A stretch of 64,000 nucleotides of DNA from a virus. Shown here in pieces: positions 1 to 64,000 of the stretch; position 1 is the first letter of the stretch; each line of letters opens with the position of its first letter. The stretch spans positions 25,457 to 89,456 of IMG/VR virus record IMGVR_UViG_3300049489_000993; one strand, written 5' to 3'. The position numbers and the translations under genes were made by a program. The notes beneath the pieces were generated by a model. It ran no database searches. It saw only the letters and a program-made list of their open reading frames with translations, and was not told the origin of the DNA.

Positions 1-147
1 CGAGCCGTCTTGCGACGCGGTGACGTCTTTGTAGACGCCTAGCTCGATGTGGAGCCCGCCCCCCTTCCAGATCAGTTGGTTGATCTTGTGGACGGCATCG
101 GTGACGACAATGCCACCGCGAAGCGTGTGCGTGATTTGCAAGCTCAT
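1..147 (-). CDS. Hypothetical protein (runs off window), possibly tail-fibre associated
   Basis: ATG at 147 overlaps TGA of upstream gene (ATGA); open to window edge, MSLQITHTLRGGIVVTDAVHKINQLIW... Confidence 0.55.
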   Translation of the reverse strand, partial: MSLQITHTLRGGIVVTDAVHKINQLIWKGGGLHIELGVYKDVTASQDGS

Positions 148-512
148 GCGCGAGCCTCCTCGGTTTTGTTGGTTTCCGACGGGTTCTTCTTCGCGGCGGC
201 CATGATTGCTTTCACGATGTGCAAGACGTCGCCCTTAATCTCGGGGTTGATCTTCGCACCCCGAACGAGCGCGAGCAAAAACTCATGTTCCTCGTCGGTC
301 ATCCCCCAGACCTGGCCCGGCTGCTTGTCGGAAATGCCTTCGGAGAGCGAAAGAAACTGCTCGACTGATTCGAGCTTGGTCATGACCTTCTCGTCGGCAA
401 CGAGCCACTTCGTAACAAACTCCTTCATCGACAGCTTGGTTGGCTCTCCCGTCTTTGGGTTGGGCATCGCGTTTTCAAGGACCACGGGTTCAGGTACGAC
501 GACGTAACGCAT
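144..512 (-). CDS. Hypothetical protein (possible tail fibre chaperone)
   Basis: ORF MRYVVVPEP...; AGGAG SD upstream of ATG 512 (ORF-track start 539 is likely an extension); directly follows fibre gene. Confidence 0.6.
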   Translation of the reverse strand: MRYVVVPEPVVLENAMPNPKTGEPTKLSMKEFVTKWLVADEKVMTKLESVEQFLSLSEGISDKQPGQVWGMTDEEHEFLLALVRGAKINPEIKGDVLHIVKAIMAAAKKNPSETNKTEEARA

Positions 513-574
513 TCTGCTTCTCCTTTTGATCGGCTTCACGGCGTGCGCACGCTACCTCATGACCCATCGGGCCG

Positions 575-2992
575 CTAGACGGTTGCGATGAGCCCAAGCG
601 CCTCTACGCGGGAAATCAAGGCATTGATCGCCGTCCTCGCCTCAGAGTCGACCGTCGCTCCTCCGGTCGCGTCTGCCACTGACGCGCCCTGCACGATTGG
701 AGTCGCACCATAGAATCCGAGTTTCTGTGACGTCGATGTGCCGATCATGCTGCCGGTCGTAGTACCAAGCACTACGTCGACCGCGTTCGCGAGATTGAGG
801 TGACCACCATCTGCAAACCAAGCCTTGTCGACGTTGTTGTCTCGAATGAGAAATATGGATTCCGCTGTTGACCCGTTGTCGACGGTGAGCTGCGCGGCGT
901 CTGATGTCGTGCCAAAGCTCGCGTTGCCGGTGCTGTGGATGCGGAACCGTTCGGCTCTCGTGATCGATCCGTCTGGCGTCGTGAAAAACGCCATGTACGT
1001 CGGGAGCGAGGTCGCAGAGATCGTTCCTGTGCCGACGTAAAACTCCATGCTTGCGACATTGCGGTTCGCCCCGCCCGCGTAGCCCGCGGAGACCAGCTCA
1101 AAAAGGGCATCTCCGTTGGTGACATCGGTAGGAGACGACAGCGTACCGTGGAACAAATACGTCGACAGCAAGTTGCGAGGGCCAGCGGCAGCAGACGCGA
1201 GAATGAATGAAGCGTTGCCATTGTTCTTCGAGACAATGCCCGTTCCGTTGACCTCCAAGGTATTGCCCGGAGCCGACTCATTGATTCCGATGTTTCCCGT
1301 GCTGGCGTCGAGGAAAAACGCATGCGTGTTCCCCACCGACTCAATGCGGTGGTCGTAATCGCTAGCTGCATCATTGAACACAACTTCGCCGGAGGTCTTG
1401 AACCTGACTCGTTCATTTGCTGCGCCCGCTCCTCCAGTGCCGATGACGATGAATGTACCAGCCTGTACGAGCATTCCATTCGACGCATCGCCAGCGGCTG
1501 AGATGACCATCTGATCGGCGAGGTAGAGAGGGGTACCGGGTGAAGACCACGAGGTACCGGACACGTAGACGCTTCCGTTCGCTGCATCAGCAGCCAGCGA
1601 CAACTGTGCAGCAGGGAATGACCCAGTCGTCGCCGTGTTGTGGATGTAGAGCTGAAGCGCGTCGCCGACAAGGTTCTGTTCGATGTGAAGTGGCACGGCT
1701 GGTGACGCCGTCCCAATGCCTAGGCGGTTGTTTGTGTCGTCCCAAAAAAGATTTGAGTTGTCTTGGGCCAGGACACCGGCAGCACCGGCGAAAAGCACGC
1801 TGCCGGCGGTCGCCGACGTGATCGAGCCCCCGATCGCCATGCCGGCGCCGGTCGCGGTGAGGTCGTATTCCGTCCCCCCGTCGTTCAGAAAGTAGAGCTT
1901 GCTGTCGCTCTTGGCATAGAGGCGCCCAAACCCGCTAGCGGGGGTAGCCGGGGTGGCGATCTCAGGGACTTGGATGTGCCCTGCTGTCAACGCCAACGAA
2001 CCCGTCATCGCCCGCGTACCGTCGACGAGCACGTACTGTGTGTGGTCGTCATCGCCGAGACCCGTCAAGGCCCCGTGGTCCGTCACCCCAACGGGCGGCG
2101 CAGCCCATGTCCCATCTGCACGAAGAAAGTTGGTTGTTCCGCCTCCCGATGCTGGAACCACGCCGCGCGTGGTCGGCGAAAAGTTGTTAGCCACCACTTG
2201 GGTTTTCGAGCCGGTATCCGACGCGGTGAACGAATCGCCAACGAAATCCAATGTCGAACGCTGTGTGAGCGGGCTTCCGTCTTCTTGGATCGTGGTATAG
2301 CCGTTAAGCGCGGGGGTAGCCCAAGTTCCGTCAGCTCGAAGAAAGTTAGACGTCCCACCCCCGGACGCCGGGACGACACCCCGTGTCGTTGACGAAAAGT
2401 CGTTCGCGGCGACCTGTGTTTTCCCCCCGACGTCGGACGCAGTGAACGTGCTCCCCACAAAGTTGAGCACGGTGCGCACCACCTGCGCACTCCCATCCTC
2501 CTCAATCGTCGCGTAACCGCCCCCGGTCGCCTGCAAGTCCGTCTCGACGCCAGCGTCGTTCAACGCATAAGCACGCCCATCGCTTTTGAAATAGATGCGG
2601 CCGAAGCCCGACGCGGGCGTTGCCGGCGTCGCTATCTCCGGGAACGTCCCACCATTGTTGACGATCCACTCCGACATTCCCCCCGCCGACATCGACACAA
2701 ACACGCGCAACGACGCCGACGTGAAGTTGACGAAGCCCCCCGTGCTCGACGCGAACACTACGTCGCGCACCAGCTCCCCGAGCCCGTTCAAATGCCCGCG
2801 GCCCACTTCCCATTGCCCGCTTAGCGCACCACCAGCGTCGACGCCTTCGATCGCATACGGCAGATCGACACTCGGGGCATAGGAGCTAGACAGCGCGCGG
2901 AACCCCGCGCTCGGCGCGGCTAGCACCAAAGAGCCCGCGCCCGTCGACGTAGATTCCTGCAAGCAGCGATCGGCAAACGTGGCGACGGTCAT
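575..2992 (-). CDS. Tail fibre / receptor-binding protein
   Basis: 805 aa, G/T/S/A-rich; fibre-type motifs (NLFWDDTNNRLGIGTASP, GNIGINE, ERFRIHSTGN, FLRADGTW); internal repeats; follows baseplate J gene. Confidence 0.8.
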   Translation of the reverse strand: MTVATFADRCLQESTSTGAGSLVLAAPSAGFRALSSSYAPSVDLPYAIEGVDAGGALSGQWEVGRGHLNGLGELVRDVVFASSTGGFVNFTSASLRVFVSMSAGGMSEWIVNNGGTFPEIATPATPASGFGRIYFKSDGRAYALNDAGVETDLQATGGGYATIEEDGSAQVVRTVLNFVGSTFTASDVGGKTQVAANDFSSTTRGVVPASGGGTSNFLRADGTWATPALNGYTTIQEDGSPLTQRSTLDFVGDSFTASDTGSKTQVVANNFSPTTRGVVPASGGGTTNFLRADGTWAAPPVGVTDHGALTGLGDDDHTQYVLVDGTRAMTGSLALTAGHIQVPEIATPATPASGFGRLYAKSDSKLYFLNDGGTEYDLTATGAGMAIGGSITSATAGSVLFAGAAGVLAQDNSNLFWDDTNNRLGIGTASPAVPLHIEQNLVGDALQLYIHNTATTGSFPAAQLSLAADAANGSVYVSGTSWSSPGTPLYLADQMVISAAGDASNGMLVQAGTFIVIGTGGAGAANERVRFKTSGEVVFNDAASDYDHRIESVGNTHAFFLDASTGNIGINESAPGNTLEVNGTGIVSKNNGNASFILASAAAGPRNLLSTYLFHGTLSSPTDVTNGDALFELVSAGYAGGANRNVASMEFYVGTGTISATSLPTYMAFFTTPDGSITRAERFRIHSTGNASFGTTSDAAQLTVDNGSTAESIFLIRDNNVDKAWFADGGHLNLANAVDVVLGTTTGSMIGTSTSQKLGFYGATPIVQGASVADATGGATVDSEARTAINALISRVEALGLIATV
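2097..2518 (-). repeat. Tandem ~216-nt (72 aa) duplication within tail fibre gene
   Basis: GYATIEEDG...RGVVPASGGGTSNFLRADGTWATP followed by GYTTIQEDG...RGVVPASGGGTTNFLRADGTWAAP. Confidence 0.8.
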
Positions 2993-3003
2993 GGGGGCCT
3001 CTA

Positions 3004-4419
3004 TCAGGTGATCGTGATGTCCACAGATTCGTTGGTGCGCGGGATCTGATCGTCGAGCACCACGAGGTTCGCGGCCGGTGCCGTGATCTGAATATCGAAC
3101 ATGCCTTCCACAGCCATCGCGCGCTCAATCAGCTCGCTCTTGATGACGTTGTTCCCGATGCCGAGCCCGTTGACGTAGCTCGCAAGCGCCGCCTTCACGT
3201 CAGCGGCGACAGTCGCTTGTGAGTAGCCGTCAAGGACCGTGATGTCGGCGACGATGACGACGGGATAAATCGTCGGAACGCGCACGATGCCCAGCGTGCC
3301 TGCCGCGCGCCAGCCGGGGTAGTTGCCCCGGTCTAGCGGGTCGCCGTCGAGCACCTTTTGCGCTTCCTGCAAGAGCCCCGTGAAGTAGGTGTACGCGATC
3401 GTGACCGTATCGCCCGCGACGAGCGGGAACCCCAAGTAAATCTGCCCCGATGCAGGATTGAGCGAGTATTGCCCGGCAACCGGTCCCGACGTCACACGCG
3501 TGAGCGTGACCGCTCCGGGGTTCTTGACGGCGGACGGCGTGACGGCATCTTTGATCGGAAAGTTGTTGGTGTAGAGGTACCGCTCGCCGCCAAGCGCGAC
3601 GTCGCCGGGGAACTCGGGTCCAGAGGTAAGCAGCTCCGGTGACACGGTCGCGAGCGTGGATTCTGCGGTGCCGGTGCCGTCGTCGAGGTAGACGTAGAAC
3701 CAGCCCAGGTTGATCGGGTCTTCGAGCACCTTGACGAACACAACGCGTTGCCCACTGGGCAGCTCGATGGTTTTGAGCTTGGTCTCGATGGAGGAGGGCG
3801 TGCAGCGTGAGAGCCCAGCGACGGTGTCGCGGATGCGGGAACGGAATGAATCGTCAGTCTCGGCGTCTTTGCCGCCTACGAAGCCGCTGGGGTTCGACGC
3901 GGTGTCGACGCCGGTGGGGCGCAAGCCTTTGAACTTGGTGAGCGTGGCGGCGGCGACGTTGCCGTTGCTGCCCGCGCTTTCGATCACGGCGGGGATGAGC
4001 CCTGAGATCAACGCGAGGTTGGGAATCGAGCCCGCCGCGGTGGTGACCGCGATGACCTCCGGCGAGGAGCCAGGCACCGCCACGCGCACGCCAGCCGGGA
4101 TGCTCACCAGCGGTCCCGCCACGGCCCGCGAGAACTGCAAGTTGCCCGTCGCCGCCGAGGACGCGATGCGGGTCACCACGACGGGGTTGTAGTCCTTGGC
4201 GCGCTCGTCGAGGTCTTCGCCGGCTGCGCGGTCGATGGAAAACAGATCAATGACGTTCTTGGTCTGGTAGTAGGCGTCGTCCAGCTCGCGCGCGAAGGCC
4301 GCCATGAAGCTCTTGGCGATGGACGTGTCGGTGAGGTCGGAAAGCTCGGAACGCGCGACGAGCGCATCGATCATGCGCTGCAAGATGGTCTCGAAGGTCT
4401 TTGGTACAAACTGTCCCAT
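3004..4419 (-). CDS. Baseplate wedge protein (baseplate J-like)
   Basis: Typical J motifs: AAGEDLDERA, AGSNGNV, GGKDAETDDSFRSRI, C-terminal YVNGLGIGNNVIKSELI. Confidence 0.9.
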   Translation of the reverse strand: MGQFVPKTFETILQRMIDALVARSELSDLTDTSIAKSFMAAFARELDDAYYQTKNVIDLFSIDRAAGEDLDERAKDYNPVVVTRIASSAATGNLQFSRAVAGPLVSIPAGVRVAVPGSSPEVIAVTTAAGSIPNLALISGLIPAVIESAGSNGNVAAATLTKFKGLRPTGVDTASNPSGFVGGKDAETDDSFRSRIRDTVAGLSRCTPSSIETKLKTIELPSGQRVVFVKVLEDPINLGWFYVYLDDGTGTAESTLATVSPELLTSGPEFPGDVALGGERYLYTNNFPIKDAVTPSAVKNPGAVTLTRVTSGPVAGQYSLNPASGQIYLGFPLVAGDTVTIAYTYFTGLLQEAQKVLDGDPLDRGNYPGWRAAGTLGIVRVPTIYPVVIVADITVLDGYSQATVAADVKAALASYVNGLGIGNNVIKSELIERAMAVEGMFDIQITAPAANLVVLDDQIPRTNESVDITIT

Positions 4420-4432
4420 CGGTGCTGCCTTC

Positions 4433-6259
4433 CTACGAGATGACCCGACCGATCACGCGCAGAGCGGTGCGGTCAAACGGTTGCACGTCGAGCGCCACCT
4501 CCAGCGTGTCACCTGTGAGCTGGAGCGAGGCGTTGGATACCACGCGCACACGCGAGTCGCGCTGCACCGCCGATACGATGCGCGCGCGCGCTTCGATCAC
4601 GCGTTCAACGCTCCCTTTGCGCCCCACGATGCGTTCGTAGCCGACGTTGCGGTACAGCAAGTTGGAGCCCTGCTCTGTGGACAGAATCGAAACGATGGCT
4701 TGCTCGAGGTTCTCCAAGCCGGAGATGGTGCGAGCGTCGGTGCCGGTGGTGGGGTCGAGCACGAGGTCGTAGGTGCCATCGGATTGCGCTTTCAGCTCGA
4801 AGTCCCGACCAAAGAGCGCCTCGAGCTGGGAGGCGCCGAGCGTGGGGTCGCCGGCCGAGCGCACCTGTTGGAAAGGCTGCGTGGCGGCTGTGGTCGGGAT
4901 GAGGATGGGCTGCCCGTAGCGCAACGTGCCGGGGAGCCCCTCCTCGGAGATGTACGGCGCCTTGATCCCGTTCGCGATGGCGATGTCGATCCACCGCCGC
5001 GCGTCTTCCAGCTCGCGTGCGGCGATGCTTGCGATCGTATCGCCGTGCTGCACCGTCACCTGCCGAAAGCCAGTGTATTTCGGGAACGTGCGCTTGACGT
5101 CGAACAAGCCGCTGTTGACGCGCGCTTGGTCACCGGGCCGCGGCCCCGTCAGCAAGAGCTGCTCGGGCTGCGTGATAGTCGAGCTGGCTGCCACCTCAAG
5201 CGCGTCTGGCGTCAGATCGGCCGGCCCCATGACGAGGCGCAAAAAGCGAGTCGCGTTCTCGTCGAAGTCCTCGCGGAACTTCTCGGGGTAGGCCAACAGC
5301 GTGTTGTAGGCGTCGGAGACCGAGCGCGTCATGGCGGCGATCTCGAGGTACGCCGGCCCCAAAAGGTTCTGATTGTCGACGAGGAGCCGCGCGACGTTGT
5401 CGGCCAAGTCGCGAGCGGCGCGCACGTTGCCCAGCGGCAGATTGATGAACCCGCGCACCGAGCGTGTGAACTCGGAGACGGCGCCGAGGATGCCGGTGGT
5501 GGCGGTGTTCAGCTCGGTGAGCAGCCCCACGACGGCCCCGACCTGCGCCTGAATGCCGCTGATCTCGGATTGCCATTGGATGAGCTGTTGCGCGGCCCCG
5601 CCGATGCTTTTGGCGGCGTCGGCGATGGCGCGGAGCACGGCGCTATCGTTGCTCTGAATCTTGGGCGGGTTCTCGACGTATCCGACGACGGCGAGCGTGA
5701 TCGTATAGTTGTAGAAGAAGTTTTTTTGCGTCGAGCGCTCAAGGCGGAACTCGCGCGGCACGACGATGTAATGCTCGCCGTCTTTGTAGTTGTGGTACGT
5801 GAGATAGACATCCTTCGCGACGGTCGGGTCTTTTTTGAGGTCCGAGTAGCGAAGGAAGCAAACGTTCTGCAAGTAGAGGAAGTGCGCTTGTCCCGAGAGC
5901 GGGATTGGCAGGCCGGATTCCGCGACGTTCAAGCGGGGGGAAAGCCCGGTGTGCCCTTGGATCGTGAGCTGGGAGATGATCACCCCGTTCTCTTCGGCGA
6001 CGACGCCCCCATCTTGGGTGGGGGTCAGCTCGGCTGAGAACGGGTGCGTCTTTTGGATGGCGGTGGGGGCGAGCACCAACGGGAACAGTACCGAGCCCGT
6101 GGGCGCTAGGGAGGCGGGGAGGTGGAGCTGGAAGGCGTAGCTCCACGTTTTCCAGTAGCGGTCATCGCCCCCGGAGAGCGCGGGAACGCCAATGGGACCG
6201 AGCAAAGGCCCGGCCTGCGTCGCGCGAAGCTCCTCCGCAATCGCCTGCAAGATGCCCAA
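4433..6259 (-). CDS. Baseplate protein: tube-initiator-like N-terminus + LysM + gp25/GPW-like C-terminus
   Basis: LysM motif VQHGDTIASIAARELEDARRWIDIAIANGIKAPY; gp25-like SGLENLEQAIVSILSTEQGS...DSRVRVV; position before J. Confidence 0.75.
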   Translation of the reverse strand: MGILQAIAEELRATQAGPLLGPIGVPALSGGDDRYWKTWSYAFQLHLPASLAPTGSVLFPLVLAPTAIQKTHPFSAELTPTQDGGVVAEENGVIISQLTIQGHTGLSPRLNVAESGLPIPLSGQAHFLYLQNVCFLRYSDLKKDPTVAKDVYLTYHNYKDGEHYIVVPREFRLERSTQKNFFYNYTITLAVVGYVENPPKIQSNDSAVLRAIADAAKSIGGAAQQLIQWQSEISGIQAQVGAVVGLLTELNTATTGILGAVSEFTRSVRGFINLPLGNVRAARDLADNVARLLVDNQNLLGPAYLEIAAMTRSVSDAYNTLLAYPEKFREDFDENATRFLRLVMGPADLTPDALEVAASSTITQPEQLLLTGPRPGDQARVNSGLFDVKRTFPKYTGFRQVTVQHGDTIASIAARELEDARRWIDIAIANGIKAPYISEEGLPGTLRYGQPILIPTTAATQPFQQVRSAGDPTLGASQLEALFGRDFELKAQSDGTYDLVLDPTTGTDARTISGLENLEQAIVSILSTEQGSNLLYRNVGYERIVGRKGSVERVIEARARIVSAVQRDSRVRVVSNASLQLTGDTLEVALDVQPFDRTALRVIGRVIS

Positions 6260-6310
6260 GCTGCCTCCGGCGCAGACAGCCTACAGCGCAGCCCCAAAGC
6301 CGGTACAGGC

Positions 6311-7345
6311 TCACAAAAAGGGGAAGGGCACCGGACCAGGGAAAATGATCTGCGCGCCCGCCATAGAGGCGTACAGCGCGCCGGAGAATAGTCCGGCCGC
6401 GGCTTGGGAGGCGGTGGGGTCCCAAGGCTGCGGGTTTGGGAGCAAGCTCGCGGAGGCGCCGGCGGTCGTGAAGCCCGCTGCGAGGCTCGCGAGCGCGGGT
6501 GGCGGGATGGCCGCAATCGACGCGGGAAAGACACTCGCCGAGGCCCCGGCCACGACACCCCAAAAAGCGACCGCGCCGGCTTGAATCGCGGCGGCAGCGA
6601 GCACGGGCGTAGACATCATGCCGTCGATGATGGTCTGCATCGCGGTCTCGGCGGCGGTGACCGCCGCGGGCACGGGCGGCACACCGTTGGCGACGCCGGC
6701 CAGGAACAGGGTTTTGTACGCTGCGGCCCATGCGGCGCCGGTGGAGAGCCCCGTCACGGCCGGCTTGGGTGGCGCAATCGTGAACGCCACGCCGGCTGGA
6801 ATGGGGCCGGCAAAGGCCGCGACGTACTTGAACTCGAGCACATGCCCGCTGGCGATGGCCGGTGTTGGCGCGCCGATGGCGATGACGCCCGCTGCCGGGT
6901 TGTGTCCCCCGTTGCTTGGGTCCGGGGCGATGTCGGTCGCGGGCGAGAGCCGCTTGATGCCCTGAATCTTGGCGACGTCGGGGGGGCCTGGCAGCGTGAA
7001 CAGAGCTTGGTTGTTCGCCGTGGCGGCGACGGTGACGGTTTGCATGCCCGCCGGGTTGTCGGCGGCGTCGATGACAGTGACGAGCGAGGCGGTGTTGGCG
7101 GTGATCTTGGAGCCTTGCCAGTACGGGGGCGCGCTTGCGTAGCCGTTCACCAAGGCACTCGGGGTGAGTGCGGTGCCGCTGGCAAACGAGGTGTTCCCGA
7201 TGCCGCCCGTCGTCGTGGTGCCGTTGATCGGGGTTGGAGGCGGCTGCGCCCCATCCGGCCATCCAAGCGATGGAGGTGTGCTCGCTGTTGCGGGCACCAT
7301 GAACGATTCAATGTACGGCTGCGCCGTCGTGGGCGACATCGGCAC
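6311..7345 (-). CDS. Hypothetical virion/baseplate protein
   Basis: 344 aa A/P/T-rich ORF between spike and wedge genes, phage-like codon usage. Confidence 0.6.
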   Translation of the reverse strand: MPMSPTTAQPYIESFMVPATASTPPSLGWPDGAQPPPTPINGTTTTGGIGNTSFASGTALTPSALVNGYASAPPYWQGSKITANTASLVTVIDAADNPAGMQTVTVAATANNQALFTLPGPPDVAKIQGIKRLSPATDIAPDPSNGGHNPAAGVIAIGAPTPAIASGHVLEFKYVAAFAGPIPAGVAFTIAPPKPAVTGLSTGAAWAAAYKTLFLAGVANGVPPVPAAVTAAETAMQTIIDGMMSTPVLAAAAIQAGAVAFWGVVAGASASVFPASIAAIPPPALASLAAGFTTAGASASLLPNPQPWDPTASQAAAGLFSGALYASMAGAQIIFPGPVPFPFL

Positions 7346-7348
7346 GGG

Positions 7349-8380
7349 TTACGGCTGCCCGTCGGGGAACTTGACCTTGCCGCCTTGCACGTTCGCCGCG
7401 ACGAGGCCCGCTGTACCGTTGAACGGCGCCAAAAGCGGCACGGGGATGCCCGTTGGCCCAGCGCCCGACGGATGAATGTGGGCGTCGAAGGTCGCGCGGA
7501 TGGTGGGCCACACCGTCGACTCCCACCACGTTTTCAAATGCTGAAACACCGCGGGGTTGAACGTGCCGGTCCCGAGCTGCGCGATAGCGTCCGCATCCTT
7601 CTTGGTGAGCGAGAATGTGGCCCCGTTGCCCAGCCGGAACGTGATGAGGCCGTCGCCCGTGGGGTCCACTTCGATCTTGAACTTTTGAGCGCCCCCCGCC
7701 GCGTTGACGCCTTCCACGACGAGCTTGGCGTTGTGATTCATGCGCAGCGTGACGTTGCCGTGCGCGAGGTCTAGCGCGGGCGTTTCCGCGCCGTTGGCGT
7801 CAATGGCGCCGCTGTTGGCGCGCGTTGTGTCCACAACGACGTTGCCGTCCTTGTCGACCGTGGTCGTGACGCCGCGGAAGCGGGAGGCATGAGATTCGCC
7901 GGTGGCCGCGAGCTGGCGAAAGTTGGAGCGGGGATGTGGCATCGCCGAGCGGATGAACGGTTGTTGGGTATCCCCCTCGAAGAACTCGAGGAGCACATGG
8001 TCCCCGTCAAGGTCACGAGGATCGGAAACAGGCCCCTTGGTGCCGTCCAAGTTGTACGGCTGATTCGTCTGGAGGTCGGTGGTTGTGCCTCGCGGAATCC
8101 ACAAGCCGCTGTAGTCGTTCAAGCCGTGGCGTTGCTGGGCGACGGGAACGCGCTGCATGAAAGCGCGAAAGCGTGAGCCGTACGTGAGCACGTCGCAGGA
8201 AACGGCCATGATCTTCGCGTTTGGGGCGTTCATGTCCCGCAGCAAGAATGCCTCGGCGGCGTCGTCGTTTCCCGCGTCGGCGAAATCGGCGAAGTAGGTC
8301 GAAATCACGACGGCGCGCACGACGCTCGGGGGCATCTTGCCGAAACCCTTGGTGGAGCGCATGCCATCTTGGCGCCTCAT
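7349..8380 (-). CDS. Baseplate central spike (gpV/gp45-like)
   Basis: OB-fold-like N-terminus (GDHVLLEFFEGDTQQPFI), beta-strand repeats, C-terminal HxH iron-binding tip motif FDAHIHPSGAGPTG. Confidence 0.75.
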   Translation of the reverse strand: MRRQDGMRSTKGFGKMPPSVVRAVVISTYFADFADAGNDDAAEAFLLRDMNAPNAKIMAVSCDVLTYGSRFRAFMQRVPVAQQRHGLNDYSGLWIPRGTTTDLQTNQPYNLDGTKGPVSDPRDLDGDHVLLEFFEGDTQQPFIRSAMPHPRSNFRQLAATGESHASRFRGVTTTVDKDGNVVVDTTRANSGAIDANGAETPALDLAHGNVTLRMNHNAKLVVEGVNAAGGAQKFKIEVDPTGDGLITFRLGNGATFSLTKKDADAIAQLGTGTFNPAVFQHLKTWWESTVWPTIRATFDAHIHPSGAGPTGIPVPLLAPFNGTAGLVAANVQGGKVKFPDGQP

Positions 8381-9981
8381 GGCCCGACGCTCCGGCCAGC
8401 CCCACCGATGGGCAGCATCGTCAGGCCCATGTCGAGTCCGCCGGTTTCCCCCTTGGTGCCCGTGCGCGCGAACGACGACGCCCGCGTCGCGATGGCTTGT
8501 AGCAGTTGAGCATCGGTGCCCCGGAACCCACGCGTCACGCCGAGCGACGTCGTGGCCCCGCGAGGGTAGTTGTAGTTGATCGCAACGCTTTCGATGTACG
8601 CCTGCGTGACGTCGTTGACGCCGTCACCTTGGAGCACGAGGCGGTAGCCTACGCGCGCTTCTGGGTACAGGAAGGGGATGGCGACGTTGCCCGTCAACCA
8701 TAGGTGGTTGAGCCCGTACCAATGCACCATGAGCGTCTGCCAGGTGTTCATCTCTTTCGCCCACGCGGGCTGGCCTAACCCGACTTCGCCCGTGAACCGT
8801 GTTTGCTGCTCGAACTTGCGGATGCCGTAGCGGCGAATATCCTCCTCGTCGATGGCGGGAGGATAAAGCGCGTACTGATCGAACGTGGAAAACCCGGTGT
8901 TCGCCGCGTACAGCATGAACAAGTTGATTCGCTCGACGTCGCTGCGCGACAAGCCGTCGTCGTTGACGTAGCGGCGGCGCAGCGAACACGTCGGCAAGCG
9001 AAACCACGGGGAATCAAGATTCCCGTCTCCCTCGGAAGCCTGAAACACGTTCGCGAACGGCCGCTCGCGCAGCACCACCAAAGGTGCGGGGGCATCCGGC
9101 TCTGACTCCTCGACGTCGACATCGAAAAACAGCTCGTTCAAGAGCGGGTTGCTCCACTCTTGGAGCATCGAATACAGCGTCGTTCCCATCTCCGGCTGAA
9201 ACAGATTCGTTTCGTTGAACATGGAACCGCGCAGGTGCGCGGTAAAGCCAGATCCGTTGAATGCATCGGAAGAATAGCCCGCAAGACTCGTGATGAGCCG
9301 TGTCTCCGGTGTGCTCTGCCTGGATGACATGACGCGCATGCGTAACGCTTCGATGAACGCCGCCCCGAGAAAGTTGAGTCCAGGTGGAAGCGTCCAGGCG
9401 CCGCCCAGGATGCCCCCCGACCCAAGAAACGCGTCGAGCATGTTCGCACACACCGCATCCGGCGTGCCGCCTGGCACGTAGTTGTACCGCTTGGCGAAGA
9501 TGCGCCCGCCGATGTTCGTTTCGGCGCTCGCCCACTCGTTGAACCACACCGACGTCAACTCGATGAGCTTGCCGACGTCGCGCCCCGAGACGGTGTAGAC
9601 GTGGACTGTGGCCCCGCCGACGACGTGGCGGTCCTCCTGCACAGTGTCGATGTTGCCGAGCGTGCCGTGGAACTTGACGCCGTTGCGCTCCCACCAAAGG
9701 ACAAGCCAGTCACCGGGGAAAAGTTGATCGAGGAGGCTCGTCGGCGACTTGACCGTGAGCGACCACGTTCCCGAGGGCGCGGAGAGGTTCTTGGCGTAGG
9801 TCGCTGCGGTGATCGATGGCCCGGTGGGTTGCCCATGATCGACGGGGCTCGACAGCGAGAGCGCGTCGGCGTCGTGGCGGTAGACGCGCGCGTGGCACCG
9901 CGTGGTGAACGAGTTGTACCGATCTGCGGGCCGCCCAGGGCTCTCGCTCTCGATGTCGTGTAGCCACGGTTGATTCGCCAC
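8377..9981 (-). CDS. Baseplate hub protein (gp27/gp44-like)
   Basis: Follows tape measure; hub motifs (SGTWSLTV, YTVSGRDVGKLIE, PEARVGYRL, YIESVAINY, TTSLGVTRG). Confidence 0.7.
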   Translation of the reverse strand: MANQPWLHDIESESPGRPADRYNSFTTRCHARVYRHDADALSLSSPVDHGQPTGPSITAATYAKNLSAPSGTWSLTVKSPTSLLDQLFPGDWLVLWWERNGVKFHGTLGNIDTVQEDRHVVGGATVHVYTVSGRDVGKLIELTSVWFNEWASAETNIGGRIFAKRYNYVPGGTPDAVCANMLDAFLGSGGILGGAWTLPPGLNFLGAAFIEALRMRVMSSRQSTPETRLITSLAGYSSDAFNGSGFTAHLRGSMFNETNLFQPEMGTTLYSMLQEWSNPLLNELFFDVDVEESEPDAPAPLVVLRERPFANVFQASEGDGNLDSPWFRLPTCSLRRRYVNDDGLSRSDVERINLFMLYAANTGFSTFDQYALYPPAIDEEDIRRYGIRKFEQQTRFTGEVGLGQPAWAKEMNTWQTLMVHWYGLNHLWLTGNVAIPFLYPEARVGYRLVLQGDGVNDVTQAYIESVAINYNYPRGATTSLGVTRGFRGTDAQLLQAIATRASSFARTGTKGETGGLDMGLTMLPIGGAGRSVGP

Positions 9982-9983
9982 AG

Positions 9984-12074
9984 TCAGCGCCCGCCGCTCA
10001 AGTCGACCTGGCCTGAGTCGATCATCTTGACAAAGCGCCCAAAGTCGCCGGTGAACTTTACGATGGCATCGGTGACCGGCTTGAAGTCCTTGGAAATAGT
10101 CGAAATGTCGCTGGCGAGCGTTGACGCGGCCTTCTGCATCTTCGTCACTTCTTCGGCTGCTTTGGCGCCGGCTCCCGTCAACGTATTCGCGACCGCGTTC
10201 TGTGCGCGGATGATGCCGCCCATGTCCTTCGCCGCGGCGGCGAACTCGCGGCCCATGTCCGCCGCGCTGCCGGCGCCGCGCTCGGTGCCAGGAACGAACT
10301 CGATGCCTCCCGCCGCGTTCGTCTTGAACAGCGGCTTCCCCTTCGCGCCCTTCTTGCCCGACTCACCGACAAGGTCGGCGAACGCGCCCTTCCCTTTCGC
10401 AAGCGCTTCCACGATTCCTGGCGCCTCCGTCCCGAGCCCAATGTCCACGCCCGCGGCTTTGAGTCCGCGTTGCAGCGAGAACTCGGCTTGCTCGCCCGTC
10501 GCCCCGCCCGTCATATTTTGCAGGAAGTCGAACATAGTGTTGACGTCCATACCGCCCGTCTTGAACGACTCCACCTTTTTGAGCGACGAAATGTAGTTGC
10601 CCTTCTCCGGCGAGTAACCCGCGGCCCGCAACAAGGCGATGTCCATACCGGATTGCGCACCGCTTTGCGCCACACGCGTGCCCATCGCCCCGATTTGCCC
10701 CGCCACAGTCATACCGCGCGGCCCCTCGAGCCCCATGCCCTTCGTGAGCCCGACAGCGACGCCTTGCAAGCTCTCCGTCTGAATCTTGATCCCTTGCTGG
10801 GCGGCTTGCTCCTGCAACGAGGCAATGTGCGCGAGCTGCTCACCGATCTCGGAGCCCTCGAGCCCTTGCGCCATGGCGTCGGCGATTGTGGACGGCAGAA
10901 GCTCCTTGCCCAGCCCAGAGGTACCGCCGCGTCCGGGGCGCTGGGCGCGCATGAGTTGGGCTGCCGTACCTGCATCGACGCCGTAGAGCGTCTGCGCCGC
11001 CATCGCCTGTTGGAACTGCCCCTTGACGGCTTGCCCCCCAACGCCGCGCGTGAACTCCACGCCTGCGCGTAACTCCTCTTGCCGCGTCATAAGGCCCGCG
11101 CTGACCCCCTCAAACCCCGACGCGCGCCCGGTCGTCCGGCGGGCGCCGGCTCGCCCTTGCTCCTCGGCGGCGCGCTCGCCTTTCACCTGTTCACGCGTGG
11201 CTTCCCGACGCATGCGCGGTTCCGCGCGTTGCCAGGCTTCCAACTGCTGTGCGGAGTTCATCCCCGCGTACACCTCGGGACGGATGCCTGGCGGGGTGAT
11301 CTTGTATTCGACCATTTCCTCGGGGGTCGCTTCTTTGGTGCGCGTCTGCCCCGCGGCGCGCAACTTCGTCGCCGCCGCCCCCTGGCCCGCACGATAGGCG
11401 TCGACCGCGGCGTTGCCGGCCTTGTCCAATGTAGCTGCGGGCGTTTGTGCTTCACGCCTGCGACGGCCCGCGGCTCCGCCTGTGACCGAGTACGCCTCGA
11501 GCTGCGCGCGCTGGAGGTCGGCGGCGCGGTCGACGTTGGCTTCGGCGAGCGCAGCCGGGCCGCCGATGAATGGGATGTTCCCGAACGCCGTCGTGAGCGG
11601 CCCTTGCCCGCCCGCCATCGCCGAGGACGCCCCGCCCGCACGTCGGACCATTCCGCCCGCCACTTGGCCGGCGAACTGCGCCTTCATGCCGGGACCACGC
11701 TGTAGGAACGCTCCAGCGGTCGGTGAGAGGCTTTGGAGGAAGCCTTGGGTGAAACCCCCCGCGCCGGGCGCCTGGCGTCCTGCGGCCTGTAGGGCGCTTT
11801 GGGCGCGGGCGATCTCGCGATACCGCCCCGACACCCGTTCCAGCTCATCGCCGAGCTTCTTGAACGCGTCCGTTCCCTTGTCGACTCCGAGCATCGCGAC
11901 TGTGAGGCGGGCTTGCTCGCTGGCGAGCGCCTTCAAAGACCCGCGCGTGTCTTTCAACGCGGCGTTCAGCTCCCGCACCGCGACCGGCTTGAACGTCTTT
12001 TCCAGCTCGCGCCGAGCATCTTTGAGCCCGCGTGCGTCAAGGCGAAAACCGACCTTGGTCTCGATTCCCGCCAT
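9984..12074 (-). CDS. Tail tape measure protein
   Basis: 696 aa helical A/G/Q-rich protein after chaperone pair and before hub. Confidence 0.75.
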   Translation of the reverse strand: MAGIETKVGFRLDARGLKDARRELEKTFKPVAVRELNAALKDTRGSLKALASEQARLTVAMLGVDKGTDAFKKLGDELERVSGRYREIARAQSALQAAGRQAPGAGGFTQGFLQSLSPTAGAFLQRGPGMKAQFAGQVAGGMVRRAGGASSAMAGGQGPLTTAFGNIPFIGGPAALAEANVDRAADLQRAQLEAYSVTGGAAGRRRREAQTPAATLDKAGNAAVDAYRAGQGAAATKLRAAGQTRTKEATPEEMVEYKITPPGIRPEVYAGMNSAQQLEAWQRAEPRMRREATREQVKGERAAEEQGRAGARRTTGRASGFEGVSAGLMTRQEELRAGVEFTRGVGGQAVKGQFQQAMAAQTLYGVDAGTAAQLMRAQRPGRGGTSGLGKELLPSTIADAMAQGLEGSEIGEQLAHIASLQEQAAQQGIKIQTESLQGVAVGLTKGMGLEGPRGMTVAGQIGAMGTRVAQSGAQSGMDIALLRAAGYSPEKGNYISSLKKVESFKTGGMDVNTMFDFLQNMTGGATGEQAEFSLQRGLKAAGVDIGLGTEAPGIVEALAKGKGAFADLVGESGKKGAKGKPLFKTNAAGGIEFVPGTERGAGSAADMGREFAAAAKDMGGIIRAQNAVANTLTGAGAKAAEEVTKMQKAASTLASDISTISKDFKPVTDAIVKFTGDFGRFVKMIDSGQVDLSGGR

Positions 12075-12077
12075 GAC

Positions 12078-12500
12078 CTAGCCCGCCTTCTTCTGGGCAG
12101 CCGGCTTGCCGTGCTCGCCCCACCAGCTCGCCGGGATATTACCGCTCTGCACGATTTGAACCCAACGATCCCACACCGGGTCATCGCTCGTCGTCACCAC
12201 CCCTTGGAACGACTCTTCGATCCGCGACAAGTAGTCGCCCGCAGGGGCTTCGGTGGGATCGAGCGCCTTCTTGAGTTGCTCGATCGAGGTCCAATCGTCG
12301 CGCTCTTTGGTGGGCTGCGCCTCGAGCTGGCGCAGGCGGTCAGCGAGGTGCCGGTACCAGCGCAGCAAGACCAGCGCGAAAGGCTGATCGAGCATCGCGC
12401 GCTTGTCCTCGGGTTCGCCGTAGGTGCGCGTCCACCAACTTCTCAAGAACTCGAGCGTATCGTCGCTACGCGCCAACTTTTTGAGACGGCCGATCGCCCC
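12078..12500 (-). CDS. Tail assembly chaperone, frameshifted C-terminal extension (GT-like)
   Basis: ORF in +1 frame overlapping the 3' end of the upstream chaperone; entered at TAC TTT CGG (TTTC at 12501-12504); no well-spaced SD/start of its own. Confidence 0.65.
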   Translation of the reverse strand, partial: GAIGRLKKLARSDDTLEFLRSWWTRTYGEPEDKRAMLDQPFALVLLRWYRHLADRLRQLEAQPTKERDDWTSIEQLKKALDPTEAPAGDYLSRIEESFQGVVTTSDDPVWDRWVQIVQSGNIPASWWGEHGKPAAQKKAG

Positions 12501-12933
12501 GAAAGTACGCTTCGTGTTTGGCAACCTCCGTGTAGACCGTGTAGAGAAACGCGACGTCTTTCATCTCGGAAGCCTTGAACCATGCGGGCTTCTCGACGAG
12601 GGAGACGGTCAAATGCGCGATGACGGACAGCAAGTAGCGCGTATCTTCGTCGATGGCTTCCCATGGGGTGAGCCGCGCCAAGCGGGATTGCAGGAGGCCC
12701 ACTTCCACGCGCTCGGCGATGGAAAGGATCTTGTTCTTGAACTGTGCGCGCGAGGATTTGTAGTCGAGGGCGAACGCCCATTGTTCTTGGGCGAGCGGGT
12801 TGTTGGCTTCGTCTTTCGGGGGGGCGGTGTCCGGTTCGACGGCGCGCAGAGCTTTCAGCTCGGCGTCGGGGTCTTGCACGCGCGCGATGGGGGTGCTTGG
12901 TGGCTCGGTTGGAACGACGGCGGTAGGGGGCAT
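12466..12933 (-). CDS. Tail assembly chaperone (G-like)
   Basis: 155 aa between tube and tape measure; AGGAG SD; ends ...EAYFR..., typical position. Confidence 0.75.
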   Translation of the reverse strand: MPPTAVVPTEPPSTPIARVQDPDAELKALRAVEPDTAPPKDEANNPLAQEQWAFALDYKSSRAQFKNKILSIAERVEVGLLQSRLARLTPWEAIDEDTRYLLSVIAHLTVSLVEKPAWFKASEMKDVAFLYTVYTEVAKHEAYFRGDRPSQKVGA

Positions 12934-12977
12934 GGATCTCTCCTACCGCCGAAGTACCACGCTTACGAGAGGGCTGC

Positions 12978-13421
12978 CTAGACGGCTTCGCTGGCCTCGA
13001 CCATACGGCGAGCGACCATTGTGATGTCGCGTGCGACAGAGGTGCGTGGGTCGATGGCGAACTGCTTGCCCTGAATCTTGACGCCGTAGACGCGGGCGAT
13101 GATGACGCCTTCCACTGAGTCTTCGATCTGCATCGTCAGCTCGGCTTGTGCGAGCGCGTTGAACAGGAACTCGGCGGCCGTTGCACCTTTGCGAGGGAAG
13201 AACCCTTTGGCTTCCATGGTGTCGCGGATCGCGAGCACTTCGGACGCCTGGCATGAGCAGGTGTATTCCACGGGCTCGTTTTGCAAGACCTCGATGTTGT
13301 CGATCACCTTGATCGGCTCGTGGGTTAGCTCCTCTTGCACAGAGACGCTTTTGCAGAGCCCGACGATGACGCCGTCGAAGGTCAAGCGGGCGCGCGGGCC
13401 GGTGAGAACGGAGACTGCCAT
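12978..13421 (-). CDS. Tail tube protein
   Basis: 147 aa beta-rich protein directly after sheath (VLTGPRARLTFDGVIVG...); AGGAG SD. Confidence 0.85.
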   Translation of the reverse strand: MAVSVLTGPRARLTFDGVIVGLCKSVSVQEELTHEPIKVIDNIEVLQNEPVEYTCSCQASEVLAIRDTMEAKGFFPRKGATAAEFLFNALAQAELTMQIEDSVEGVIIARVYGVKIQGKQFAIDPRTSVARDITMVARRMVEASEAV

Positions 13422-13445
13422 GGCGAACTCCTACGGGTGCTGCTC

Positions 13446-16001
13446 TCAGGCGGCGAGCGAGAAGGGTTTGAGGTTGACCACGATGGGGATGAAGTTGATG
13501 GGCGCGATGGGGCTGATCTCCAGCTCCATCCGCAAGACGTCCAGGGCAAGCTCGAAGGTGGGCTTCTTGTAGGCGGCGAGAATCTCATCGCGGACGAGGG
13601 ATTCGAGCACGCCGTCGGCAGCGGCAGCGGCGGCCTGTACGGTGCGCGCAAAGCCCTTCTTGCCGATGATGGTTTCCATCCGCGAGCGCAGGACAAACAC
13701 GCTGTAGTTGGTCGCCTGATTCACACTGGCTTCGCTGTACGCGAGGTTGTTGTCCTTCAAGTATGTCGTGAGGTTTCGCACGACCTTGAAACCCTTGCCC
13801 TCGTCAAACTGCATGACGAACAGGCCGGCCGCCAACAGCTCCTCGACATTGTCGATGGGGTTCCAGCTCGAATGCTGGCGCAGGCCGAGGATGTTCGCGT
13901 ACTTGTTGGTGAGCGGGTTGCCCACCGACGTGCCTGCCTGCATGCCGGCCGCGAGCGCGGCTTGGAACTTGGGCGGCTGGAACACACGTTCGCCGTCGGT
14001 GTTGAACAGCGACACCTCTTGCGTGGCAAGACGCGCATGCCGACTGTTGAGCGCCAGCGCCCGCGCCTTGAGCTGGGCCACAGTTTCGTTGGCAGCGGCT
14101 CCCATGACGATGTCGCGTTCCATCTTGCCGGCGCCGCCCATGAACTCACAGTGCGCCACGCCCATCGCGTGAACGGCTGCGGAATCGGTGCCAAGCACGA
14201 GGGTGTTGACGAACACCTGCTTGAGCTTGTCGATCGCGTTCTGCCAATCCGACGCCGTCGCCGTCACGACGCCGGGCTGCCCAGCGTCGCCTTCATGGCC
14301 TCCCGCGAGGAACACCTGGGACGACGTGTTGGACGGCGCCCCCGTTCCCGGCGAGACGCGCTCGGCGGTGACGAGCTGCGACTTGGCGTTCAGCTCCGCA
14401 ACGATGTCCGCGAGCCGTGCGTAGAACGACGCCGTCGTCGGCGACAGGATGTTCTGAGCGGCGACGTAGTCGAGGTCGGCGAGGAGATACTCCGTCGGGT
14501 TGCCCACGATCACCGTGAACGTGAAATCCACATTCGCGGCGACGAGGTCTTTGAGCTTTTGGATGGTGGGGTGGCTCACCGATGCGGCGTTGAACACCTT
14601 GCTTGTGAGCGTCGCGGTGCGCGCGGATTCGATGTTGCCCACCTCAACCGAGGTGAACTTGGCGAAGGCGCCCGCGAACACAACCGGCGTAGCGCCCGAC
14701 AGCGTAAGCACCTCGGCGATGGCCGAGCCCACGGCGTTCAGGCCGCGGTAGACCACTTTGCGCGTGGTCGCGCCATCCGCCTGCACCGTGTGAAAGCCCG
14801 TCGCCGCAATGTCGAGCGCGACGCGGCCCTTGTTCGTCTGCCCCGCGGTCAGCGTCGCGACGGTGGCACCACCGCCCGCAATGCGCAGGGTCATGGTGCC
14901 GAGCGCCGTCGCCGACATGACGACAGCCGTCTCGAGGTTCCACGTGCCCGCGACCGCGACCGCCGTGGTGCCGTTCAACGTCGCCGACTGCGACTGCGGC
15001 ACGTTGGACGCGTCCAGACCGTAGACGGTCACAACCTGCGTTGTGTCCGCGGCGTTGCTCGACACGATCTCGAGTGCGGAAGCGCCTGGCGCTTGTGTGA
15101 ACGAGGCATCCTGGCCCGCGTCCGCGCGCGTGAAGGGCACCTGAAACGCGAACTGCGAGGACGCAATGGTGGCTCCCGCGGCAGCGATGCGGATGGTGAC
15201 TTGGCCTTGGAATGCAGCGGAGCCCTTCGCGTCGTTCACGGCGTTCCACGTACCAGGCACGGCGACGGCGGTGAGACCGTTCAGCGTGACCGTCGTGGCG
15301 GTCGGGACGTTGCTGGCATTCAAGCCGTAGACCGTGACGGTCTGCGTGGTGTCGAGCGCCGAGGACGAGACCACCTCGATCGAGGACGCGGCGGGGGGCT
15401 GTGTGAACGACGGGACGAACGCGCTTTGGTTGGGGTGCCCTTGGATCGCGGTCGCGCCGTCAGAGCCGCCCGAGTAGAGCAACGAAAACTTGGCGTCGTT
15501 GCCGAGGAGGTCGAACGCCTCGGTGTCGTCCTCGAACTTGATTGTGACGAGCTTGCCCCCGCCCGACGTCGCGTTTGCGATCTGCACGCTGATCTGCGTG
15601 GTGAACGCACCGTAGTCCGCGCTCTTGATGCGCAAGGCGGTGCCGCCGCTGTTGGCGAAGTCCGCTTGCGATTGCGCCGCGGGGTTCACCTTGACGAGCA
15701 CGACCTGTTGCGCGCCGGCTTGGATCTCGGGGTCTTTGGCGGGGTTGAACAGGATGGCGCCCATCTCGCGGAGGTCACCGAAGCGAAACGCGCGGCGAAT
15801 CTGCCCGCTGTTGGTGGCTCGCTGGAGGTCGTCATTGGGCGACGCAATGGCGGTGTACGGCTTCCCGCCGACGCCGGTAGCGACGAGGGCGACGATGCCG
15901 CTGGCAGCAAGGGCAGCGCTCTCAAACGCCGACGCGTCGACCTTGGAGTACGCGCCGGGCTTGGCGGTGAGGCGACCATTGAAAAACAACTGCGTCGACA
16001 T
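13446..16001 (-). CDS. Tail sheath protein (enlarged)
   Basis: N-terminal FFNGRLTAKPGAYSKVD; C-terminal LAAGMQAG...PLTNKY, VVRNLTTY, ISPIAPINFI; 851 aa due to inserted repeat domains. Confidence 0.9.
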   Translation of the reverse strand: MSTQLFFNGRLTAKPGAYSKVDASAFESAALAASGIVALVATGVGGKPYTAIASPNDDLQRATNSGQIRRAFRFGDLREMGAILFNPAKDPEIQAGAQQVVLVKVNPAAQSQADFANSGGTALRIKSADYGAFTTQISVQIANATSGGGKLVTIKFEDDTEAFDLLGNDAKFSLLYSGGSDGATAIQGHPNQSAFVPSFTQPPAASSIEVVSSSALDTTQTVTVYGLNASNVPTATTVTLNGLTAVAVPGTWNAVNDAKGSAAFQGQVTIRIAAAGATIASSQFAFQVPFTRADAGQDASFTQAPGASALEIVSSNAADTTQVVTVYGLDASNVPQSQSATLNGTTAVAVAGTWNLETAVVMSATALGTMTLRIAGGGATVATLTAGQTNKGRVALDIAATGFHTVQADGATTRKVVYRGLNAVGSAIAEVLTLSGATPVVFAGAFAKFTSVEVGNIESARTATLTSKVFNAASVSHPTIQKLKDLVAANVDFTFTVIVGNPTEYLLADLDYVAAQNILSPTTASFYARLADIVAELNAKSQLVTAERVSPGTGAPSNTSSQVFLAGGHEGDAGQPGVVTATASDWQNAIDKLKQVFVNTLVLGTDSAAVHAMGVAHCEFMGGAGKMERDIVMGAAANETVAQLKARALALNSRHARLATQEVSLFNTDGERVFQPPKFQAALAAGMQAGTSVGNPLTNKYANILGLRQHSSWNPIDNVEELLAAGLFVMQFDEGKGFKVVRNLTTYLKDNNLAYSEASVNQATNYSVFVLRSRMETIIGKKGFARTVQAAAAAADGVLESLVRDEILAAYKKPTFELALDVLRMELEISPIAPINFIPIVVNLKPFSLAA
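14850..15410 (-). repeat. Duplicated ~306-nt (102 aa) beta-rich insertion domain in sheath
   Basis: SFTQPPAASSIEVVSSSALDTTQTVTVYGLNASNVP...LNGLTAVAVPGTWN vs SFTQAPGASALEIVSSNAADTTQVVTVYGLDASNVP...LNGTTAVAVAGTWN. Confidence 0.8.
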
Positions 16002-16012
16002 AAGTCACTCCC

Positions 16013-16360
16013 TCACAAAACAGGCGTGGCGTTGTAGCGCGCGAGGTGGGCCGCCCACTCGCTTGCGATGCATTCCGAAGGCGCGTTGGAGCGCGCCCAT
16101 ACGATGAAACCGGCGAGGTCGACGGGGCGCAACCGTTTGGCGAGCGCCCACGTCTGCAATGCCAGCTTGGAAGGCCCCTCGGGGGCGCGCACTAGGGGGT
16201 CTTGCGCAGCGGCACCCACGACCACGATGTTCGCCGGCCCGCTGGCGGGCGGCGGGGCATCCGCGGGCACCTTGAACTTGACGATGGCGGGGTCGGTGAC
16301 CTCCTCGGAATCGACATCCGGGGCGCTCGGTGCGGAGGTTGGGGCTTTCTTGGTCGCCAT
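16013..16360 (-). CDS. Hypothetical protein
   Basis: 115 aa ORF between tail completion gene and sheath. Confidence 0.6.
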   Translation of the reverse strand: MATKKAPTSAPSAPDVDSEEVTDPAIVKFKVPADAPPPASGPANIVVVGAAAQDPLVRAPEGPSKLALQTWALAKRLRPVDLAGFIVWARSNAPSECIASEWAAHLARYNATPVL

Positions 16361-16361
16361 A

Positions 16362-17048
16362 TCACTCCACCACCGGGGTCACGCGTGGATCAACGCCCAC
16401 GACCGCGTTCGCCACATAGATGCCGTCGATGTGAGAGTAGCGCCCCGTAGCCCACGGTCCCAAGTCGAAGTCGGTTGCCGTCAGGAGGTGCGCGTAGCCC
16501 ACGACCTGCATCATGCGCGCAAACACGTTCTCAGGCAGGTATTGCTGATTGGGGGCGAGGTCCATGCCGGAGAAGGTGGGCGTCTCGACACCCTCGCGCG
16601 CGAGCTTCGCCGAGGCGCCGAGCAAGATGGCGCGCAACACGTTGTGATACGCGAGCACGACGTCGGGGTTCGCCGCGTACGTGAAAATCTGGTAAGTGAA
16701 CTGAAACCGCATAACCTGGGCGGAAACCGCGCGCCCAAGCTCGGCTTCGACGTCGCGGATGAAGCCTTCCACCGCCTCGATCGAGGTCGCATCTTTGCTG
16801 TTGCCGACGTAGTCGGCGTCCTCATGCTCGCCGGCCAGCACGATCGCGAAGCAGGGGAGCTGGGCGTTGGCGCGCGCGTAGCTGTGGACGATGCGCGGCT
16901 GCCCTTCGCCCTTCCAGTAGGTCACGAGGTCGGCCAACTCGTCGTCGACGTAGCCCGGCGACGCGAGCACCCGACGCAGGTAGGCGTCCGACCCGTTGAG
17001 GGTGTCCAGCCCTTCCTGAATCACTCGGTGCAACACGCGCTCGAACAC
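16362..17048 (-). CDS. Tail completion/terminator-like neck protein
   Basis: 228 aa; LPCFAIVLAGEHE and YQIFTYAAN...LRAIL pattern; position upstream of sheath. Confidence 0.6.
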   Translation of the reverse strand: MFERVLHRVIQEGLDTLNGSDAYLRRVLASPGYVDDELADLVTYWKGEGQPRIVHSYARANAQLPCFAIVLAGEHEDADYVGNSKDATSIEAVEGFIRDVEAELGRAVSAQVMRFQFTYQIFTYAANPDVVLAYHNVLRAILLGASAKLAREGVETPTFSGMDLAPNQQYLPENVFARMMQVVGYAHLLTATDFDLGPWATGRYSHIDGIYVANAVVGVDPRVTPVVE

Positions 17049-17049
17049 G

Positions 17050-17931
17050 TCACGCCCCTCCGGGTGGCTTCACGACACGATCCAAGATCGCCTGCACCAT
17101 ACCCGGTCCCTCATGCTCAATGAAGCGCACCACCTCCGGCGCCAAATGGGCGCCCGCGTAGCCGGGGTGAATCCAGCCGTTCGGCTGCCCGGTCGAGATA
17201 GTGCGGAAGGTGCCGTAGAACGCTTGGGTCGCGCGCTTGTACGTCTGCTGCATCTTGACAGCGCCCTCGAACAGCGGGGAATGGTGCTCGGCGCCGCCAT
17301 GACGGATGAGCGCCGTCGATCCATCCGGCATCGTCACGAGCTTGTGACTGCGCCCTTTGACATCCATGCCGGTGCCGGCCGTATTGAGGCGGGCACCCCA
17401 CTTCGTCTTCTCGCCAGGATTCGACAAAGAGGGGTCGAGCTTGCGCATCTCCTTCCATGCCTGGCGCCCCAAGGCGTTCGCTCGGTCGGCGCCAAGCTGC
17501 TTGGCGTAGGCGTCGGTGACGCGTTGGAAGTTGCGCCCAGATGACGTGGGGGCGCCGAGACGGAAAAAGATGGAGCGGTAGAACCCACCGTCTTTGCGCG
17601 CATGCTTTCCCTTGCCTGCGCCGCGCTCCACGACGGGCACGTTGGGACCGAGCAACGTCTTGCGCATGTCGTAAGGCCCATAGCCGCGTTCGATCTGGTT
17701 GGGCCAGGCCCCCATGAGGGTGATCGAGGCGGCGAAGTCGCCGAACTCGACGGGTTGGATCGCGCGCGTGTAGTCGTTGGCGGTGCGGTGGAGCTTCTCT
17801 TTGGCGAGCGAGACCCACTTCGCGCGCGCCGTATCCGCGAGCATGCGCAGGATGTCGTGCAGGATGCTTTCGTCGAGCTGGAGCACCAGGCCGGGCGGCA
17901 TGAGCGAGCCCACGTCGACGTCGTGGATCAC
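17050..17931 (-). CDS. Neck / head-tail joining protein
   Basis: GTG at 17931 overlaps upstream TGA; motifs PNQIERGYGPYDMRKTLL, YGTFRTIS, GWIHPG resembling SPO1/Twort-like neck proteins. Confidence 0.65.
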   Translation of the reverse strand: MIHDVDVGSLMPPGLVLQLDESILHDILRMLADTARAKWVSLAKEKLHRTANDYTRAIQPVEFGDFAASITLMGAWPNQIERGYGPYDMRKTLLGPNVPVVERGAGKGKHARKDGGFYRSIFFRLGAPTSSGRNFQRVTDAYAKQLGADRANALGRQAWKEMRKLDPSLSNPGEKTKWGARLNTAGTGMDVKGRSHKLVTMPDGSTALIRHGGAEHHSPLFEGAVKMQQTYKRATQAFYGTFRTISTGQPNGWIHPGYAGAHLAPEVVRFIEHEGPGMVQAILDRVVKPPGGA

Positions 17932-18725
17932 AAGGTGGCGTCCTTCCCGAGGAGGTAGTCCAGGCGCACCATGGCCTGAATCGGATGGACCTCGTTGTCG
18001 CCGAGCACCTTGCCGGTTTTGAACTTGATGAGGGTGCCGCGCACGATGTGTGGGTAGTCCACGACGACCCACACGGGGTTCATCTCGTACGCGATCGATA
18101 GCTTGGTCTTCGGGGGCGCCGTCACCTTGAGAGATCCATCAGGTTGGATCTCTACCGTTTCGGTGTAGTCCACAGTGACGCCGAGGTCGTCCGCGGAGAA
18201 TGCTCGCCGCAGGCGCACAACAGGGTAGCGCAGCGCCGACACGGCCTTGTTGCCCACCGGGATGATTTGCGAGGAAGGCACCTCGAGCACTTGGCGGTAG
18301 AGCTGGGTGTGGTCGAGCACTTTGAAACGGTCGCGATGCCCAACGCGGTTCCACGAGAACGTGGTGAGCGCGGCGGTACCCGAAAGCCATTCGCCGAACT
18401 TCTCGAAAATCTGCGGGTTGTTCACCAACGACGTCATAATCGCTTGGGTGGCGCGCTCGCTCGCGGTGTTCGCGAAGGCGGGCGTCTCCTTCGCATAGTC
18501 GATGAGGTCGGGCTCGGTGGGGTCGGGGAACACGTAGACGAAGCCGTCGCCGTCACAGAGCACGCAACCGGGGTTGGCTTGGTCGGTCGTCGGGTTGCGA
18601 CAAGGGCACAGCTCCGAGGCAGACCAAAGCACCCGGTAACCCTTCTGCAAGATGAGGCGATCGAAGTCCGACTTTTGGAAGTCGACGCGAGGCTTGAGCG
18701 GGCCGATGTCTTTGGTGAGCGCCAC
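17928..18725 (-). CDS. Neck (head closure) protein with Cys cluster
   Basis: RVDF...FDRLILQKGYRVLW...LCPC...CVLCDGDG, characteristic of SPO1/Twort-like neck proteins. Confidence 0.7.
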   Translation of the reverse strand: MALTKDIGPLKPRVDFQKSDFDRLILQKGYRVLWSASELCPCRNPTTDQANPGCVLCDGDGFVYVFPDPTEPDLIDYAKETPAFANTASERATQAIMTSLVNNPQIFEKFGEWLSGTAALTTFSWNRVGHRDRFKVLDHTQLYRQVLEVPSSQIIPVGNKAVSALRYPVVRLRRAFSADDLGVTVDYTETVEIQPDGSLKVTAPPKTKLSIAYEMNPVWVVVDYPHIVRGTLIKFKTGKVLGDNEVHPIQAMVRLDYLLGKDATL

Positions 18726-18729
18726 GACG

Positions 18730-19770
18730 TCACACCGCCGTCAAGCGGAGCCCCTTGTAGTAGCGGCGCAACGTCGGTGTCAGATCGCGGATTCGTTGGC
18801 GGTAAATCAAGAGACGCGCACCGTAACCGGCGTTTGTTGCACTAGAAGTCGTGCCGACACTCTCCGACAAACCATCTATTGAAAGACTCTTTGTGGCAAT
18901 GCCGGCACCGGCGATGAGGTCACCTGCGGTATTGAATGGGCCAAACGAGGAATGCATCCCCACCAGCTCCACCAATGTTGGTGGGATGCGGCCGAGCGGG
19001 AACCCCGCGACGTAGTCGACTTGAATCAAACCGGGAAGGAAGTTGGCCCCCCCGTAAATGAGAGGCAGATAGCCCCCGCCCGCCGAGATGAACGCGTTGG
19101 TGTAGACGCCGTTCGCTGGATAGACCTGAAACTGTCCCGCTTCCAAATCCGCGTTGATCCACTCGGGCGGGAACTCGATCACCGTCGCCCCGTTGGGGTA
19201 CCGCAGTGCCACCTTGTCGATCGAGATCGCTGGGTAGTATTTCACGCGCCCATAGACGAAGGATTCGTAGTCGCGCCGGTAGAAGTCATGCCGCTCGGCC
19301 ACGATCTTCGTCGGCAGGAGCTTCATGTCCAGCTCGAACTCCACCTGCGAGATGGCGGCGCGAATGTAGTGTGCGTACAGCTCATCGGGGTACGGCAGGC
19401 CGTGGTCTTCGGTCAGATCAACGCCGTAGAGGTAGATCGCTTTGAGCTGCTCGATCGTCAGCACAGCCTCGAAAGAGGTGTCGATCGCCTGTGAGGGCGT
19501 TTGTGGCACATCCGCTGGCGGCACCGGCGCCGTTGACGTCAAAACCGCGCGAAAGCTGCTTGTGGAATCGGCGAGCCCGTCCACGATGAACCAGTAGTTG
19601 TACTTCCCCGCCTCGATGCGCAGATGCGTGCTGGCGTCGGTGAGCGCCGTCCACGTCGCGCCTTGGTCGTCCGACTGCTCGATGCGGATGCGGTCGTACA
19701 GCGCGGTCAGGAGCCCGGCGGGGTCGCTCGCAAAGAAAAAGACCTTCATGGTCTGCGCGAAGGCTGCCAT
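18730..19770 (-). CDS. Head-tail adaptor protein with N-terminal Ig/FN3-like extension
   Basis: LKAIYLYGVDL...YIRAAISQVE...IQVDYVAG...GAGIATKSLSIDGLSESVGTTSSA...YGAR. Confidence 0.75.
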   Translation of the reverse strand: MAAFAQTMKVFFFASDPAGLLTALYDRIRIEQSDDQGATWTALTDASTHLRIEAGKYNYWFIVDGLADSTSSFRAVLTSTAPVPPADVPQTPSQAIDTSFEAVLTIEQLKAIYLYGVDLTEDHGLPYPDELYAHYIRAAISQVEFELDMKLLPTKIVAERHDFYRRDYESFVYGRVKYYPAISIDKVALRYPNGATVIEFPPEWINADLEAGQFQVYPANGVYTNAFISAGGGYLPLIYGGANFLPGLIQVDYVAGFPLGRIPPTLVELVGMHSSFGPFNTAGDLIAGAGIATKSLSIDGLSESVGTTSSATNAGYGARLLIYRQRIRDLTPTLRRYYKGLRLTAV

Positions 19771-19771
19771 G

Positions 19772-20428
19772 TCAATGCACCACGTCTTGCACGAGAGTGA
19801 GCTTGCCGGTGAACGCCGTCTTGGCCTTGCCGCGGCGAATCTCGAACGTGGCCGCGGCGTCCGAGGTCTCCCACGCCACCTCGACCTCGAGCGCCGTCGC
19901 GGAGACCACCTTGGAGATCAAGCGCGGGGCGCCCAGATTAGGCCCGCTCGTCGGGTGCAGCACATCGCCCGCCTTCGCCTTGGTGAACGCCGTGCCCGTG
20001 CCCGTCACCCCCACTGCACTCGCGACAATGGCCGCCGTGCCGACGCCAGCGCCGGGGCGCGGTACGTCTTGACGCACCACCTCGAAGTCGTGTGCATAGA
20101 CCCCCGCTTTGTTGTCCGACGTATCCGGCTTGTCGATCTTGACGACGCACTGCCCCACGGTGAGCCCCGTTTGGGGGAGCACCTCGATCTCGTCGGTGCG
20201 GTAGGACGCTTTGAAGATGGCCGCCGCGGCGTTCTTGTCCTTCGATGGCGCCGCCTTGGCGGCGTAGCGCAGCACAGCGGGGCGGCTGGGAGTCCCATCA
20301 GTGGCGGTTCCGAGGTTGATGAGGTTCTGCGTGGGCTGCGCCGTGTCCTTCACGGTGACGAGGATGTCGTCGCTGTCGCCGCGTACGAGGCTAATATCCA
20401 CTTCGGCGGGTGCTTTGATCGTGGCCAT
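19772..20428 (-). CDS. Structural protein, BppU/Ig-like
   Basis: DISLVRGDSDDILVTV...GVYAHDFEV...FTGKLTLVQDV pattern with inserted VTGTGTAFT fibre-like segment. Confidence 0.55.
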   Translation of the reverse strand: MATIKAPAEVDISLVRGDSDDILVTVKDTAQPTQNLINLGTATDGTPSRPAVLRYAAKAAPSKDKNAAAAIFKASYRTDEIEVLPQTGLTVGQCVVKIDKPDTSDNKAGVYAHDFEVVRQDVPRPGAGVGTAAIVASAVGVTGTGTAFTKAKAGDVLHPTSGPNLGAPRLISKVVSATALEVEVAWETSDAAATFEIRRGKAKTAFTGKLTLVQDVVH

Positions 20429-20432
20429 CGTC

Positions 20433-20708
20433 TCAGCACTCCTTGATCGTGGCGGTCGCGGTGAGAGAGGCCACGGTAGCCGTCAGGGCGTCGTCTTGGA
20501 TCACACCTATGAGGGCATCGTCTGCGACGGCGCCGCAAAGTTGGCCGTCGGGTGATACCACGCCGGTGAGGGCAAGGCCCGCCACGACTGCGGCGGTCAT
20601 CGTATCGGCCGCCACCAATGCGGTCACATCCCGCCCAACCAGTGTGTACGCCACGCTGTCCGGGTCGCAGATCCAACCATTCGTGATGAGCCCGCTCGTC
20701 CCGACCAT
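20433..20708 (-). CDS. Hypothetical structural protein
   Basis: 91 aa ORF, tightly packed in operon. Confidence 0.5.
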   Translation of the reverse strand: MVGTSGLITNGWICDPDSVAYTLVGRDVTALVAADTMTAAVVAGLALTGVVSPDGQLCGAVADDALIGVIQDDALTATVASLTATATIKEC

Positions 20709-20721
20709 GCGCGCCAGCGTG

Positions 20722-21234
20722 TCATGGCGCGAGCGTGCGCACCAAGTCGTTCCACGTAGAAGGGCCTGGATAGGTCGCTACGACGTCGATTGTCGCGATG
20801 GGGGAAACGTCCGCGAGCGCGTCCGCTTTCGTAGCGTAGAGCTTCCTGCGCGCTGTCAGGGGCCTTCCAGTGCCCACGTCCGCCACGAGCACGGTGTCGC
20901 GCACGTTTTCCCCCTGATGCGCGAGGAGCTTCACCAAGGCCAGCTCAAAGTCCGAAACCACCCGGATGTGCTCCACGCCCGGCTCATGGTCCGAAAGCAC
21001 CGTGAACCCGGCATCGTTGAACACCTCGAAGGCGACCGAGTAATGCCCGGCAAGCGCCGGAGAGGTCCAGGCGGCTTGGTAGGTGCCGACAAAGGCTGAC
21101 CGATGCGTCATAGGGAGCGTAGTGACAAGCGTGCCTGCGGCATCCAGCACCTTGGCGCGGGGATACTTGACGGCACTGCGGTCGGCGAGCACCACTTCGA
21201 CGAGAACGGGTTGGCCAACAGTACCAAGAATCAT
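20722..21234 (-). CDS. Hypothetical Ig-like structural protein
   Basis: ATG 21234 overlaps upstream TGA; beta-sandwich pattern (GTYQAAWT...GHYSVAFEVF). Confidence 0.55.
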   Translation of the reverse strand: MILGTVGQPVLVEVVLADRSAVKYPRAKVLDAAGTLVTTLPMTHRSAFVGTYQAAWTSPALAGHYSVAFEVFNDAGFTVLSDHEPGVEHIRVVSDFELALVKLLAHQGENVRDTVLVADVGTGRPLTARRKLYATKADALADVSPIATIDVVATYPGPSTWNDLVRTLAP

Positions 21235-21641
21235 GCGCTTGTTTTCAGGGCGAGCACGGGGGCAAAGAAAGCGTCTGTGTTCTGGCGATGCTGGCGTACC
21301 CTGGAGCGGCGCGCTTGAATCGCGTTCGCGAGCTGCGTGGAGAGCCCTTCGGCTTCCGCGACAACGTCGTCGAGCATGTCGAGGGCGGCAGCGGCACGAT
21401 CCCCACAGCGAATCTTGGCCTGGATGGTGAGCGCCTTGGCTACGTCGGCAGGGGTGCAATAGCCCAGCTCGATGAGAAGCGCGCCCAGGAGGTGTTCGTT
21501 GGTGCGCGACTGCACCCCCACAGCCTGCAAGAGCTGCTCGCGGGTCACCTTGTGCAGCCGCATGAGGATGTTCCCGACCGTGCTCTCGTCCTTGAAAGGG
21601 TCGACCACGGGGGGCGCTGAGATCACCTTGCGGAAGCGCAT
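21231..21641 (-). CDS. Stand-alone MshEN (T2SSE_N)-like domain protein
   Basis: Tandem motif VGNILMRLHKVTREQLLQAVGVQ / LLGALLIELGYCTPADVAKALTIQ matching the MshEN repeat RLGxxLxxxGxITxxQLxxALxxQ; GAGGAGG SD before ATG 21641. Confidence 0.7.
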   Translation of the reverse strand: MRFRKVISAPPVVDPFKDESTVGNILMRLHKVTREQLLQAVGVQSRTNEHLLGALLIELGYCTPADVAKALTIQAKIRCGDRAAAALDMLDDVVAEAEGLSTQLANAIQARRSRVRQHRQNTDAFFAPVLALKTSA

Positions 21642-21642
21642 G

Positions 21643-21915
21643 CTAGTCCTCCTCGTGCTCGGTCGCGGCGGCGATGGCGGCGATAAGCTGCCGGTTGCTC
21701 TCGTTGCTCGTTTGCAACAAGGCAATCTGTTTTTCGGTGGTCTGCACAATGCGGTCGTTCAGGGCTTGGATCTGCTGCGCGTGAACGCGCTCCCGCAAGC
21801 GGGAGTCGAAGTAGAGGTGGCGAATGCTGAACCCAGCAAGGATGACCAGCCCCCAAGGCCCGCCTTTTTGAAGCAGCTCAAGCGCCGTCATCCAGCCCAT
21901 CCCGCCCTCGTTCAT
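21643..21915 (-). CDS. Putative holin-like membrane protein (single TM + coiled coil, BhlA-like)
   Basis: N-terminal hydrophobic GPWGLVILAGFSI followed by a heptad coiled coil. Confidence 0.5.
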   Translation of the reverse strand: MNEGGMGWMTALELLQKGGPWGLVILAGFSIRHLYFDSRLRERVHAQQIQALNDRIVQTTEKQIALLQTSNESNRQLIAAIAAATEHEED

Positions 21916-21961
21916 GGTCCTGTCGTATCGCGTTTTGGTTCCGCACGCGACCTGCGACGTG

Positions 21962-22114
21962 TCACCTTTTCTGCTTCTCGCGGATCAACTCCTCGATCTT
22001 TTCCGGTGTGAGCCCTAGCGACGTCGCCTTGACCTTGGCCTTTGGCGCCTCGACGCTCTCCGTAGTGCCTGTGGGCTTGACCTCAATGACCGTGATTCTT
22101 TTCTCGTCCGGCAT
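21962..22114 (-). CDS. Small hypothetical protein (50 aa)
   Basis: ATG overlaps upstream TAA (TAATG); MPDEKRITVIEVKPTG... Confidence 0.55.
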   Translation of the reverse strand: MPDEKRITVIEVKPTGTTESVEAPKAKVKATSLGLTPEKIEELIREKQKR

Positions 22115-22575
22115 TACACACTCCCGATGTACCAGCGGTACAAAATACCCATGTGCCGTGTTGTTCCGCCCGGCACGGCCTCGACGATGGTGCGCATAAA
22201 TAGGCCGGGCGCAATAGGCGCGACCGTGGGCATGATGATGTCCTCTTTCCAGAGCGCGCTCGTCGGCAGGCGGTAGTCTTTGACGTAGCGGACCAGCTCG
22301 ATCGGCGTGCCGAGTGGGATCGAGTAGAGCGTGTGCAGGCCCATGACGTCGTTTTTGTCGACGACGGAGAACTGCGCCAGATCGCCACGCATGGAGCCCT
22401 CGCACCAAAACTGCCCGCCCTGTACAAGCAGTTGCTCTGTGACCTCAATGTCGAGAATCGCGGTGCTGTCGGCGTCACACGAAATAGCGTAGCCCGCCAA
22501 ACGTGCCTGTGCGCTCGCGTGCAGAAAGCTCGGGGCGTAGATGGGCATGCCTTCTTCGTTCTTTGGGATGCCCAT
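22114..22575 (-). CDS. Hypothetical structural protein
   Basis: 153 aa beta-rich ORF abutting upstream TAG. Confidence 0.6.
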   Translation of the reverse strand: MGIPKNEEGMPIYAPSFLHASAQARLAGYAISCDADSTAILDIEVTEQLLVQGGQFWCEGSMRGDLAQFSVVDKNDVMGLHTLYSIPLGTPIELVRYVKDYRLPTSALWKEDIIMPTVAPIAPGLFMRTIVEAVPGGTTRHMGILYRWYIGSV

Positions 22576-24207
22576 CTATGTCTCCACCGTGAATACGAAA
22601 ATGATGTCGAAGGTGCCCGCCGTCGTGTTGGTGGCACATTTGATGTGATAGCCCTCACCTGCGCGGATCGTGGGCGGTTTCGTTTGCGGATCGTGTTTTT
22701 GGAACGCCGGTGTAAGGTTCTGGTGCGTGACTTGGAGTGCCTCCACGTCGAGCGCACCGGGACCCCACTCGTCGCTCGACCATTCCCAGCGTTGCTCGAC
22801 AGTGACCACTTCACCTGCGACTGTCGACGAGGTGCGCACGGTCACCGCGGCTGGGAGCACGTCATCGGTATCTCTCGCCACAGCTGCGACTGACAAGCCC
22901 CCGCTGTGTCCTGTGATGCGTCGTAGCTCAAACAACGTCACCACGCCCGTAACGGCGCTTGTCTGGGAGTTGCGAATCCATATCTCACGCAGGCGCACAA
23001 CCCGAGGAGAACCAGCGGCGAGGCACAACGACAACATGCTCTTGTTGTTGCCAAGCGGGGCGTCTTGAACGCCGACGGTAAACGTCGGTTGCTCATTGGG
23101 CTCGACGTATAAGCCGCCCGCGTGACCAAGCGCGCGCGGTAGAGCCTCCACCATGGGCACGAGCACAAGCTGGAGCCGGAGCACTCCCTGCGGTGTAGGG
23201 CCGTTCGTGTAGACAACCCGGCAGTACGTTGCCGTCGACTGTATTGTGCGCGAGAACCCGATGCCTGCGAGCACGGTGTAGTGATCGACGATGTCCCAGT
23301 TGGTGCCGTCCATCGACTGCTCGACGCACAGCCCTTTTGCAGCCGAATCTTGGTCCGTGAAGACGTTGATCTGGATGCCCATCGTCGAGATGCAGACCTC
23401 GGCGTTGCCAGTAAAAACACCCGCAGCGCCAAGAGGCGTCGTCGTCGAGTTGCCGAGGACGCTGTACGCTGTCTGCCCGACGCTAGCGCGCACGACGCTA
23501 GAAGCTGTGGTCGCATGCCCTGTGGTACTCGCGGTGCCACTTGTCCACGCACTCGCGCGGAGACGAGCCTTGGCGAACCCAGCGCACACAGCACGAAACT
23601 GCCCATTGGTTGTGGTCTGCGATACGGAGGTCTGCGCGTCGCCCGTGAGGTAGCCTGTGATCGAGAACCAATCGGTGCCGTTGATCGTGGCTTCAGCGAC
23701 GAGGGTGCCTACCCACGTTCCCGTGATCTGCGTACTCACTACGCCGCATCCGCTAACGTCGATCTCCGCCGTTTGCCCGGCCCCGGTGATCGCCACCGTG
23801 ACGATGCGATCTGCCGGCGGTTGCGCGGCGTAGTCGCTGGCCATGACGACGGGGGCGCTATTGGCGGCAGTCTTTTGTCCGAGCGTGTTCCAACGCGCAA
23901 CGATGACGTCGTAGAGGTCTTTGAGCCGCCCAAGAACGGTATTCGCCGTCGGGCTCGCCTGCACTTCGCCAACGCGAGCCGTGAACGTAGCCTCGGCTAC
24001 GCGCGTCCCCAGGGCGACGTCGAGGTTCGTGTTGTCGACAGTGAGGCTTCCGCCGTTGTCGTTGACGGCCACGCTGTTGTTGGGCGAGACGGCGACGACG
24101 AGTGCTTTGTCCGCTGCGACTGCTGCCGTCGACGCGGCTTTGACACTCGCAGCGTTCGCGCCGTCGCGGATGGTGACGTCGCCTTCGATGATGTTGAAGC
24201 CGCTCAC
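22576..24207 (-). CDS. Fibre/spike-like structural protein with tandem beta-sandwich domains
   Basis: GTG 24207 overlaps upstream TGA; motifs LVVAVSPNNS, LGQKTAANSAPVVMASD, ITGTWVGTLVAEATINGTDW, NSTTTPLGAAGVFTG, EQSMDGTNWD. Confidence 0.65.
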   Translation of the reverse strand: MSGFNIIEGDVTIRDGANAASVKAASTAAVAADKALVVAVSPNNSVAVNDNGGSLTVDNTNLDVALGTRVAEATFTARVGEVQASPTANTVLGRLKDLYDVIVARWNTLGQKTAANSAPVVMASDYAAQPPADRIVTVAITGAGQTAEIDVSGCGVVSTQITGTWVGTLVAEATINGTDWFSITGYLTGDAQTSVSQTTTNGQFRAVCAGFAKARLRASAWTSGTASTTGHATTASSVVRASVGQTAYSVLGNSTTTPLGAAGVFTGNAEVCISTMGIQINVFTDQDSAAKGLCVEQSMDGTNWDIVDHYTVLAGIGFSRTIQSTATYCRVVYTNGPTPQGVLRLQLVLVPMVEALPRALGHAGGLYVEPNEQPTFTVGVQDAPLGNNKSMLSLCLAAGSPRVVRLREIWIRNSQTSAVTGVVTLFELRRITGHSGGLSVAAVARDTDDVLPAAVTVRTSSTVAGEVVTVEQRWEWSSDEWGPGALDVEALQVTHQNLTPAFQKHDPQTKPPTIRAGEGYHIKCATNTTAGTFDIIFVFTVET

Positions 24208-24665
24208 GACAGCACCCACGCGATCGACTCGACCTGGCCGCCGCTGCGCGTGATCGTGCCGGTCAAGGTTTGCACGAGCGCGCCCCCGGCGTCGTACTGC
24301 TTCATGACGACGGTGTCGACCTGGCCGCCGCTGCGGGTGATAAGCGTCTCACGCACCTTCGTGATCTTCGTGTTGTCGGTCCACACGATGTCGCTTGTGA
24401 CCTGCCCACCGCTGCGCGTGACCTCTTCGTAGCTCGTCTCGGCGACATCATGAACGAGCTGATCGAGTACGAGGTGGGTGCCCGCGCTGATTCCAGAACC
24501 GGCGCTGCGCGGATCGAAGGTTCCTGCGGCATCGCGGAACTGGAATACCGAGCCGTCGAAACGGAGACCACCGGCGCCAGACGGGGCGCCTGGGTTCGCT
24601 CCGAGGGTGATCTCCTCGTCCTCGCGAAGCGCCCCAGGAGCGTCTCTGTGCGGTGTTGCAGGCAC
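24204..24665 (-). CDS. Structural protein with three TRSGGQV repeats
   Basis: VTRSGGQV / ITRSGGQV / ITRSGGQV at ~28-aa spacing. Confidence 0.6.
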   Translation of the reverse strand: MPATPHRDAPGALREDEEITLGANPGAPSGAGGLRFDGSVFQFRDAAGTFDPRSAGSGISAGTHLVLDQLVHDVAETSYEEVTRSGGQVTSDIVWTDNTKITKVRETLITRSGGQVDTVVMKQYDAGGALVQTLTGTITRSGGQVESIAWVLS

Positions 24666-25177
24666 TATCTGCCCCGCTTTCGGGCTTTCTTCATGGGAGC
24701 GTCCTCGGCCAGCCGGCGCGCTTTCATGGTCGGGGGTGGGCGCTGCCCGATGATACGAGCGTCGGCCTCCTGTGGGACATCGCCGGCGACCTCGCGTGCC
24801 ACAAGCGCCTCTGCACGCGAGCGATCTTCGTCATGTTGTTTTTTGGTGAGCGCGACGGCGAGCTTCAAACCCGCCACCTGCCCAGCCGCCACCTTGTGCT
24901 CGTCCTCGGCCTGGCTGGCCACGGCGAGCGCGCGACGATGCGCGAGCGTGACAAGGTCCTTGCGTATTTTGGCGTCCGACAACAACAGCTTGCCCGCATC
25001 CACCTCGACGTCAATATCCGCGTGCAAAGTGAGCACCGCAGCGGCAGCGCGCTTCACCCATCCAGCACCCCCGCTTGCGGCGCGCTCGGCCTTCTCGGCG
25101 GCGTCGAGCGCGTCATCCAAGCGGGCGCCGAGGTCGTGTGCGGCGGCCGCGCGAATCAAAGCCTTTTCAGCACCCAC
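24665..25177 (-). CDS. Hypothetical helical protein
   Basis: 170 aa Ala-rich ORF with AGGAG SD. Confidence 0.55.
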   Translation of the reverse strand: MGAEKALIRAAAAHDLGARLDDALDAAEKAERAASGGAGWVKRAAAAVLTLHADIDVEVDAGKLLLSDAKIRKDLVTLAHRRALAVASQAEDEHKVAAGQVAGLKLAVALTKKQHDEDRSRAEALVAREVAGDVPQEADARIIGQRPPPTMKARRLAEDAPMKKARKRGR

Positions 25178-25192
25178 GCCACGCTCCTATGT

Positions 25193-26716
25193 TCAGACCT
25201 TCTTCACGATCGCAAGGACGTCGCCAATCTTGAGCTTGAACTCAAAGCGCAGCACAGCCGGCGAGAGTGTAGCGGTTGGGTAGTAGTCATGGTTTGCCCC
25301 GCTGTTGGCCCCTGGGCGCAGCAACGAGCCATTCAAATATACATCATAATCGTTCAAGAATGAGCCACCACTCATATCGGGAAACGCGGCGTCGATGTTG
25401 GCATCGGCGAGCGACACATCCGTGTCCGCGTTCACGTTTGCAGTCACATTGTGATAGGTCTTCGTCTCGTTGCCCGTGGTGTACGCCGAGGTGATCGCTT
25501 GCATGAGCGACACTTCACCGAACGCAGTCTCGAAGGCGCTCCACTCGGCCGCGGTGTCCGAGAGCTTGAGCTGGCCCGCATACGTGGACGCACCCTTGTT
25601 GCCGTCGACGAATGCGAACTCTGCCGCCGCGGTCAAACCGAGGTCGCCGGCTGTGGACGCGACAACACCGTCGGTGACACCCACGGCGATGGGTCGCGTG
25701 CCGCCACTGCGGATGGTGGCGCCAGCATTGAAGTCGTTGACGATCGCGTTCACGTCAAAGGTGTCCACATCGGTGCCGATGCGCGCGATGGTTGCGCCGC
25801 CGCCGCTGCCTTCGATGACGGTCACGAGGTCGGCGTCGAGCGCGTCGCGAATGGACCACTCCACCGCCGCTGCTAGATCAAGATCGGCGTTCGTCGCCAG
25901 CTCGACGGGCGTCGCGCCTTGGTTGTTGTAGGCGTTCTGGCGCGTGACATCGACGCTAGCGGCTTGATCAACGAAGTTGCCATCTTGCGGGAGCCAAGCA
26001 TCCTCGACGACGTTGTCGAACGCGAAGCGGGAGACATAGGCGTAGTTGATCGTCTTGCCGGCGATGTCGCCAACGGGGCAGGCGATGAGGTCGTCAAGGC
26101 CGGCGTTCATGATCACGAACGAGAGCTTCACGCGGTTTCCCGCCGAGGTGTCGTTGAACGCGGCGCCGTCGACACCCGTGCTTTCGTACTGGAGCAGGGC
26201 GAAGATGTCTTTGCCGCTTGATTGCAGCTTTTGGCCTGTCGTGGCGTCGCGCACGACGCAGAGATTCTTTGGCGAGATGGCGTTCTGTCCCGCGACCTCG
26301 ATCAACTCATGCACGTCGAACCCAGCCCCATTGAGTGCCGATTGCGCGACGACGGCGCCCACTTGCGAACCGGCCACCGCAGCAACTTGCGTGGGCGCTT
26401 CACTGCTGGCGACGACGAGGATCTCCCAGTTTTGGGCCGCGGTGACGCCGACGTCGGTAAGCACCTGCACGCGCCGGAGCTGCTTCTTGCCCTCGATGTC
26501 GGTGAGATCGGTGGAGAGGGTAGCGAGGCTGCGCCCAGAGAGCGCGGTGTACCAGTTGGCTTCCCCGAGAGCGCGCTTCATCTGTGAGCGCAGCGCATTC
26601 AAGTCGTCTTCGATGGACACGGCGCCAGATTGCAGTGCGACGCCCGCGGCGACCGTGTCGTCGTACGTGAACGATGGTCGGATTTGCGATTCTTGTCGGA
26701 TGAAAGTGCGGGCCAT
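25193..26716 (-). CDS. Virion structural protein (fibre/collar-like)
   Basis: 507 aa, strong codon bias, AGGAG SD; C-terminal DVYLNGSLLRPG...DYY...LKIGDVL domain. Confidence 0.65.
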   Translation of the reverse strand: MARTFIRQESQIRPSFTYDDTVAAGVALQSGAVSIEDDLNALRSQMKRALGEANWYTALSGRSLATLSTDLTDIEGKKQLRRVQVLTDVGVTAAQNWEILVVASSEAPTQVAAVAGSQVGAVVAQSALNGAGFDVHELIEVAGQNAISPKNLCVVRDATTGQKLQSSGKDIFALLQYESTGVDGAAFNDTSAGNRVKLSFVIMNAGLDDLIACPVGDIAGKTINYAYVSRFAFDNVVEDAWLPQDGNFVDQAASVDVTRQNAYNNQGATPVELATNADLDLAAAVEWSIRDALDADLVTVIEGSGGGATIARIGTDVDTFDVNAIVNDFNAGATIRSGGTRPIAVGVTDGVVASTAGDLGLTAAAEFAFVDGNKGASTYAGQLKLSDTAAEWSAFETAFGEVSLMQAITSAYTTGNETKTYHNVTANVNADTDVSLADANIDAAFPDMSGGSFLNDYDVYLNGSLLRPGANSGANHDYYPTATLSPAVLRFEFKLKIGDVLAIVKKV

Positions 26717-26724
26717 GGGCGCTC

Positions 26725-27012
26725 CTATGCTTTGACGTAGTCCGCGAACACTTTATCGCCAGCCCGCGGCGCAAGCACGACTGTCACGGTGTCAAAGCCG
26801 GTGCCGGGACCGCCGCTCTCTGAGACGCTGTAATCGTCAAGGAGGACAAGGCGCTGGCCGTTCAGGAAGGCTTGGATTGAAAGCCCTGGAGGCGTCTGCA
26901 CGAACTTCTCGGGGGTGGTGAATACGACATTGACGCCGTTCACCGCCCCCGAGAGCGTGACACCGATGCGGAAGTCATCCGCTGGGACCGAACGCCGCCG
27001 AAGGAGCGGCAT
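26725..27012 (-). CDS. Small structural protein
   Basis: LSGAVNGVNVVFT...AFLNGQRL...DDY...APRAGDKVFADY, a small beta module similar to the C-terminus of the downstream gene. Confidence 0.6.
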   Translation of the reverse strand: MPLLRRRSVPADDFRIGVTLSGAVNGVNVVFTTPEKFVQTPPGLSIQAFLNGQRLVLLDDYSVSESGGPGTGFDTVTVVLAPRAGDKVFADYVKA

Positions 27013-27037
27013 AGCGCACCTCCGTTACGGTGCGCGC

Positions 27038-27361
27038 TCAGATCGCGAGCCCGAGCATCGCCTTGAATGCACACGTCCCGCCGTTGCCCGCCAACCACAG
27101 CTCGTGAAAGTCGAACATGCCCTCGAGATAGGTGCCCGTCGCGATCTCGTAGTAGTCGAGCCAGCGCGCCGAATCGAGACCGGGCGGCTCTTGCGGGAAC
27201 ACACGCAACGGCACACCGCCGGTGTTGTCGATGCGCACCCACACCGTCTTGCCGGGGTTGCTGAAAAAGTTGAACGCCTGTTTGGCATTCACATCCGCGG
27301 GCGATGCGAAGGCGGGCGCGGTCCCGTAGAGCGGGCGGGGCGCACCGGAGCGAATCAACAT
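27038..27361 (-). CDS. Hypothetical protein
   Basis: 107 aa ORF packed in operon. Confidence 0.55.
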   Translation of the reverse strand: MLIRSGAPRPLYGTAPAFASPADVNAKQAFNFFSNPGKTVWVRIDNTGGVPLRVFPQEPPGLDSARWLDYYEIATGTYLEGMFDFHELWLAGNGGTCAFKAMLGLAI

Positions 27362-27362
27362 T

Positions 27363-27617
27363 TCAGCCGCCAGCGGCGAGGATGGCCGCGTTGATCTTGG
27401 TGCGGATCTCGTTCAGGAGCGTGACCACGACGTTGAACTCCGCTTGCGTGGGCGGGTCTCCGGCGGCGGCGACGGCGACGGCCGAGGTGATCGGGCCGAG
27501 CGCGTAGAGGGCGGCGCCGAGCTTGGCCGGCGTGATGCCGTCAGTGCGGCCGATGCCGGGAAAGTGCTCGCCGAGAGAGTCGAGCTTGTTGGCTTGGTCT
27601 TGGGAAAGGTTGGGCAT
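27363..27617 (-). CDS. Putative head fibre/decoration protein
   Basis: AAGDPPTQAEFNVVVTLLNEIRTKINA resembles head-fibre trimerisation helix; GGAG SD. Confidence 0.5.
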   Translation of the reverse strand: MPNLSQDQANKLDSLGEHFPGIGRTDGITPAKLGAALYALGPITSAVAVAAAGDPPTQAEFNVVVTLLNEIRTKINAAILAAGG

Positions 27618-27662
27618 GATTGTCTCCGCTGGGGGTGAGTATCACGGGGCGCGTGCGGGCGT

Positions 27663-28109
27663 TCAAGCCTTCATCGCGTCGTAGCCGGCCTCGATGGCAT
27701 CCAGCAGTGCGTTTCGCGAGCTGCGCGGGCTGTAGAGGCTGGGATGGATGTGCCCAGCGACCTTCAAGCGGTCACAGAGCGCAAAGAGGTCGGCCTTGGA
27801 CATGGATTCATCCGCGACCGGCCAGGGCTCCTCGGCGGGCTCCTGCTTCAAGACCTGGGCGGTCTCTTCGACGGAGAGCACGTTGCCTGCCTTGTCCGAG
27901 AGGATGGGTTGCGGTGGGCCGCTCGGCTTCTTGAACGGCGTCTTGACGGTGGCATCCGCCCACTTGTCTGCGTTCTGGAGCAAGAGCGCGGCAACGTCCT
28001 CGTCGACGTCGAGCAAGCCGTCGGCTTTGCTGATCTCAAGGAGCTTGCCGCCGACAAAGACCTTCTCGCCCCATTCGTGCCGCAGTTTGCAGATCAACTT
28101 TTTCGCCAT
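27663..28109 (-). CDS. Hypothetical protein following MCP (C-terminal small helical domain)
   Basis: AGGAG SD before ATG 28109; C-terminal SMSKADLFALC...SRNALLDAI. Confidence 0.6.
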   Translation of the reverse strand: MAKKLICKLRHEWGEKVFVGGKLLEISKADGLLDVDEDVAALLLQNADKWADATVKTPFKKPSGPPQPILSDKAGNVLSVEETAQVLKQEPAEEPWPVADESMSKADLFALCDRLKVAGHIHPSLYSPRSSRNALLDAIEAGYDAMKA

Positions 28110-28120
28110 TGCGTGCTCCT

Positions 28121-28160
28121 GAAAAGGAAAGGCCGCCCTTGGAGCATCCCGAGGGCGGCC
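28121..28160 (-). terminator. Intrinsic terminator downstream of MCP
   Basis: GGCCGCCCTCGG-GATGCT-CCAAGGGCGGCC hairpin followed by TTTCCTTTTC on minus strand. Confidence 0.75.
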
Positions 28161-28196
28161 CATCCTAACCGGGGTCAGGCCCCGGCGCTACCCATC

Positions 28197-29636
28197 TCAG
28201 ATGGACAGGGACTTGGTGCTGTCCGCGCGGCCCACGTTCTTGAACAGGACGTTCTTGTTGGGGCTGTGCAGCGTGAGCGTGAGGTACAAGACCTGTGCCC
28301 AGCGCGTGGACGTGTCGATCGTCGCGAGCGGAATGCGCGTGAACGGCGCAAGCTGCTTGACGACGAGGTTCTGTCGGTTTCCCTGGATCAAAGCCGCCTT
28401 GGTCGAGCCGGGGATGTCGCCGTTCAAGTCGCCGAACGAGGTCACCGCGCCCGTGCGCTTGACCTGAATCATCTCGACGGCCTCTGCGAGCAACCCGTTC
28501 TTTGGTGAGCGGTAGACGACGTAGCACGATGCCAACGGCGAACCGTCGGAGATCGTGAACGACACCTTCTGTCCCGCCGCGACCGTGATCGCCGCGCCAG
28601 CATTGACGGCGACGGGCGCCGAGATGCCGTAGCGGTTACGAGCCGCGACGTAGTAGCGGTAGTCGCCCGCGTCCGCCGAAGCGAACAGGGAGACCTCGCC
28701 GCCACCGGGCGCGCCAGCGGTGCCTGCGCCGAGCACGGGCACGCCGGGGCGCTTGGAGACGTCGCCAATGCCAGCCGCGACCGGAATGCGACCTGGCTCG
28801 ATGAACACGTCCGGGTTGAACCGGATGGGTCCTGCCTGCGTGCGCATGCCGGAGACCTGAAAGCCTGCCATCCCGTCGGCCGCGGGCGTCGGGAGCGCCG
28901 CTCGCTGCGTGGGGTAGAACAGCTTGGCAAAGTCACTGTATACGCCGTCGCTCATCCACAAATCGGTTGGGATACCGAAGTTGGGCGCCGCTCGGACGAT
29001 GTGCGCCGCTTCCTCGACGACGTCTTGGTTCAGCGGCTTGCCTCGCATGTCGATGACGTTCGCGCTGTTCGCGTTCGCCTGAATCTGCGGGAACAAACCA
29101 TCGAACTCGGACGAGACAAGGTTCGAGTCGGCGTAGAACAGCGCCTTCTCGACCTGGCGGAGCAACCACATGGTGCCGTTGGTCGTCTCCTGCGCGACGA
29201 CGCTGCCGATGTGCGTGCGCACCGTCTGCATTACGTGCGTGACCCGACGGGTGACGCCCATGTATTTGACGATGTTGAACTCACGGCTGTAGGTCGCGTC
29301 GTCCTCGGCGGGCAGCTCACCTTCTTCGATGAAGGCAGCAACGCCGTTGCCGTACTCGCGCAGTCGCGAATACTCCTCGACGGTGTTGTACGCCGCGGTC
29401 TTGTCGATGGCCTTCCAGAAGGCGATCGACTCCTCCGTGTACGTGACCACCTTCAAGGTGTTGTCGAGCGACTCCGGCTTCAGCGTGAAACCGTCGCCGG
29501 CGACGACGGAACCCGGAGCGTTGCGCTCCTGGCCCGAGCGAAGTGCCTTCTGCAAGTTGACAAGGTCTTCTGCGGACGCCGACCCGAAACCGTCCACGTT
29601 CTCGTAGTCGGCGGCGCTCACAAGTGAACCCATCAT
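28197..29636 (-). CDS. Major capsid protein (SPO1/Twort-like type)
   Basis: LQKALRSG...LKPESLDNTLKVVTY...FWKAIDKTAAYNTVEEY, FIEEGELP..DDATYSR, VEKALFYADS, EFDGL, VIDMRGKPL; follows protease and scaffold. Confidence 0.9.
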   Translation of the reverse strand: MMGSLVSAADYENVDGFGSASAEDLVNLQKALRSGQERNAPGSVVAGDGFTLKPESLDNTLKVVTYTEESIAFWKAIDKTAAYNTVEEYSRLREYGNGVAAFIEEGELPAEDDATYSREFNIVKYMGVTRRVTHVMQTVRTHIGSVVAQETTNGTMWLLRQVEKALFYADSNLVSSEFDGLFPQIQANANSANVIDMRGKPLNQDVVEEAAHIVRAAPNFGIPTDLWMSDGVYSDFAKLFYPTQRAALPTPAADGMAGFQVSGMRTQAGPIRFNPDVFIEPGRIPVAAGIGDVSKRPGVPVLGAGTAGAPGGGEVSLFASADAGDYRYYVAARNRYGISAPVAVNAGAAITVAAGQKVSFTISDGSPLASCYVVYRSPKNGLLAEAVEMIQVKRTGAVTSFGDLNGDIPGSTKAALIQGNRQNLVVKQLAPFTRIPLATIDTSTRWAQVLYLTLTLHSPNKNVLFKNVGRADSTKSLSI

Positions 29637-29681
29637 TTCTTTCTCTCCTGGTTAGATGTCGAGCGGGATGCGCCGACGGAA

Positions 29682-30557
29682 TCAGAGCCCGAGTCGCGTG
29701 GGATCGATCCCGCGCTTCTTGGCGACCGCGAGCATCGCCTGCTTGCCGACCATGCCGGTCGACTCGTACATGGAGATGGCGTGCGTCCAGTCGACGCCCG
29801 ACTCCTTGTCGCTCTTGAACAGATCGAACATGGTGTCGAGGATCTGTGGGCGTGACAGGACGGAGGCGCCGCCGCCCTCGCTCTTGTTCATGGTGTCGTT
29901 GACTTTGCGACCGACGGCAGAGATGCCTTTTGCGGCAACGGCTTGCGGCGCGCTGCGCGGGGCGGTCTCGCTCTTGGCGAGCTGCGCCTTCAGGGCACGG
30001 ATCTCACCGGCCTGGGATGCGAGGACGCGCGCGAAGGCGCGGTTGAACTCGCCCAGCTCGGCGAAGCTCTTGCGAATCTCAATGCGGTTGGCGTCGAGGC
30101 TTTCACCTAGCTTGTTGCCGAGCGCGTCGAGGAACTCCGACACCTCGAAACCTTGCTCAACTTTGGGATCTTCCACGAGTGTCTCCTTGGTGCTCTTTTC
30201 GAGTGAGTCGTCGTCGCTGGCGAGGGTCGCCAACTCTTCTTTTTCCGACTTGGTGAGCGCCTCGCCCTTTGCGAGCTTGGCGGCGAGGGTGGTTTGACGG
30301 AGGGACACCCCGTTGGCCTGCGCCTTCACGAGGGAGTCCATTTCGTCGAGGGCTTTGAGGAGGTCGATCTCGTCAATGCCGCCCTTCTCGGCGCCCTCGT
30401 CGTCTTCGTCCTCATCCTCGTCGTCTTCGTCTTCGTCCTCATCCTCGTCGTCTTCGTCGTCTTCGCCGGAGGCATCGGCGCCCTGGTCTTGGTCAGGCAT
30501 GGCCTTCTCGACTTCCTCGAGCGGCGCGGTATCAACGACGGGCTTCTGCTTTGCCAT
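29682..30557 (-). CDS. Capsid scaffolding protein
   Basis: Highly acidic (poly-D/E), helical, many xxKS/KA motifs; between protease and MCP; AAGGAG SD before ATG 30557. Confidence 0.75.
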   Translation of the reverse strand: MAKQKPVVDTAPLEEVEKAMPDQDQGADASGEDDEDDEDEDEDEDDEDEDEDDEGAEKGGIDEIDLLKALDEMDSLVKAQANGVSLRQTTLAAKLAKGEALTKSEKEELATLASDDDSLEKSTKETLVEDPKVEQGFEVSEFLDALGNKLGESLDANRIEIRKSFAELGEFNRAFARVLASQAGEIRALKAQLAKSETAPRSAPQAVAAKGISAVGRKVNDTMNKSEGGGASVLSRPQILDTMFDLFKSDKESGVDWTHAISMYESTGMVGKQAMLAVAKKRGIDPTRLGL

Positions 30558-30570
30558 GGTCTCTGCTCCT

Positions 30571-31371
30571 TCAGGCCGCCTTGGCGGCGCGAGATACGGC
30601 GAACGCAAGAATGCGGACGGCCGTGGTTTTGTCGACGTCTGGATAGCGACGCTTGATCAAGATGAGGGCTTCGCTCTTGCCGAGCTTCTTTTTCTTCTTC
30701 GATCGACGAGCTTTGTAGCCCTCGATGGATTCCGGCATGACAACACGCCCAGCGCCCGCGCCGGTGAGCGGCACGCCGGCCGGTACTGCACCTGGGTCGG
30801 AGCCACCTGCCGGAGGACCGACGGCGAGCGCCTTGTTCATCGCGTCTAGGCTCTTGCTCAACACCTCGAGCGCGGTGTCGGGGTTCACAGGGCAGTTGGT
30901 TACCGCCACGTTTTTGACGACGGCAGAAGCGATGATCGGGGTGCCCCCCTTGTTCAACCGCTGAGTGACCTTGCCTTCGATCGAGAACCCAAGTCGGCGT
31001 GAAGTACGCTGGAGCGAGCGTGCCAGCCCCCAAACACGGTCGGCGGGAGGGTGTCCTTTGAGTAAGTAGCCCTCGACAAACCACCCGGATTTGTCAGCGG
31101 TGCGCCCGTTTGGGAGCGTCTCGCCCTTCTCGATGAGCTTGGCGGTCTCGGGGAAGCCGATAATGTCCGCCGTTGCGCGGGAATGGTTGTCGTTGAACCA
31201 GCCGTCGCGGAGAAAGGGGGTGAAGTCCAAGCCGGACTGCAAGACCTTCTCACCCTGCTTGTCGAGCTTGGCGGTCGTGACGAAGCCGGCGATGCGGCGT
31301 TCCTTCTCCGGCTCGCCGGCCTTCTCGAAAGGCTCAATCTCGACGTCAAAGGAGAAGTCTTGCTCGATCAC
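30571..31371 (-). CDS. Prohead protease
   Basis: IAGFVTT..LDKQGEKV...GWFNDNHS...IIGFP...VEGYL...LGFSIEG...VAVTNCPVNP (His/Ser catalytic motifs of herpes-like prohead proteases). Confidence 0.9.
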   Translation of the reverse strand: MIEQDFSFDVEIEPFEKAGEPEKERRIAGFVTTAKLDKQGEKVLQSGLDFTPFLRDGWFNDNHSRATADIIGFPETAKLIEKGETLPNGRTADKSGWFVEGYLLKGHPPADRVWGLARSLQRTSRRLGFSIEGKVTQRLNKGGTPIIASAVVKNVAVTNCPVNPDTALEVLSKSLDAMNKALAVGPPAGGSDPGAVPAGVPLTGAGAGRVVMPESIEGYKARRSKKKKKLGKSEALILIKRRYPDVDKTTAVRILAFAVSRAAKAA

Positions 31372-31386
31372 GACAATCCCACCCCG

Positions 31387-31428
31387 AAAAACGAAAATGG
31401 GCGCCACCGCGTTGTGCAGTAGCGCCCA
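31387..31428 (-). terminator. Terminator-like hairpin + U tract immediately upstream of protease gene
   Basis: TGGGCGCTACTGC-ACAAC-GCGGTGGCGCCCA (13-bp stem with G:U pairs) then TTTTCGTTTTT. Confidence 0.6.
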
Positions 31429-31469
31429 CCTCTTGTGCCACATGTGCGGCTAGGCCCTTGGGTGAGGGC

Positions 31470-31499
31470 AGACTAGGGGCGAGGTTGGATCTTGGTCAA
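31470..31499 (-). promoter_or_regulatory. Putative sigma70-type promoter
   Basis: TTGACC-N18-TAGTCT in the intergenic gap upstream of protease-scaffold-MCP. Confidence 0.4.
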
Positions 31500-31705
31500 G
31501 AACGCCGCAGAACGAGCCGTGTGGGCTCGTGGGCGGGGATGGCGCTTTTGGCGAGGGTTACAGGGACCGGAATCTCAGCGTGGCACCTGGGGCACGAGGT
31601 GAGGCACGTCTCGCCCAGGGCGTCGAATACGAGAATGGGCACGCGCACCTTGAGCTTGTCGCCGCTCTTTTGCAGGAGGTTGTGCGCGCACTCGGGACAC
31701 CGCAT
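31496..31705 (-). CDS. Small zinc-ribbon protein (Mu Com-like)
   Basis: MRCPECAHNLLQK...CPRCHAE, two CxxC pairs in 69 aa; ATG overlaps upstream TAA. Confidence 0.6.
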   Translation of the reverse strand: MRCPECAHNLLQKSGDKLKVRVPILVFDALGETCLTSCPRCHAEIPVPVTLAKSAIPAHEPTRLVLRRS

Positions 31706-34700
31706 TACCCATCATCGTCTGATTCCCCGAGCATGCGCAAAGCGTCGTGGAGCGGGGGAATGGCGCGGCGGCGTTCCATCTCTTGCTCGGCGCGCGCATG
31801 GTTTCGCTTGGAGCCCGCGCGGGCGCCCTCGCGGAGGTCGCGCAGCGTTTGCGGCACGTAGCCCTCGGTGGTGGGCGGCTCGCGCTCGACGCGCACGAAC
31901 AGCGGGCGAAACCGATCTGCGCCCGCCTTGAAACGCTCGCGTGCGTCGGCTTCCTTTTGCTTGTCCTTTTTGCGCTTGTCCTTCTTCGCTTTGAGGGTGA
32001 GGCGGATGCTGTCCGCGGCCTGCATGTTGGACGGCGGGCGCTGTTTCTTGGGGGCGTCTTGGTTGCCGAGCCAAGACATCATGGTCAGGCGCGTGGGGTT
32101 GTTCGCGAGCGCCTGTAAGGCGTCAGGATCGCTTTTCTGCGCATCGGGGTAGGTACGGGGCACCTCGAGCGCGCGAGCGTCTTGGCGGGTGCCCTGGAGC
32201 CGCTCGACGAACTCCTCGAATGGGAACACGGTAACGCCGCCCAGGAAGCGGGGGTCGCTGTAGTGGGTGAGATACGCCGCGACGGCCTCTGACTGGCTTG
32301 GGAAGCCCAGCATGACCTTGTCCTCGTCCTCGTCGGCGAAGGCGCCGTTGGGGCCGCGTTTTTTCATTTGGTGGACGACGTAGACGTTCTCGGCGTTCTC
32401 GTTGGGACCGACGTAGACGTCCACCTTGTCGCCGTCGAGCCCTTCGGTGCGATGAATCTCCCCGTACGGGAACTGCATTTCCGTTTCGCCGTGCTCGCCG
32501 GTGTGCTCGTCGAACCATTGGCGCGTGGAGCCGGCGGGGTTCTCGACGTGGATGTGGAGCCCACGGAAGCGGATGTCGGCCTTGAACAGCGAGAGCTGTC
32601 CCTGCGGGGGAGGTGGCGCCGAGGCGGTGAGCTTGGTGGCGGGATCGGGGATGGGGTGTGCGGCGGGGGTCTCCTGGCGTCCGTACACCGCGTTGTGCGC
32701 CGCGTGCCACTCGGGGCCGAGGGCGGCGACGCGCTTCTCGAACGCCGTGAGGGCGCGCTTGATGGCGGCGTCGTCGCGCCCATATTTCCGCTTGTGCTCG
32801 CGCGGGTCCATGCCCTCGGTCGCGCCCCCACCTACGCGGCGCGCGGTGGCCTTCCCGGCGACGTAGGACAAGAACACTTTGACGCCCGATGCGAGAGTGA
32901 CCGTCTCCTCGGCGCCGGAACCGTCTGTGTGGCTCTTGAAGTCGCCGGGGGCGGGTTGTGTTGGTGGGGACTGTGCCGGAGCCGGAGCCGGAGGTGGTGC
33001 CGCGACCGCTTCCAGCGTGCGCGTGGCGTCCGCGATGGGTGTGGTGGGTGCCGCGGAAGGCGTGCTCGGCGGGGGCTCCACGGCCTTGCCTTGGATCTTC
33101 GCCAGTACGTCTGCCATCGCGAGGGGCTTTTCCATCCACTCGCGCTCGGCGGGCGAGATTTGCTTGCCCTGATTGATCTTCGCGGCGAGGTCGTACTTAC
33201 GACGGAGAATCGCCGTCACGTTCTCGTCGAACTTGTTGTCCTCCGCAACGACCCAGTAGATGTTGACGGCGTTTTGCTGGCCGATGCGGTGTGCTCGGTC
33301 TTCGGCTTGGCCGATGTCGGCAGCGGTCCACGGGAGGTCGTTGAACACGACCTTGTCGGCGGCGGTGAGCGTGGCGCCGACGGCCAGCGACGGGCGCGTC
33401 GAAACGAACACGCGCTTGGGCGAGCCCTCCCGCATGAACTCGGCCTTGGCGGCTTCGCGCACGTCGTCGGATTGCTGGCCGTAGTGCAGGATGGCCTCGT
33501 CACCCAGCTCGGCGACAATGGCTTTCGCGGCGGCGACCGACTCAGAGAACACAAGCACCTTGCTGTCGGAGCTGCCAAGGATCTCCTTCACCATCTCGAC
33601 GGTGGCGGGAGCCTTCGCGAGTGCGAGCTGGCCTCGGATGCGGCTGTATTCGCCGACCGAGGTCGACGGCGCACCGCGACCGCCCGCGCCGTACTCGCCG
33701 ACCGCTTCTGCGTAGAGGTCGGCGTCGTTCTCCTCATCGCGACGCGACTCCCGGAAGTCTTCGGCCGCTTTCGCGTATGCGGCCTTCTGGCGCTCGGTCG
33801 CTCCGGGCGGTGGCGGCTTGGGCTCTCGCACCTCGCCGATATCGGGGGCACCTGGCGCGTAGAGTGTGCTGATCGTGGTCTGCTTCGGCGGAAGGTCTTT
33901 CAGCACCTCAGCCTTCGTGCGCGCGAGGTAGTGGGGGCGCATCTTGTTCCACGCCGCCCCGTGCGTCGCCCCCTTCAACTCTTTCGCCGAGCCCCACAGG
34001 CCCGGCACGACCATCTCGAGCTGCGTGAACAGCTCATCCTTGCGGTTCTTGACGGCGGTGCCGGACATGAGGATGTGGTGCTGCGTGATCTTTGCTACAC
34101 TTTGAATCGCCTTAGTAGTTTTGGCTTTGGGGTTTTTCGCACGGTGACTGTTGTGGACTAGGACGCCACCGACGGAGAAGGATGGGTGCCCAGCCACCTT
34201 GAGATCGTAGTAGTGACCCGCTTCGTTTCCTGGGTAACTTCCCGATTGGTGAACCGTAACGTCGCCCACCCTAACTCCCGCAACTTCTCCTCTTTCTTGA
34301 AATCCTGGCCTTTCCGAGACAAGTGCGAGAAGCCATCCACTTCGACGCTGAGCTTCCGATCTACCAATGCGAGGTCGGCTTTGTAGTTGGTGGGATAGCC
34401 GGGCTGTCGCCGACCAAGGCTGATCGCGTGATTCCACTTCCACGGAGGGCCGAGCGCCTCGAGTAGCGTTCGCTCGGCTTCTGTCGGTCCCGTACCGTTG
34501 CCTCTGCGCACCGTCGGCTTCCAACCCATCGCCTTGAGCGACGCCGACGCCTTGGCGCGCGTCTCTGCACTGCGCATCGGGTTGTTCGCCCTCATCCGCG
34601 CCGAGCACGCCGGGCTCTTCTTCCCAATATTCGCCGCCCGCAGAGCAGCCTTCCCTTCCGGCGTCATCAGGCTCTTCGCGTAGCCCGGACGGCTCATCCT

Positions 34701-36654
34701 CCACTTCGCTGAACAGGAGGTCCCGCAGAAACGATTCTTGCTCCGAGGCGGCGTGAAGGTCTTCCCGCAAAAGGCGCATGGCTTCTGTGTGGCTGACAAG
34801 CGTGTCTCCGGGCTTGAGGTCTTCGGCGTAGATCCAACCTCTCCCGGTGAAGAACGGATGGTGCGCCGAGCACGTCACAGACGTGCTGCCGTACCTTAGC
34901 TCGATGCGATTGGCAAAACCAGACCGCCGAAACGCGCCTAGAACTGGAGCCGGACCGAGAGCCGATAGGACAATGTCGCCGACTTGAATCTGATCGATAC
35001 GACGAGGGCCGGTCGGCGTGTCAACGAGCGTCTCAGGACCGAAGCATTCGTCGACAATCAGTGTATCAAAGCCCGCCGCTTTGAGATAGGGCATGAACTT
35101 CTCGAGGCTTTCGTAGTTGACCGTCACGAGATTCTTGCCCGAGAGGTCCATCAGGCCCTTCTCGCCGCCCGCGTGCATCGCCGCGAGGAACGCGGCAGGG
35201 TCATCGATCGACGCAAGGTCGGTGCCCTTCTTGCCTTTGCCCGTAAGCAGATCCTTGGACCGAAGCTCCTTCGCATCGAAGTGCCCTGGGAAGAACTTGT
35301 GGGCTTCTTGAATCCAAGTGCGGCGCACAACCTTCGGCACGACGACGATCGCCTTCTTGTTGTTCTTGGCGACCCACGCAAGCGCCTGAAGCGTTTTGCC
35401 AAGCCCCATTTCGTCGCCGACGATGGCGTTGCCGTCGTTGCCGTCGAGGAAGCGCACCATCGCGTTCTGGTACGGCTTGAGCGCAAAGCCTGGCGCGAGC
35501 TTGGCTTGCACCTCGGGAATCGGGGCCTCGGCGGCGGCTTTGTCGCGCGCGGCTTTGTCGGCGGCGTCTTTGATCTTGGGATCGAGCACGAACGTGAAGT
35601 GCGGGAGTGCGGCGCGGAGCTTCTCGAGCGCCTCCTCCATGAGCGCGTGCGAGAACGTGGAGCGGCTCCAGGTGCGGGGATCCGCTTCGATGATGCCGGT
35701 GAGCTTGCCGGTTTTGTTCGACATGATCTCGTTGAAGTCGCGTGAGAATGTCGAATAGAACACAAAGCGGCCGTCGTCCTCCTGCACAAGCGCGATCGTG
35801 TCGCGGGCGCGCTTGTTCACGATGGCCGAAGCGACTTCGTACACGTCGACGGGCCGTGGGGGCGTCGGCGGTTGTGCGACGGGCGTGGCAACGGGGGCCT
35901 GCTCCACGATCTCCGGCTTCTCGGGGATGTGGATCTTGATCCCACGCTTCTCGAGCGCCGCGACGTAGGCGCTTGGATCTTGCGCCACGGGGTGTGTCGG
36001 TGGGACCGTCTCGCGCGCGGCGGCACCGCGCTCCCCGTTCCAGCGGAACCCGTGCGTGCGGTGAATGTCCTTGAACGCGGCGAACTTGTCGCCGAGGTAC
36101 TGCGCCGTGCGGATGTGCAAGCCCCCGTTGGACGTCCACTGGCCGACGAGGTCGGCGTCCGCAGTTGCCGGCGGCGGGTCCGCGAGGCCCACGCGGATGA
36201 ACGCCTCGAGCCCGTAGTGCCCGACGAGCTGCCGGCGGTACTTGCGCAGCATCCGGCGCATGCGCTCGACGTCTCCGCGGGCGCTTCCCCACGACTGATA
36301 GTCGAGCTTGTTGAAGCCAATGTCGTTCTGCTCGCGGACCTCGTCGACGGAATGCAACGCGTCGCCCATGCGCTCGAGGAGAGCGACCGCTTCCGGGTCC
36401 GCGTGACGCTCCTTGAACTCGTGGTGCGCCTGCTTGTCCTCGACGACCTCCCACTCGCCCTTCGCGTTCTTGCGGTGGAGCTTGCCGTCGGCCCATTGGT
36501 GGACGGTGCCGGCGACAGCGGCTTCCGCTTTCGCGATGGCGTCCTCGACATACAGGCGGATGGGGCTGTCGGCAGAGTCACTCATACGGGGCCTCCGCGT
36601 CGGAAACCCTAACGAGCTTGGACCTATAGTCTCAAGCGTGAGACGTCCAGTCAT
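31705..36654 (-). CDS. Large polyvalent protein: SNF2/SWI2 helicase (intein-containing) + inorganic pyrophosphatase domain
   Basis: LKPYQ, GDEMGLGKT, IVDE|SH, MSGTAVKN, KVLVFS, DLPWTAADIGQAEDRAHRIGQ; C-terminal GLHIHVENPAGSTR...YGEIHRTEGLDGDKVDVYVG...DEDKVMLGF (InPase). Start either ATG 36654 (ATGA overlap) or ATG 36585 (GGAGG SD). Confidence 0.85.
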   Translation of the reverse strand: MTGRLTLETIGPSSLGFPTRRPRMSDSADSPIRLYVEDAIAKAEAAVAGTVHQWADGKLHRKNAKGEWEVVEDKQAHHEFKERHADPEAVALLERMGDALHSVDEVREQNDIGFNKLDYQSWGSARGDVERMRRMLRKYRRQLVGHYGLEAFIRVGLADPPPATADADLVGQWTSNGGLHIRTAQYLGDKFAAFKDIHRTHGFRWNGERGAAARETVPPTHPVAQDPSAYVAALEKRGIKIHIPEKPEIVEQAPVATPVAQPPTPPRPVDVYEVASAIVNKRARDTIALVQEDDGRFVFYSTFSRDFNEIMSNKTGKLTGIIEADPRTWSRSTFSHALMEEALEKLRAALPHFTFVLDPKIKDAADKAARDKAAAEAPIPEVQAKLAPGFALKPYQNAMVRFLDGNDGNAIVGDEMGLGKTLQALAWVAKNNKKAIVVVPKVVRRTWIQEAHKFFPGHFDAKELRSKDLLTGKGKKGTDLASIDDPAAFLAAMHAGGEKGLMDLSGKNLVTVNYESLEKFMPYLKAAGFDTLIVDECFGPETLVDTPTGPRRIDQIQVGDIVLSALGPAPVLGAFRRSGFANRIELRYGSTSVTCSAHHPFFTGRGWIYAEDLKPGDTLVSHTEAMRLLREDLHAASEQESFLRDLLFSEVEDEPSGLREEPDDAGREGCSAGGEYWEEEPGVLGADEGEQPDAQCRDARQGVGVAQGDGLEADGAQRQRYGTDRSRANATRGARPSVEVESRDQPWSATARLSHQLQSRPRIGRSEAQRRSGWLLALVSERPGFQERGEVAGVRVGDVTVHQSGSYPGNEAGHYYDLKVAGHPSFSVGGVLVHNSHRAKNPKAKTTKAIQSVAKITQHHILMSGTAVKNRKDELFTQLEMVVPGLWGSAKELKGATHGAAWNKMRPHYLARTKAEVLKDLPPKQTTISTLYAPGAPDIGEVREPKPPPPGATERQKAAYAKAAEDFRESRRDEENDADLYAEAVGEYGAGGRGAPSTSVGEYSRIRGQLALAKAPATVEMVKEILGSSDSKVLVFSESVAAAKAIVAELGDEAILHYGQQSDDVREAAKAEFMREGSPKRVFVSTRPSLAVGATLTAADKVVFNDLPWTAADIGQAEDRAHRIGQQNAVNIYWVVAEDNKFDENVTAILRRKYDLAAKINQGKQISPAEREWMEKPLAMADVLAKIQGKAVEPPPSTPSAAPTTPIADATRTLEAVAAPPPAPAPAQSPPTQPAPGDFKSHTDGSGAEETVTLASGVKVFLSYVAGKATARRVGGGATEGMDPREHKRKYGRDDAAIKRALTAFEKRVAALGPEWHAAHNAVYGRQETPAAHPIPDPATKLTASAPPPPQGQLSLFKADIRFRGLHIHVENPAGSTRQWFDEHTGEHGETEMQFPYGEIHRTEGLDGDKVDVYVGPNENAENVYVVHQMKKRGPNGAFADEDEDKVMLGFPSQSEAVAAYLTHYSDPRFLGGVTVFPFEEFVERLQGTRQDARALEVPRTYPDAQKSDPDALQALANNPTRLTMMSWLGNQDAPKKQRPPSNMQAADSIRLTLKAKKDKRKKDKQKEADARERFKAGADRFRPLFVRVEREPPTTEGYVPQTLRDLREGARAGSKRNHARAEQEMERRRAIPPLHDALRMLGESDDDG
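34150..35046 (-). mobile_element. Intein (299 aa) in SNF2 Walker B (DE|SH), without in-frame endonuclease
   Basis: Begins CFGPETLVDT, block B TCSAHHPFFT, ends YDLKVAGHPSFSVGGVLVHN|S; removal restores LIVDESHRAKN. Confidence 0.9.
34158..34799 (-). CDS. Zn-finger + DUF559/Vsr-like endonuclease overprinted in +1 frame inside the intein
   Basis: CAFCGKTF...RFCGTSC zinc finger; basic helical NNPMRSAETRAKASASLK segment; nuclease core PTEAERTLLEAL...YKADLAL...KLSVEVDGFSH...D...LRELGWATLRFTNREV; GGAG 6 nt before TTG; TAG stop. Confidence 0.8.
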   Translation of the reverse strand: MSATQKPCAFCGKTFTPPRSKNRFCGTSCSAKWRMSRPGYAKSLMTPEGKAALRAANIGKKSPACSARMRANNPMRSAETRAKASASLKAMGWKPTVRRGNGTGPTEAERTLLEALGPPWKWNHAISLGRRQPGYPTNYKADLALVDRKLSVEVDGFSHLSRKGQDFKKEEKLRELGWATLRFTNREVTQETKRVTTTISRWLGTHPSPSVAS

Positions 36655-37751
36655 GGGGTAGCCTTCCACAGTAGGAGCTTGGGCGGTTCCGTCCAGCGTT
36701 TGCGGCGAGGGCTCTTGGGGACATCTTCGGCGGTCGCGGACGCCGGTGGGTGGAATGTGCCTATGGGCTCGCCGACTTTGAGCCCGGTGCTGTGGCCGGC
36801 GCGCTTGCGCCCGGCTTGGACCGATTGCCCTTTGGGGAGCATGCGGGCGCCGCGGCCTTCGCTCTTGGCGGTCTCTGCTTCGTCCTCGCTCTCGGCGGGG
36901 GCTTCTGGTACTAGCTCACCATTGAGCCAGCGTAACCCCTTGGAAACGCTCACCATTTCGCAGGCACACCAAGGATGAACTCCCTCAACCGTGGCGCGCA
37001 GGTTCTTGCCCTTGCGCCCGACATTGGAGCCGTGGGCACGCAGCTCGCCGATCGTGAAGATGCGTGGGTTGCCGTTGGCGTCCAGGTACGCGGCTCGGCA
37101 CGCGCTACAGGCCCCTGGGGAAGGGATCTTGCTCACGCCCGCCCCGGAGCCGCCCCGTTTCTCGATCGTGGCTGCAATGCCTTCCTGCATCGCGTTGTTG
37201 ACCTCCGTGGTGGCGATGCGCTGCCAGTCGCGAGTCCAGTTGCCCATGGAGTGCCCGAGGTCGCTCTTGAGCTGCTCGATGGTTTCGCGTTTGGCGATGG
37301 CGGCGGCGGTCTTGTCGCGGATGATCTCTACCATCCGCTCCGGCGTGAGGTTGGCCTCGGCGCCGGTGACCTCGGCCATGACCTGCCCGGCGACGCGCGC
37401 GCCGAGCCCGACCACGTACTGCCCCGCGTGCTTCTGCGCCATGTCGACCGAGGCGCGCTCTTGCTCTGACAGGGCGAGCGGGAGCTTGTTCTCCGCAACG
37501 AGCTGGGCGACCTCGGCGACGGTCTTGGTGGCGAGCTTGGGGTCACGCAGGATGGCCAAGAGCTGCCCATAGGCGAAGGGGTCTCGGATCAAGTCCTCGG
37601 AGGAGGGCACCTTGATGCCGGCGGCTTGGAGGTCTTTCAGGAGATCGGGCGGGAGCGAGCGTGCGCCGAATACGGCGAGGGCGATGGCGGCGTGGTGGCG
37701 GGCAATGGTCGCGCGCACCCGTTCGAGTTGTTCCGCCGACCACAAGGGCAT
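36651..37751 (-). CDS. Head morphogenesis protein (Mu gpF / SPP1 gp7-like)
   Basis: RDWQRIATTEVNNAMQEG...ACSAC...HPWCAC motif. Confidence 0.8.
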   Translation of the reverse strand: MPLWSAEQLERVRATIARHHAAIALAVFGARSLPPDLLKDLQAAGIKVPSSEDLIRDPFAYGQLLAILRDPKLATKTVAEVAQLVAENKLPLALSEQERASVDMAQKHAGQYVVGLGARVAGQVMAEVTGAEANLTPERMVEIIRDKTAAAIAKRETIEQLKSDLGHSMGNWTRDWQRIATTEVNNAMQEGIAATIEKRGGSGAGVSKIPSPGACSACRAAYLDANGNPRIFTIGELRAHGSNVGRKGKNLRATVEGVHPWCACEMVSVSKGLRWLNGELVPEAPAESEDEAETAKSEGRGARMLPKGQSVQAGRKRAGHSTGLKVGEPIGTFHPPASATAEDVPKSPRRKRWTEPPKLLLWKATP

Positions 37752-37778
37752 TTGGCGCGCTCCCAGCCGCTTTGTGGG

Positions 37779-38042
37779 CTACTCGGCGAGGATCTTCGCG
37801 ATGTCGTCCACCATGCGGCCCAGCATGGTCTCGTACAGGGCCGCGCTTCGATCGACGAGGGTTTGTGGCATGCGATGGCGCAGGCGCTTGGGCTCGCGCT
37901 CAGCCTTCTCGATCGCGCCGTGGTCGCCATGCCCATGGACGTCGACGCCGAGATGGCACGCAACGGCGGCAACGAGCTTCGCCCGCACACCGAGGTTGCC
38001 CTCAGTGCCGGGCGGCAGTTCGATCGTGACGCGCGCCTGCAT
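37779..38042 (-). CDS. Small head-associated protein
   Basis: 87 aa with IEKA motif, upstream of gpF-like gene. Confidence 0.55.
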   Translation of the reverse strand: MQARVTIELPPGTEGNLGVRAKLVAAVACHLGVDVHGHGDHGAIEKAEREPKRLRHRMPQTLVDRSAALYETMLGRMVDDIAKILAE

Positions 38043-38051
38043 GGCGCCTGG

Positions 38052-38468
38052 CTACGCGTACCGCTTGGCGATACGCGCTTCCACCGAGAGGTCAGCAACG
38101 GCGGTGGCCACCGTGCCGGTCTCGACGGTAATGACGTCGCCCGCGACGATGCTCGCGACGGCGTCTGAGAGCGGGAGCGCGATCTTGACGGTCCCGTCGG
38201 CGTCCGCGTTGTCGATGGACGCGACCGCGGCAAGAATCGAACTTCCGTTCTTCTTGACGTCGATCACGGTCGCCGATGCCGAGCCGCAATCGCGAGCGCG
38301 CACGACGACCTCCCTGAAGGCCAGCGGGCCACGAGCGACCATGGCGAACAGGATGTCGCTGGCCGACGGCGCCGTCTTCTCGTGCAACATGATGCTCTCC
38401 GAGAAGTCTTCGGCGCCTTGCACAGAATCAGCGTGCTCGGCGGGGGTGAGGGTGGTTTTCAGGGCCAT
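38052..38468 (-). CDS. Hypothetical beta-rich structural protein
   Basis: AAGGAG SD before ATG 38468; TVIDVKKNGSSIL...IVAGDVITVE. Confidence 0.6.
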   Translation of the reverse strand: MALKTTLTPAEHADSVQGAEDFSESIMLHEKTAPSASDILFAMVARGPLAFREVVVRARDCGSASATVIDVKKNGSSILAAVASIDNADADGTVKIALPLSDAVASIVAGDVITVETGTVATAVADLSVEARIAKRYA

Positions 38469-38511
38469 GTCTGCGTCTCCTTTGTGACGTGTGTGTTCTG
38501 CGATCCAGCCG

Positions 38512-38889
38512 CTACACGCCCGCCACGGCATATAGCACGAGCGCATCGGCTGCGCCGGGGTTCGAGAGCAAGACCTGGGTCGCGGCGCCTTCGAGGTGAA
38601 ACACCCCGCGGCCACCCGGTCCCTTTTTCAGTTGGATCACCTGGGATCCGCCATTGAGCTTCAAGGTGAGGTCTTGGTCGAAGAGGATGAACAGGAACCC
38701 GGCCGTTGTGACGCCGCCAAACGGGAGCGCGATGTCGACGGCCGCGGCGGCCACTTTCAGGGCGCCGTCATTCTCCTCGGCGACCACGGCGGCGGTGTCT
38801 TCCACGCGCGCGAACGTGTTGTCGAACAGCTTTTCGGCGCCGGCCGCGTCGTTCGTCACGAGAAGTTGGATCGACCGCAGGAGCTTCAC
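38512..38889 (-). CDS. Hypothetical structural protein
   Basis: 125 aa; GTG overlaps portal TGA. Confidence 0.6.
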   Translation of the reverse strand: MKLLRSIQLLVTNDAAGAEKLFDNTFARVEDTAAVVAEENDGALKVAAAAVDIALPFGGVTTAGFLFILFDQDLTLKLNGGSQVIQLKKGPGGRGVFHLEGAATQVLLSNPGAADALVLYAVAGV

Positions 38890-40619
38890 ACGTCCACCAA
38901 GATCGTCATGGCCCGCGCCTGTTGCGGGGAGAGCCCAAACGACTTCTGAACGCCATCGTCCTCGGCGCCTGGTTCTTGGTCAACCTCCCGATCCGCGGCG
39001 CCCGCGTTGCCCTCTGAGTCGTCCTGGGAGCCGTCTTCACTGTCACCGAGCTGGCCTTGGTCCATATTGGGCGAGCCGGGGATGCCCATGCCCATCCCGC
39101 CCGCGCCCTGTTGGGCGGCTTGCTCGCGAGCTTGTGCCCATTGAATCCACGTCGGATTCAGGATGACGTCGCCCTGATCTTTGGGAAGCGGTTGCAGGCC
39201 CCGCTCTTTGCGCGCCTCGTTCACGGTCTTGACCGAGGAGACTTCTTTGGCTTGCAGCTCGATCAACGCTTCCGCATCGCGGGCGTTGATACCTGCGAAC
39301 TCGAGCTTGAACCGGTCATCCAAGTGTCGAACGACCTTGTCGTTCATCTGCTCTACGAAGAACTTGGCCAGCGGAACGAGGCCCTTGTCGCGTGAGTATT
39401 TGAGCTTCGATTCCTGCGAGCCCTCACTCATGGAGGACGATTGCCCGGTGTTGCCGAACTGAAAGCCGATCTCCTCGGGGGCGATTTGGTAGACGGCGCA
39501 ACTGACTTTCAGGAGCCAATCAATCCATCCTGAAAACTCCATGTCCCGGTTGCTCTGCTGCATGTTGATCCATTGAACGTCCTCAGCGTTCAACACGGGA
39601 GTGCGAAAAGCGTTCTGCACGCCGGTGATCATCGAGTACCAGTTACGCCGAAATGCAATCAGCTCCTTCTCGGGCACCGCGCCTTTGAAGTTGAGAAGGC
39701 CCTTGGCCACGCTGCCCTGCGTGAAAAACTTGGCGTTGTAGTCGACGCCCCATAGCATCGCGGTAACGATCGTAATGAGCGTTTCTAGCTCGCTCTGCCC
39801 ATAGCCGCTGTAGCGGATGTCGCTGCGGGGGTTGCGCACGCCGAAGATGAGGTCTTCCTCGGTGAACTCGGCGATGATCGTGTTGTCGTAGACCTGCACG
39901 TATTGGATCGAGTCGTCGATGTAATCGACCTCGTCAAGAGTGTCAGAAATACGAATGGTGCTGGCGTCGAGCGCGCGCCAGTAAGCGGGGTATTCGCCGT
40001 CCTTTGACTGTATGATTTCAGCGCAAAACTGATCGTAGACCATGCTGTCGTAGACGCTCTTGCGGATGAAAGCGCCAAAGCGGTCGCGCTTGATCTTCAG
40101 CTCGGGATGCCCGCAGGAGACAATCCAGCGCGAGATTTCGTCGGCGCGTTTTTGGAGCTTGGCGGACATCTCGGCGCGGCGGTCTTTCAAGACCACCTTG
40201 AACCCCACACCGTGCTCGTCGGGTTGTGGGTCGGCGAAGGCCGCCATTTGGTTCAGACGGGTCTGAACGATCGCCATGATGGGCGTGCATCGGCGGGCCA
40301 TCTCGTTGAGCGTGCGGAACGTGATGGCGGTGGGGCGCTCGCGAAAGCCCATTTGGTCGAGGGCGGTGAAGGGGTCGTAAAGCAGGCCCTTGGGGTCTTG
40401 GGCGATGTTCTGGGAGAGCTTGGCGCGCTTGTCTCCGTCGGCCTCTGCGGACTTGGCGAGCTGGCCGAGGATGGTGGGGCCGAGGTGTCGATGTACCTCG
40501 GCGTCCACGAGGCGCCCCACTAGCTCGCCGGTGGCGTCGTGAATGGCTTGTGGCAGGCGGGATTCAAAGCTCTTGGCGATGAGAGCTTGGATCTCCTCAG
40601 GCTTGGCCAACTCCTTCAC
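38886..40619 (-). CDS. Portal protein
   Basis: ALDASTIR, YVQVYD, IFGVRNPRSD..YSGYGQSELE, FFTQGSVAKGLL, DMEF, YQIAPEEIGF, KTVNEARKERGLQP. Confidence 0.9.
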   Translation of the reverse strand: MKELAKPEEIQALIAKSFESRLPQAIHDATGELVGRLVDAEVHRHLGPTILGQLAKSAEADGDKRAKLSQNIAQDPKGLLYDPFTALDQMGFRERPTAITFRTLNEMARRCTPIMAIVQTRLNQMAAFADPQPDEHGVGFKVVLKDRRAEMSAKLQKRADEISRWIVSCGHPELKIKRDRFGAFIRKSVYDSMVYDQFCAEIIQSKDGEYPAYWRALDASTIRISDTLDEVDYIDDSIQYVQVYDNTIIAEFTEEDLIFGVRNPRSDIRYSGYGQSELETLITIVTAMLWGVDYNAKFFTQGSVAKGLLNFKGAVPEKELIAFRRNWYSMITGVQNAFRTPVLNAEDVQWINMQQSNRDMEFSGWIDWLLKVSCAVYQIAPEEIGFQFGNTGQSSSMSEGSQESKLKYSRDKGLVPLAKFFVEQMNDKVVRHLDDRFKLEFAGINARDAEALIELQAKEVSSVKTVNEARKERGLQPLPKDQGDVILNPTWIQWAQAREQAAQQGAGGMGMGIPGSPNMDQGQLGDSEDGSQDDSEGNAGAADREVDQEPGAEDDGVQKSFGLSPQQARAMTILVDV

Positions 40620-40627
40620 GCGGTACC

Positions 40628-43600
40628 TCAGTCGTCAGAGCGCGCAGCGTACAGCACGACGGCGGATGCGGGCCGGCGAATCGTCGCCCGTGTCACCAAA
40701 GGGGGTGCGGGCGCATCGACGCTCACGAAGCGTTCTGTGGAGCGGAGAGTAGGTCGCGCGGTGGCGTCGTGGGCTGTGCGGTCGATGGCGAGGGCGTCCC
40801 AGACACCAGACTTGGGCGGTGGGCCGGCTTGGCGGTCGTGTCCGACGTAGGTCACCGGGGCTTGGATCGGAGCCTCACTCTTCACCACGACGCCCGGTTT
40901 CTTGGCGGCCTTCTTGGGAGTCGGGGCAGCCTTGTGCATCTGCGCGCCGCAGCCTTTGCAGAGGTCGTCGCCGGCCTTGCACGCCTTGCCGTACGAGGGG
41001 CAGGACGGCGCGGCGGCCTTCAAGAGATCGAGCGCCTCTGCGTGCGCGGATTTGCCCATCGTGTTGACCAGTGCTTGGCGCGCATCGCGGTGTGAAACTG
41101 CGGCGTGTATACCCTTCGCATCTCCATTGGCATGAGCGAGCAATGCCTCGACCACCGATTCCGGCGCTGTGCCCTCTAGGTCACGCCACAACGATCCGGT
41201 GGTCCACGGTCCCTCGCGCATACGCGCGGTCGCCGTATCGAGCGCCGCTAGCTCGGCCGTGTCGTTCTCAGCTCGCGCCGTCGCGCGGAAGGTATCGAGG
41301 GCCCGCACCGTCGCCGCGCGGAGACGCTCAGCGCGCTGCAAGATCACCGCCGAACGTCCATAGCGATCGTCTACAGACTGTAGGGGGGACAGGGTACCGG
41401 CTACCTTGGATTCCTGCGGGGCTGGGGGTGTCGTAATCTGCTCCGCGGCGGCCTGTGCTGCCGCCCTGCTCTCATGTTCGACCGCGCGATCAGCAAACGG
41501 CTGCGAATGCTTCATGCCCCCGGTCGAGCCCGCGGCTTCCGGGTGGTTGAACGCCTTTTCCGCCTTGCGGTGCTCCTTCGCTGCCGCCGCGTGGTCCGCC
41601 GGTGCGCCGCTCGCGTTCGCCTTCACCGACGCCGACATCGCGATCTTCGCCTGCTCGTGCGCGGCGCCCCGATGGTGCTCGCCAGCGGCGAGGTCATGCT
41701 TCGTCGCCGCCGCCGCATGCTTCTTCGCCAACCGCTTGTCCCCGGCGTCGGTTGCGTGAAGGGCGGCCGTCTGGTGCGTATTGCGGGCGTCTTCGTGGGC
41801 GTAGGCCGCATCTTTGTGCGCGGCATGCGGGTCCATCGTCGGCGTAATGCCCTCGCCTGCTTGGCGGTTGGACGTCGCCACGGCGGTGTGTGCGTAGTCG
41901 TCGGCGTAGGCGGCGCCCCCCGATTTTGAATCAGCGGCGATGCCATATGCCTTCGCCTTCTGCTTTGCGACCTTCGCTTTGTTCTCCTCGATCTTCGCAG
42001 CGAGCGAGCCCTTCGCCGGCGAGCCGTCCGGGTTCGTGTTGGGCTTGAGCTTCATCTTCTTGCGCGAGGCGTTGTACGCAAGGTGCGCGTCAAGGGCCTC
42101 CTGCGACGCGGATTTCCCCTTCGGGGCGTCCTGCGCGTCGGGCTTCCCTGCGGAGCGCATGTGATTATGGGCCTCTGCCACTCCCCGGTGTTCCTGCGCG
42201 CCGTTGAGCGCCGCTGTACGGTCGTGGGGAGTGACGCCAGGCTGCTTGGCGATGGCCTCGTGGGTCATCTCGGCGTCTTTGTGCGCGGCGAACGCCTTGG
42301 TGTGATCGGCGGCGCTACCGGACGCCGACGCAGTCGCGGACGCCGCGTGCGCTGCCTCTCGCTGCGTGCGGGCGCGGTCTTTCAGCTCGGCGGTGAACGC
42401 CGCCTGGCCCTGCGCCCTCTTGACCATGTCTTCGTTCGCATAGCCGGTGTGCTTGTTCGCTTTCTTCTCGTGAAGCTCGGCGGCGCCGGGAAGGCTCGCC
42501 TCGCGCGCGCGGGATGCGGCTTCCTCGTGGGCCTTGGCGGCGTCTTGGTGCTCTTGGGTCGCGGAGCCCGTCTTGCCCGCCTCGCTCGCGTGCGCGTAGG
42601 CGCTCGCTTGCTGCGCCTTCTGCGCCAGCTCCGCATAGGCGTGCTTGGCGATCGCCGTCTTTCCGGCCGATTCATGCGCCAGCGCCTCTTTGCGGCGCCC
42701 CGCGTCGTCGTAGGCACGCGATGCGTCAAAGTGCGCGCGAGCGGCCGTCGCGAAATGATCTTTTGCCCTCCCGAGGTCATCCGCCGACGCGATGTCCGTG
42801 CGCGAGCCGGGGTTGGCGATGGCATTGCCTTCGCCGTGGGCTTCGTGGGCCACCTTCGCGTGCGTATCGCCTGTCGGCTTGGCCGCGGCTTCACGGCGCA
42901 TGACCTCGGGATTGAGCTTGTACGCCGTGGCGTGGTGATCGTCCGAAGCTTCCTTGTGGAGCCGCTTGGCCTTCTCGTCTCCCGCGGCCTGCGCCTCGAC
43001 CATCGCATCGGTGTGTGCGTGCCCGGCTGCGGCGTGTGCCTCGTGTGACGGGTGCAATGCGGCGGCGTTCGAGGCCACCACTGCGGCTTGTGCGGTGCGC
43101 TCGTAGGCGGAACCGCGAGGTCCACCCTTTGGAGCCGCGTAGGTATATTTGTAGTTGCCGGGCACGCCCGTTCGCTTCACGTACGTGTGCGAGCCCGAGC
43201 TTCCGCCGCCACCTTTGCCGCCACCGCCCCCACCGAACAGGCCGAGCTGGGCCGCCTTCAAGAGGTCGGCAGCTTCGTTCGTCAGGGACTTGGCCGTCGA
43301 GCGTTGCTGCAACAGGTACATGAGCGTCTCCACTTCGTCGGCCATCCCCTGGAGTAGGTTTTCCAGCCCTGCGCTTTGGTTCTTGGCGGCAACGTACGCC
43401 GCTTCGACGAGCGCCTTGTACGAGCGCAGCTCGGCGAGCATCGCGATCGGAAACGACGCGGGGTCGCTCGGGGAGGTCATGCTCGCGAGGGCAGCCGAGG
43501 TGGCTTGCGCCTGGCGCGCGGCTTCCACTGACTGTGGCTCGCCGGAGAGCCCCACAAGCTTCTCGGCCAGCGGGTCGATGAAGGAGTAGAGCTTCTCGTA

Positions 43601-43762
43601 CACCCGCTCAAACAGCCCATGATCGGCGTAGAACTGCGCGCCAGCCGTCCGCCAGTGAAGGCTGTGGGCCAGCTCGTACGCAGCCCTCGTGGCCGCCAAG
43701 AGGGCCGAGAGGCCGGGCATCTCTGCCTTGCGCAAGATCGAGAGGGCTTCTGTGGTGCTCAT
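40628..43762 (-). CDS. Large head-module protein: Dps/ferritin-like domain + His/Ala-rich helical repeats + C-terminal Cys cluster
   Basis: AHSLHWRTAGAQFYADHGLFERVYE...IDPLAEK...GLENLLQGMADEVE (Dps-like); repeated HxxAAxAHxxA units; CPSYGKAC...CKGCG. Confidence 0.7.
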   Translation of the reverse strand: MSTTEALSILRKAEMPGLSALLAATRAAYELAHSLHWRTAGAQFYADHGLFERVYEKLYSFIDPLAEKLVGLSGEPQSVEAARQAQATSAALASMTSPSDPASFPIAMLAELRSYKALVEAAYVAAKNQSAGLENLLQGMADEVETLMYLLQQRSTAKSLTNEAADLLKAAQLGLFGGGGGGKGGGGSSGSHTYVKRTGVPGNYKYTYAAPKGGPRGSAYERTAQAAVVASNAAALHPSHEAHAAAGHAHTDAMVEAQAAGDEKAKRLHKEASDDHHATAYKLNPEVMRREAAAKPTGDTHAKVAHEAHGEGNAIANPGSRTDIASADDLGRAKDHFATAARAHFDASRAYDDAGRRKEALAHESAGKTAIAKHAYAELAQKAQQASAYAHASEAGKTGSATQEHQDAAKAHEEAASRAREASLPGAAELHEKKANKHTGYANEDMVKRAQGQAAFTAELKDRARTQREAAHAASATASASGSAADHTKAFAAHKDAEMTHEAIAKQPGVTPHDRTAALNGAQEHRGVAEAHNHMRSAGKPDAQDAPKGKSASQEALDAHLAYNASRKKMKLKPNTNPDGSPAKGSLAAKIEENKAKVAKQKAKAYGIAADSKSGGAAYADDYAHTAVATSNRQAGEGITPTMDPHAAHKDAAYAHEDARNTHQTAALHATDAGDKRLAKKHAAAATKHDLAAGEHHRGAAHEQAKIAMSASVKANASGAPADHAAAAKEHRKAEKAFNHPEAAGSTGGMKHSQPFADRAVEHESRAAAQAAAEQITTPPAPQESKVAGTLSPLQSVDDRYGRSAVILQRAERLRAATVRALDTFRATARAENDTAELAALDTATARMREGPWTTGSLWRDLEGTAPESVVEALLAHANGDAKGIHAAVSHRDARQALVNTMGKSAHAEALDLLKAAAPSCPSYGKACKAGDDLCKGCGAQMHKAAPTPKKAAKKPGVVVKSEAPIQAPVTYVGHDRQAGPPPKSGVWDALAIDRTAHDATARPTLRSTERFVSVDAPAPPLVTRATIRRPASAVVLYAARSDD

Positions 43763-43769
43763 GCGGGAA

Positions 43770-46700
43770 TCATCCTGCTTTTTTCAGATCGAGAACAAGG
43801 CGCGGTCCGCCGGAGAGCGGGCGCGACTCGAGGAAGCGCAAGGCTTTCTCGAGGTGCTTGCCGGCGCGGAGCAGCGAAAAGAACTTGTCGAAGGCCACGT
43901 TGACCCGCTCGCGCTCATCGCCGTCGGGGTACGGCGCTCCTGGCCTGCCGGTCACGCCGTGGACGAGGTAGCTGTTGAAGCGCCCTTGCTCTTTGAGCTT
44001 GTCGAACACGTAGCTCTCGAAGGCGCGCGCCCACATTTCTTTGCTCGAGGACCAATAACGCTTGCTCTTGCCGGAGTCGCGCCCTTGCGCGTCGCGGCTG
44101 AACTCGCTCGCGTCCCAGTTGGTGCGCACATGCGCGTTGTGCTCCTCGGCGATAGCATTGTGCTCGTCGATCGCTTTTGATCGTGCTTCGCCGGTTGTGC
44201 CGGTGATCGCAGCCTTTGCGGCTTCAAGGCGCTTCGCGTTGGCGTCCTTCGTCGCCTTCCACGCAGCGCGAGCGACAACTGGGTCCGGGTGTTTGTGCAT
44301 GGCGTCGTAGACGTCCTTCACAGCCGCGGCGAGGTCGGGCGGTAGTCCTGTCGTGCCCTCGCTGATATAGGGCTCTTTCGCGCCAGCGCGGCTCGACTGC
44401 GTTTCGTGCAAGACGTTGTCGAGGAAGTGCCCCCATTCATGCGCGAGCGAGCCGGCGCCGGCGTTGCGCGTGAGGTTGATCGCCTTTGTGAGCGGCTCGT
44501 AGTGCGCGAGCGCGCCACCGTGTCCGCGTGCGCCAAAGGCGACGCCGAGGCGCCCCTTGAACGACATGTGCTTCGGGTCGATACCGAGTACGTCGGCCAT
44601 GTCGTGGAACGCCATCTCCGCGTGTCGGAGGTGGTGCTCGAGGTCTTTGTCGGAGATCGACTCGCCGCGCTGCACAGCGACGCCGAACGCCGAGCCGAAA
44701 CGGTCCCGGTCGCCGTGCTTGATCTCGACCTTCGGCTTCACGACCTCGGGGCGCTCGGGGACGGTGCGGCGCCACGGCGGGATGCGCGTCTCCTTCGCCT
44801 TGCCAGCGCGAGCCGCGGAGTCCGCGGCCTTCGTCGCGCCGACGTGCGCCCATCCGTCTTCGCCCTTCGCGTCGGCTTCCTTCGCGAGATTGGACGCGTC
44901 TGCGAAGACCTTGCCGTAACCCATGCCGCCCCACGTAGTCCCGTATGGGCCGGCGGCGTAGAAACGGTCGCGGCGGTAGGAGCCCAGACCAGTCTGCACA
45001 GCGAAACGCTGACCGAGGGCGAGGATTGCTTCCTTCGTCGCCGGGTTCTTGTCCTCGACGACGTAGGTCGTCTTGCTGTCCATGTATTCGCTGTTGACGC
45101 TCGCGTGGACACCGTGGGCGATGGCGGCGGCTTGCGCCTCTTCTTTCGTGGCGTAACGGCCCAGCTCTTTGCCCGTGCTCACCATGCGCCGCAAATCGAG
45201 GATGACGCCTTCAACGTCTTTGCGCGTCTTCGCGTTCTGTAAGCTGGCGGCGACGATGCGGATGCCGCGGGCGTAGGCGTCGATGGTCTCGGGCTTGGTG
45301 TCGGCGGGTTTCGGTGCGACGAGCGCGGTCATAGCTTGGATCATGTGTGCCGCGCCCGGCGACACGCCGCGTGTTCGCGCGTCGTCGCTATCGAACGACG
45401 GCATGAGGCTCGCGCGGTTGATCAGGGTCGCCGCGGCTTCGTGCGACAGCTCGCCCAAGCGACCTTGCTCGATCAGCGCCATTGCGTCGCGCTTGTCCTT
45501 CGCGCTGCCCCAAATGTGGCGGCCGTGCGCCCACTCGCGTTGCTTGCTTGTGGTCTCTAGCAGCGCGGTCGCGAGCGTCTTGTCGGAACCGAACGTGGCT
45601 GAACCCTTGGGGGTGAGAAGCTGCTGCCCTTCGGAGAGCACCGGGTCGTCGGCGATCGTTTTTGCGGCTTCCTTCGCCGCAGCGTCCTCGGTGGCCTTGG
45701 GCGCTACCGCCGTCTCCAACGCAGCGAGCTTGGCTCGGTGCTTGGCGCGTACGGCCTCGAACTCAGCCCGAAACTCGGTGCTGGCCCGCGAAGGCTTGAG
45801 CGCTTCGGCTGCCTGTGCGGGCTCAGGAGCACTCTCCTTTGCCGGGGAGGGCGCGGGTGCGGGCGGCGCCACGAAAAGCCCTTGCTGGCGCTTGTCGTCA
45901 CTCAGGGAGGGCTCTTTCGGGGCCGGCTTCTTCTCGAAAGCAGAGGGCGAGAACAGCCCTTGCTGCACCTTGTGGGCGGTGAGTACGAGCGGCGGGGCCG
46001 GCTTCCCCGCAGAAACGGGCGGGGAATCTGCGGGGGCTTTCATCGGCTCTTTGTGCTCGGTGCCGCCCGGCAAGGTGAGCGTGTGCGGCTTCCCGACGAA
46101 CCAACCAGCGGCGATGTCGCCGCCCCCGTCGAGCTTCCAATCATCGCCGGGGCCGTGCTTCGTCGCCGTCATTGGGTGGCCGTTGTACGTCACCTCGATC
46201 TTGGAGCCCGCGGGCGCACCGCGTAGGTCCTCCTTGCTGTGCGACGTCTCCGCGTATTCATAGTCGTAGCCGCCACCTGGCCGCGGCGTGCGCCGGATAT
46301 AGCGGTGGCCGGGCATTTGAGCACCCTTCTCGCCCTTGCGAAGATCCAACCACACGCCACGCTCGCTCGCAGCAAACTTCTCCCCCACATTCGCGCCAAA
46401 GTCGAAAGACGTGTCCCCCCCGTACTCGGGCTCGGCGGCGTCGCTTGCGGCGTGCGCCTTGGGCTTCTCGTACTTGCTCGCCACATCCTCGCGCTCGGCG
46501 TGCTCCTGCACGCGGCGGTCGAACACATGATCTGGCAAGCGTGCGTTCTCGAATCCGGGCGTGTCGCGCAGCTTGGGCAGAATCTTCGCCTCGATGTCGG
46601 CGTAGGTCTTGGCCCCTTTGCTCGCTTCCACGAACGCCTCGAACAGCCCGGAGAACTTCTTCGCTTTGAGCTTGCCGCTTTTGCCTGTGGCCTTTGCGTC

Positions 46701-47339
46701 GCCGGCGAAGGCGTCCAGCTCGCCGCCCTTCCACGGAGGCGGCTTGGGGCCTTGTTTCTGCTTCCACCTGATGTAGGCGGCATCGGCGCGGGCGAAGTCG
46801 TGGTCATCGACGCCGGCGGCCTCGAGTAGCTCTTTGAACAGGGCACCGCGACTCTTGGGGAGCGCATCGGCCTTTGTGTGCTGGGCTTGGAGCGTGTCTT
46901 CGTCGGCGCGGCGCTGCTCGGCGCGAGGCTTGATCTGAAGCTTGTCGAGGGCGGCACGCGCCTGCTTCTTCTGCTTGTCGCTGCCGGTCTTTTCCGCTTG
47001 CTCGTGGACGTCGCGCGCCTTTTCGTGCGCGGCTTGGATCGCTTCCGTGTGCTCGCCGGCCAGCATGTCGCGAAGTTGGCCGACTTTCACCTTGCGCGTC
47101 GTGCCGGTCTCGTCGTGCTTGATGGTGACGCGGCCGGTCTTGTGTACCTTCGTGACCTCGTAATGGCCTTCCTGCCCAGCGTCGGTGACGCGCACCTTCT
47201 CGCCGATGGCGGGGGTGGGTCCGCCCGCCACGACGGCGTGCGCGGCGCTGTAGAGGTAGCGGTAGGGGCGCTGTGGATTGCCCGTGGGAATCCTGCGGAG
47301 GTACTTGTGTCCGGCGCCTTTTTCGAGGTCTAGAGCCAA
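43770..47339 (-). CDS. Large polyvalent protein with C-terminal LPD1 zincin-like (HExxH) domain
   Basis: LGVAFGARGHGGALAHYEP...INLTRNAGAGSLAHEWGHFLD...YWSSSKEMWARAFESYV; start codon uncertain (TTG). Confidence 0.75.
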   Translation of the reverse strand: MALDLEKGAGHKYLRRIPTGNPQRPYRYLYSAAHAVVAGGPTPAIGEKVRVTDAGQEGHYEVTKVHKTGRVTIKHDETGTTRKVKVGQLRDMLAGEHTEAIQAAHEKARDVHEQAEKTGSDKQKKQARAALDKLQIKPRAEQRRADEDTLQAQHTKADALPKSRGALFKELLEAAGVDDHDFARADAAYIRWKQKQGPKPPPWKGGELDAFAGDAKATGKSGKLKAKKFSGLFEAFVEASKGAKTYADIEAKILPKLRDTPGFENARLPDHVFDRRVQEHAEREDVASKYEKPKAHAASDAAEPEYGGDTSFDFGANVGEKFAASERGVWLDLRKGEKGAQMPGHRYIRRTPRPGGGYDYEYAETSHSKEDLRGAPAGSKIEVTYNGHPMTATKHGPGDDWKLDGGGDIAAGWFVGKPHTLTLPGGTEHKEPMKAPADSPPVSAGKPAPPLVLTAHKVQQGLFSPSAFEKKPAPKEPSLSDDKRQQGLFVAPPAPAPSPAKESAPEPAQAAEALKPSRASTEFRAEFEAVRAKHRAKLAALETAVAPKATEDAAAKEAAKTIADDPVLSEGQQLLTPKGSATFGSDKTLATALLETTSKQREWAHGRHIWGSAKDKRDAMALIEQGRLGELSHEAAATLINRASLMPSFDSDDARTRGVSPGAAHMIQAMTALVAPKPADTKPETIDAYARGIRIVAASLQNAKTRKDVEGVILDLRRMVSTGKELGRYATKEEAQAAAIAHGVHASVNSEYMDSKTTYVVEDKNPATKEAILALGQRFAVQTGLGSYRRDRFYAAGPYGTTWGGMGYGKVFADASNLAKEADAKGEDGWAHVGATKAADSAARAGKAKETRIPPWRRTVPERPEVVKPKVEIKHGDRDRFGSAFGVAVQRGESISDKDLEHHLRHAEMAFHDMADVLGIDPKHMSFKGRLGVAFGARGHGGALAHYEPLTKAINLTRNAGAGSLAHEWGHFLDNVLHETQSSRAGAKEPYISEGTTGLPPDLAAAVKDVYDAMHKHPDPVVARAAWKATKDANAKRLEAAKAAITGTTGEARSKAIDEHNAIAEEHNAHVRTNWDASEFSRDAQGRDSGKSKRYWSSSKEMWARAFESYVFDKLKEQGRFNSYLVHGVTGRPGAPYPDGDERERVNVAFDKFFSLLRAGKHLEKALRFLESRPLSGGPRLVLDLKKAG

Positions 47340-47353
47340 CGTCGCGGCAGACG

Positions 47354-48250
47354 TCAGCCCTGCGTAAAACCCTTTTGTGCTTCGTCGCCTCCCTGGTCGG
47401 GGTCAAAGCCCTCGTAATCGGGTGGGGGCTCTGGCGGCCCTTCGGCGAGCTTCAAGAGCTGCTGCACCTTGTGGGCAATGGTGGCGACGGCCTCGGGTTT
47501 GGGGTCGGCGAGGGCGTCTCGCATCTCGGACTTGATCTCGTTGTGGAGGTGGACCATTGCGGCCGAGCCGCCGATGCTGGCTTGGGCGTGTTGCATCTTT
47601 TGGTGCAGGACGTGGATCTTTTGCTTCAAGAGCTTGGGGTCGGCGGGCTGTTCTTCGAGCCGGCCTTGGTCCATGAGAGGGACCGCGGGGTCGGGCTTGC
47701 CGGGCTGTTGTTGCTGCTGCGCTCCTTTGCCGACGGGCTTTTTGCCGGGAAACTTCCCGTTGCGCGGGGCACCGGGCTTCTGGGCCTGCTGGCCTGGCGC
47801 GAAGGCTTTGGCGAGGTGCGGGGAGAGAGGCTTTCCGCCGTGCTTCTGCCGGTAGAACGAAACGATACGCCGGCCAAGCTCGGCGCGCAGCGAGGGTTCA
47901 ATCTTCTCGGCGCGGAGGTCCGCGACCATGCCCTTGCGCAAGTGCATCTCGCTCGTGGCCTTCCCGACCATGCGTGCGACCCGGTGCGCCCACAGGGTCT
48001 CGTCGTTTGACTGGAACCCGAGCCCTTTGACGACGTCGTACGGCGAGGTGAAGTTGCCGTCGTTCAGGAGCAACTTAGCCTCCGGCATCTCGGTGTAGAG
48101 CTTGTCGTGCTCGCGCTGCGCGGCGCGGTACTGCGGAATCATTGACGCGGCGCCAGGGAAGCGCGTCCAGGGGCGCTGCGAGTTGTTCGCCCCCCACATG
48201 GTTTGCAGCGCCTGCGACTTTTCAAGGTCAAGATTCAGCTTCGGTGCCAT
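47354..48250 (-). CDS. Hypothetical head-module protein
   Basis: ATG 48250 just after TerL stop; MAPKLNLDLEKS; several xxK[SAG] motifs. Confidence 0.65.
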   Translation of the reverse strand: MAPKLNLDLEKSQALQTMWGANNSQRPWTRFPGAASMIPQYRAAQREHDKLYTEMPEAKLLLNDGNFTSPYDVVKGLGFQSNDETLWAHRVARMVGKATSEMHLRKGMVADLRAEKIEPSLRAELGRRIVSFYRQKHGGKPLSPHLAKAFAPGQQAQKPGAPRNGKFPGKKPVGKGAQQQQQPGKPDPAVPLMDQGRLEEQPADPKLLKQKIHVLHQKMQHAQASIGGSAAMVHLHNEIKSEMRDALADPKPEAVATIAHKVQQLLKLAEGPPEPPPDYEGFDPDQGGDEAQKGFTQG

Positions 48251-48254
48251 GCGC

Positions 48255-51110
48255 CTACCTCGGGCCGAAAAAAGGCTGTGCAGTCCATACCATGCCCGCG
48301 TCCTCAGAACCGCCGAGGTCTCCAGACGCGCCAGACGGATTCTGCCCGGAAACGTCGGTTGAGTCATGCGCCTGGGCGAGCTGGGCCGACAGACTCATAT
48401 GTGCGGCCACGCGGGCGTCTTCGTCGCCGAACGACGCCGAGAAGCCGCCGCGTCGGATGGCCTGGTCGGCAAAAAAGCACGCCATGACGAGGTCATCATG
48501 GGAGCCGACGCCTTGCACCTTGCCGTCAATGAACGAGAACGCCTGCATCTCAGCAATCCACATCCGCGCCTTTTCCACGCTTTGTTGATCTCCCATCGGG
48601 ATGCGGAACTTTTGGTTCTCGAGGAGGGGGCGCAGTGAGGGAACGCCCTTCTCGAGGTCGTTCTTGTTCGCCGTTTGGGACATCGCGGCGCCCGTGCCCT
48701 TGCCTCGCCCGATCGTGGTGAACTTCTTGACGGGGATGTCGGTGGTGCGAATCAGCTCGTCGCCCCACACACGCTGCGCGGCGTTCGCCTCGACGAACAC
48801 CAACTGCGCGTCGTAGCGGCGGGAATACTCCACGATCAGATCGAGCTGGCGTCGAAAGGGCAGCCCCTTGTCGCGGTAGATGTCGACCACCCAACGGTTG
48901 CCGTCGCCATCGACACCCAGCACGAAAATCACGAAGTAGTCCGCGCCTGTCTCGGCGCTCATGGCGATGTCGACGCCGACGTAGCAGCGGATGCCGAGGG
49001 CGGCCCAGAAGGCGGCGGGCATGCCCATCTTGACGGTGTATTGGCGTGTTGGATCTCCGTCGAAGAGGTGGGACGGGAACAGGGACATGGAATCGGAGAA
49101 GGGGCGCACGAGGTATTCGCGCGTGAACCGAACGGAACCGATCTCCTGCTCCTTGAGCTTCAAGGCGGCGGCGTCGTAACGGAGGGGCCAAAGGGGCTCG
49201 CCGGTGACGGGATCAAGAGCGGGTTTTTCCCACATTGTGTAGACGCCGCTCTCGCGGAGCTTGGCGTACAAATCTGCGACGTGCAGGGGCGTCCCAATGG
49301 TGCCTATCTGTCCACCGGGGATGATCATGTTCGAGACAGCAGAATAGTAGTAGTCGATTTGTTTGTTGCGAATCGTTTCAGACGTGATTGTGTCGTCTGT
49401 TAGTATATCGTCGTTGACGATCCAATGCGGATGACCACCACGCACCTTGACACCGAAACCGCGGGCTCGGATCTCTACGCCGGTGGTGAGGCGGATGCGC
49501 TTCCTGCTCCAGGTGCGCCCATAGTCGCTGGGGACGAGGTGTTGCAGCTTGCGGTTGTGAATCAGCTCGTCGGTGACGCCCTCGAGCATTTCGACGGCGC
49601 GCTCCTGATTCGCAGAGAACACGTAGCCAATCTCGCCGGGGTTACCGAACATAGCCTTCCAGATCGGGAATGCTTTGTTGATATAATGGCTGTTGTGCGT
49701 GATGACGTCGTTCCCAATGTAGTTCTCTAGCCGGGGCACATCGAGACAGTAGGTTTCAAGCTCCCCCGCGTCTTCGATCGAAACAATCTCGTCCCACAGC
49801 ACCTCGGCGTCCGCAAAGCCACGCAGCGCGGTGTCACCGGTCGCATCAGCGATTGCGCGCGCTTTGCCTCGAGTCATGTCGTAGCCGCGGTTGAACCGGG
49901 GTAGCCCACGTTTGCGGAGCCAATCCTCACTCTTAGAAATGAGCGTACACACCTCTTTTGGAAGCAAGTCGACCGACCCGCCTTCATCTTTCGTCGCTTG
50001 CAAGCGAGCGAGCGCCTGCACAACGACACGCCGGGAGCCGCGCACAGGCACCCGCTCGGCGAAGGTCACCACTGAGCGACCCCGAATCGTGATGCGCCAC
50101 GAGTGATGGTCGGCGCCCTTATATTTGCCGAGCTTGCGTGTGAGCACGCCGACGACCCCAAGTCGGCAGAGCAAATGCTGTACGTCGCGAAGCAAGTGCT
50201 CGGACACCGAATAGTATTCGAGCATCCCGCCGCCATGCGTGGACGCATGTCCATCAGAATCGAAATAGCCGGCCAGGAACGCAGCGGCGTCTTCCAGAGG
50301 TGCCGTGAAAATCGCTTTCGGCACACGTTTTTCGTATGCCGTACCAACGATGCCGTGACGACGAACGAAGGCAGCACAGCTCGTGCCGTCCTTTCGCTTG
50401 TGGTTCGTTAGCAGGTATGTCGGTCGCCCGGCTGTCGGCTCAACGACCCATCCGCGGGAGAGCGTGGCCACGATCAAGGCAGCATGCACATCGGGATCTG
50501 TCGTTGTCACCGACGGCGTCGACATGACGGTACAGCCGTCCCCCACGAGGAGCCCCAACAACCACGCTTCATGCTCGTCGAGCGCGGCGGTTCCAGCCAC
50601 GGGCAAAGTACGCGGGACCGCAACGCGGTCACCCACGTTTAGCGCGGCTGCTTCTTGCCAGCGATCCCACAACCGCCAACGATGGTTCAACGTCGTGACG
50701 TCGACGCGGCCCGTCCTCGTTGTAACGCGCACACAGCGTTGCACACCGCTAGGGCGGGACGGCGACGCGTCGGCGCGCACAAGGGCGTGCGTATCAGGGT
50801 CATACGCGATGATCCCCCCGCCCGCCCACTCTTCGATGGGGACGCGGACGCCATCGACGCGAAGCACAAACGATCCGACCGCGCGACATTTCCCATGGTC
50901 TCGCGGAGCCAATATACAAAAGCGCCGCGCCTTCGTGACGATGTCATCCCACTCGAGGTGGTGCTGGGCGATGACGAAGCGCCCAAAATAGGGCGCTTCA
51001 GGCGGGCCTCGCAAGTTCTTGCTTGCGAAATAAGCGCAGCTCGCGCGCTGCATGCGCTGCTCGAGGGCGCGAGCTTCCTCGGTCGAGAGCTTCGAGGCGT
51101 CAAACGTCAA
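48255..51110 (-). CDS. terL: Terminase large subunit (intein-containing)
   Basis: Walker A APRDHGK|S, VRGGHP, Walker B IVNDDIL, IGTP, nuclease YVGVDIA...DYF, HDDLVMA. TTG 51110 overlaps endolysin TGA. Confidence 0.92.
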   Translation of the reverse strand: MTFDASKLSTEEARALEQRMQRASCAYFASKNLRGPPEAPYFGRFVIAQHHLEWDDIVTKARRFCILAPRDHGKCRAVGSFVLRVDGVRVPIEEWAGGGIIAYDPDTHALVRADASPSRPSGVQRCVRVTTRTGRVDVTTLNHRWRLWDRWQEAAALNVGDRVAVPRTLPVAGTAALDEHEAWLLGLLVGDGCTVMSTPSVTTTDPDVHAALIVATLSRGWVVEPTAGRPTYLLTNHKRKDGTSCAAFVRRHGIVGTAYEKRVPKAIFTAPLEDAAAFLAGYFDSDGHASTHGGGMLEYYSVSEHLLRDVQHLLCRLGVVGVLTRKLGKYKGADHHSWRITIRGRSVVTFAERVPVRGSRRVVVQALARLQATKDEGGSVDLLPKEVCTLISKSEDWLRKRGLPRFNRGYDMTRGKARAIADATGDTALRGFADAEVLWDEIVSIEDAGELETYCLDVPRLENYIGNDVITHNSHYINKAFPIWKAMFGNPGEIGYVFSANQERAVEMLEGVTDELIHNRKLQHLVPSDYGRTWSRKRIRLTTGVEIRARGFGVKVRGGHPHWIVNDDILTDDTITSETIRNKQIDYYYSAVSNMIIPGGQIGTIGTPLHVADLYAKLRESGVYTMWEKPALDPVTGEPLWPLRYDAAALKLKEQEIGSVRFTREYLVRPFSDSMSLFPSHLFDGDPTRQYTVKMGMPAAFWAALGIRCYVGVDIAMSAETGADYFVIFVLGVDGDGNRWVVDIYRDKGLPFRRQLDLIVEYSRRYDAQLVFVEANAAQRVWGDELIRTTDIPVKKFTTIGRGKGTGAAMSQTANKNDLEKGVPSLRPLLENQKFRIPMGDQQSVEKARMWIAEMQAFSFIDGKVQGVGSHDDLVMACFFADQAIRRGGFSASFGDEDARVAAHMSLSAQLAQAHDSTDVSGQNPSGASGDLGGSEDAGMVWTAQPFFGPR
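49692..50888 (-). mobile_element. Intein (399 aa) with in-frame LAGLIDADG homing endonuclease in TerL Walker A
   Basis: Starts GK|CRAVGS, block B TTLNHRW, LAGLIDADG motifs WLLGLLVGDG and FLAGYFDSDG, ends TYCLDV...YIGNDVITHN|S. Confidence 0.9.
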
Positions 51111-51583
51111 GCGGGCAGCCCCGCCGAGTAGACCATCTTGCCGTTGGGGCCGCGCGTAGCGGTCAGGACTTGGTGCCTGGGGTGCGCCGTGTGCGAGACG
51201 TGAACCCACCCGCTGTTTGGATCGCCGAGGGTGTGGGCTTCGAGGATGACCTGATCGAAGGGGAGCCCGAGGGCGACAACGGCTTGCGCCAGCGCGAGGT
51301 TGCTCAGCCCGTCTACCTCGATGTCGGCGGCTTCTCCGCGTACGTGTTGGGAGGTGGGCGCCCCGCCGACGGCGGCATTGGCTTGTGGGCCGCGGTAGCC
51401 GCTGTTGACGCGGATCGACTTGCCTACGTGGCCCCGCAAGGGTTCAAGCACGGTCGCGCATAACGCCTTGAGAGCTGCGATCGCTTCCGGGGGTGGGTCG
51501 TTAGGGAAGCCTTTGCGAGCGGCGGCCTCAGACCGGCACAGCTCGCGGAGCGTGAAGTGTGGCGACAGGAGGGTGTCTGGCAT
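51107..51583 (-). CDS. Peptidase M15A (Zn-dependent) endolysin
   Basis: LSPHFTLRELCRS, LEPLR, VNSGYR...NAAVGGAPTSQH..GEAADI, FDQVILE, WVHVS. Confidence 0.88.
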   Translation of the reverse strand: MPDTLLSPHFTLRELCRSEAAARKGFPNDPPPEAIAALKALCATVLEPLRGHVGKSIRVNSGYRGPQANAAVGGAPTSQHVRGEAADIEVDGLSNLALAQAVVALGLPFDQVILEAHTLGDPNSGWVHVSHTAHPRHQVLTATRGPNGKMVYSAGLPA

Positions 51584-51588
51584 GCGGT

Positions 51589-51612
51589 CTCCGGGCCGAG
51601 TGTAGCCCGGAG
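51589..51612 (-). promoter_or_regulatory. Hairpin sequestering endolysin SD, with -10-like TACACT in loop
   Basis: CTCCGGGC-TACACTCG-GCCCGGAG then ACCGC ATG; the GGAG SD lies in the 3' arm. Confidence 0.55.
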
Positions 51613-51617
51613 CGCGT

Positions 51618-51869
51618 CTACTTTGACAGGACGGCGGCGGCGAGGGTTTCCACTACGCCGACCATTTTGCGGGTGGCGGCGAGTATTTCGCCGGTCTGGG
51701 CGTGGCCGTGCTCGGCGGCCTTTTGGAAATGCTTGATGGTCTCGACGGCGCCGAGGGCGACGGACGCGGCGTCGTCGGCGCGCTTTTCGGCGTGAGAGGC
51801 GCGGGCCTCTACAGCAACGACGTGGTTTTTGAGGTCCGTCAGCTCGCGCATGATGTCGGCATCCAGCAT
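51618..51869 (-). CDS. Hypothetical coiled-coil protein
   Basis: 83 aa ORF, phage codon usage. Confidence 0.55.
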   Translation of the reverse strand: MLDADIMRELTDLKNHVVAVEARASHAEKRADDAASVALGAVETIKHFQKAAEHGHAQTGEILAATRKMVGVVETLAAAVLSK

Positions 51870-51923
51870 GGGGGGTGACGTATCAGGCGGGCTCGCGGGT
51901 GGGCAAGCGCACTGCGGCGGATG

Positions 51924-52088
51924 TCACTCCGCGGGCCACAGCTCGGCCAGAATGTCGGAGACGGCGAGGTCGCCGGGAAGGCGCTCGAACGCGAGCTTGC
52001 AGGCTTGGTCGCGCGGGAGGTTGCCTTCGTACTCCATGAGGGCAGCGCGCTCTTGCAGCCAGTCGATGGCGTCGTCGGAAAGGGTCAT
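51924..52088 (-). CDS. Small hypothetical protein (54 aa, absent from ORF track)
   Basis: MTLSDDAIDWLQERAALMEYEGNLPRDQACKLA...; ERAAxMEYxG motif common in small phage proteins; ATGA overlap. Confidence 0.6.
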   Translation of the reverse strand: MTLSDDAIDWLQERAALMEYEGNLPRDQACKLAFERLPGDLAVSDILAELWPAE

Positions 52089-52330
52089 ACTGAGGTCCGG
52101 GGGAGCTGTTCGCGGGCGGTCTCGACGGAGCCTGGGAACAGGACGCGGCCGGCAACGTGCATTTGCCAGTCCTTGAAGGTGAGGAAGCGCCGGATGCCGA
52201 TGGCGGCGTACTTGGGGTCGCAGAAGATGCCCGCGGCGATGTCGTGAGCGGGTGCTGCGGACAGGATGCGATCGTCGTCGGTCAGGACGAAGTGGTCGTC
52301 TTGGGCGCGGTAGGTGAGCGCGAGCGTCAT
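52085..52330 (-). CDS. Hypothetical protein
   Basis: MTLALTYRAQDDHF..., packed ORF. Confidence 0.5.
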   Translation of the reverse strand: MTLALTYRAQDDHFVLTDDDRILSAAPAHDIAAGIFCDPKYAAIGIRRFLTFKDWQMHVAGRVLFPGSVETAREQLPRTSV

Positions 52331-52334
52331 GGGG

Positions 52335-52535
52335 TCACCTGGGGAATAGTTGGTCGGCCTTGTCGACGAGGTCGTCAAGGATATCGATGAGGTCGCCGGG
52401 CTGGGTGTATTGGTCGGCGAGGGCGGCGCGATAGCGGGCGCTGGCGTCGAGGAGGAGGGCTTTGGCGGCGTCGCGTTCGTCGGTGGTGGTGCGGAGGGCG
52501 CCGCGCAGGGCTTGGATCTCGGTGTCGTTGTCCAT
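52335..52535 (-). CDS. Hypothetical protein
   Basis: 66 aa; ATG overlaps upstream TGA. Confidence 0.5.
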   Translation of the reverse strand: MDNDTEIQALRGALRTTTDERDAAKALLLDASARYRAALADQYTQPGDLIDILDDLVDKADQLFPR

Positions 52536-53200
52536 CAGTAGAGCCCTCCGGGGTCAGGGAGGGCAGTGTCGTGCGCGGGGGCGGTGGGGGCAACCCCGTG
52601 TGATCGCAGGATGCGCTCCACGTCGTCGGCGGAGGTGAAGGCGCTCCACAGGAGCTTCACGACGGGCACGGTTTTGTCGTTCCAGCGGGCGACGTTGTCT
52701 TTGAAGGCGTGCGCGTGCGCTTGGCGGGCCTTCTCGAGGTAGTCCAGGGTGACGGTGCGCTCGGCTTCGCGCCCGCGCTTGTGGATGCGCTCCAGCACCA
52801 TCTCGCTTGGGGCGTCGAGCCAGACGATGAGGTCGGGCGGGTCGAGGGATTCGGTCAGGCGGCGAAAGGTATCGAGGTAGAGCGCGGCCTCGGCGCCTGA
52901 GATGTTGCCCTCGGCGATGTGCAGCGTCGCAAAGGTGAGGTCGCCCAGGAGCGATCGATCAAACAGGTGGACGCGGCTTTGGTCGAGCTGGGCCTGCATG
53001 TGTTGGGCTGCGCGCTGCATGAGCACAAAGAGCTGAAAAGTGCAGGCGTACGTCGCGGGAGCGCGGTAGTAGGCGGCGAGGAGCGGTGACGCGCCGGTGA
53101 CGGGCTCGAGGGCGGCTTGGTAGCCGGGCCGGCGTGCAAGCTCTTTGACGAGGGTGGTCTTCCCAATGGCGAGTACACCGTCGACCGCGATAATGGCCAT
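52535..53200 (-). CDS. Deoxynucleoside kinase
   Basis: IAVDGVLAIGKTT P-loop, EPV, YY, FQ, DRS, PDLIVWLDA, RIHKRGREAE, YLE; true start ATG 53200. Confidence 0.85.
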   Translation of the reverse strand: MAIIAVDGVLAIGKTTLVKELARRPGYQAALEPVTGASPLLAAYYRAPATYACTFQLFVLMQRAAQHMQAQLDQSRVHLFDRSLLGDLTFATLHIAEGNISGAEAALYLDTFRRLTESLDPPDLIVWLDAPSEMVLERIHKRGREAERTVTLDYLEKARQAHAHAFKDNVARWNDKTVPVVKLLWSAFTSADDVERILRSHGVAPTAPAHDTALPDPGGLY

Positions 53201-53202
53201 GC

Positions 53203-53451
53203 CTAATGGTAACGCGCGTCGTAGTGGTCGTGCATCATGCGCGCTTCTGCGGTACGGCGGCGGGCGTGCTGGCGGGCGTTCACGTCTTCCATCCAAACGC
53301 GAATCGCGCGAAGGCGCTCGGTGTCGGTGGCGAAACGCCCGACGAGGATGGCTTGCTCGCCGTTCCAGGTGAGCGTGCAGCCGTCGATTTGCAACGTCGG
53401 GCTCGCCGGGCTCACGCTGCGGCAAGGCACGATCGAGCCAGGACGCTTCAT
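53203..53451 (-). CDS. Hypothetical protein
   Basis: 82 aa packed ORF. Confidence 0.45.
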   Translation of the reverse strand: MKRPGSIVPCRSVSPASPTLQIDGCTLTWNGEQAILVGRFATDTERLRAIRVWMEDVNARQHARRRTAEARMMHDHYDARYH

Positions 53452-53567
53452 AGACGCCGCTCATATGTCTCGTGCATGCGAGCCATCGTCTCAGCAAAGC
53501 GCCAAGCACGCCGCCACGAACAGGGCAGCGTGCAAAACAGATTCAGCGCGATCCACAGCCGCATCAT
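53448..53567 (-). CDS. Small hypothetical protein (39 aa, absent from ORF track)
   Basis: MMRLWIALNLFCTLPCSW...; fills the gap exactly with ATGA overlaps at both ends. Confidence 0.45.
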   Translation of the reverse strand: MMRLWIALNLFCTLPCSWRRAWRFAETMARMHETYERRL

Positions 53568-54199
53568 GACGCCAGCACCCCTTGCACTTGGAGCCATTCA
53601 ATCTGCGCCCGCGTGCCCCCGTCGATGGCCTCCACCAGCATCCCGTCGCACGCAATGAGCTTGGCCCAGGTGAGCGTACCGTGCGGCGTCTCGAAGGCCG
53701 GGTAATGGGGGTGGGCAACGACCGGGCGGCTTTCAATGGCCGGGGGCGAATACGGGCGACGCTTGCGCACACGCTCCACAGGCGCCCGCCCTTCATCGCG
53801 AGCAACCTCCGCCGACGTCGAAATACGCTTGGCGTCCGAGAGGAACCCGAACGCTTGGGGGCCAGGGATGGGTTCGTCGGAGAACACCGCCCGCTGGCGT
53901 TCGAGGTCGCGGCGGCGTTGTTCGTCGACTGGCAAGCCGGAGTAGCGGTCACGCATGGGCGGCGGGGTGCCTGCGGACGGCGCGCGCAACGGCGAGCCGT
54001 CGAACACGACGGCGTCTTCACGGCACACCACAATCCCGCCGTGCAGTACCAGACTGCCTGCCACATCGGCGCGCTCGACGACGCCAAGCTTCCAAGGCTG
54101 CCCATGGGCGCCCACGGTTTTATTGCCGGCGACGATGTCCGCAAAAATCGCGCGATACGCGACGAGGACGCCTGGAGCGAACGGGCCATTCAGCGGCAT
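53564..54199 (-). CDS. Hypothetical protein
   Basis: 211 aa; GGAG SD upstream. Confidence 0.55.
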   Translation of the reverse strand: MPLNGPFAPGVLVAYRAIFADIVAGNKTVGAHGQPWKLGVVERADVAGSLVLHGGIVVCREDAVVFDGSPLRAPSAGTPPPMRDRYSGLPVDEQRRRDLERQRAVFSDEPIPGPQAFGFLSDAKRISTSAEVARDEGRAPVERVRKRRPYSPPAIESRPVVAHPHYPAFETPHGTLTWAKLIACDGMLVEAIDGGTRAQIEWLQVQGVLAS

Positions 54200-54278
54200 C
54201 GGTCTTTCTCCTCCCTTACGGGGCTCGCCAGCGCGAGCACACTCACCACACGCGCTGGCAGGTGACGCCGTCGACGGG

Positions 54279-54710
54279 TTACGTCGGCACGCGGGGGGTT
54301 GGTTTGCCGCGTTGCTGCATTAGCAGCACGGCGAGCTTGCGGCGGGCTCGGAGGCCCTTGATCGTTTCGTTGTAGGGGGCTTGCGCTTCGCGGGCTTGGG
54401 CCTTGAGGTCGCGCAGGGTGGCGTCTTTCTCTTTGGCCTGCTCGGTTTCTTCTTCGTGCTCGGAGAGCGTGACGATGTGCTCGCGCAGCTCTTGGTAGTC
54501 CATGTCTTGGATGGCCGAGACGGCTTCCTGCCCGATTTGCTTCTCGAGCTTGGCTTGCACGACAGGATCTACCTCGACGTCTGCCTGCGGTTTTGCCCTT
54601 GGTTGTTTGGAAGCCGCGGCGGCGAGCTGGGCGAAGAGGCCGATGTCGACGGGGCTCGTCGTCTTGCCGCTTGGGCTTGTGAGGGTGACGGTGGTTTTGG
54701 TTTTCGCCAT
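54279..54710 (-). CDS. Hypothetical coiled-coil protein
   Basis: MAKTKTTVTL...; charged helical C-terminus. Confidence 0.6.
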   Translation of the reverse strand: MAKTKTTVTLTSPSGKTTSPVDIGLFAQLAAAASKQPRAKPQADVEVDPVVQAKLEKQIGQEAVSAIQDMDYQELREHIVTLSEHEEETEQAKEKDATLRDLKAQAREAQAPYNETIKGLRARRKLAVLLMQQRGKPTPRVPT

Positions 54711-54795
54711 GGGGAGCACGGTAGCACCGGGTGGGTGGTTGAAAAGGGGTGGGAGTGAGGGGTGTTGCACGCGAATCCTTGTGGGTGGGCCCGCC

Positions 54796-54860
54796 TACGC
54801 TTGTCTCTGTCTTGCATGCAAGAGCAGAGCAAGCGTACCGGCCGTCTTTTGGAGCGTCAA
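54796..54860 (-). promoter_or_regulatory. Sigma70-type promoter overlapped by a 42-bp imperfect palindrome
   Basis: TTGACG(54855-54860)-N17-TACGCT(54832-54837); palindrome TACGCTTG.CTCTG.TCTTGCATGCAAGA.CAGAG.CAAGCGTA spans 54796-54837. Confidence 0.65.
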
Positions 54861-54868
54861 TGGGGCTT

Positions 54869-55273
54869 TCAGGCCGTCGGGACTTCGATCGTGATGCGCT
54901 TGGCCATGAACGAGACCACCATTTGGTCTCCCTTGCTGGCCCCCACGACGGTGACAGGGATACGCAGGAAGGGTCCGCCCGGAGCGACCTCCTGTACGGT
55001 GTACGTCCGGCGCTCGCCGAGCTGCACAGCGGCGCGCCCCTTTCCGTTACTGCGCGGCGCCACCTCGTCGACGTAGAGGGTGAAGTGCGCTGTGTCTTCG
55101 CCGAGGGCGTTGAGGAGAGCTTGAGCCTTGCGCAGCGTGCGAGGAGCGGCGTGGAGCTTGGTGAGCCCAGCCGTATCGCGGTCGGCGCTCAAGTACGCGA
55201 GCACGACATCTTGCGCGGTGACGCGATGGGGGTGTTCTTTGGAAGCCTTGGATTTGGTCTTTCTCGTCGCCAT
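54869..55273 (-). CDS. Putative AbrB/MazE-like DNA-binding protein
   Basis: C-terminal FLRIPVTVVGASKGDQMVVSFMAKRITIE swapped-hairpin pattern. Confidence 0.5.
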   Translation of the reverse strand: MATRKTKSKASKEHPHRVTAQDVVLAYLSADRDTAGLTKLHAAPRTLRKAQALLNALGEDTAHFTLYVDEVAPRSNGKGRAAVQLGERRTYTVQEVAPGGPFLRIPVTVVGASKGDQMVVSFMAKRITIEVPTA

Positions 55274-55293
55274 TGTGCCTTTCAGGGGTGGGG

Positions 55294-55554
55294 TCAGCCG
55301 CAAAAGGAGCGGCGGCACCACGGGCAGCCGGTGAGCATTTCGTGGCGTGCGTGCTCGAGAGTCCAGGTGGGGTGGGTGAAGGCTTGTCGGTGGCAGGAGT
55401 AGCAAAGACCGGCCGGGCACCAGTTGGGCGATTTGTGCTCTATGGCAAGTTGGCCTTGGGCGGCCCGGCAGTCGAGGATGTGTTGGGGGTTGGTTGTCGA
55501 GGTGGGTGCAGGGTTGACGGTGTTGGGGTTGGTTAGGGTTGGTCGCGCGGTCAT
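55294..55554 (-). CDS. Small Cys-rich hypothetical protein
   Basis: CYSC and CPWC pairs. Confidence 0.5.
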   Translation of the reverse strand: MTARPTLTNPNTVNPAPTSTTNPQHILDCRAAQGQLAIEHKSPNWCPAGLCYSCHRQAFTHPTWTLEHARHEMLTGCPWCRRSFCG

Positions 55555-55742
55555 GGTTGTTGTTGGGTGTCGTCTGGGGTGCTGGGTTTGGGTGTCAGGC
55601 GTTCCCTCTCTGCTAACGCGTGGATTTGAGCACCGAACTCTGTGGACGCTTCGATTTCGTCTTGCAGGCGGCGCAGGGTGTTGGATCTTTCAGTTGGATC
55701 GTTTTCGGTGGGTGTGGCGCGGGGTGGGTCGGCGTGCCTCAC
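55551..55742 (-). CDS. Hypothetical protein
   Basis: 63 aa with overlapping start/stop codons at both ends. Confidence 0.4.
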   Translation of the reverse strand: MRHADPPRATPTENDPTERSNTLRRLQDEIEASTEFGAQIHALAERERLTPKPSTPDDTQQQP

Positions 55743-56116
55743 GGCTGGCCACGCGCCTTCTCGATCGCGATCCGCAGCATCATTTGCGTTGTGGACGGCA
55801 GGGGTCGGGCTGCGTCAGCGAACTCCAACGTCTCGAGCGCGTACACACAGGCGGCCAAGAGGTCTGGGGCGGCGGCGATGAGGCACGCGTCAGCGTGCTT
55901 CAATCCTTCGTTGCGGTCGGCCTTGACGAGGTCACCGGGGATGTCCTCGGCCTTGTGCATGATGCCCTCGACGTTGAAGCGCACGGTCGCGTCTTGCATC
56001 CCGTGCCGGACAGCGTCGAGCACAGTCACGCCTGCCCAATGGCGGGAACACAAGCGGGCGCCGTGGTAGCGCATGTCCGAGACCCACAGCCACGGGCCGG
56101 GCGTGTGGTCGCTCAT
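55739..56116 (-). CDS. Conserved phage hypothetical protein
   Basis: HTPGPW...DACLIAAAPDLLAAC motif pair widespread in phage early genes. Confidence 0.7.
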   Translation of the reverse strand: MSDHTPGPWLWVSDMRYHGARLCSRHWAGVTVLDAVRHGMQDATVRFNVEGIMHKAEDIPGDLVKADRNEGLKHADACLIAAAPDLLAACVYALETLEFADAARPLPSTTQMMLRIAIEKARGQP

Positions 56117-56628
56117 AGATCCCACCCGTGCGCGCCCTCATGGTCAAGGGGCAGGATGCACGCCTGCTTGCCGGGCTTGTCGATGGCGCCGCACATGCCG
56201 ACGGCACGACATGCGGCCGTGGCGTGGTGCTCGGGCTCCGCGCTCGGCGGCGTTGGCTTCGGCTCCATCGCCGGGCGGTTGTAGCCGAGCACGTCCTGCA
56301 ACGCCTGCTCGGCCGTGGTGCCTGCGTCGGTCTCGCGCGCATCGTTGCTCAAGTCATCATCCGCGTAGAACTCGAGAGCCTCGCGCATCGTCACGAGCTG
56401 GCGGACGAGGAGCGCGTTGAGGCTCTTGGCTTCGGCCAGCTTGCGGCGGGCGGCGCGCGCATCTTCCAAGTAGCGATTGTTGGCTTGCAGCAAGTCATCC
56501 ACGCGGGCGCGCAACTGTAGGACCTCGGTTGGCCCGTCGGATGTAGTGAGTCCGGCTGCGGTGAACTGTTCTCGCAACTCGCGAGGGACGTCGAAACAAA
56601 CCACGTCAGGTTTGGGCGGACTCGTCAT
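56113..56628 (-). CDS. Hypothetical protein (coiled coil + C-terminal C2H2-like cluster)
   Basis: MREALEFYA; CGA...CILPLDHEGAH; start ATG 56628. Confidence 0.55.
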   Translation of the reverse strand: MTSPPKPDVVCFDVPRELREQFTAAGLTTSDGPTEVLQLRARVDDLLQANNRYLEDARAARRKLAEAKSLNALLVRQLVTMREALEFYADDDLSNDARETDAGTTAEQALQDVLGYNRPAMEPKPTPPSAEPEHHATAACRAVGMCGAIDKPGKQACILPLDHEGAHGWDL

Positions 56629-56807
56629 TTGGAAGGCCCCGCAGAACCGCCCACGTTGGACGCAGTCGGGCTTTGAAAGGTCAGAGTGTACGCGGAGAGG
56701 GTGCAGGGCTCCCCACGCCCTATACGGGCTGCCAGGGCGTCTTGACGGCCCTTTTCGCCAGCCCGGAGGGCTTTGAGAGCCATGGGGAGCCGGTCGTCGG
56801 CGTTCAT
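56625..56807 (-). CDS. Hypothetical protein
   Basis: 60 aa with ATGA overlaps. Confidence 0.4.
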   Translation of the reverse strand: MNADDRLPMALKALRAGEKGRQDALAARIGRGEPCTLSAYTLTFQSPTASNVGGSAGPSK

Positions 56808-57379
56808 CGTTGTCCTTTCGGGTGTGGCGTAGGGGCAACGGCGATCGTCGCTGCCCGCCGGATCTCGATGAGCGCCTGTTCCATGCTGTGCCCGTCGAGC
56901 TTGGCCTGTCCGGCGATGGCGGTGTCCGAGATGGCGGCGAGCACGCGTCGCAATCGGTCGAGGGTACAAGCGGCGCGGAAGGCGAGGGAGACGACGTTGC
57001 CGTCGTTCGTGCATCCGTCGGGGAGGTCGAGGGGGCCAGCATCGCAGAGGAATCGCTCGGTCTCGATCAACCGAATGTGGCACCCCTTGAGACGCCCATG
57101 AAGCGCCCCGGCGTACTGCTCAAGATTGTTCCACGCGGTGCCCGCTTCGAGGCCGAGCCGTTCGGCCATGCGCTTGCGCGTCTCGTTGAACATGGCGCGC
57201 ACGCCAGCGACTTCCGCCACAAGCTCGGCATGCTCGCCCCCATGCTTGGCCTCGCCCAGCACAACCCACTCGCGCAGCTCACCGAGCGAAACGCCTGGTA
57301 AAACCTCATGGGTATCCGCCGCGACGGGATGGAGCCGCACCTGCTCCTTGGCCCATGCAAACAGATTTGGCGTGCTCAT
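56804..57379 (-). CDS. Hypothetical protein
   Basis: MSTPNLFAWAKEQ..., packed ORF. Confidence 0.5.
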   Translation of the reverse strand: MSTPNLFAWAKEQVRLHPVAADTHEVLPGVSLGELREWVVLGEAKHGGEHAELVAEVAGVRAMFNETRKRMAERLGLEAGTAWNNLEQYAGALHGRLKGCHIRLIETERFLCDAGPLDLPDGCTNDGNVVSLAFRAACTLDRLRRVLAAISDTAIAGQAKLDGHSMEQALIEIRRAATIAVAPTPHPKGQR

Positions 57380-57387
57380 GCCTTGGT

Positions 57388-57576
57388 CTAACGCGGCTCT
57401 TTCGGCATCGCTTCTCGGAGCTTCTCGAGGCGGCCCCGCGTACGCGCAGCCGCCGATCGGCGATCGGGTCGCTCGCTCCAACTCGCCGGTGGCGACTGGG
57501 CCGCGACGTCGAGCGCATCGAGGAGCACTTCCAGCTCGAACAGCGTCAACGCGAGCTTGACGGTGTTGGCGCTCAT
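57388..57576 (-). CDS. Hypothetical protein
   Basis: MSANTVKLALTLFELEVLLDAL...; ATGA overlap. Confidence 0.45.
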   Translation of the reverse strand: MSANTVKLALTLFELEVLLDALDVAAQSPPASWSERPDRRSAAARTRGRLEKLREAMPKEPR

Positions 57577-57818
57577 GCCTCGACGTGAGCCGAGCGGTTG
57601 CCGAACTCGGCGAGGAGCGGGGTCAGGGCGCCTTGCAGATTTTCGACGGCGGTGCCGTTCACATCGCGGCGGACGAGAGTGAACACCTCGCGACCTTTGC
57701 CGGGCCACCAAGAGAGGCGGATGCGTCCGCCGTTGCGGGCGGCGGCGGTCGCGAGCACGACCTCCGCGGCTTCCATGCTGCGTTGGATGTCGACGAGGTT
57801 GAAGATTGGCTTAGGCAT
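57573..57818 (-). CDS. Hypothetical protein
   Basis: MPKPIFNLVDIQ..., packed ORF. Confidence 0.45.
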   Translation of the reverse strand: MPKPIFNLVDIQRSMEAAEVVLATAAARNGGRIRLSWWPGKGREVFTLVRRDVNGTAVENLQGALTPLLAEFGNRSAHVEA

Positions 57819-58386
57819 CGTGTTGGATCTCGGTGGGTGGTTTTCGTCGAGAGACTTCGCGGTAGAGGATCGTGCCGAAAGGGTTTTCGCCGTGCGCCTC
57901 GAAGGCGCGCACGGTGCCGTCTGGTAGGGACCGGACGATAGACGGTGGGAGCGGGGTGGGCCATTCCAGGGTGCGGGATTCACAGTCGCAGGCGGTCACG
58001 AATCGGATTGCGGCGGTGCGGAGGCGCTTGGCGGGCAGCGGTGCGAGCGTTGGGGTGTGGTCGCGGACGGGGGTGAAGGTGGCGCTCAAGCGGTACGCCG
58101 CCGACGCGGGGTCTTGCTGCCAATGCAGGAGGGTGACGGGCGCTTCCATCTCGACGAGGAGCGGCGAGATCTGCTCGAAGCAGACGCGGCCGATGGTTTG
58201 AGCGAGGTCGCATGCGGCCATGCTGTGAATCTGCACCCAAGTGTTGCGGAACACTTCGGAGTCGCAGTAGCGCAAGCGGCCGGGCTCGAACGGAACGACG
58301 GCCGAGACCGTCCAGGGGGAGGGGTGCCGCCATGCTTTGGGGCTTTGGCGTTTCACAGCTTTCGGAGCGGGTGCTTGGGATTGCAT
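57811..58386 (-). CDS. Hypothetical protein
   Basis: MQSQAPAPK..., packed ORF; start uncertain. Confidence 0.45.
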   Translation of the reverse strand: MQSQAPAPKAVKRQSPKAWRHPSPWTVSAVVPFEPGRLRYCDSEVFRNTWVQIHSMAACDLAQTIGRVCFEQISPLLVEMEAPVTLLHWQQDPASAAYRLSATFTPVRDHTPTLAPLPAKRLRTAAIRFVTACDCESRTLEWPTPLPPSIVRSLPDGTVRAFEAHGENPFGTILYREVSRRKPPTEIQHDA

Positions 58387-58817
58387 GACTGCGCCAGAGG
58401 GAGGAGGGCGATTTCGGTGAGCTTGATCTGCTCTATCACTTCGATTTGATCGATGCGCGAGGTTTTCAGGATGCGCCCACCGCAGCCGGCGCCGAGCTTT
58501 GGGAGGAGGGCTTCCAGCTCGGCGGGGGTCAGGATGGCGGGGGCCAGCTCGGCGTGAATGTGCAGGGTTTTGTCTTGGATCGTTTGGGTGCCGGGCACGG
58601 TCTTCCCGAGGATCATGGAGGTGAACTCCCAAGTCACAGGCACCTCGTGGCGATCGAGCCATTCGCCGATCGTGTCGAGGCAACATGAGCTGAACGCGCT
58701 CTGCATCCGCGGGTCCACGATGCTCGAAGCCACAGGCATGTCGACGCGCATCGTCGCCCCTTGCCACGGGTTCATCCGAGCGGCCATGAACGCGATGGGG
58801 TCAGCATGCTCAACCAT
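58353..58817 (-). CDS. Hypothetical protein
   Basis: 154 aa, overlaps methyltransferase stop. Confidence 0.5.
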   Translation of the reverse strand: MVEHADPIAFMAARMNPWQGATMRVDMPVASSIVDPRMQSAFSSCCLDTIGEWLDRHEVPVTWEFTSMILGKTVPGTQTIQDKTLHIHAELAPAILTPAELEALLPKLGAGCGGRILKTSRIDQIEVIEQIKLTEIALLPLAQSCNPKHPLRKL

Positions 58818-59667
58818 TCTTGGATTCTACCGCGCGGGTGGGATCTGCGGCGGGCCGCCATTCCCCGTCGATGGGCTCCAGCCATTCCCGCTTGAACACG
58901 TTGCACATCCAATCGCGGAAGCCCGCGAGGTCAATGTCATTGACGATCGGCTGGCACCCGGCGCGGAGGATCCCCTCAGCGTGCGTACCCACGCCCACAA
59001 AGGGGTCCAAGATTCGACCGCCAGGCGCGGCCATCGCGCGCGTGAGGATCGTGGCAACCTCCACAGGTTTCGCTGTCGCACCTCGTAGCGTTGCACCCTT
59101 GGGTTTTCGAGGCGGGCGAGGCGAGAGGAACACGTTGAGGAATCGCTCGCGCAGTTGGCTTTTTCCCTTCTCGAGGATGAGGATTGTCTCGTGACAAGCG
59201 ACGCCGTGGTAGCCCATGCCGCCCTGGAGCTTCACCGGGCCGTCGCCCGTTCGATCCACCGCGGTCTTTACCCACAGGGCAGGCGTCCACCAACCCCACC
59301 CAATCGAGTCGCGCGGGGCCTCCGACGTCGGCCGGTTCACGAGATTCAAAAGGGCGGGCGCGACGCCAAGCTCATGCGCGAGCAAGAGCGCGCTCGAGGA
59401 ATCGACGTAGACGAACGCGTATGCGTTTTTGTCGAGAGCCTTGTAGATGCCCTCGAGCGCCCGGCACAACTTTGTCGTCGACAAGGTGCCGAACCACGGG
59501 TTGTCACTCTTGGTGCTGGCCGTCAGGCGCGTCGTCGTGCCTCGCGCCCGATGACGCTCGAGGGTGTCGTACGGCAGATCGGTCAAGCACCCTTGGAGCT
59601 TCGCACCCTCGAGCCCAGCGAGGAACGCGAAGCAATCTCCTTCCGATGCGAGGATGGGCAGCGTCAT
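58810..59667 (-). CDS. DNA N6-adenine/N4-cytosine methyltransferase (beta-class order)
   Basis: Catalytic motif IV variant LTDLPY near N-terminus; TAKPVEV; SAM-binding ILDPFVGVGT near C-terminus. Confidence 0.75.
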   Translation of the reverse strand: MTLPILASEGDCFAFLAGLEGAKLQGCLTDLPYDTLERHRARGTTTRLTASTKSDNPWFGTLSTTKLCRALEGIYKALDKNAYAFVYVDSSSALLLAHELGVAPALLNLVNRPTSEAPRDSIGWGWWTPALWVKTAVDRTGDGPVKLQGGMGYHGVACHETILILEKGKSQLRERFLNVFLSPRPPRKPKGATLRGATAKPVEVATILTRAMAAPGGRILDPFVGVGTHAEGILRAGCQPIVNDIDLAGFRDWMCNVFKREWLEPIDGEWRPAADPTRAVESKNG

Positions 59668-60020
59668 CGGCGCGCCTTGGCCTTCTCTGCCAGGAGCGAC
59701 GCCACGACGTGGTGGGGCCGGTCATCGGCGCCCAGGCCCACCAGCTCGGCCTCGAGCAAGAACAGGAGCGAGCACGCAGCGCCCGCGAGGTGGGGCAGGC
59801 CCGTTTCCGGGTCGACGTCGTCGCCCCGCCACCACGCGAACAGGTGGCGCAGCGTCGCCGCGTAATAGCGACTGCGTAGGTCGACCAAGCGCCAGTTGTG
59901 GGAAGCGTATTTGCGCGCGCCAAAGGCGAGCACCTCCCCCACTTTCTCGAGCGCCACCGTCGGTAGAAGGTGCAGCGGATTCTTCTCGCCGTCATGCTTG
60001 ACGAAGCTGGCCGGGCTCAT
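59664..60020 (-). CDS. dATP/dGTP diphosphohydrolase domain protein (DUF5664-like)
   Basis: KHDGEK...LLP...VLAFGARKY..HNW...YYAATLRHL..WWRGDDVDPETGLPHLA.A.C..LFL. Confidence 0.8.
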   Translation of the reverse strand: MSPASFVKHDGEKNPLHLLPTVALEKVGEVLAFGARKYASHNWRLVDLRSRYYAATLRHLFAWWRGDDVDPETGLPHLAGAACSLLFLLEAELVGLGADDRPHHVVASLLAEKAKARR

Positions 60021-60415
60021 TCGCTCACGCTCCAAAACTTCTCCGGGGGGATGCCCAGCCCAGTCGAGACCGCTTCGATGGTCTCGACCAGCCAATGCTT
60101 GTCTTGGTTTCGCAGGCCGCGCGCGAGCGTGGCGCGGGAGACCCCCGTACGGCGCACCACCTCATCCCAGGTGAGGTTTTGCTCATCCATGGCCTCTTGG
60201 ATGGCGGCGGCGAACCGGCGGCGAAGCTGGAGCGTTTTACGCGCTCTGGGGACCGTGTGCGAGGGGGCCGTCTGCGGAGTAAGCGCGGACAGCTTGGCGT
60301 GAGTCTCCTCACCATCCACCCACAACACGCGGGCGGTGTCCGCCGCTTCGTCGACGGCGACTACGCGCCCCAAACGTCCGCGCACATTCTCCACTACGTC
60401 GTCGCACTTCACCAT
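60017..60415 (-). CDS. XRE-type HTH regulator with N-terminal SH3-like domain
   Basis: IQEAMDEQNLTWDEVVRRTGVSRATLAR...TIEAVSTGLGI. Confidence 0.7.
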   Translation of the reverse strand: MVKCDDVVENVRGRLGRVVAVDEAADTARVLWVDGEETHAKLSALTPQTAPSHTVPRARKTLQLRRRFAAAIQEAMDEQNLTWDEVVRRTGVSRATLARGLRNQDKHWLVETIEAVSTGLGIPPEKFWSVSE

Positions 60416-60464
60416 GTCCAGCCCGTCGAAAGTTGGTTCCTTGGGGATCTAACGCGCGGGGGCG

Positions 60465-61307
60465 CTACGGGTTGGCTTTCAACCACGCGGATGCCGACGC
60501 CTCGCCACCGCGGATCATTTCGTCGGCGTCTTGCTGGGACACCTTGAAAGCGAGACCGGAGCCGGGGGCGTCGAGCATGATGGTGCGCGCCTTGAGCGCC
60601 GCGGCCATGTGCGCGGTCGAACACCCCTCGATCATGTCGTCGATGTTGTCGAGGTTGAACTCAACTTTGTTCTTGAACGACTGCACCGCCCTGCCCTGCA
60701 CGCCGGGATGCAAGATCGCCTTGTCGGCTCGGGGGCGGAAGCGCAGGCCGACGACGTCGGAGTCGGCGACGTCGTTGAAGTAGTCAAGGGGGTAGTTGGC
60801 GCGCGTGCCGCCGTCGGTGTGCCAGTGTCCCTTGATCTGCACGGCATCGAAGCCTGGCAGGGACATCGTCGCCCGGCCGGCGATGGCGGGCTCCACCTTG
60901 TCGTCGGCGCCCCACACCTTGCAGGCGTCGGCGGTGCGGTCGCTCGTCACGACGTAGGCGGGCAGGGTGAGCTTGCCCCAATCGGCGGGGAGGGCTTGTC
61001 GGAGCACGGCCAGAATCTTGTCGCCCTTGTAGAGCCCGTGCCAGAACTGGGGCCAGCGGATGCCGCCGAGGTCCAGGAGCTTGTCGATCTCGAATCCGCG
61101 CGCGAAGTCTTCCAGCGCGTCGATTACCTCGAGCGGAGCGCGGTGGTTGTAATGCGCCGCGACGTAGAGCGCGACGAGCCCGCCCCCCGACGTGCCCATG
61201 ATGCGCTTGGGCAGCCGGCCCGCGGCGAACAGCACGCGCAGGGCGCCAATGAACACGAAAAACTTGGTACCGGAGCCGCTCAGCACGTAGGACGTCGGGC
61301 GAATCAT
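60465..61307 (-). CDS. Patatin-like phospholipase
   Basis: VLSGSGTK oxyanion loop, GTSGG nucleophile elbow, ATMSLPGF, catalytic DGG...NYP. Confidence 0.85.
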   Translation of the reverse strand: MIRPTSYVLSGSGTKFFVFIGALRVLFAAGRLPKRIMGTSGGGLVALYVAAHYNHRAPLEVIDALEDFARGFEIDKLLDLGGIRWPQFWHGLYKGDKILAVLRQALPADWGKLTLPAYVVTSDRTADACKVWGADDKVEPAIAGRATMSLPGFDAVQIKGHWHTDGGTRANYPLDYFNDVADSDVVGLRFRPRADKAILHPGVQGRAVQSFKNKVEFNLDNIDDMIEGCSTAHMAAALKARTIMLDAPGSGLAFKVSQQDADEMIRGGEASASAWLKANP

Positions 61308-61327
61308 GGGCCACCTCGTGGCGAATC

Positions 61328-61792
61328 CTACGCGCCGGTGACGCGCCAAACGATGGCGCCGCGCCCGCTGCGGGTGTCGCGGCGAGCGCCGGAGTCTTGG
61401 ATCTTGCCGAGCTTCATCAGCTCATGGAGGCGAGCACTTGCGGTCTGATGGCGAAGGTCGAGCTGTTCTTCGATCTCGTCGCAGGTGAGCCCGGCGAGGG
61501 CAGCTTGGATCGTTTCGAGCACGAGCCCTTGCAGCGTGCTCGCGTCGATGGAGGAGAGCGCATCCAGGGAGGTCGCTTGCGCTCGTTTCCGTTGCCGCTG
61601 GGCTCGGCGCGCGTCGTAGGCGGCCTGCTCACCATCGTGAGCGGCGCGACATTGCGCGTGCCATTGCCGGGGCATGCCCGCTTGCGTGGTCGCCAGCACG
61701 ATCTCCCCCGCGAGCGGTCCTGCACAGCGCGGGCACAGCGTCGGCGTCTCGACGGGCAGACCGAAGTCGAGCAAGAGCTGCGCGTCAGGCAT
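61328..61792 (-). CDS. Zn-finger + winged-helix DNA-binding protein
   Basis: CPRC...HAQC; GLTCDEIEEQLDLRHQTASARLHELMKLGKI...RDTRSGRGAIVW. Confidence 0.7.
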   Translation of the reverse strand: MPDAQLLLDFGLPVETPTLCPRCAGPLAGEIVLATTQAGMPRQWHAQCRAAHDGEQAAYDARRAQRQRKRAQATSLDALSSIDASTLQGLVLETIQAALAGLTCDEIEEQLDLRHQTASARLHELMKLGKIQDSGARRDTRSGRGAIVWRVTGA

Positions 61793-63053
61793 CGCGCAGC
61801 GCCCGCATAGGCTGGCCCACCGCGGTCACTGTGGGGTGCCAGAGCAGCACAGAATCGGTGTCGGTGGCGCCGAACCCGAGCACCATTTGCTCGGGGGGGC
61901 AGACGTCGACGAAGCGTTGGAGGTTCTTGGTGGACACGCAGATGCGGAACACGCCGGTGCCGCCCGCGAGCCCGCCAGGCATTCCCCCCGATGCAGGCTG
62001 CACGCGGCAAGGCACGCTCACCACACATTCGGCGAGCTGCCCATCATCGCCACCGCGCAGCTCCAAGCGGTGGGCCGCCTCGGCCGCCACCACGTACAGC
62101 TTCGTCGACGACGTCTGCGCCTGCACGATCTTCATGTCGCGTAGAGCTTCGGCCAACGCCGTCTTCGCCAACTCCACCAAAAAGGCGGGCGTCTGACTCG
62201 CGATCATGCGCCCCACATCGGCGTAACCGGCCGCATCCCACGGGCGCACGATGCGGTACTCGCCAGTGGCGGGGTCGCAGATCACCGCGAGGCCGGTCTC
62301 CGTCACGCCCATGAACGCTTTGCCATCCGCGTCTCCCGTGACGCCGTCGAAGGCGCCATGCGGCAGGACAAGCGCCGGCAGCGAAGCGTCACAGAACCCG
62401 CCCGCACGCACGAGGGCCGAGTGCTTGTCGGTGGCGTAGCAGGCACCAGCCGCGAGCAAGACGCCGGTGTAGATCGGGTCGGGAACCTTTGGGTCCACGA
62501 AGGGCAGGACGCGCGTGAAAATCGTCGGGTCGACGCGCTGCCACGCGAGCGTGGTGGGCACAGAGAGAATCTCACGCTCCTCGCCCGCGTACACCGCGAG
62601 GGTGAAACGCCGCCGCTCCACTTCGATCTGGAGGCGCCCGGCGCTGTTGAGCGTGAGGTGCGCCTCGGAGCCGGCCAGCCGCAGCGCGCGGTATAGGCGC
62701 TTGCCGTCCACCTTGATGCCCGCTTCAGGCAGGAGCGGGGCCGCAACGGGCACGATCGCCGTGCCGCGCCATCCAGCACCGATCACTGCCTGCTGGGTGA
62801 GCCAGACGTAAGGCGCGGCCTCGTCGAGAAACCGACAGGCGGCGAGCACGCGCTTGGCCAGATTGCTCTCGGGGGCGGATTGAGCCGCCGCGTCCGCCTG
62901 CTCAGCGGGAGCCGGGGCGCGCTCCACTACCTCATGCGCGCCGAGCGCGGCGTCGACGGAGAGGAGAGCTTCACCGGCGCGGTGGATACCGTCCGAGGGC
63001 TCGGCAATGGGCGCAGTCGTGGTGGCTTTCTTGGTGCGTTTCTTCGTCGCCAT
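61785..63053 (-). CDS. DNA polymerase III beta sliding clamp-like protein
   Basis: Three-domain size; clamp-like motifs VDGKRLYRAL, DPIYTGVLL, CYATDKH, LVLP, YADVGRMI, ICVSTKNLQRFV...MVLGF; GGAG SD before ATG 63053. Confidence 0.65.
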   Translation of the reverse strand: MATKKRTKKATTTAPIAEPSDGIHRAGEALLSVDAALGAHEVVERAPAPAEQADAAAQSAPESNLAKRVLAACRFLDEAAPYVWLTQQAVIGAGWRGTAIVPVAAPLLPEAGIKVDGKRLYRALRLAGSEAHLTLNSAGRLQIEVERRRFTLAVYAGEEREILSVPTTLAWQRVDPTIFTRVLPFVDPKVPDPIYTGVLLAAGACYATDKHSALVRAGGFCDASLPALVLPHGAFDGVTGDADGKAFMGVTETGLAVICDPATGEYRIVRPWDAAGYADVGRMIASQTPAFLVELAKTALAEALRDMKIVQAQTSSTKLYVVAAEAAHRLELRGGDDGQLAECVVSVPCRVQPASGGMPGGLAGGTGVFRICVSTKNLQRFVDVCPPEQMVLGFGATDTDSVLLWHPTVTAVGQPMRALRDA

Positions 63054-63192
63054 GTGGTGCTCCCAAAAGGTCAAGAATCTCGGACGCGGTCACGAGCTTG
63101 TGGACGAGGGCGTGGTCGTGGGCGAGGAGGGGAAGGGCAGCGGCGCAGAGTGCCCGATGCTCGGCGTGGGTGAGCACCAGCAATCGATCCAT
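62971..63192 (-). CDS. Hypothetical protein
   Basis: 73 aa, starts 2 nt after upstream stop; overlaps clamp gene 5' end. Confidence 0.35.
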   Translation of the reverse strand: MDRLLVLTHAEHRALCAAALPLLAHDHALVHKLVTASEILDLLGAPHGDEETHQESHHDCAHCRALGRYPPRR

Positions 63193-63193
63193 G

Positions 63194-63442
63194 TCACCCT
63201 CGCCGCTGCCATTCCGCGAACTCGGCGGTCACCTCGTCGAGAAACCCGCGCCACATGACGGCATAGAACCGGACAAGCATTCCCAGCTTGATCGCGTCGT
63301 TGCCCGACTGTGCGACGATTTCGTGCATCGCGGTTTCCGCGACTTTGCCTCGCTCGCCCATGCGCGAGACCATGGCGATCAGCGCGCGGCGTACAATCTT
63401 GATCTCGTCGTCGGTGGGCAGCGGTTGCAGGTCAAAGTCCAT
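63194..63442 (-). CDS. Hypothetical protein
   Basis: 82 aa helical ORF. Confidence 0.55.
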   Translation of the reverse strand: MDFDLQPLPTDDEIKIVRRALIAMVSRMGERGKVAETAMHEIVAQSGNDAIKLGMLVRFYAVMWRGFLDEVTAEFAEWQRRG

Positions 63443-63647
63443 CGAGATTGTCTAACGCGCGCCGCAGCGGAGTAGCGTTCCCGGTCTCCAACGATTCCCG
63501 CGCCGCGGCTTCCAATGTCTTGCGGCGGCGCTGCTCAACGGCGAGCTGGCGCTCCAAGATGCGCAGACCATCGGCGAGGCACTGCAAGCGGTCGCTGGAG
63601 TCGACGGCCCGCGGGTGGCCGTCCTCATCGAGGTAGTAAGCCGTCAT
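63432..63647 (-). CDS. Hypothetical protein
   Basis: MTAYYLDEDGHP...; ATGA overlap. Confidence 0.5.
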   Translation of the reverse strand: MTAYYLDEDGHPRAVDSSDRLQCLADGLRILERQLAVEQRRRKTLEAAARESLETGNATPLRRALDNLDGL

Positions 63648-64000
63648 TCGGCAGAGCCGCCTGCGTCGTCGTCCTCGGTTTGGGCGAAGTCCCCCTCGCC
63701 GCGCGCCCATTGCTCGGCCACAATCAGCAACTTGGACTTGGGGCCGGGCTTGGGGAGAATCGCGGTGCGAGAGCGGTGGGCCTCGCGTGCAAACAGCTCG
63801 CCGCAGCCGGCGTAGCGGCACCGCTCGGAAACGCAGAGCTGCCCCGAGGAGTCTTGGAGCTGCGCGCACATCTCGATCGCCAAGGTGGACCAACGGCGCT
63901 TGCAATGGACTTCCCCATCGCGCACCGCTTCACGTAGCCATGGGGGGCGGGGGTCCGGGCGGGCGTGCTTGGGGATAGGGGGCAGCTCAATCGGGGTGCG
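63644..64000 (-). CDS. Hypothetical Cys-containing protein (5' end outside window)
   Basis: Frame open from window edge: RTPIELPPIPKH...WLREAVRDGEVHCKRRW...C...C..CRYAGCG. Confidence 0.45.
   Translation of the reverse strand, partial: RTPIELPPIPKHARPDPRPPWLREAVRDGEVHCKRRWSTLAIEMCAQLQDSSGQLCVSERCRYAGCGELFAREAHRSRTAILPKPGPKSKLLIVAEQWARGEGDFAQTEDDDAGGSAE

Follow-up and report, generated by a model that had tools for sequence, protein, structure and literature searches.

The locus described here raises the question of whether one stretch of viral DNA encodes two proteins on the same strand: an intein in the reading frame of its host helicase gene and, in the +1 frame over the same nucleotides, a homing endonuclease. 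The window analyzed is the whole stretch of 64,000 nt presented above (IMG/VR virus record IMGVR_UViG_3300049489_000993), for which an original prediction, made from the sequence alone, had proposed such an arrangement. All coordinates given below are those of the window, and all features lie on the minus strand.

The host helicase gene and its insertion site

The host gene (31705..36669) encodes a 1654-aa precursor of a phage SNF2-type helicase, intein included, with Pfam matches to SNF2-rel_dom, Helicase_C and, at the C-terminus, InPase. The intein is inserted in the Walker-B box (helicase motif II) at 'DE|SH', with the last two N-extein codons, Asp-Glu, at 35047..35052. Homologous SNF2 genes were collected by an alignment-based search (a single-protein search of IMG/VR with the C-extein gave no matches), and 24 of the 27 carry no intein at this exact point, reading continuously through ...DE|SHR(A/M)KN.... 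These intein-free genes include the closest homologues (69–71% identity), in which the identical IVDE|SHRAKNPKAKTT is uninterrupted. L084 and L085 are loci with the uninterrupted IVDE|SHRAKN-coding sequence.

The extein sequences directly beside the intein differ in composition from the remainder of the gene. The last 20 N-extein codons (35047..35106) have a GC3 of 0.65 vs. 0.90 further on, and the first 20 C-extein codons (34090..34149) a GC3 of 0.40 vs. 0.95 further on. This dip shows that the flanks are of foreign origin, and they are probable co-conversion tracts. With regard to a donor, the flanks in the window are no closer to those of the intein-bearing relatives L001 and L002 than to those of intein-free relatives. 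Together, the empty alleles and the foreign GC3 of the flanks fit active homing, while the copy in the window could be a fixed element that is no longer homing, despite its intact catalytic residues.

A contiguous class-1 intein

The intein (34150..35046) comprises 299 aa, running from Cys1, located directly after ...LIVDE, to His298-Asn299 at the end of ...VLVHN, and is followed by Ser+1 of SHRAKN. As originally claimed, the splicing blocks are intact, with Cys1, the block B histidine and the HN|S junction all present. Across 33 related inteins, residues C1, T6, H63, V297, H298 and N299 are invariant. Block B reads S60-A-H-H63 vs. the consensus TxxH, with the Thr replaced by Ser in the window intein and in those of L001 to L003.

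The AF2 model of the intein frame shows a HINT fold, built from residues 1–115 and 252–299, mostly with pLDDT above 90. The N-terminal splicing region (residues 1–115; 34702..35046), with blocks A, B and N4 and two helices, is confidently predicted (pLDDT of at least 81 for residues 1–100 and 75–93 for residues 101–120), and the C-terminal splicing region (residues 252–299; 34150..34293), with blocks F and G (...YYDLKVAGHPSFSVGGVLVHN), is predicted with pLDDT of 80–97. Between them lies a linker (residues 121–251; 34294..34686) that is indeed of low complexity, as first noted from its acidic sequence; it reads as acidic or Gly/Arg-rich, and the model gives it a pLDDT below 50 and no elements of secondary structure. 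The few residues conserved in it, 'LQ' and 'RSG', are shadows of the nuclease-frame motifs NYK and EVDG in the alignment. Neither AF2 nor Pfam, whose matches were of Hint type only, gave a folded endonuclease domain in the intein's own frame. A Foldseek search with the model returned 34 intein/HINT matches at E ≤ 1e-3, the top one being gp41-1 (E 9.6e-8), which was also the only solved sequence relative found by phmmer against the PDB (3.6e-6). By its sequence, modelled fold and insertion point, this is a class-1 intein with a HINT domain, and it is predicted to splice.

The overprinted nuclease

The +1-frame gene (34158..34799) encodes a 213-aa putative homing endonuclease composed of a zinc ribbon and a Vsr/EDxHD (DUF559) domain, an identity resting on Pfam, homologues and AF2/Foldseek. 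Both parts had been proposed from the letters alone (a CxxC...CxxxC zinc finger and a DUF559/Vsr core), and both were recovered. The product matches Pfam DUF559 (PF04480) with 45.2 bits and an E-value of 9.5e-12, the curated cut-off for this family being 20.6 bits; it matches 3hrl among PDB sequences at 1.2e-6, and has 28 homologous proteins at 34–50% identity. The catalytic domain (residues 107–205; 34185..34481) contains residues Y139, D142, E153, D155, H159, D166 and K169, invariant over 23 sequences, as well as the invariant G156. Its final ~37 codons overlap intein blocks F/G, and the stop codon of the gene, TAG (34158-34160), falls in the Leu-Val codons of block G.

The Cys4 zinc ribbon (C8, C11, C25 and C29; 34713..34778) overlaps intein residues ~90–111 and is modelled with pLDDT of 89–96. 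Its spacing is C8-x2-C11...C25-x3-C29, with C8, C25 and C29 conserved in at least 90% of sequences, and it matches the zinc-finger segment of a PHROG HNH endonuclease (E 1.2e-5). All invariant catalytic and zinc residues are intact in the window. The AlphaFold model of the whole product has a pLDDT of 88.9, and Foldseek placed it with 3hrl and 3r3p (I-Bth0305I), each at a TM(target) of 0.75 and prob 1.0, followed by Vsr (1cw0/1vsr), with E-values of just 2.5e-3 to 0.1 owing to the small size of the domain. The +1 product is thus modelled with a Vsr-type nuclease fold, bearing out the fold expected for it, and is predicted to cleave the element-free allele.

The putative translation start (34797..34809) consists of GGAG (34806-34809), a 6-nt spacer and TTG (34797-34799). 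A TTG located 7 codons before the first Cys (C8) recurs in five relatives, L001, L002, L008, L010 and L016 (GC 0.36–0.64), preceded by Shine-Dalgarno-like motifs; those of L001 and L016 are strong (GGAGG, AGGAG), and those of the other three are weak (AAGG, GGGA). An in-frame start codon ahead of the first nuclease Cys is present at every locus, often accompanied by a Shine-Dalgarno motif. From the recurring TTG and its Shine-Dalgarno site, we infer that the nuclease is translated independently from this codon. A promoter and terminator scan of 33900-35400 was blank, with no sigma-70-like promoter inside the intein, and RNA folding around the TTG gave no stable structure beyond that of shuffled sequences (z 0.61), lending no support to a regulatory hairpin of the kind drawn upstream of fractured-gene endonucleases. 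Given no internal promoter or special RNA structure at the start, translation of the nuclease would have to use the helicase mRNA and compete with the ribosomes elongating along it. The window sequence is listed in no RNA sequencing run.

Dual coding and selection in both frames

The length of the +1 open reading frame was rejected as evidence of dual coding, given that this 65% GC window is full of long alternative-frame ORFs. The Pfam match, the 28 homologues, the presence of the layout in ~143 other loci and the outcome of shuffle tests, however, place the overlap far beyond chance. When codons were shuffled synonymously with the nuclease protein held fixed, the host frame was stop-free in 0 of 1000 shuffles (mean of 5.7 stops), and the same procedure over 65 loci gave a median stop-free fraction of 0; the reverse test, with the other frame fixed, gave 0.017.

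The original prediction had noted that G/C-ending codons track the +1 frame in the center of the element, and the highest GC (0.7–0.9) over intein residues ~90–260 is found at host codon position 1, equivalent to the third position of nuclease codons. For the exteins, the maximum (0.83) is at host position 3. Within the N-splicing part, substitutions are most frequent at host position 3, and within the overlap at nuclease position 3 (49%). The comparison of dN/dS by frame across homologues, suggested at the outset, was done by pairwise NG86 on pairs that are divergent (dS ~1) and not independent, and gave 0.20 for the nuclease frame vs. 1.5 for the host (intein) frame in the overlap. The host-frame value in the N-splicing part is 0.31, and the window itself gives nuclease-frame values of 0.23 against L001 and 0.19 against L002. 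Host-frame pairwise identity is about half of nuclease-frame identity.

The further claim, that the intein frame is only kept stop-free, stood for residues ~121–251 but failed at both ends, where the nuclease ORF overlaps well-folded splicing parts by ~33 codons on the N side and ~45 codons on the C side. Same-strand +1 dual coding, as proposed for this contiguous intein and its nuclease, is real and selected in both frames, and the layout is conserved.

Distribution of the layout among relatives

In about 76–78 of the best 80 of 377 IMG/VR relatives, the nuclease ORF lies inside an ORF of 490–2875 aa, always with the nuclease in the host +1 frame, over a GC range of 0.28–0.70. The same arrangement is seen in 67 of the best 80 of 219 loci in bacterial or archaeal genomes. 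About 97% of loci, with GC down to 0.28, have an open nuclease frame, and a search for accumulating stops in the +1 frame of homologues found one stop each in just two of 80 relatives (L022 and L046), the intein frame being open in both. Intein borders were set in 69 loci, the window included; the intein almost always follows the Walker-B DE, and in 68 of these 69 loci the nuclease stop lies 8–65 nt ahead of the intein end. The insertion sites of related inteins are the Walker-B DE of helicases and of terminase-like ATPases. Cultured phages, e.g., Vibrio CP-T1 and Corynebacterium phi673 (gp43), also have the layout, with the nuclease missing from their annotation, and Pseudomonas phage MR14 has it in its helicase; finished phage genomes with the layout have the helicase alone annotated, so that the expectation that standard annotation misses the nuclease held true.

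Other arrangements of the same components were few. Free-standing relatives of the nuclease occur in L023 and L052, and an in-frame Vsr-type intein endonuclease was seen in one case, in a UvrD-like helicase (P0032), the single match in a search for longer proteins, a type of search in which the lack of a match says little. Fractured forms were absent from the 160 loci examined. In this family of hundreds of members, the overprinted layout is the norm.

Comparison with known systems

The general concept of an overprinted intein endonuclease is not new. Out-of-frame and antisense intein endonucleases are published: two preprints of 2025–2026, which cite Gorbalenya 1998, describe non-canonical inteins whose endonuclease has an overlapping ORF of its own (Gosselin, Arsenault & Gogarten, bioRxiv 10.1101/2025.01.02.630785; Phillips, DeSimone & Gogarten, bioRxiv 10.64898/2026.09.14.751524), and such layouts are termed rare in these papers. 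The published variants comprise antisense LAGLIDADG, antisense VSR-like, same-strand 'frame 3' endonuclease-VII-like and, in cyanobacterial dnaX, out-of-frame LAGLIDADG endonucleases, and in actinophages the genes so interrupted are those for DNA polymerase, minor capsid, terminase and thymidylate synthase. The window element shares with these a contiguous intein with no folded own-frame endonuclease, an endonuclease over the same DNA in another frame and a proposed origin from a free-standing endonuclease gene invading a mini-intein; with the dnaX intein, it also shares low dN/dS in the endonuclease frame and inflated dN/dS in the intein frame. In contrast to the published cases, its nuclease is of the VSR/EDxHD type with a zinc ribbon and is read in frame +1 of the sense strand, the insertion point of the intein is the Walker-B DE, and the ORF extends at each end into folded splicing blocks. 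We found no publication on a same-strand +1 Vsr-type version.

The second point of comparison is the fractured gene, in which a free-standing Vsr-like (EDxHD) or GIY-YIG endonuclease gene lies between the halves of a split intein, its 3′ end overlapping the C-intein coding region by 6–69 bp (Dassa et al. 2009, PMC2677866). The window resembles this arrangement in its phage context, its Vsr-like nuclease, the place of the endonuclease in the intein and the overlap of the endonuclease 3′ end with the C-intein coding region, which amounts to ~136 nt here. In addition, gp41-1, the nearest solved relative of the window intein, is a fractured-gene split intein, which strengthens the link to fractured genes, to whose inteins and nucleases those of the window are related. 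However, the window locus is not a fractured gene: its host frame is open through the intein with no stop and restart, as it is in ~143 relatives, splicing would be in cis, and the endonuclease is fully overprinted rather than intergenic.

The catalytic fold is shared with I-Bth0305I (PDB 3R3P; Taylor et al. 2011, PMC3239194), the founding EDxHD homing endonuclease, encoded in a group I intron in recA. The similarity (TM 0.75 to target, rmsd 2.7 Å) includes the conserved E, D, H and D and the order of an N-terminal DNA-binding region followed by a C-terminal catalytic domain. Unlike I-Bth0305I, the window nuclease is overprinted on an intein; identity is just ~20%, and its N-terminal zinc ribbon has no match in the 3R3P structure.

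Proposed mechanism and alternative explanations

Given these features, we consider it highly probable that the locus is a mobile intein and homing-endonuclease unit producing two proteins from one stretch of DNA, with splicing, cleavage and homing predicted from sequence and models. In frame 0, the helicase precursor would be translated through the intein, which would excise itself and join ...IVDE to SHRAKN..., restoring helicase motif II, with the intein middle (~residues 121–251) serving just as a stop-free, flexible linker in the loop where endonucleases are usually inserted. In frame +1, ribosomes would most likely initiate at TTG 34799, GGAG lying 6 nt upstream, and yield a separate product with the Cys4 zinc ribbon, a helical linker and the Vsr/EDxHD nuclease domain. 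The nuclease most likely cuts intein-less helicase alleles of co-infecting related phages at or near the sequence encoding DE|SH, after which recombinational repair would copy in the whole unit, along with short tracts of the adjoining exteins.

Two compensating sequencing or assembly indels might instead have displaced an ordinary in-frame endonuclease domain, and the in-frame form in P0032 indicates that such a domain does occur; this reading is refuted by comparative data and retains next to no probability. The identical frame offset recurs in ~143 independent loci and in the finished genomes of cultured phages, and no indel pair unites both the ~37 final nuclease-domain codons and blocks F/G in one frame. 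A Logan contig at 13x is identical to the window and free of indels, although it comes from a run (X1) that may represent the source sample itself, which makes the match weak independent support; in run X2, from another study, contigs of 151–258 nt lie on the extein flanks, none across the intein junction. Programmed +1 ribosomal frameshifting from the intein frame, giving an N-extein/N-intein/nuclease fusion that ends at the block G TAG, is somewhat less far-fetched but still very improbable. In its favor, no stop interrupts the nuclease frame over the 25 codons preceding the TTG, so that a shift there would enter the nuclease, and ribosomes are expected to initiate inefficiently inside an ORF that is being translated. 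Against this stand the in-frame starts of every locus and the TTG common to five relatives, the ATG with which free-standing L023 and L052 begin at the equivalent place, the lack of stable RNA structure nearby, and an upstream stop that closes the nuclease frame 5–150 codons away in every locus, at a distance that is not conserved.

It is also unlikely, though slightly less so than frameshifting, that the second frame is a relic of a free-standing homing endonuclease gene that once invaded a mini-intein and has since fallen silent or lost its activity, leaving a mini-intein with a long linker. The nuclease-frame stops in L022 and L046, where the intein frame is open, show that nuclease decay is tolerated, and the blank promoter scan of the intein would fit a silent gene. 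A relic, however, accords poorly with the retention of every invariant catalytic and zinc residue in the window, nuclease-frame dN/dS of ~0.2 (including both comparisons with the window), overlap substitutions peaking at nuclease position 3, the recurrence of the TTG with an SD-like motif ahead of it in five relatives and a nuclease frame that is almost always open even in GC-poor loci. As regards the wider family, it is possible, if on balance doubtful, that the sense-strand +1 overprint is the stable principal form of a large Walker-B-targeting intein/Vsr-nuclease family, from which fractured genes with split inteins (gp41-1 type), the free-standing forms (L023 and L052) and the in-frame form (P0032) were derived.

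Implications for phage biology

Given the nuclease is written over the intein of an essential ATPase, any deletion removing it must keep both the frame and the splicing blocks; if the overprint is indeed the principal form of the family, selection on the host gene would shield the nuclease from deletion and slow the decay phase of the 'homing cycle'. As these elements are routinely annotated as endonuclease-less 'mini-inteins with a long linker', intein censuses undercount active homing elements. The family provides a large natural data set of same-strand overlapping genes, with a known function for each frame and an overlap that extends into folded portions of both products. Through its sequence link to gp41-1 and to the Vsr-type nucleases of fractured genes, the route by which endonucleases enter inteins and the origin of split inteins become testable, with tractable hosts available (e.g., for the Corynebacterium glutamicum phage phi673). 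For practical use, the family offers compact relatives of the fast gp41-1 intein, along with new nucleases predicted to be site-specific for ATPase Walker-B sequences. For the phages themselves, the finding means that many phage and prophage genomes, those of well-known cultured phages among them, carry a hidden gene that is absent from their annotation.

The intein and its nested nuclease

The window derives from an 89,456 bp IMG/VR virus record, estimated as 88% complete by CheckV. The host gene is a 1654 a.a ORF (31705-36669, minus strand) with SNF2, Helicase_C, and InPase domains by domain search. Its SNF2 helicase core spans residues ~400–1130 (including the intein) and the InPase domain (PF18823) residues 1363–1491 at the C-terminus, while the N-terminal ~400 residues had no Pfam match; the start of the gene overlaps the end of an upstream ORF (36651-37751). 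Between ...LIVDE and SHRAKN... lies a 299 a.a insert (35046-34150, minus strand), which is a class-1 intein judging by its hallmarks (Cys1, S60-x-x-H63 in block B, a terminal His-Asn, and Ser at +1). In an AlphaFold2 model built on an alignment of 33 related inteins, residues 1–115 and 252–299 were mostly predicted with a pLDDT >90, whereas residues 121–251 fell below 50 and lacked secondary structure. Foldseek returned 34 intein/HINT matches to this model, the top being gp41-1 (E 9.6e-8, 32% identity), which was also the sole match in a PDB sequence search (3.6e-6). gp41-1 belongs to a fractured-gene locus with a split intein (Dassa et al. 2009, PMC2677866).

One base off the intein frame (the host +1 frame, same strand) lies a 213 a.a ORF (34799-34158, minus strand) with a C8-x2-C11...C25-x3-C29 arrangement and a DUF559 core, the TAG stop of which falls within the Leu-Val codons of the intein end, VLVHN. 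Every element of the original prediction, which described this intein and nested ORF, was correct upon our inspection of the coordinates and motifs, and its expectation of a DUF559/Vsr-type product was borne out. The product matched Pfam DUF559 at 45.2 bits (cut-off 20.6, E 9.5e-12) and the DUF559 protein 3hrl in a PDB sequence search (1.2e-6), and a set of 5.8 billion proteins contained 28 homologues with 34–50% identity over up to 96% of its length. Their alignment shows Y139, D142, E153, D155, G156, H159, D166, and K169 to be invariant and the cysteines nearly so. In the AlphaFold2 model on this alignment (pLDDT 88.9), a helical linker joins a zinc ribbon to an alpha/beta domain. Foldseek ranked 3hrl first, followed by the I-Bth0305I catalytic domain (3r3p) and E. 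coli Vsr. Both 3hrl and 3r3p matched with a TM(target) of 0.75 and a probability of 1.0; the small size of the domain accounts for the modest E-values (2.5e-3 to 0.1). By family and predicted fold, the product is a genuine nuclease. The few conserved residues of the intein linker, 'LQ' and 'RSG', are echoes of NYK and EVDG, two motifs of the nuclease frame.

Conservation of the layout among relatives

An IMG/VR pattern scan with the nuclease alignment yielded 377 relatives. Among the best 80, the nuclease ORF lay wholly within a same-strand ORF of 490–2875 a.a in 76–78 loci, always in the host +1 frame, at locus GC contents ranging from 0.28 to 0.70. The GTDB genome collection contributed nested cases in 67 of its best 80 loci, across many phyla. 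Intein borders were cleanly definable in 69 loci, the window included; here, the intein almost always starts with 'CF...T' directly after the Walker-B Asp-Glu, and the nuclease stop falls within blocks F/G, 8–65 nt short of the intein end, in all but one (68/69). Among the hosts are SNF2 helicases (DE|SHRxKN), other helicases (DE|SSILK, DE|CHH), and genes resembling terminase ATPases by motif only (ADE|CQxM). We did note two loci where the nuclease ORF overruns the intein end into the C-extein: L060, by 13 nt, and L004 (L004:3824-4897), where it extends much further. Separately, some inteins end in Ser-Asn (…LVSN|C/S) rather than His-Asn, including L075, L077, and many genome loci (e.g., L127, L131, L134, and L149), mostly in very large host proteins (about 1100–2900 a.a).

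Very long alternative-frame ORFs are typical of high-GC DNA. They are abundant in the window (65% GC), with examples of 338–597 a.a within the helicase gene itself (35201-36496, minus; 32123-33139, minus; 32368-34161, plus), so ORF length alone says little here. Sequencing error was considered via a Logan contig (depth 13x) from a freshwater-sediment run that may be the source sample; it matches 33900-35300 exactly, without indels. On the comparative evidence, which carries the weight, the layout is neither an artefact nor a product of chance. Finished cultured-phage genomes contain the homologue, itself unannotated, inside an annotated helicase CDS (e.g., Vibrio CP-T1 gp10, Corynebacterium phi673 gp43, Pseudomonas MR14, and many Vibrio lentus phages), in line with the original suggestion that standard annotation would miss it.

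Selection in the two frames

Across 15 pairs at 70–79% nucleotide identity, mismatches peaked at host position 3 in the N-splicing part (43%), at host position 1, equivalent to nuclease position 3, in the central overlap (49%), and at both in the last 45 intein codons (38% and 41%). Median pairwise dN/dS (NG86) in the overlap was 0.20 in the nuclease frame (0.23 and 0.19 for the window against L001 and L002, respectively) and 1.5 in the host frame, the latter being high because host-frame synonymous sites are pinned; the N-splicing part gave 0.31 in the host frame. Mean pairwise amino-acid identity was about twice as high in the nuclease frame. When synonymous codons were permuted while the protein sequence and codon usage of the nuclease stayed fixed, none of 1000 shuffles of the window left the host frame stop-free (mean 5.7 stops), and the median stop-free share over 65 loci was 0; the reverse test gave 0.017. 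Together, the spectrum, dN/dS, and shuffles argue that selection acts on the protein in the nuclease frame and, in the intein middle, on keeping the host frame open.

This agrees with the prediction that the nuclease is the selected frame, as does the GC-rich codon position over intein residues ~90–260, which is host position 1 (nuclease position 3). The accompanying claim that the intein frame is only kept stop-free holds for the middle but not for the ends of the overlap, where codons are shared between folded regions of the two proteins: ~33 on the N side, with the zinc ribbon over intein helices 86–115, and ~45 on the C side, with the nuclease over intein blocks F/G.

Probable route of nuclease expression

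Upstream of the first nuclease Cys, the nuclease frame is closed within 5–150 codons at every locus, with an in-frame start before that Cys in each. The candidate in the window is a TTG (34799) with GGAG 6 nt upstream, and a TTG recurs at the equivalent position in L001, L002, L008, L010, and L016 (GC 0.36–0.64), preceded by a Shine-Dalgarno-like motif, a strong one in L001 and L016 but a weak one in the remaining three. In a further subgroup, an ATG with a preceding Shine-Dalgarno motif lies 55 codons upstream of the first Cys, inside the N-splicing domain. This ATG, at about intein residue 39, is the best such start in L011, L013, L014, L019, L020, and L033, and if used, the N-terminal extension of the nuclease would also overlap intein blocks B and N4. 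Given that a promoter scan of the intein region found no sigma-70-type promoter and fold prediction no unusual RNA structure at the nuclease start, our working inference is internal initiation on the helicase mRNA, with programmed frameshifting as a minor rival.

Probable mobility and other states of the family

The intein is missing in 24 of 27 IMG/VR homologues of the C-extein and shared only by the contigs of L001, L002, and L026. The two closest homologues (69–71% identity, GC 0.68–0.69) are intein-free, with an uninterrupted IVDE|SHRAKNPKAKTT. In the window, GC3 drops from 0.90–0.95 further out to 0.40 in the 20 extein codons on the C side (34090-34149, minus) and 0.65 in the 20 on the N side (35047-35106, minus), which looks like the footprint of co-conversion with a donor of lower GC; a comparison of these flanks with the intein-bearing relatives L001 and L002 pointed to no donor. 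Intein-free relatives use other synonymous codons here, and the difference might also change the nuclease's own target.

Free-standing nuclease copies occur in two loci. In L052 (3992-6455), a 217 a.a relative ends 11 nt into an apparent intein-less terminase large-subunit gene (by motif only), which keeps the GDE|LAQM Walker-B site; in other loci, the intein sits at this site. In L023 (3869-4672), a 267 a.a relative has no surrounding host ORF, and the host-equivalent frame retains a decayed trace of intein block F, broken up by stops (…VESFEVLEQGH…YFFNFEIK…); this copy may have escaped from an intein. L022 and L046 each carry one stop in the nuclease frame (~4030-4060), just after the first CxxC, with the intein frame open, intact, and ending ..LVHN|C, which could reflect either early nuclease decay or use of a downstream start. 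The only in-frame form of the Vsr-type domain found was in P0032, a UvrD-like helicase from a Logan contig (1140 a.a), whose Walker-B intein (VVVDE|CF...LLVHN|C) lacks the zinc ribbon and is followed further on by a second intein (...DDRQ|CIPGD...IVHN|C). None of the 160 loci examined showed a fractured (split-intein) form.

Relation to earlier work

The idea of an out-of-frame endonuclease in an intein is not new, and is attributed to Gorbalenya 1998 by Phillips, DeSimone & Gogarten (bioRxiv 10.64898/2026.09.14.751524), who describe an out-of-frame LAGLIDADG endonuclease in a cyanobacterial dnaX intein; the dN/dS picture is the same, but the nuclease in the window is of the Vsr/EDxHD type. 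Gosselin, Arsenault & Gogarten (bioRxiv 10.1101/2025.01.02.630785) reported LAGLIDADG and VSR-like (probably EDxHD) genes antisense to actinophage inteins, as well as endonuclease-VII-like genes on the same strand in 'frame 3', proposing that free-standing endonuclease genes invade inteins; their VSR-like gene is antisense, whereas ours is on the same strand (+1). Also published is an insertion in a phage methylase that hides an HNH endonuclease out of frame (PMC11855218), and Vsr-like genes lie between split-intein halves with a C-half overlap of 6–69 bp (Dassa et al. 2009, PMC2677866). Neither a same-strand +1 Vsr/EDxHD gene within a contiguous intein nor the prevalence of such a layout at Walker-B sites was the subject of any paper found in full-text searches; most subscription journals lay outside their scope, and absence is thus not proven.

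The original observation is confirmed and its interpretation supported. Of more interest than the single window is the family-wide picture: the frame offset is conserved, the nuclease gene extends over folded splicing blocks, and there are ties to gp41-1 and fractured genes.
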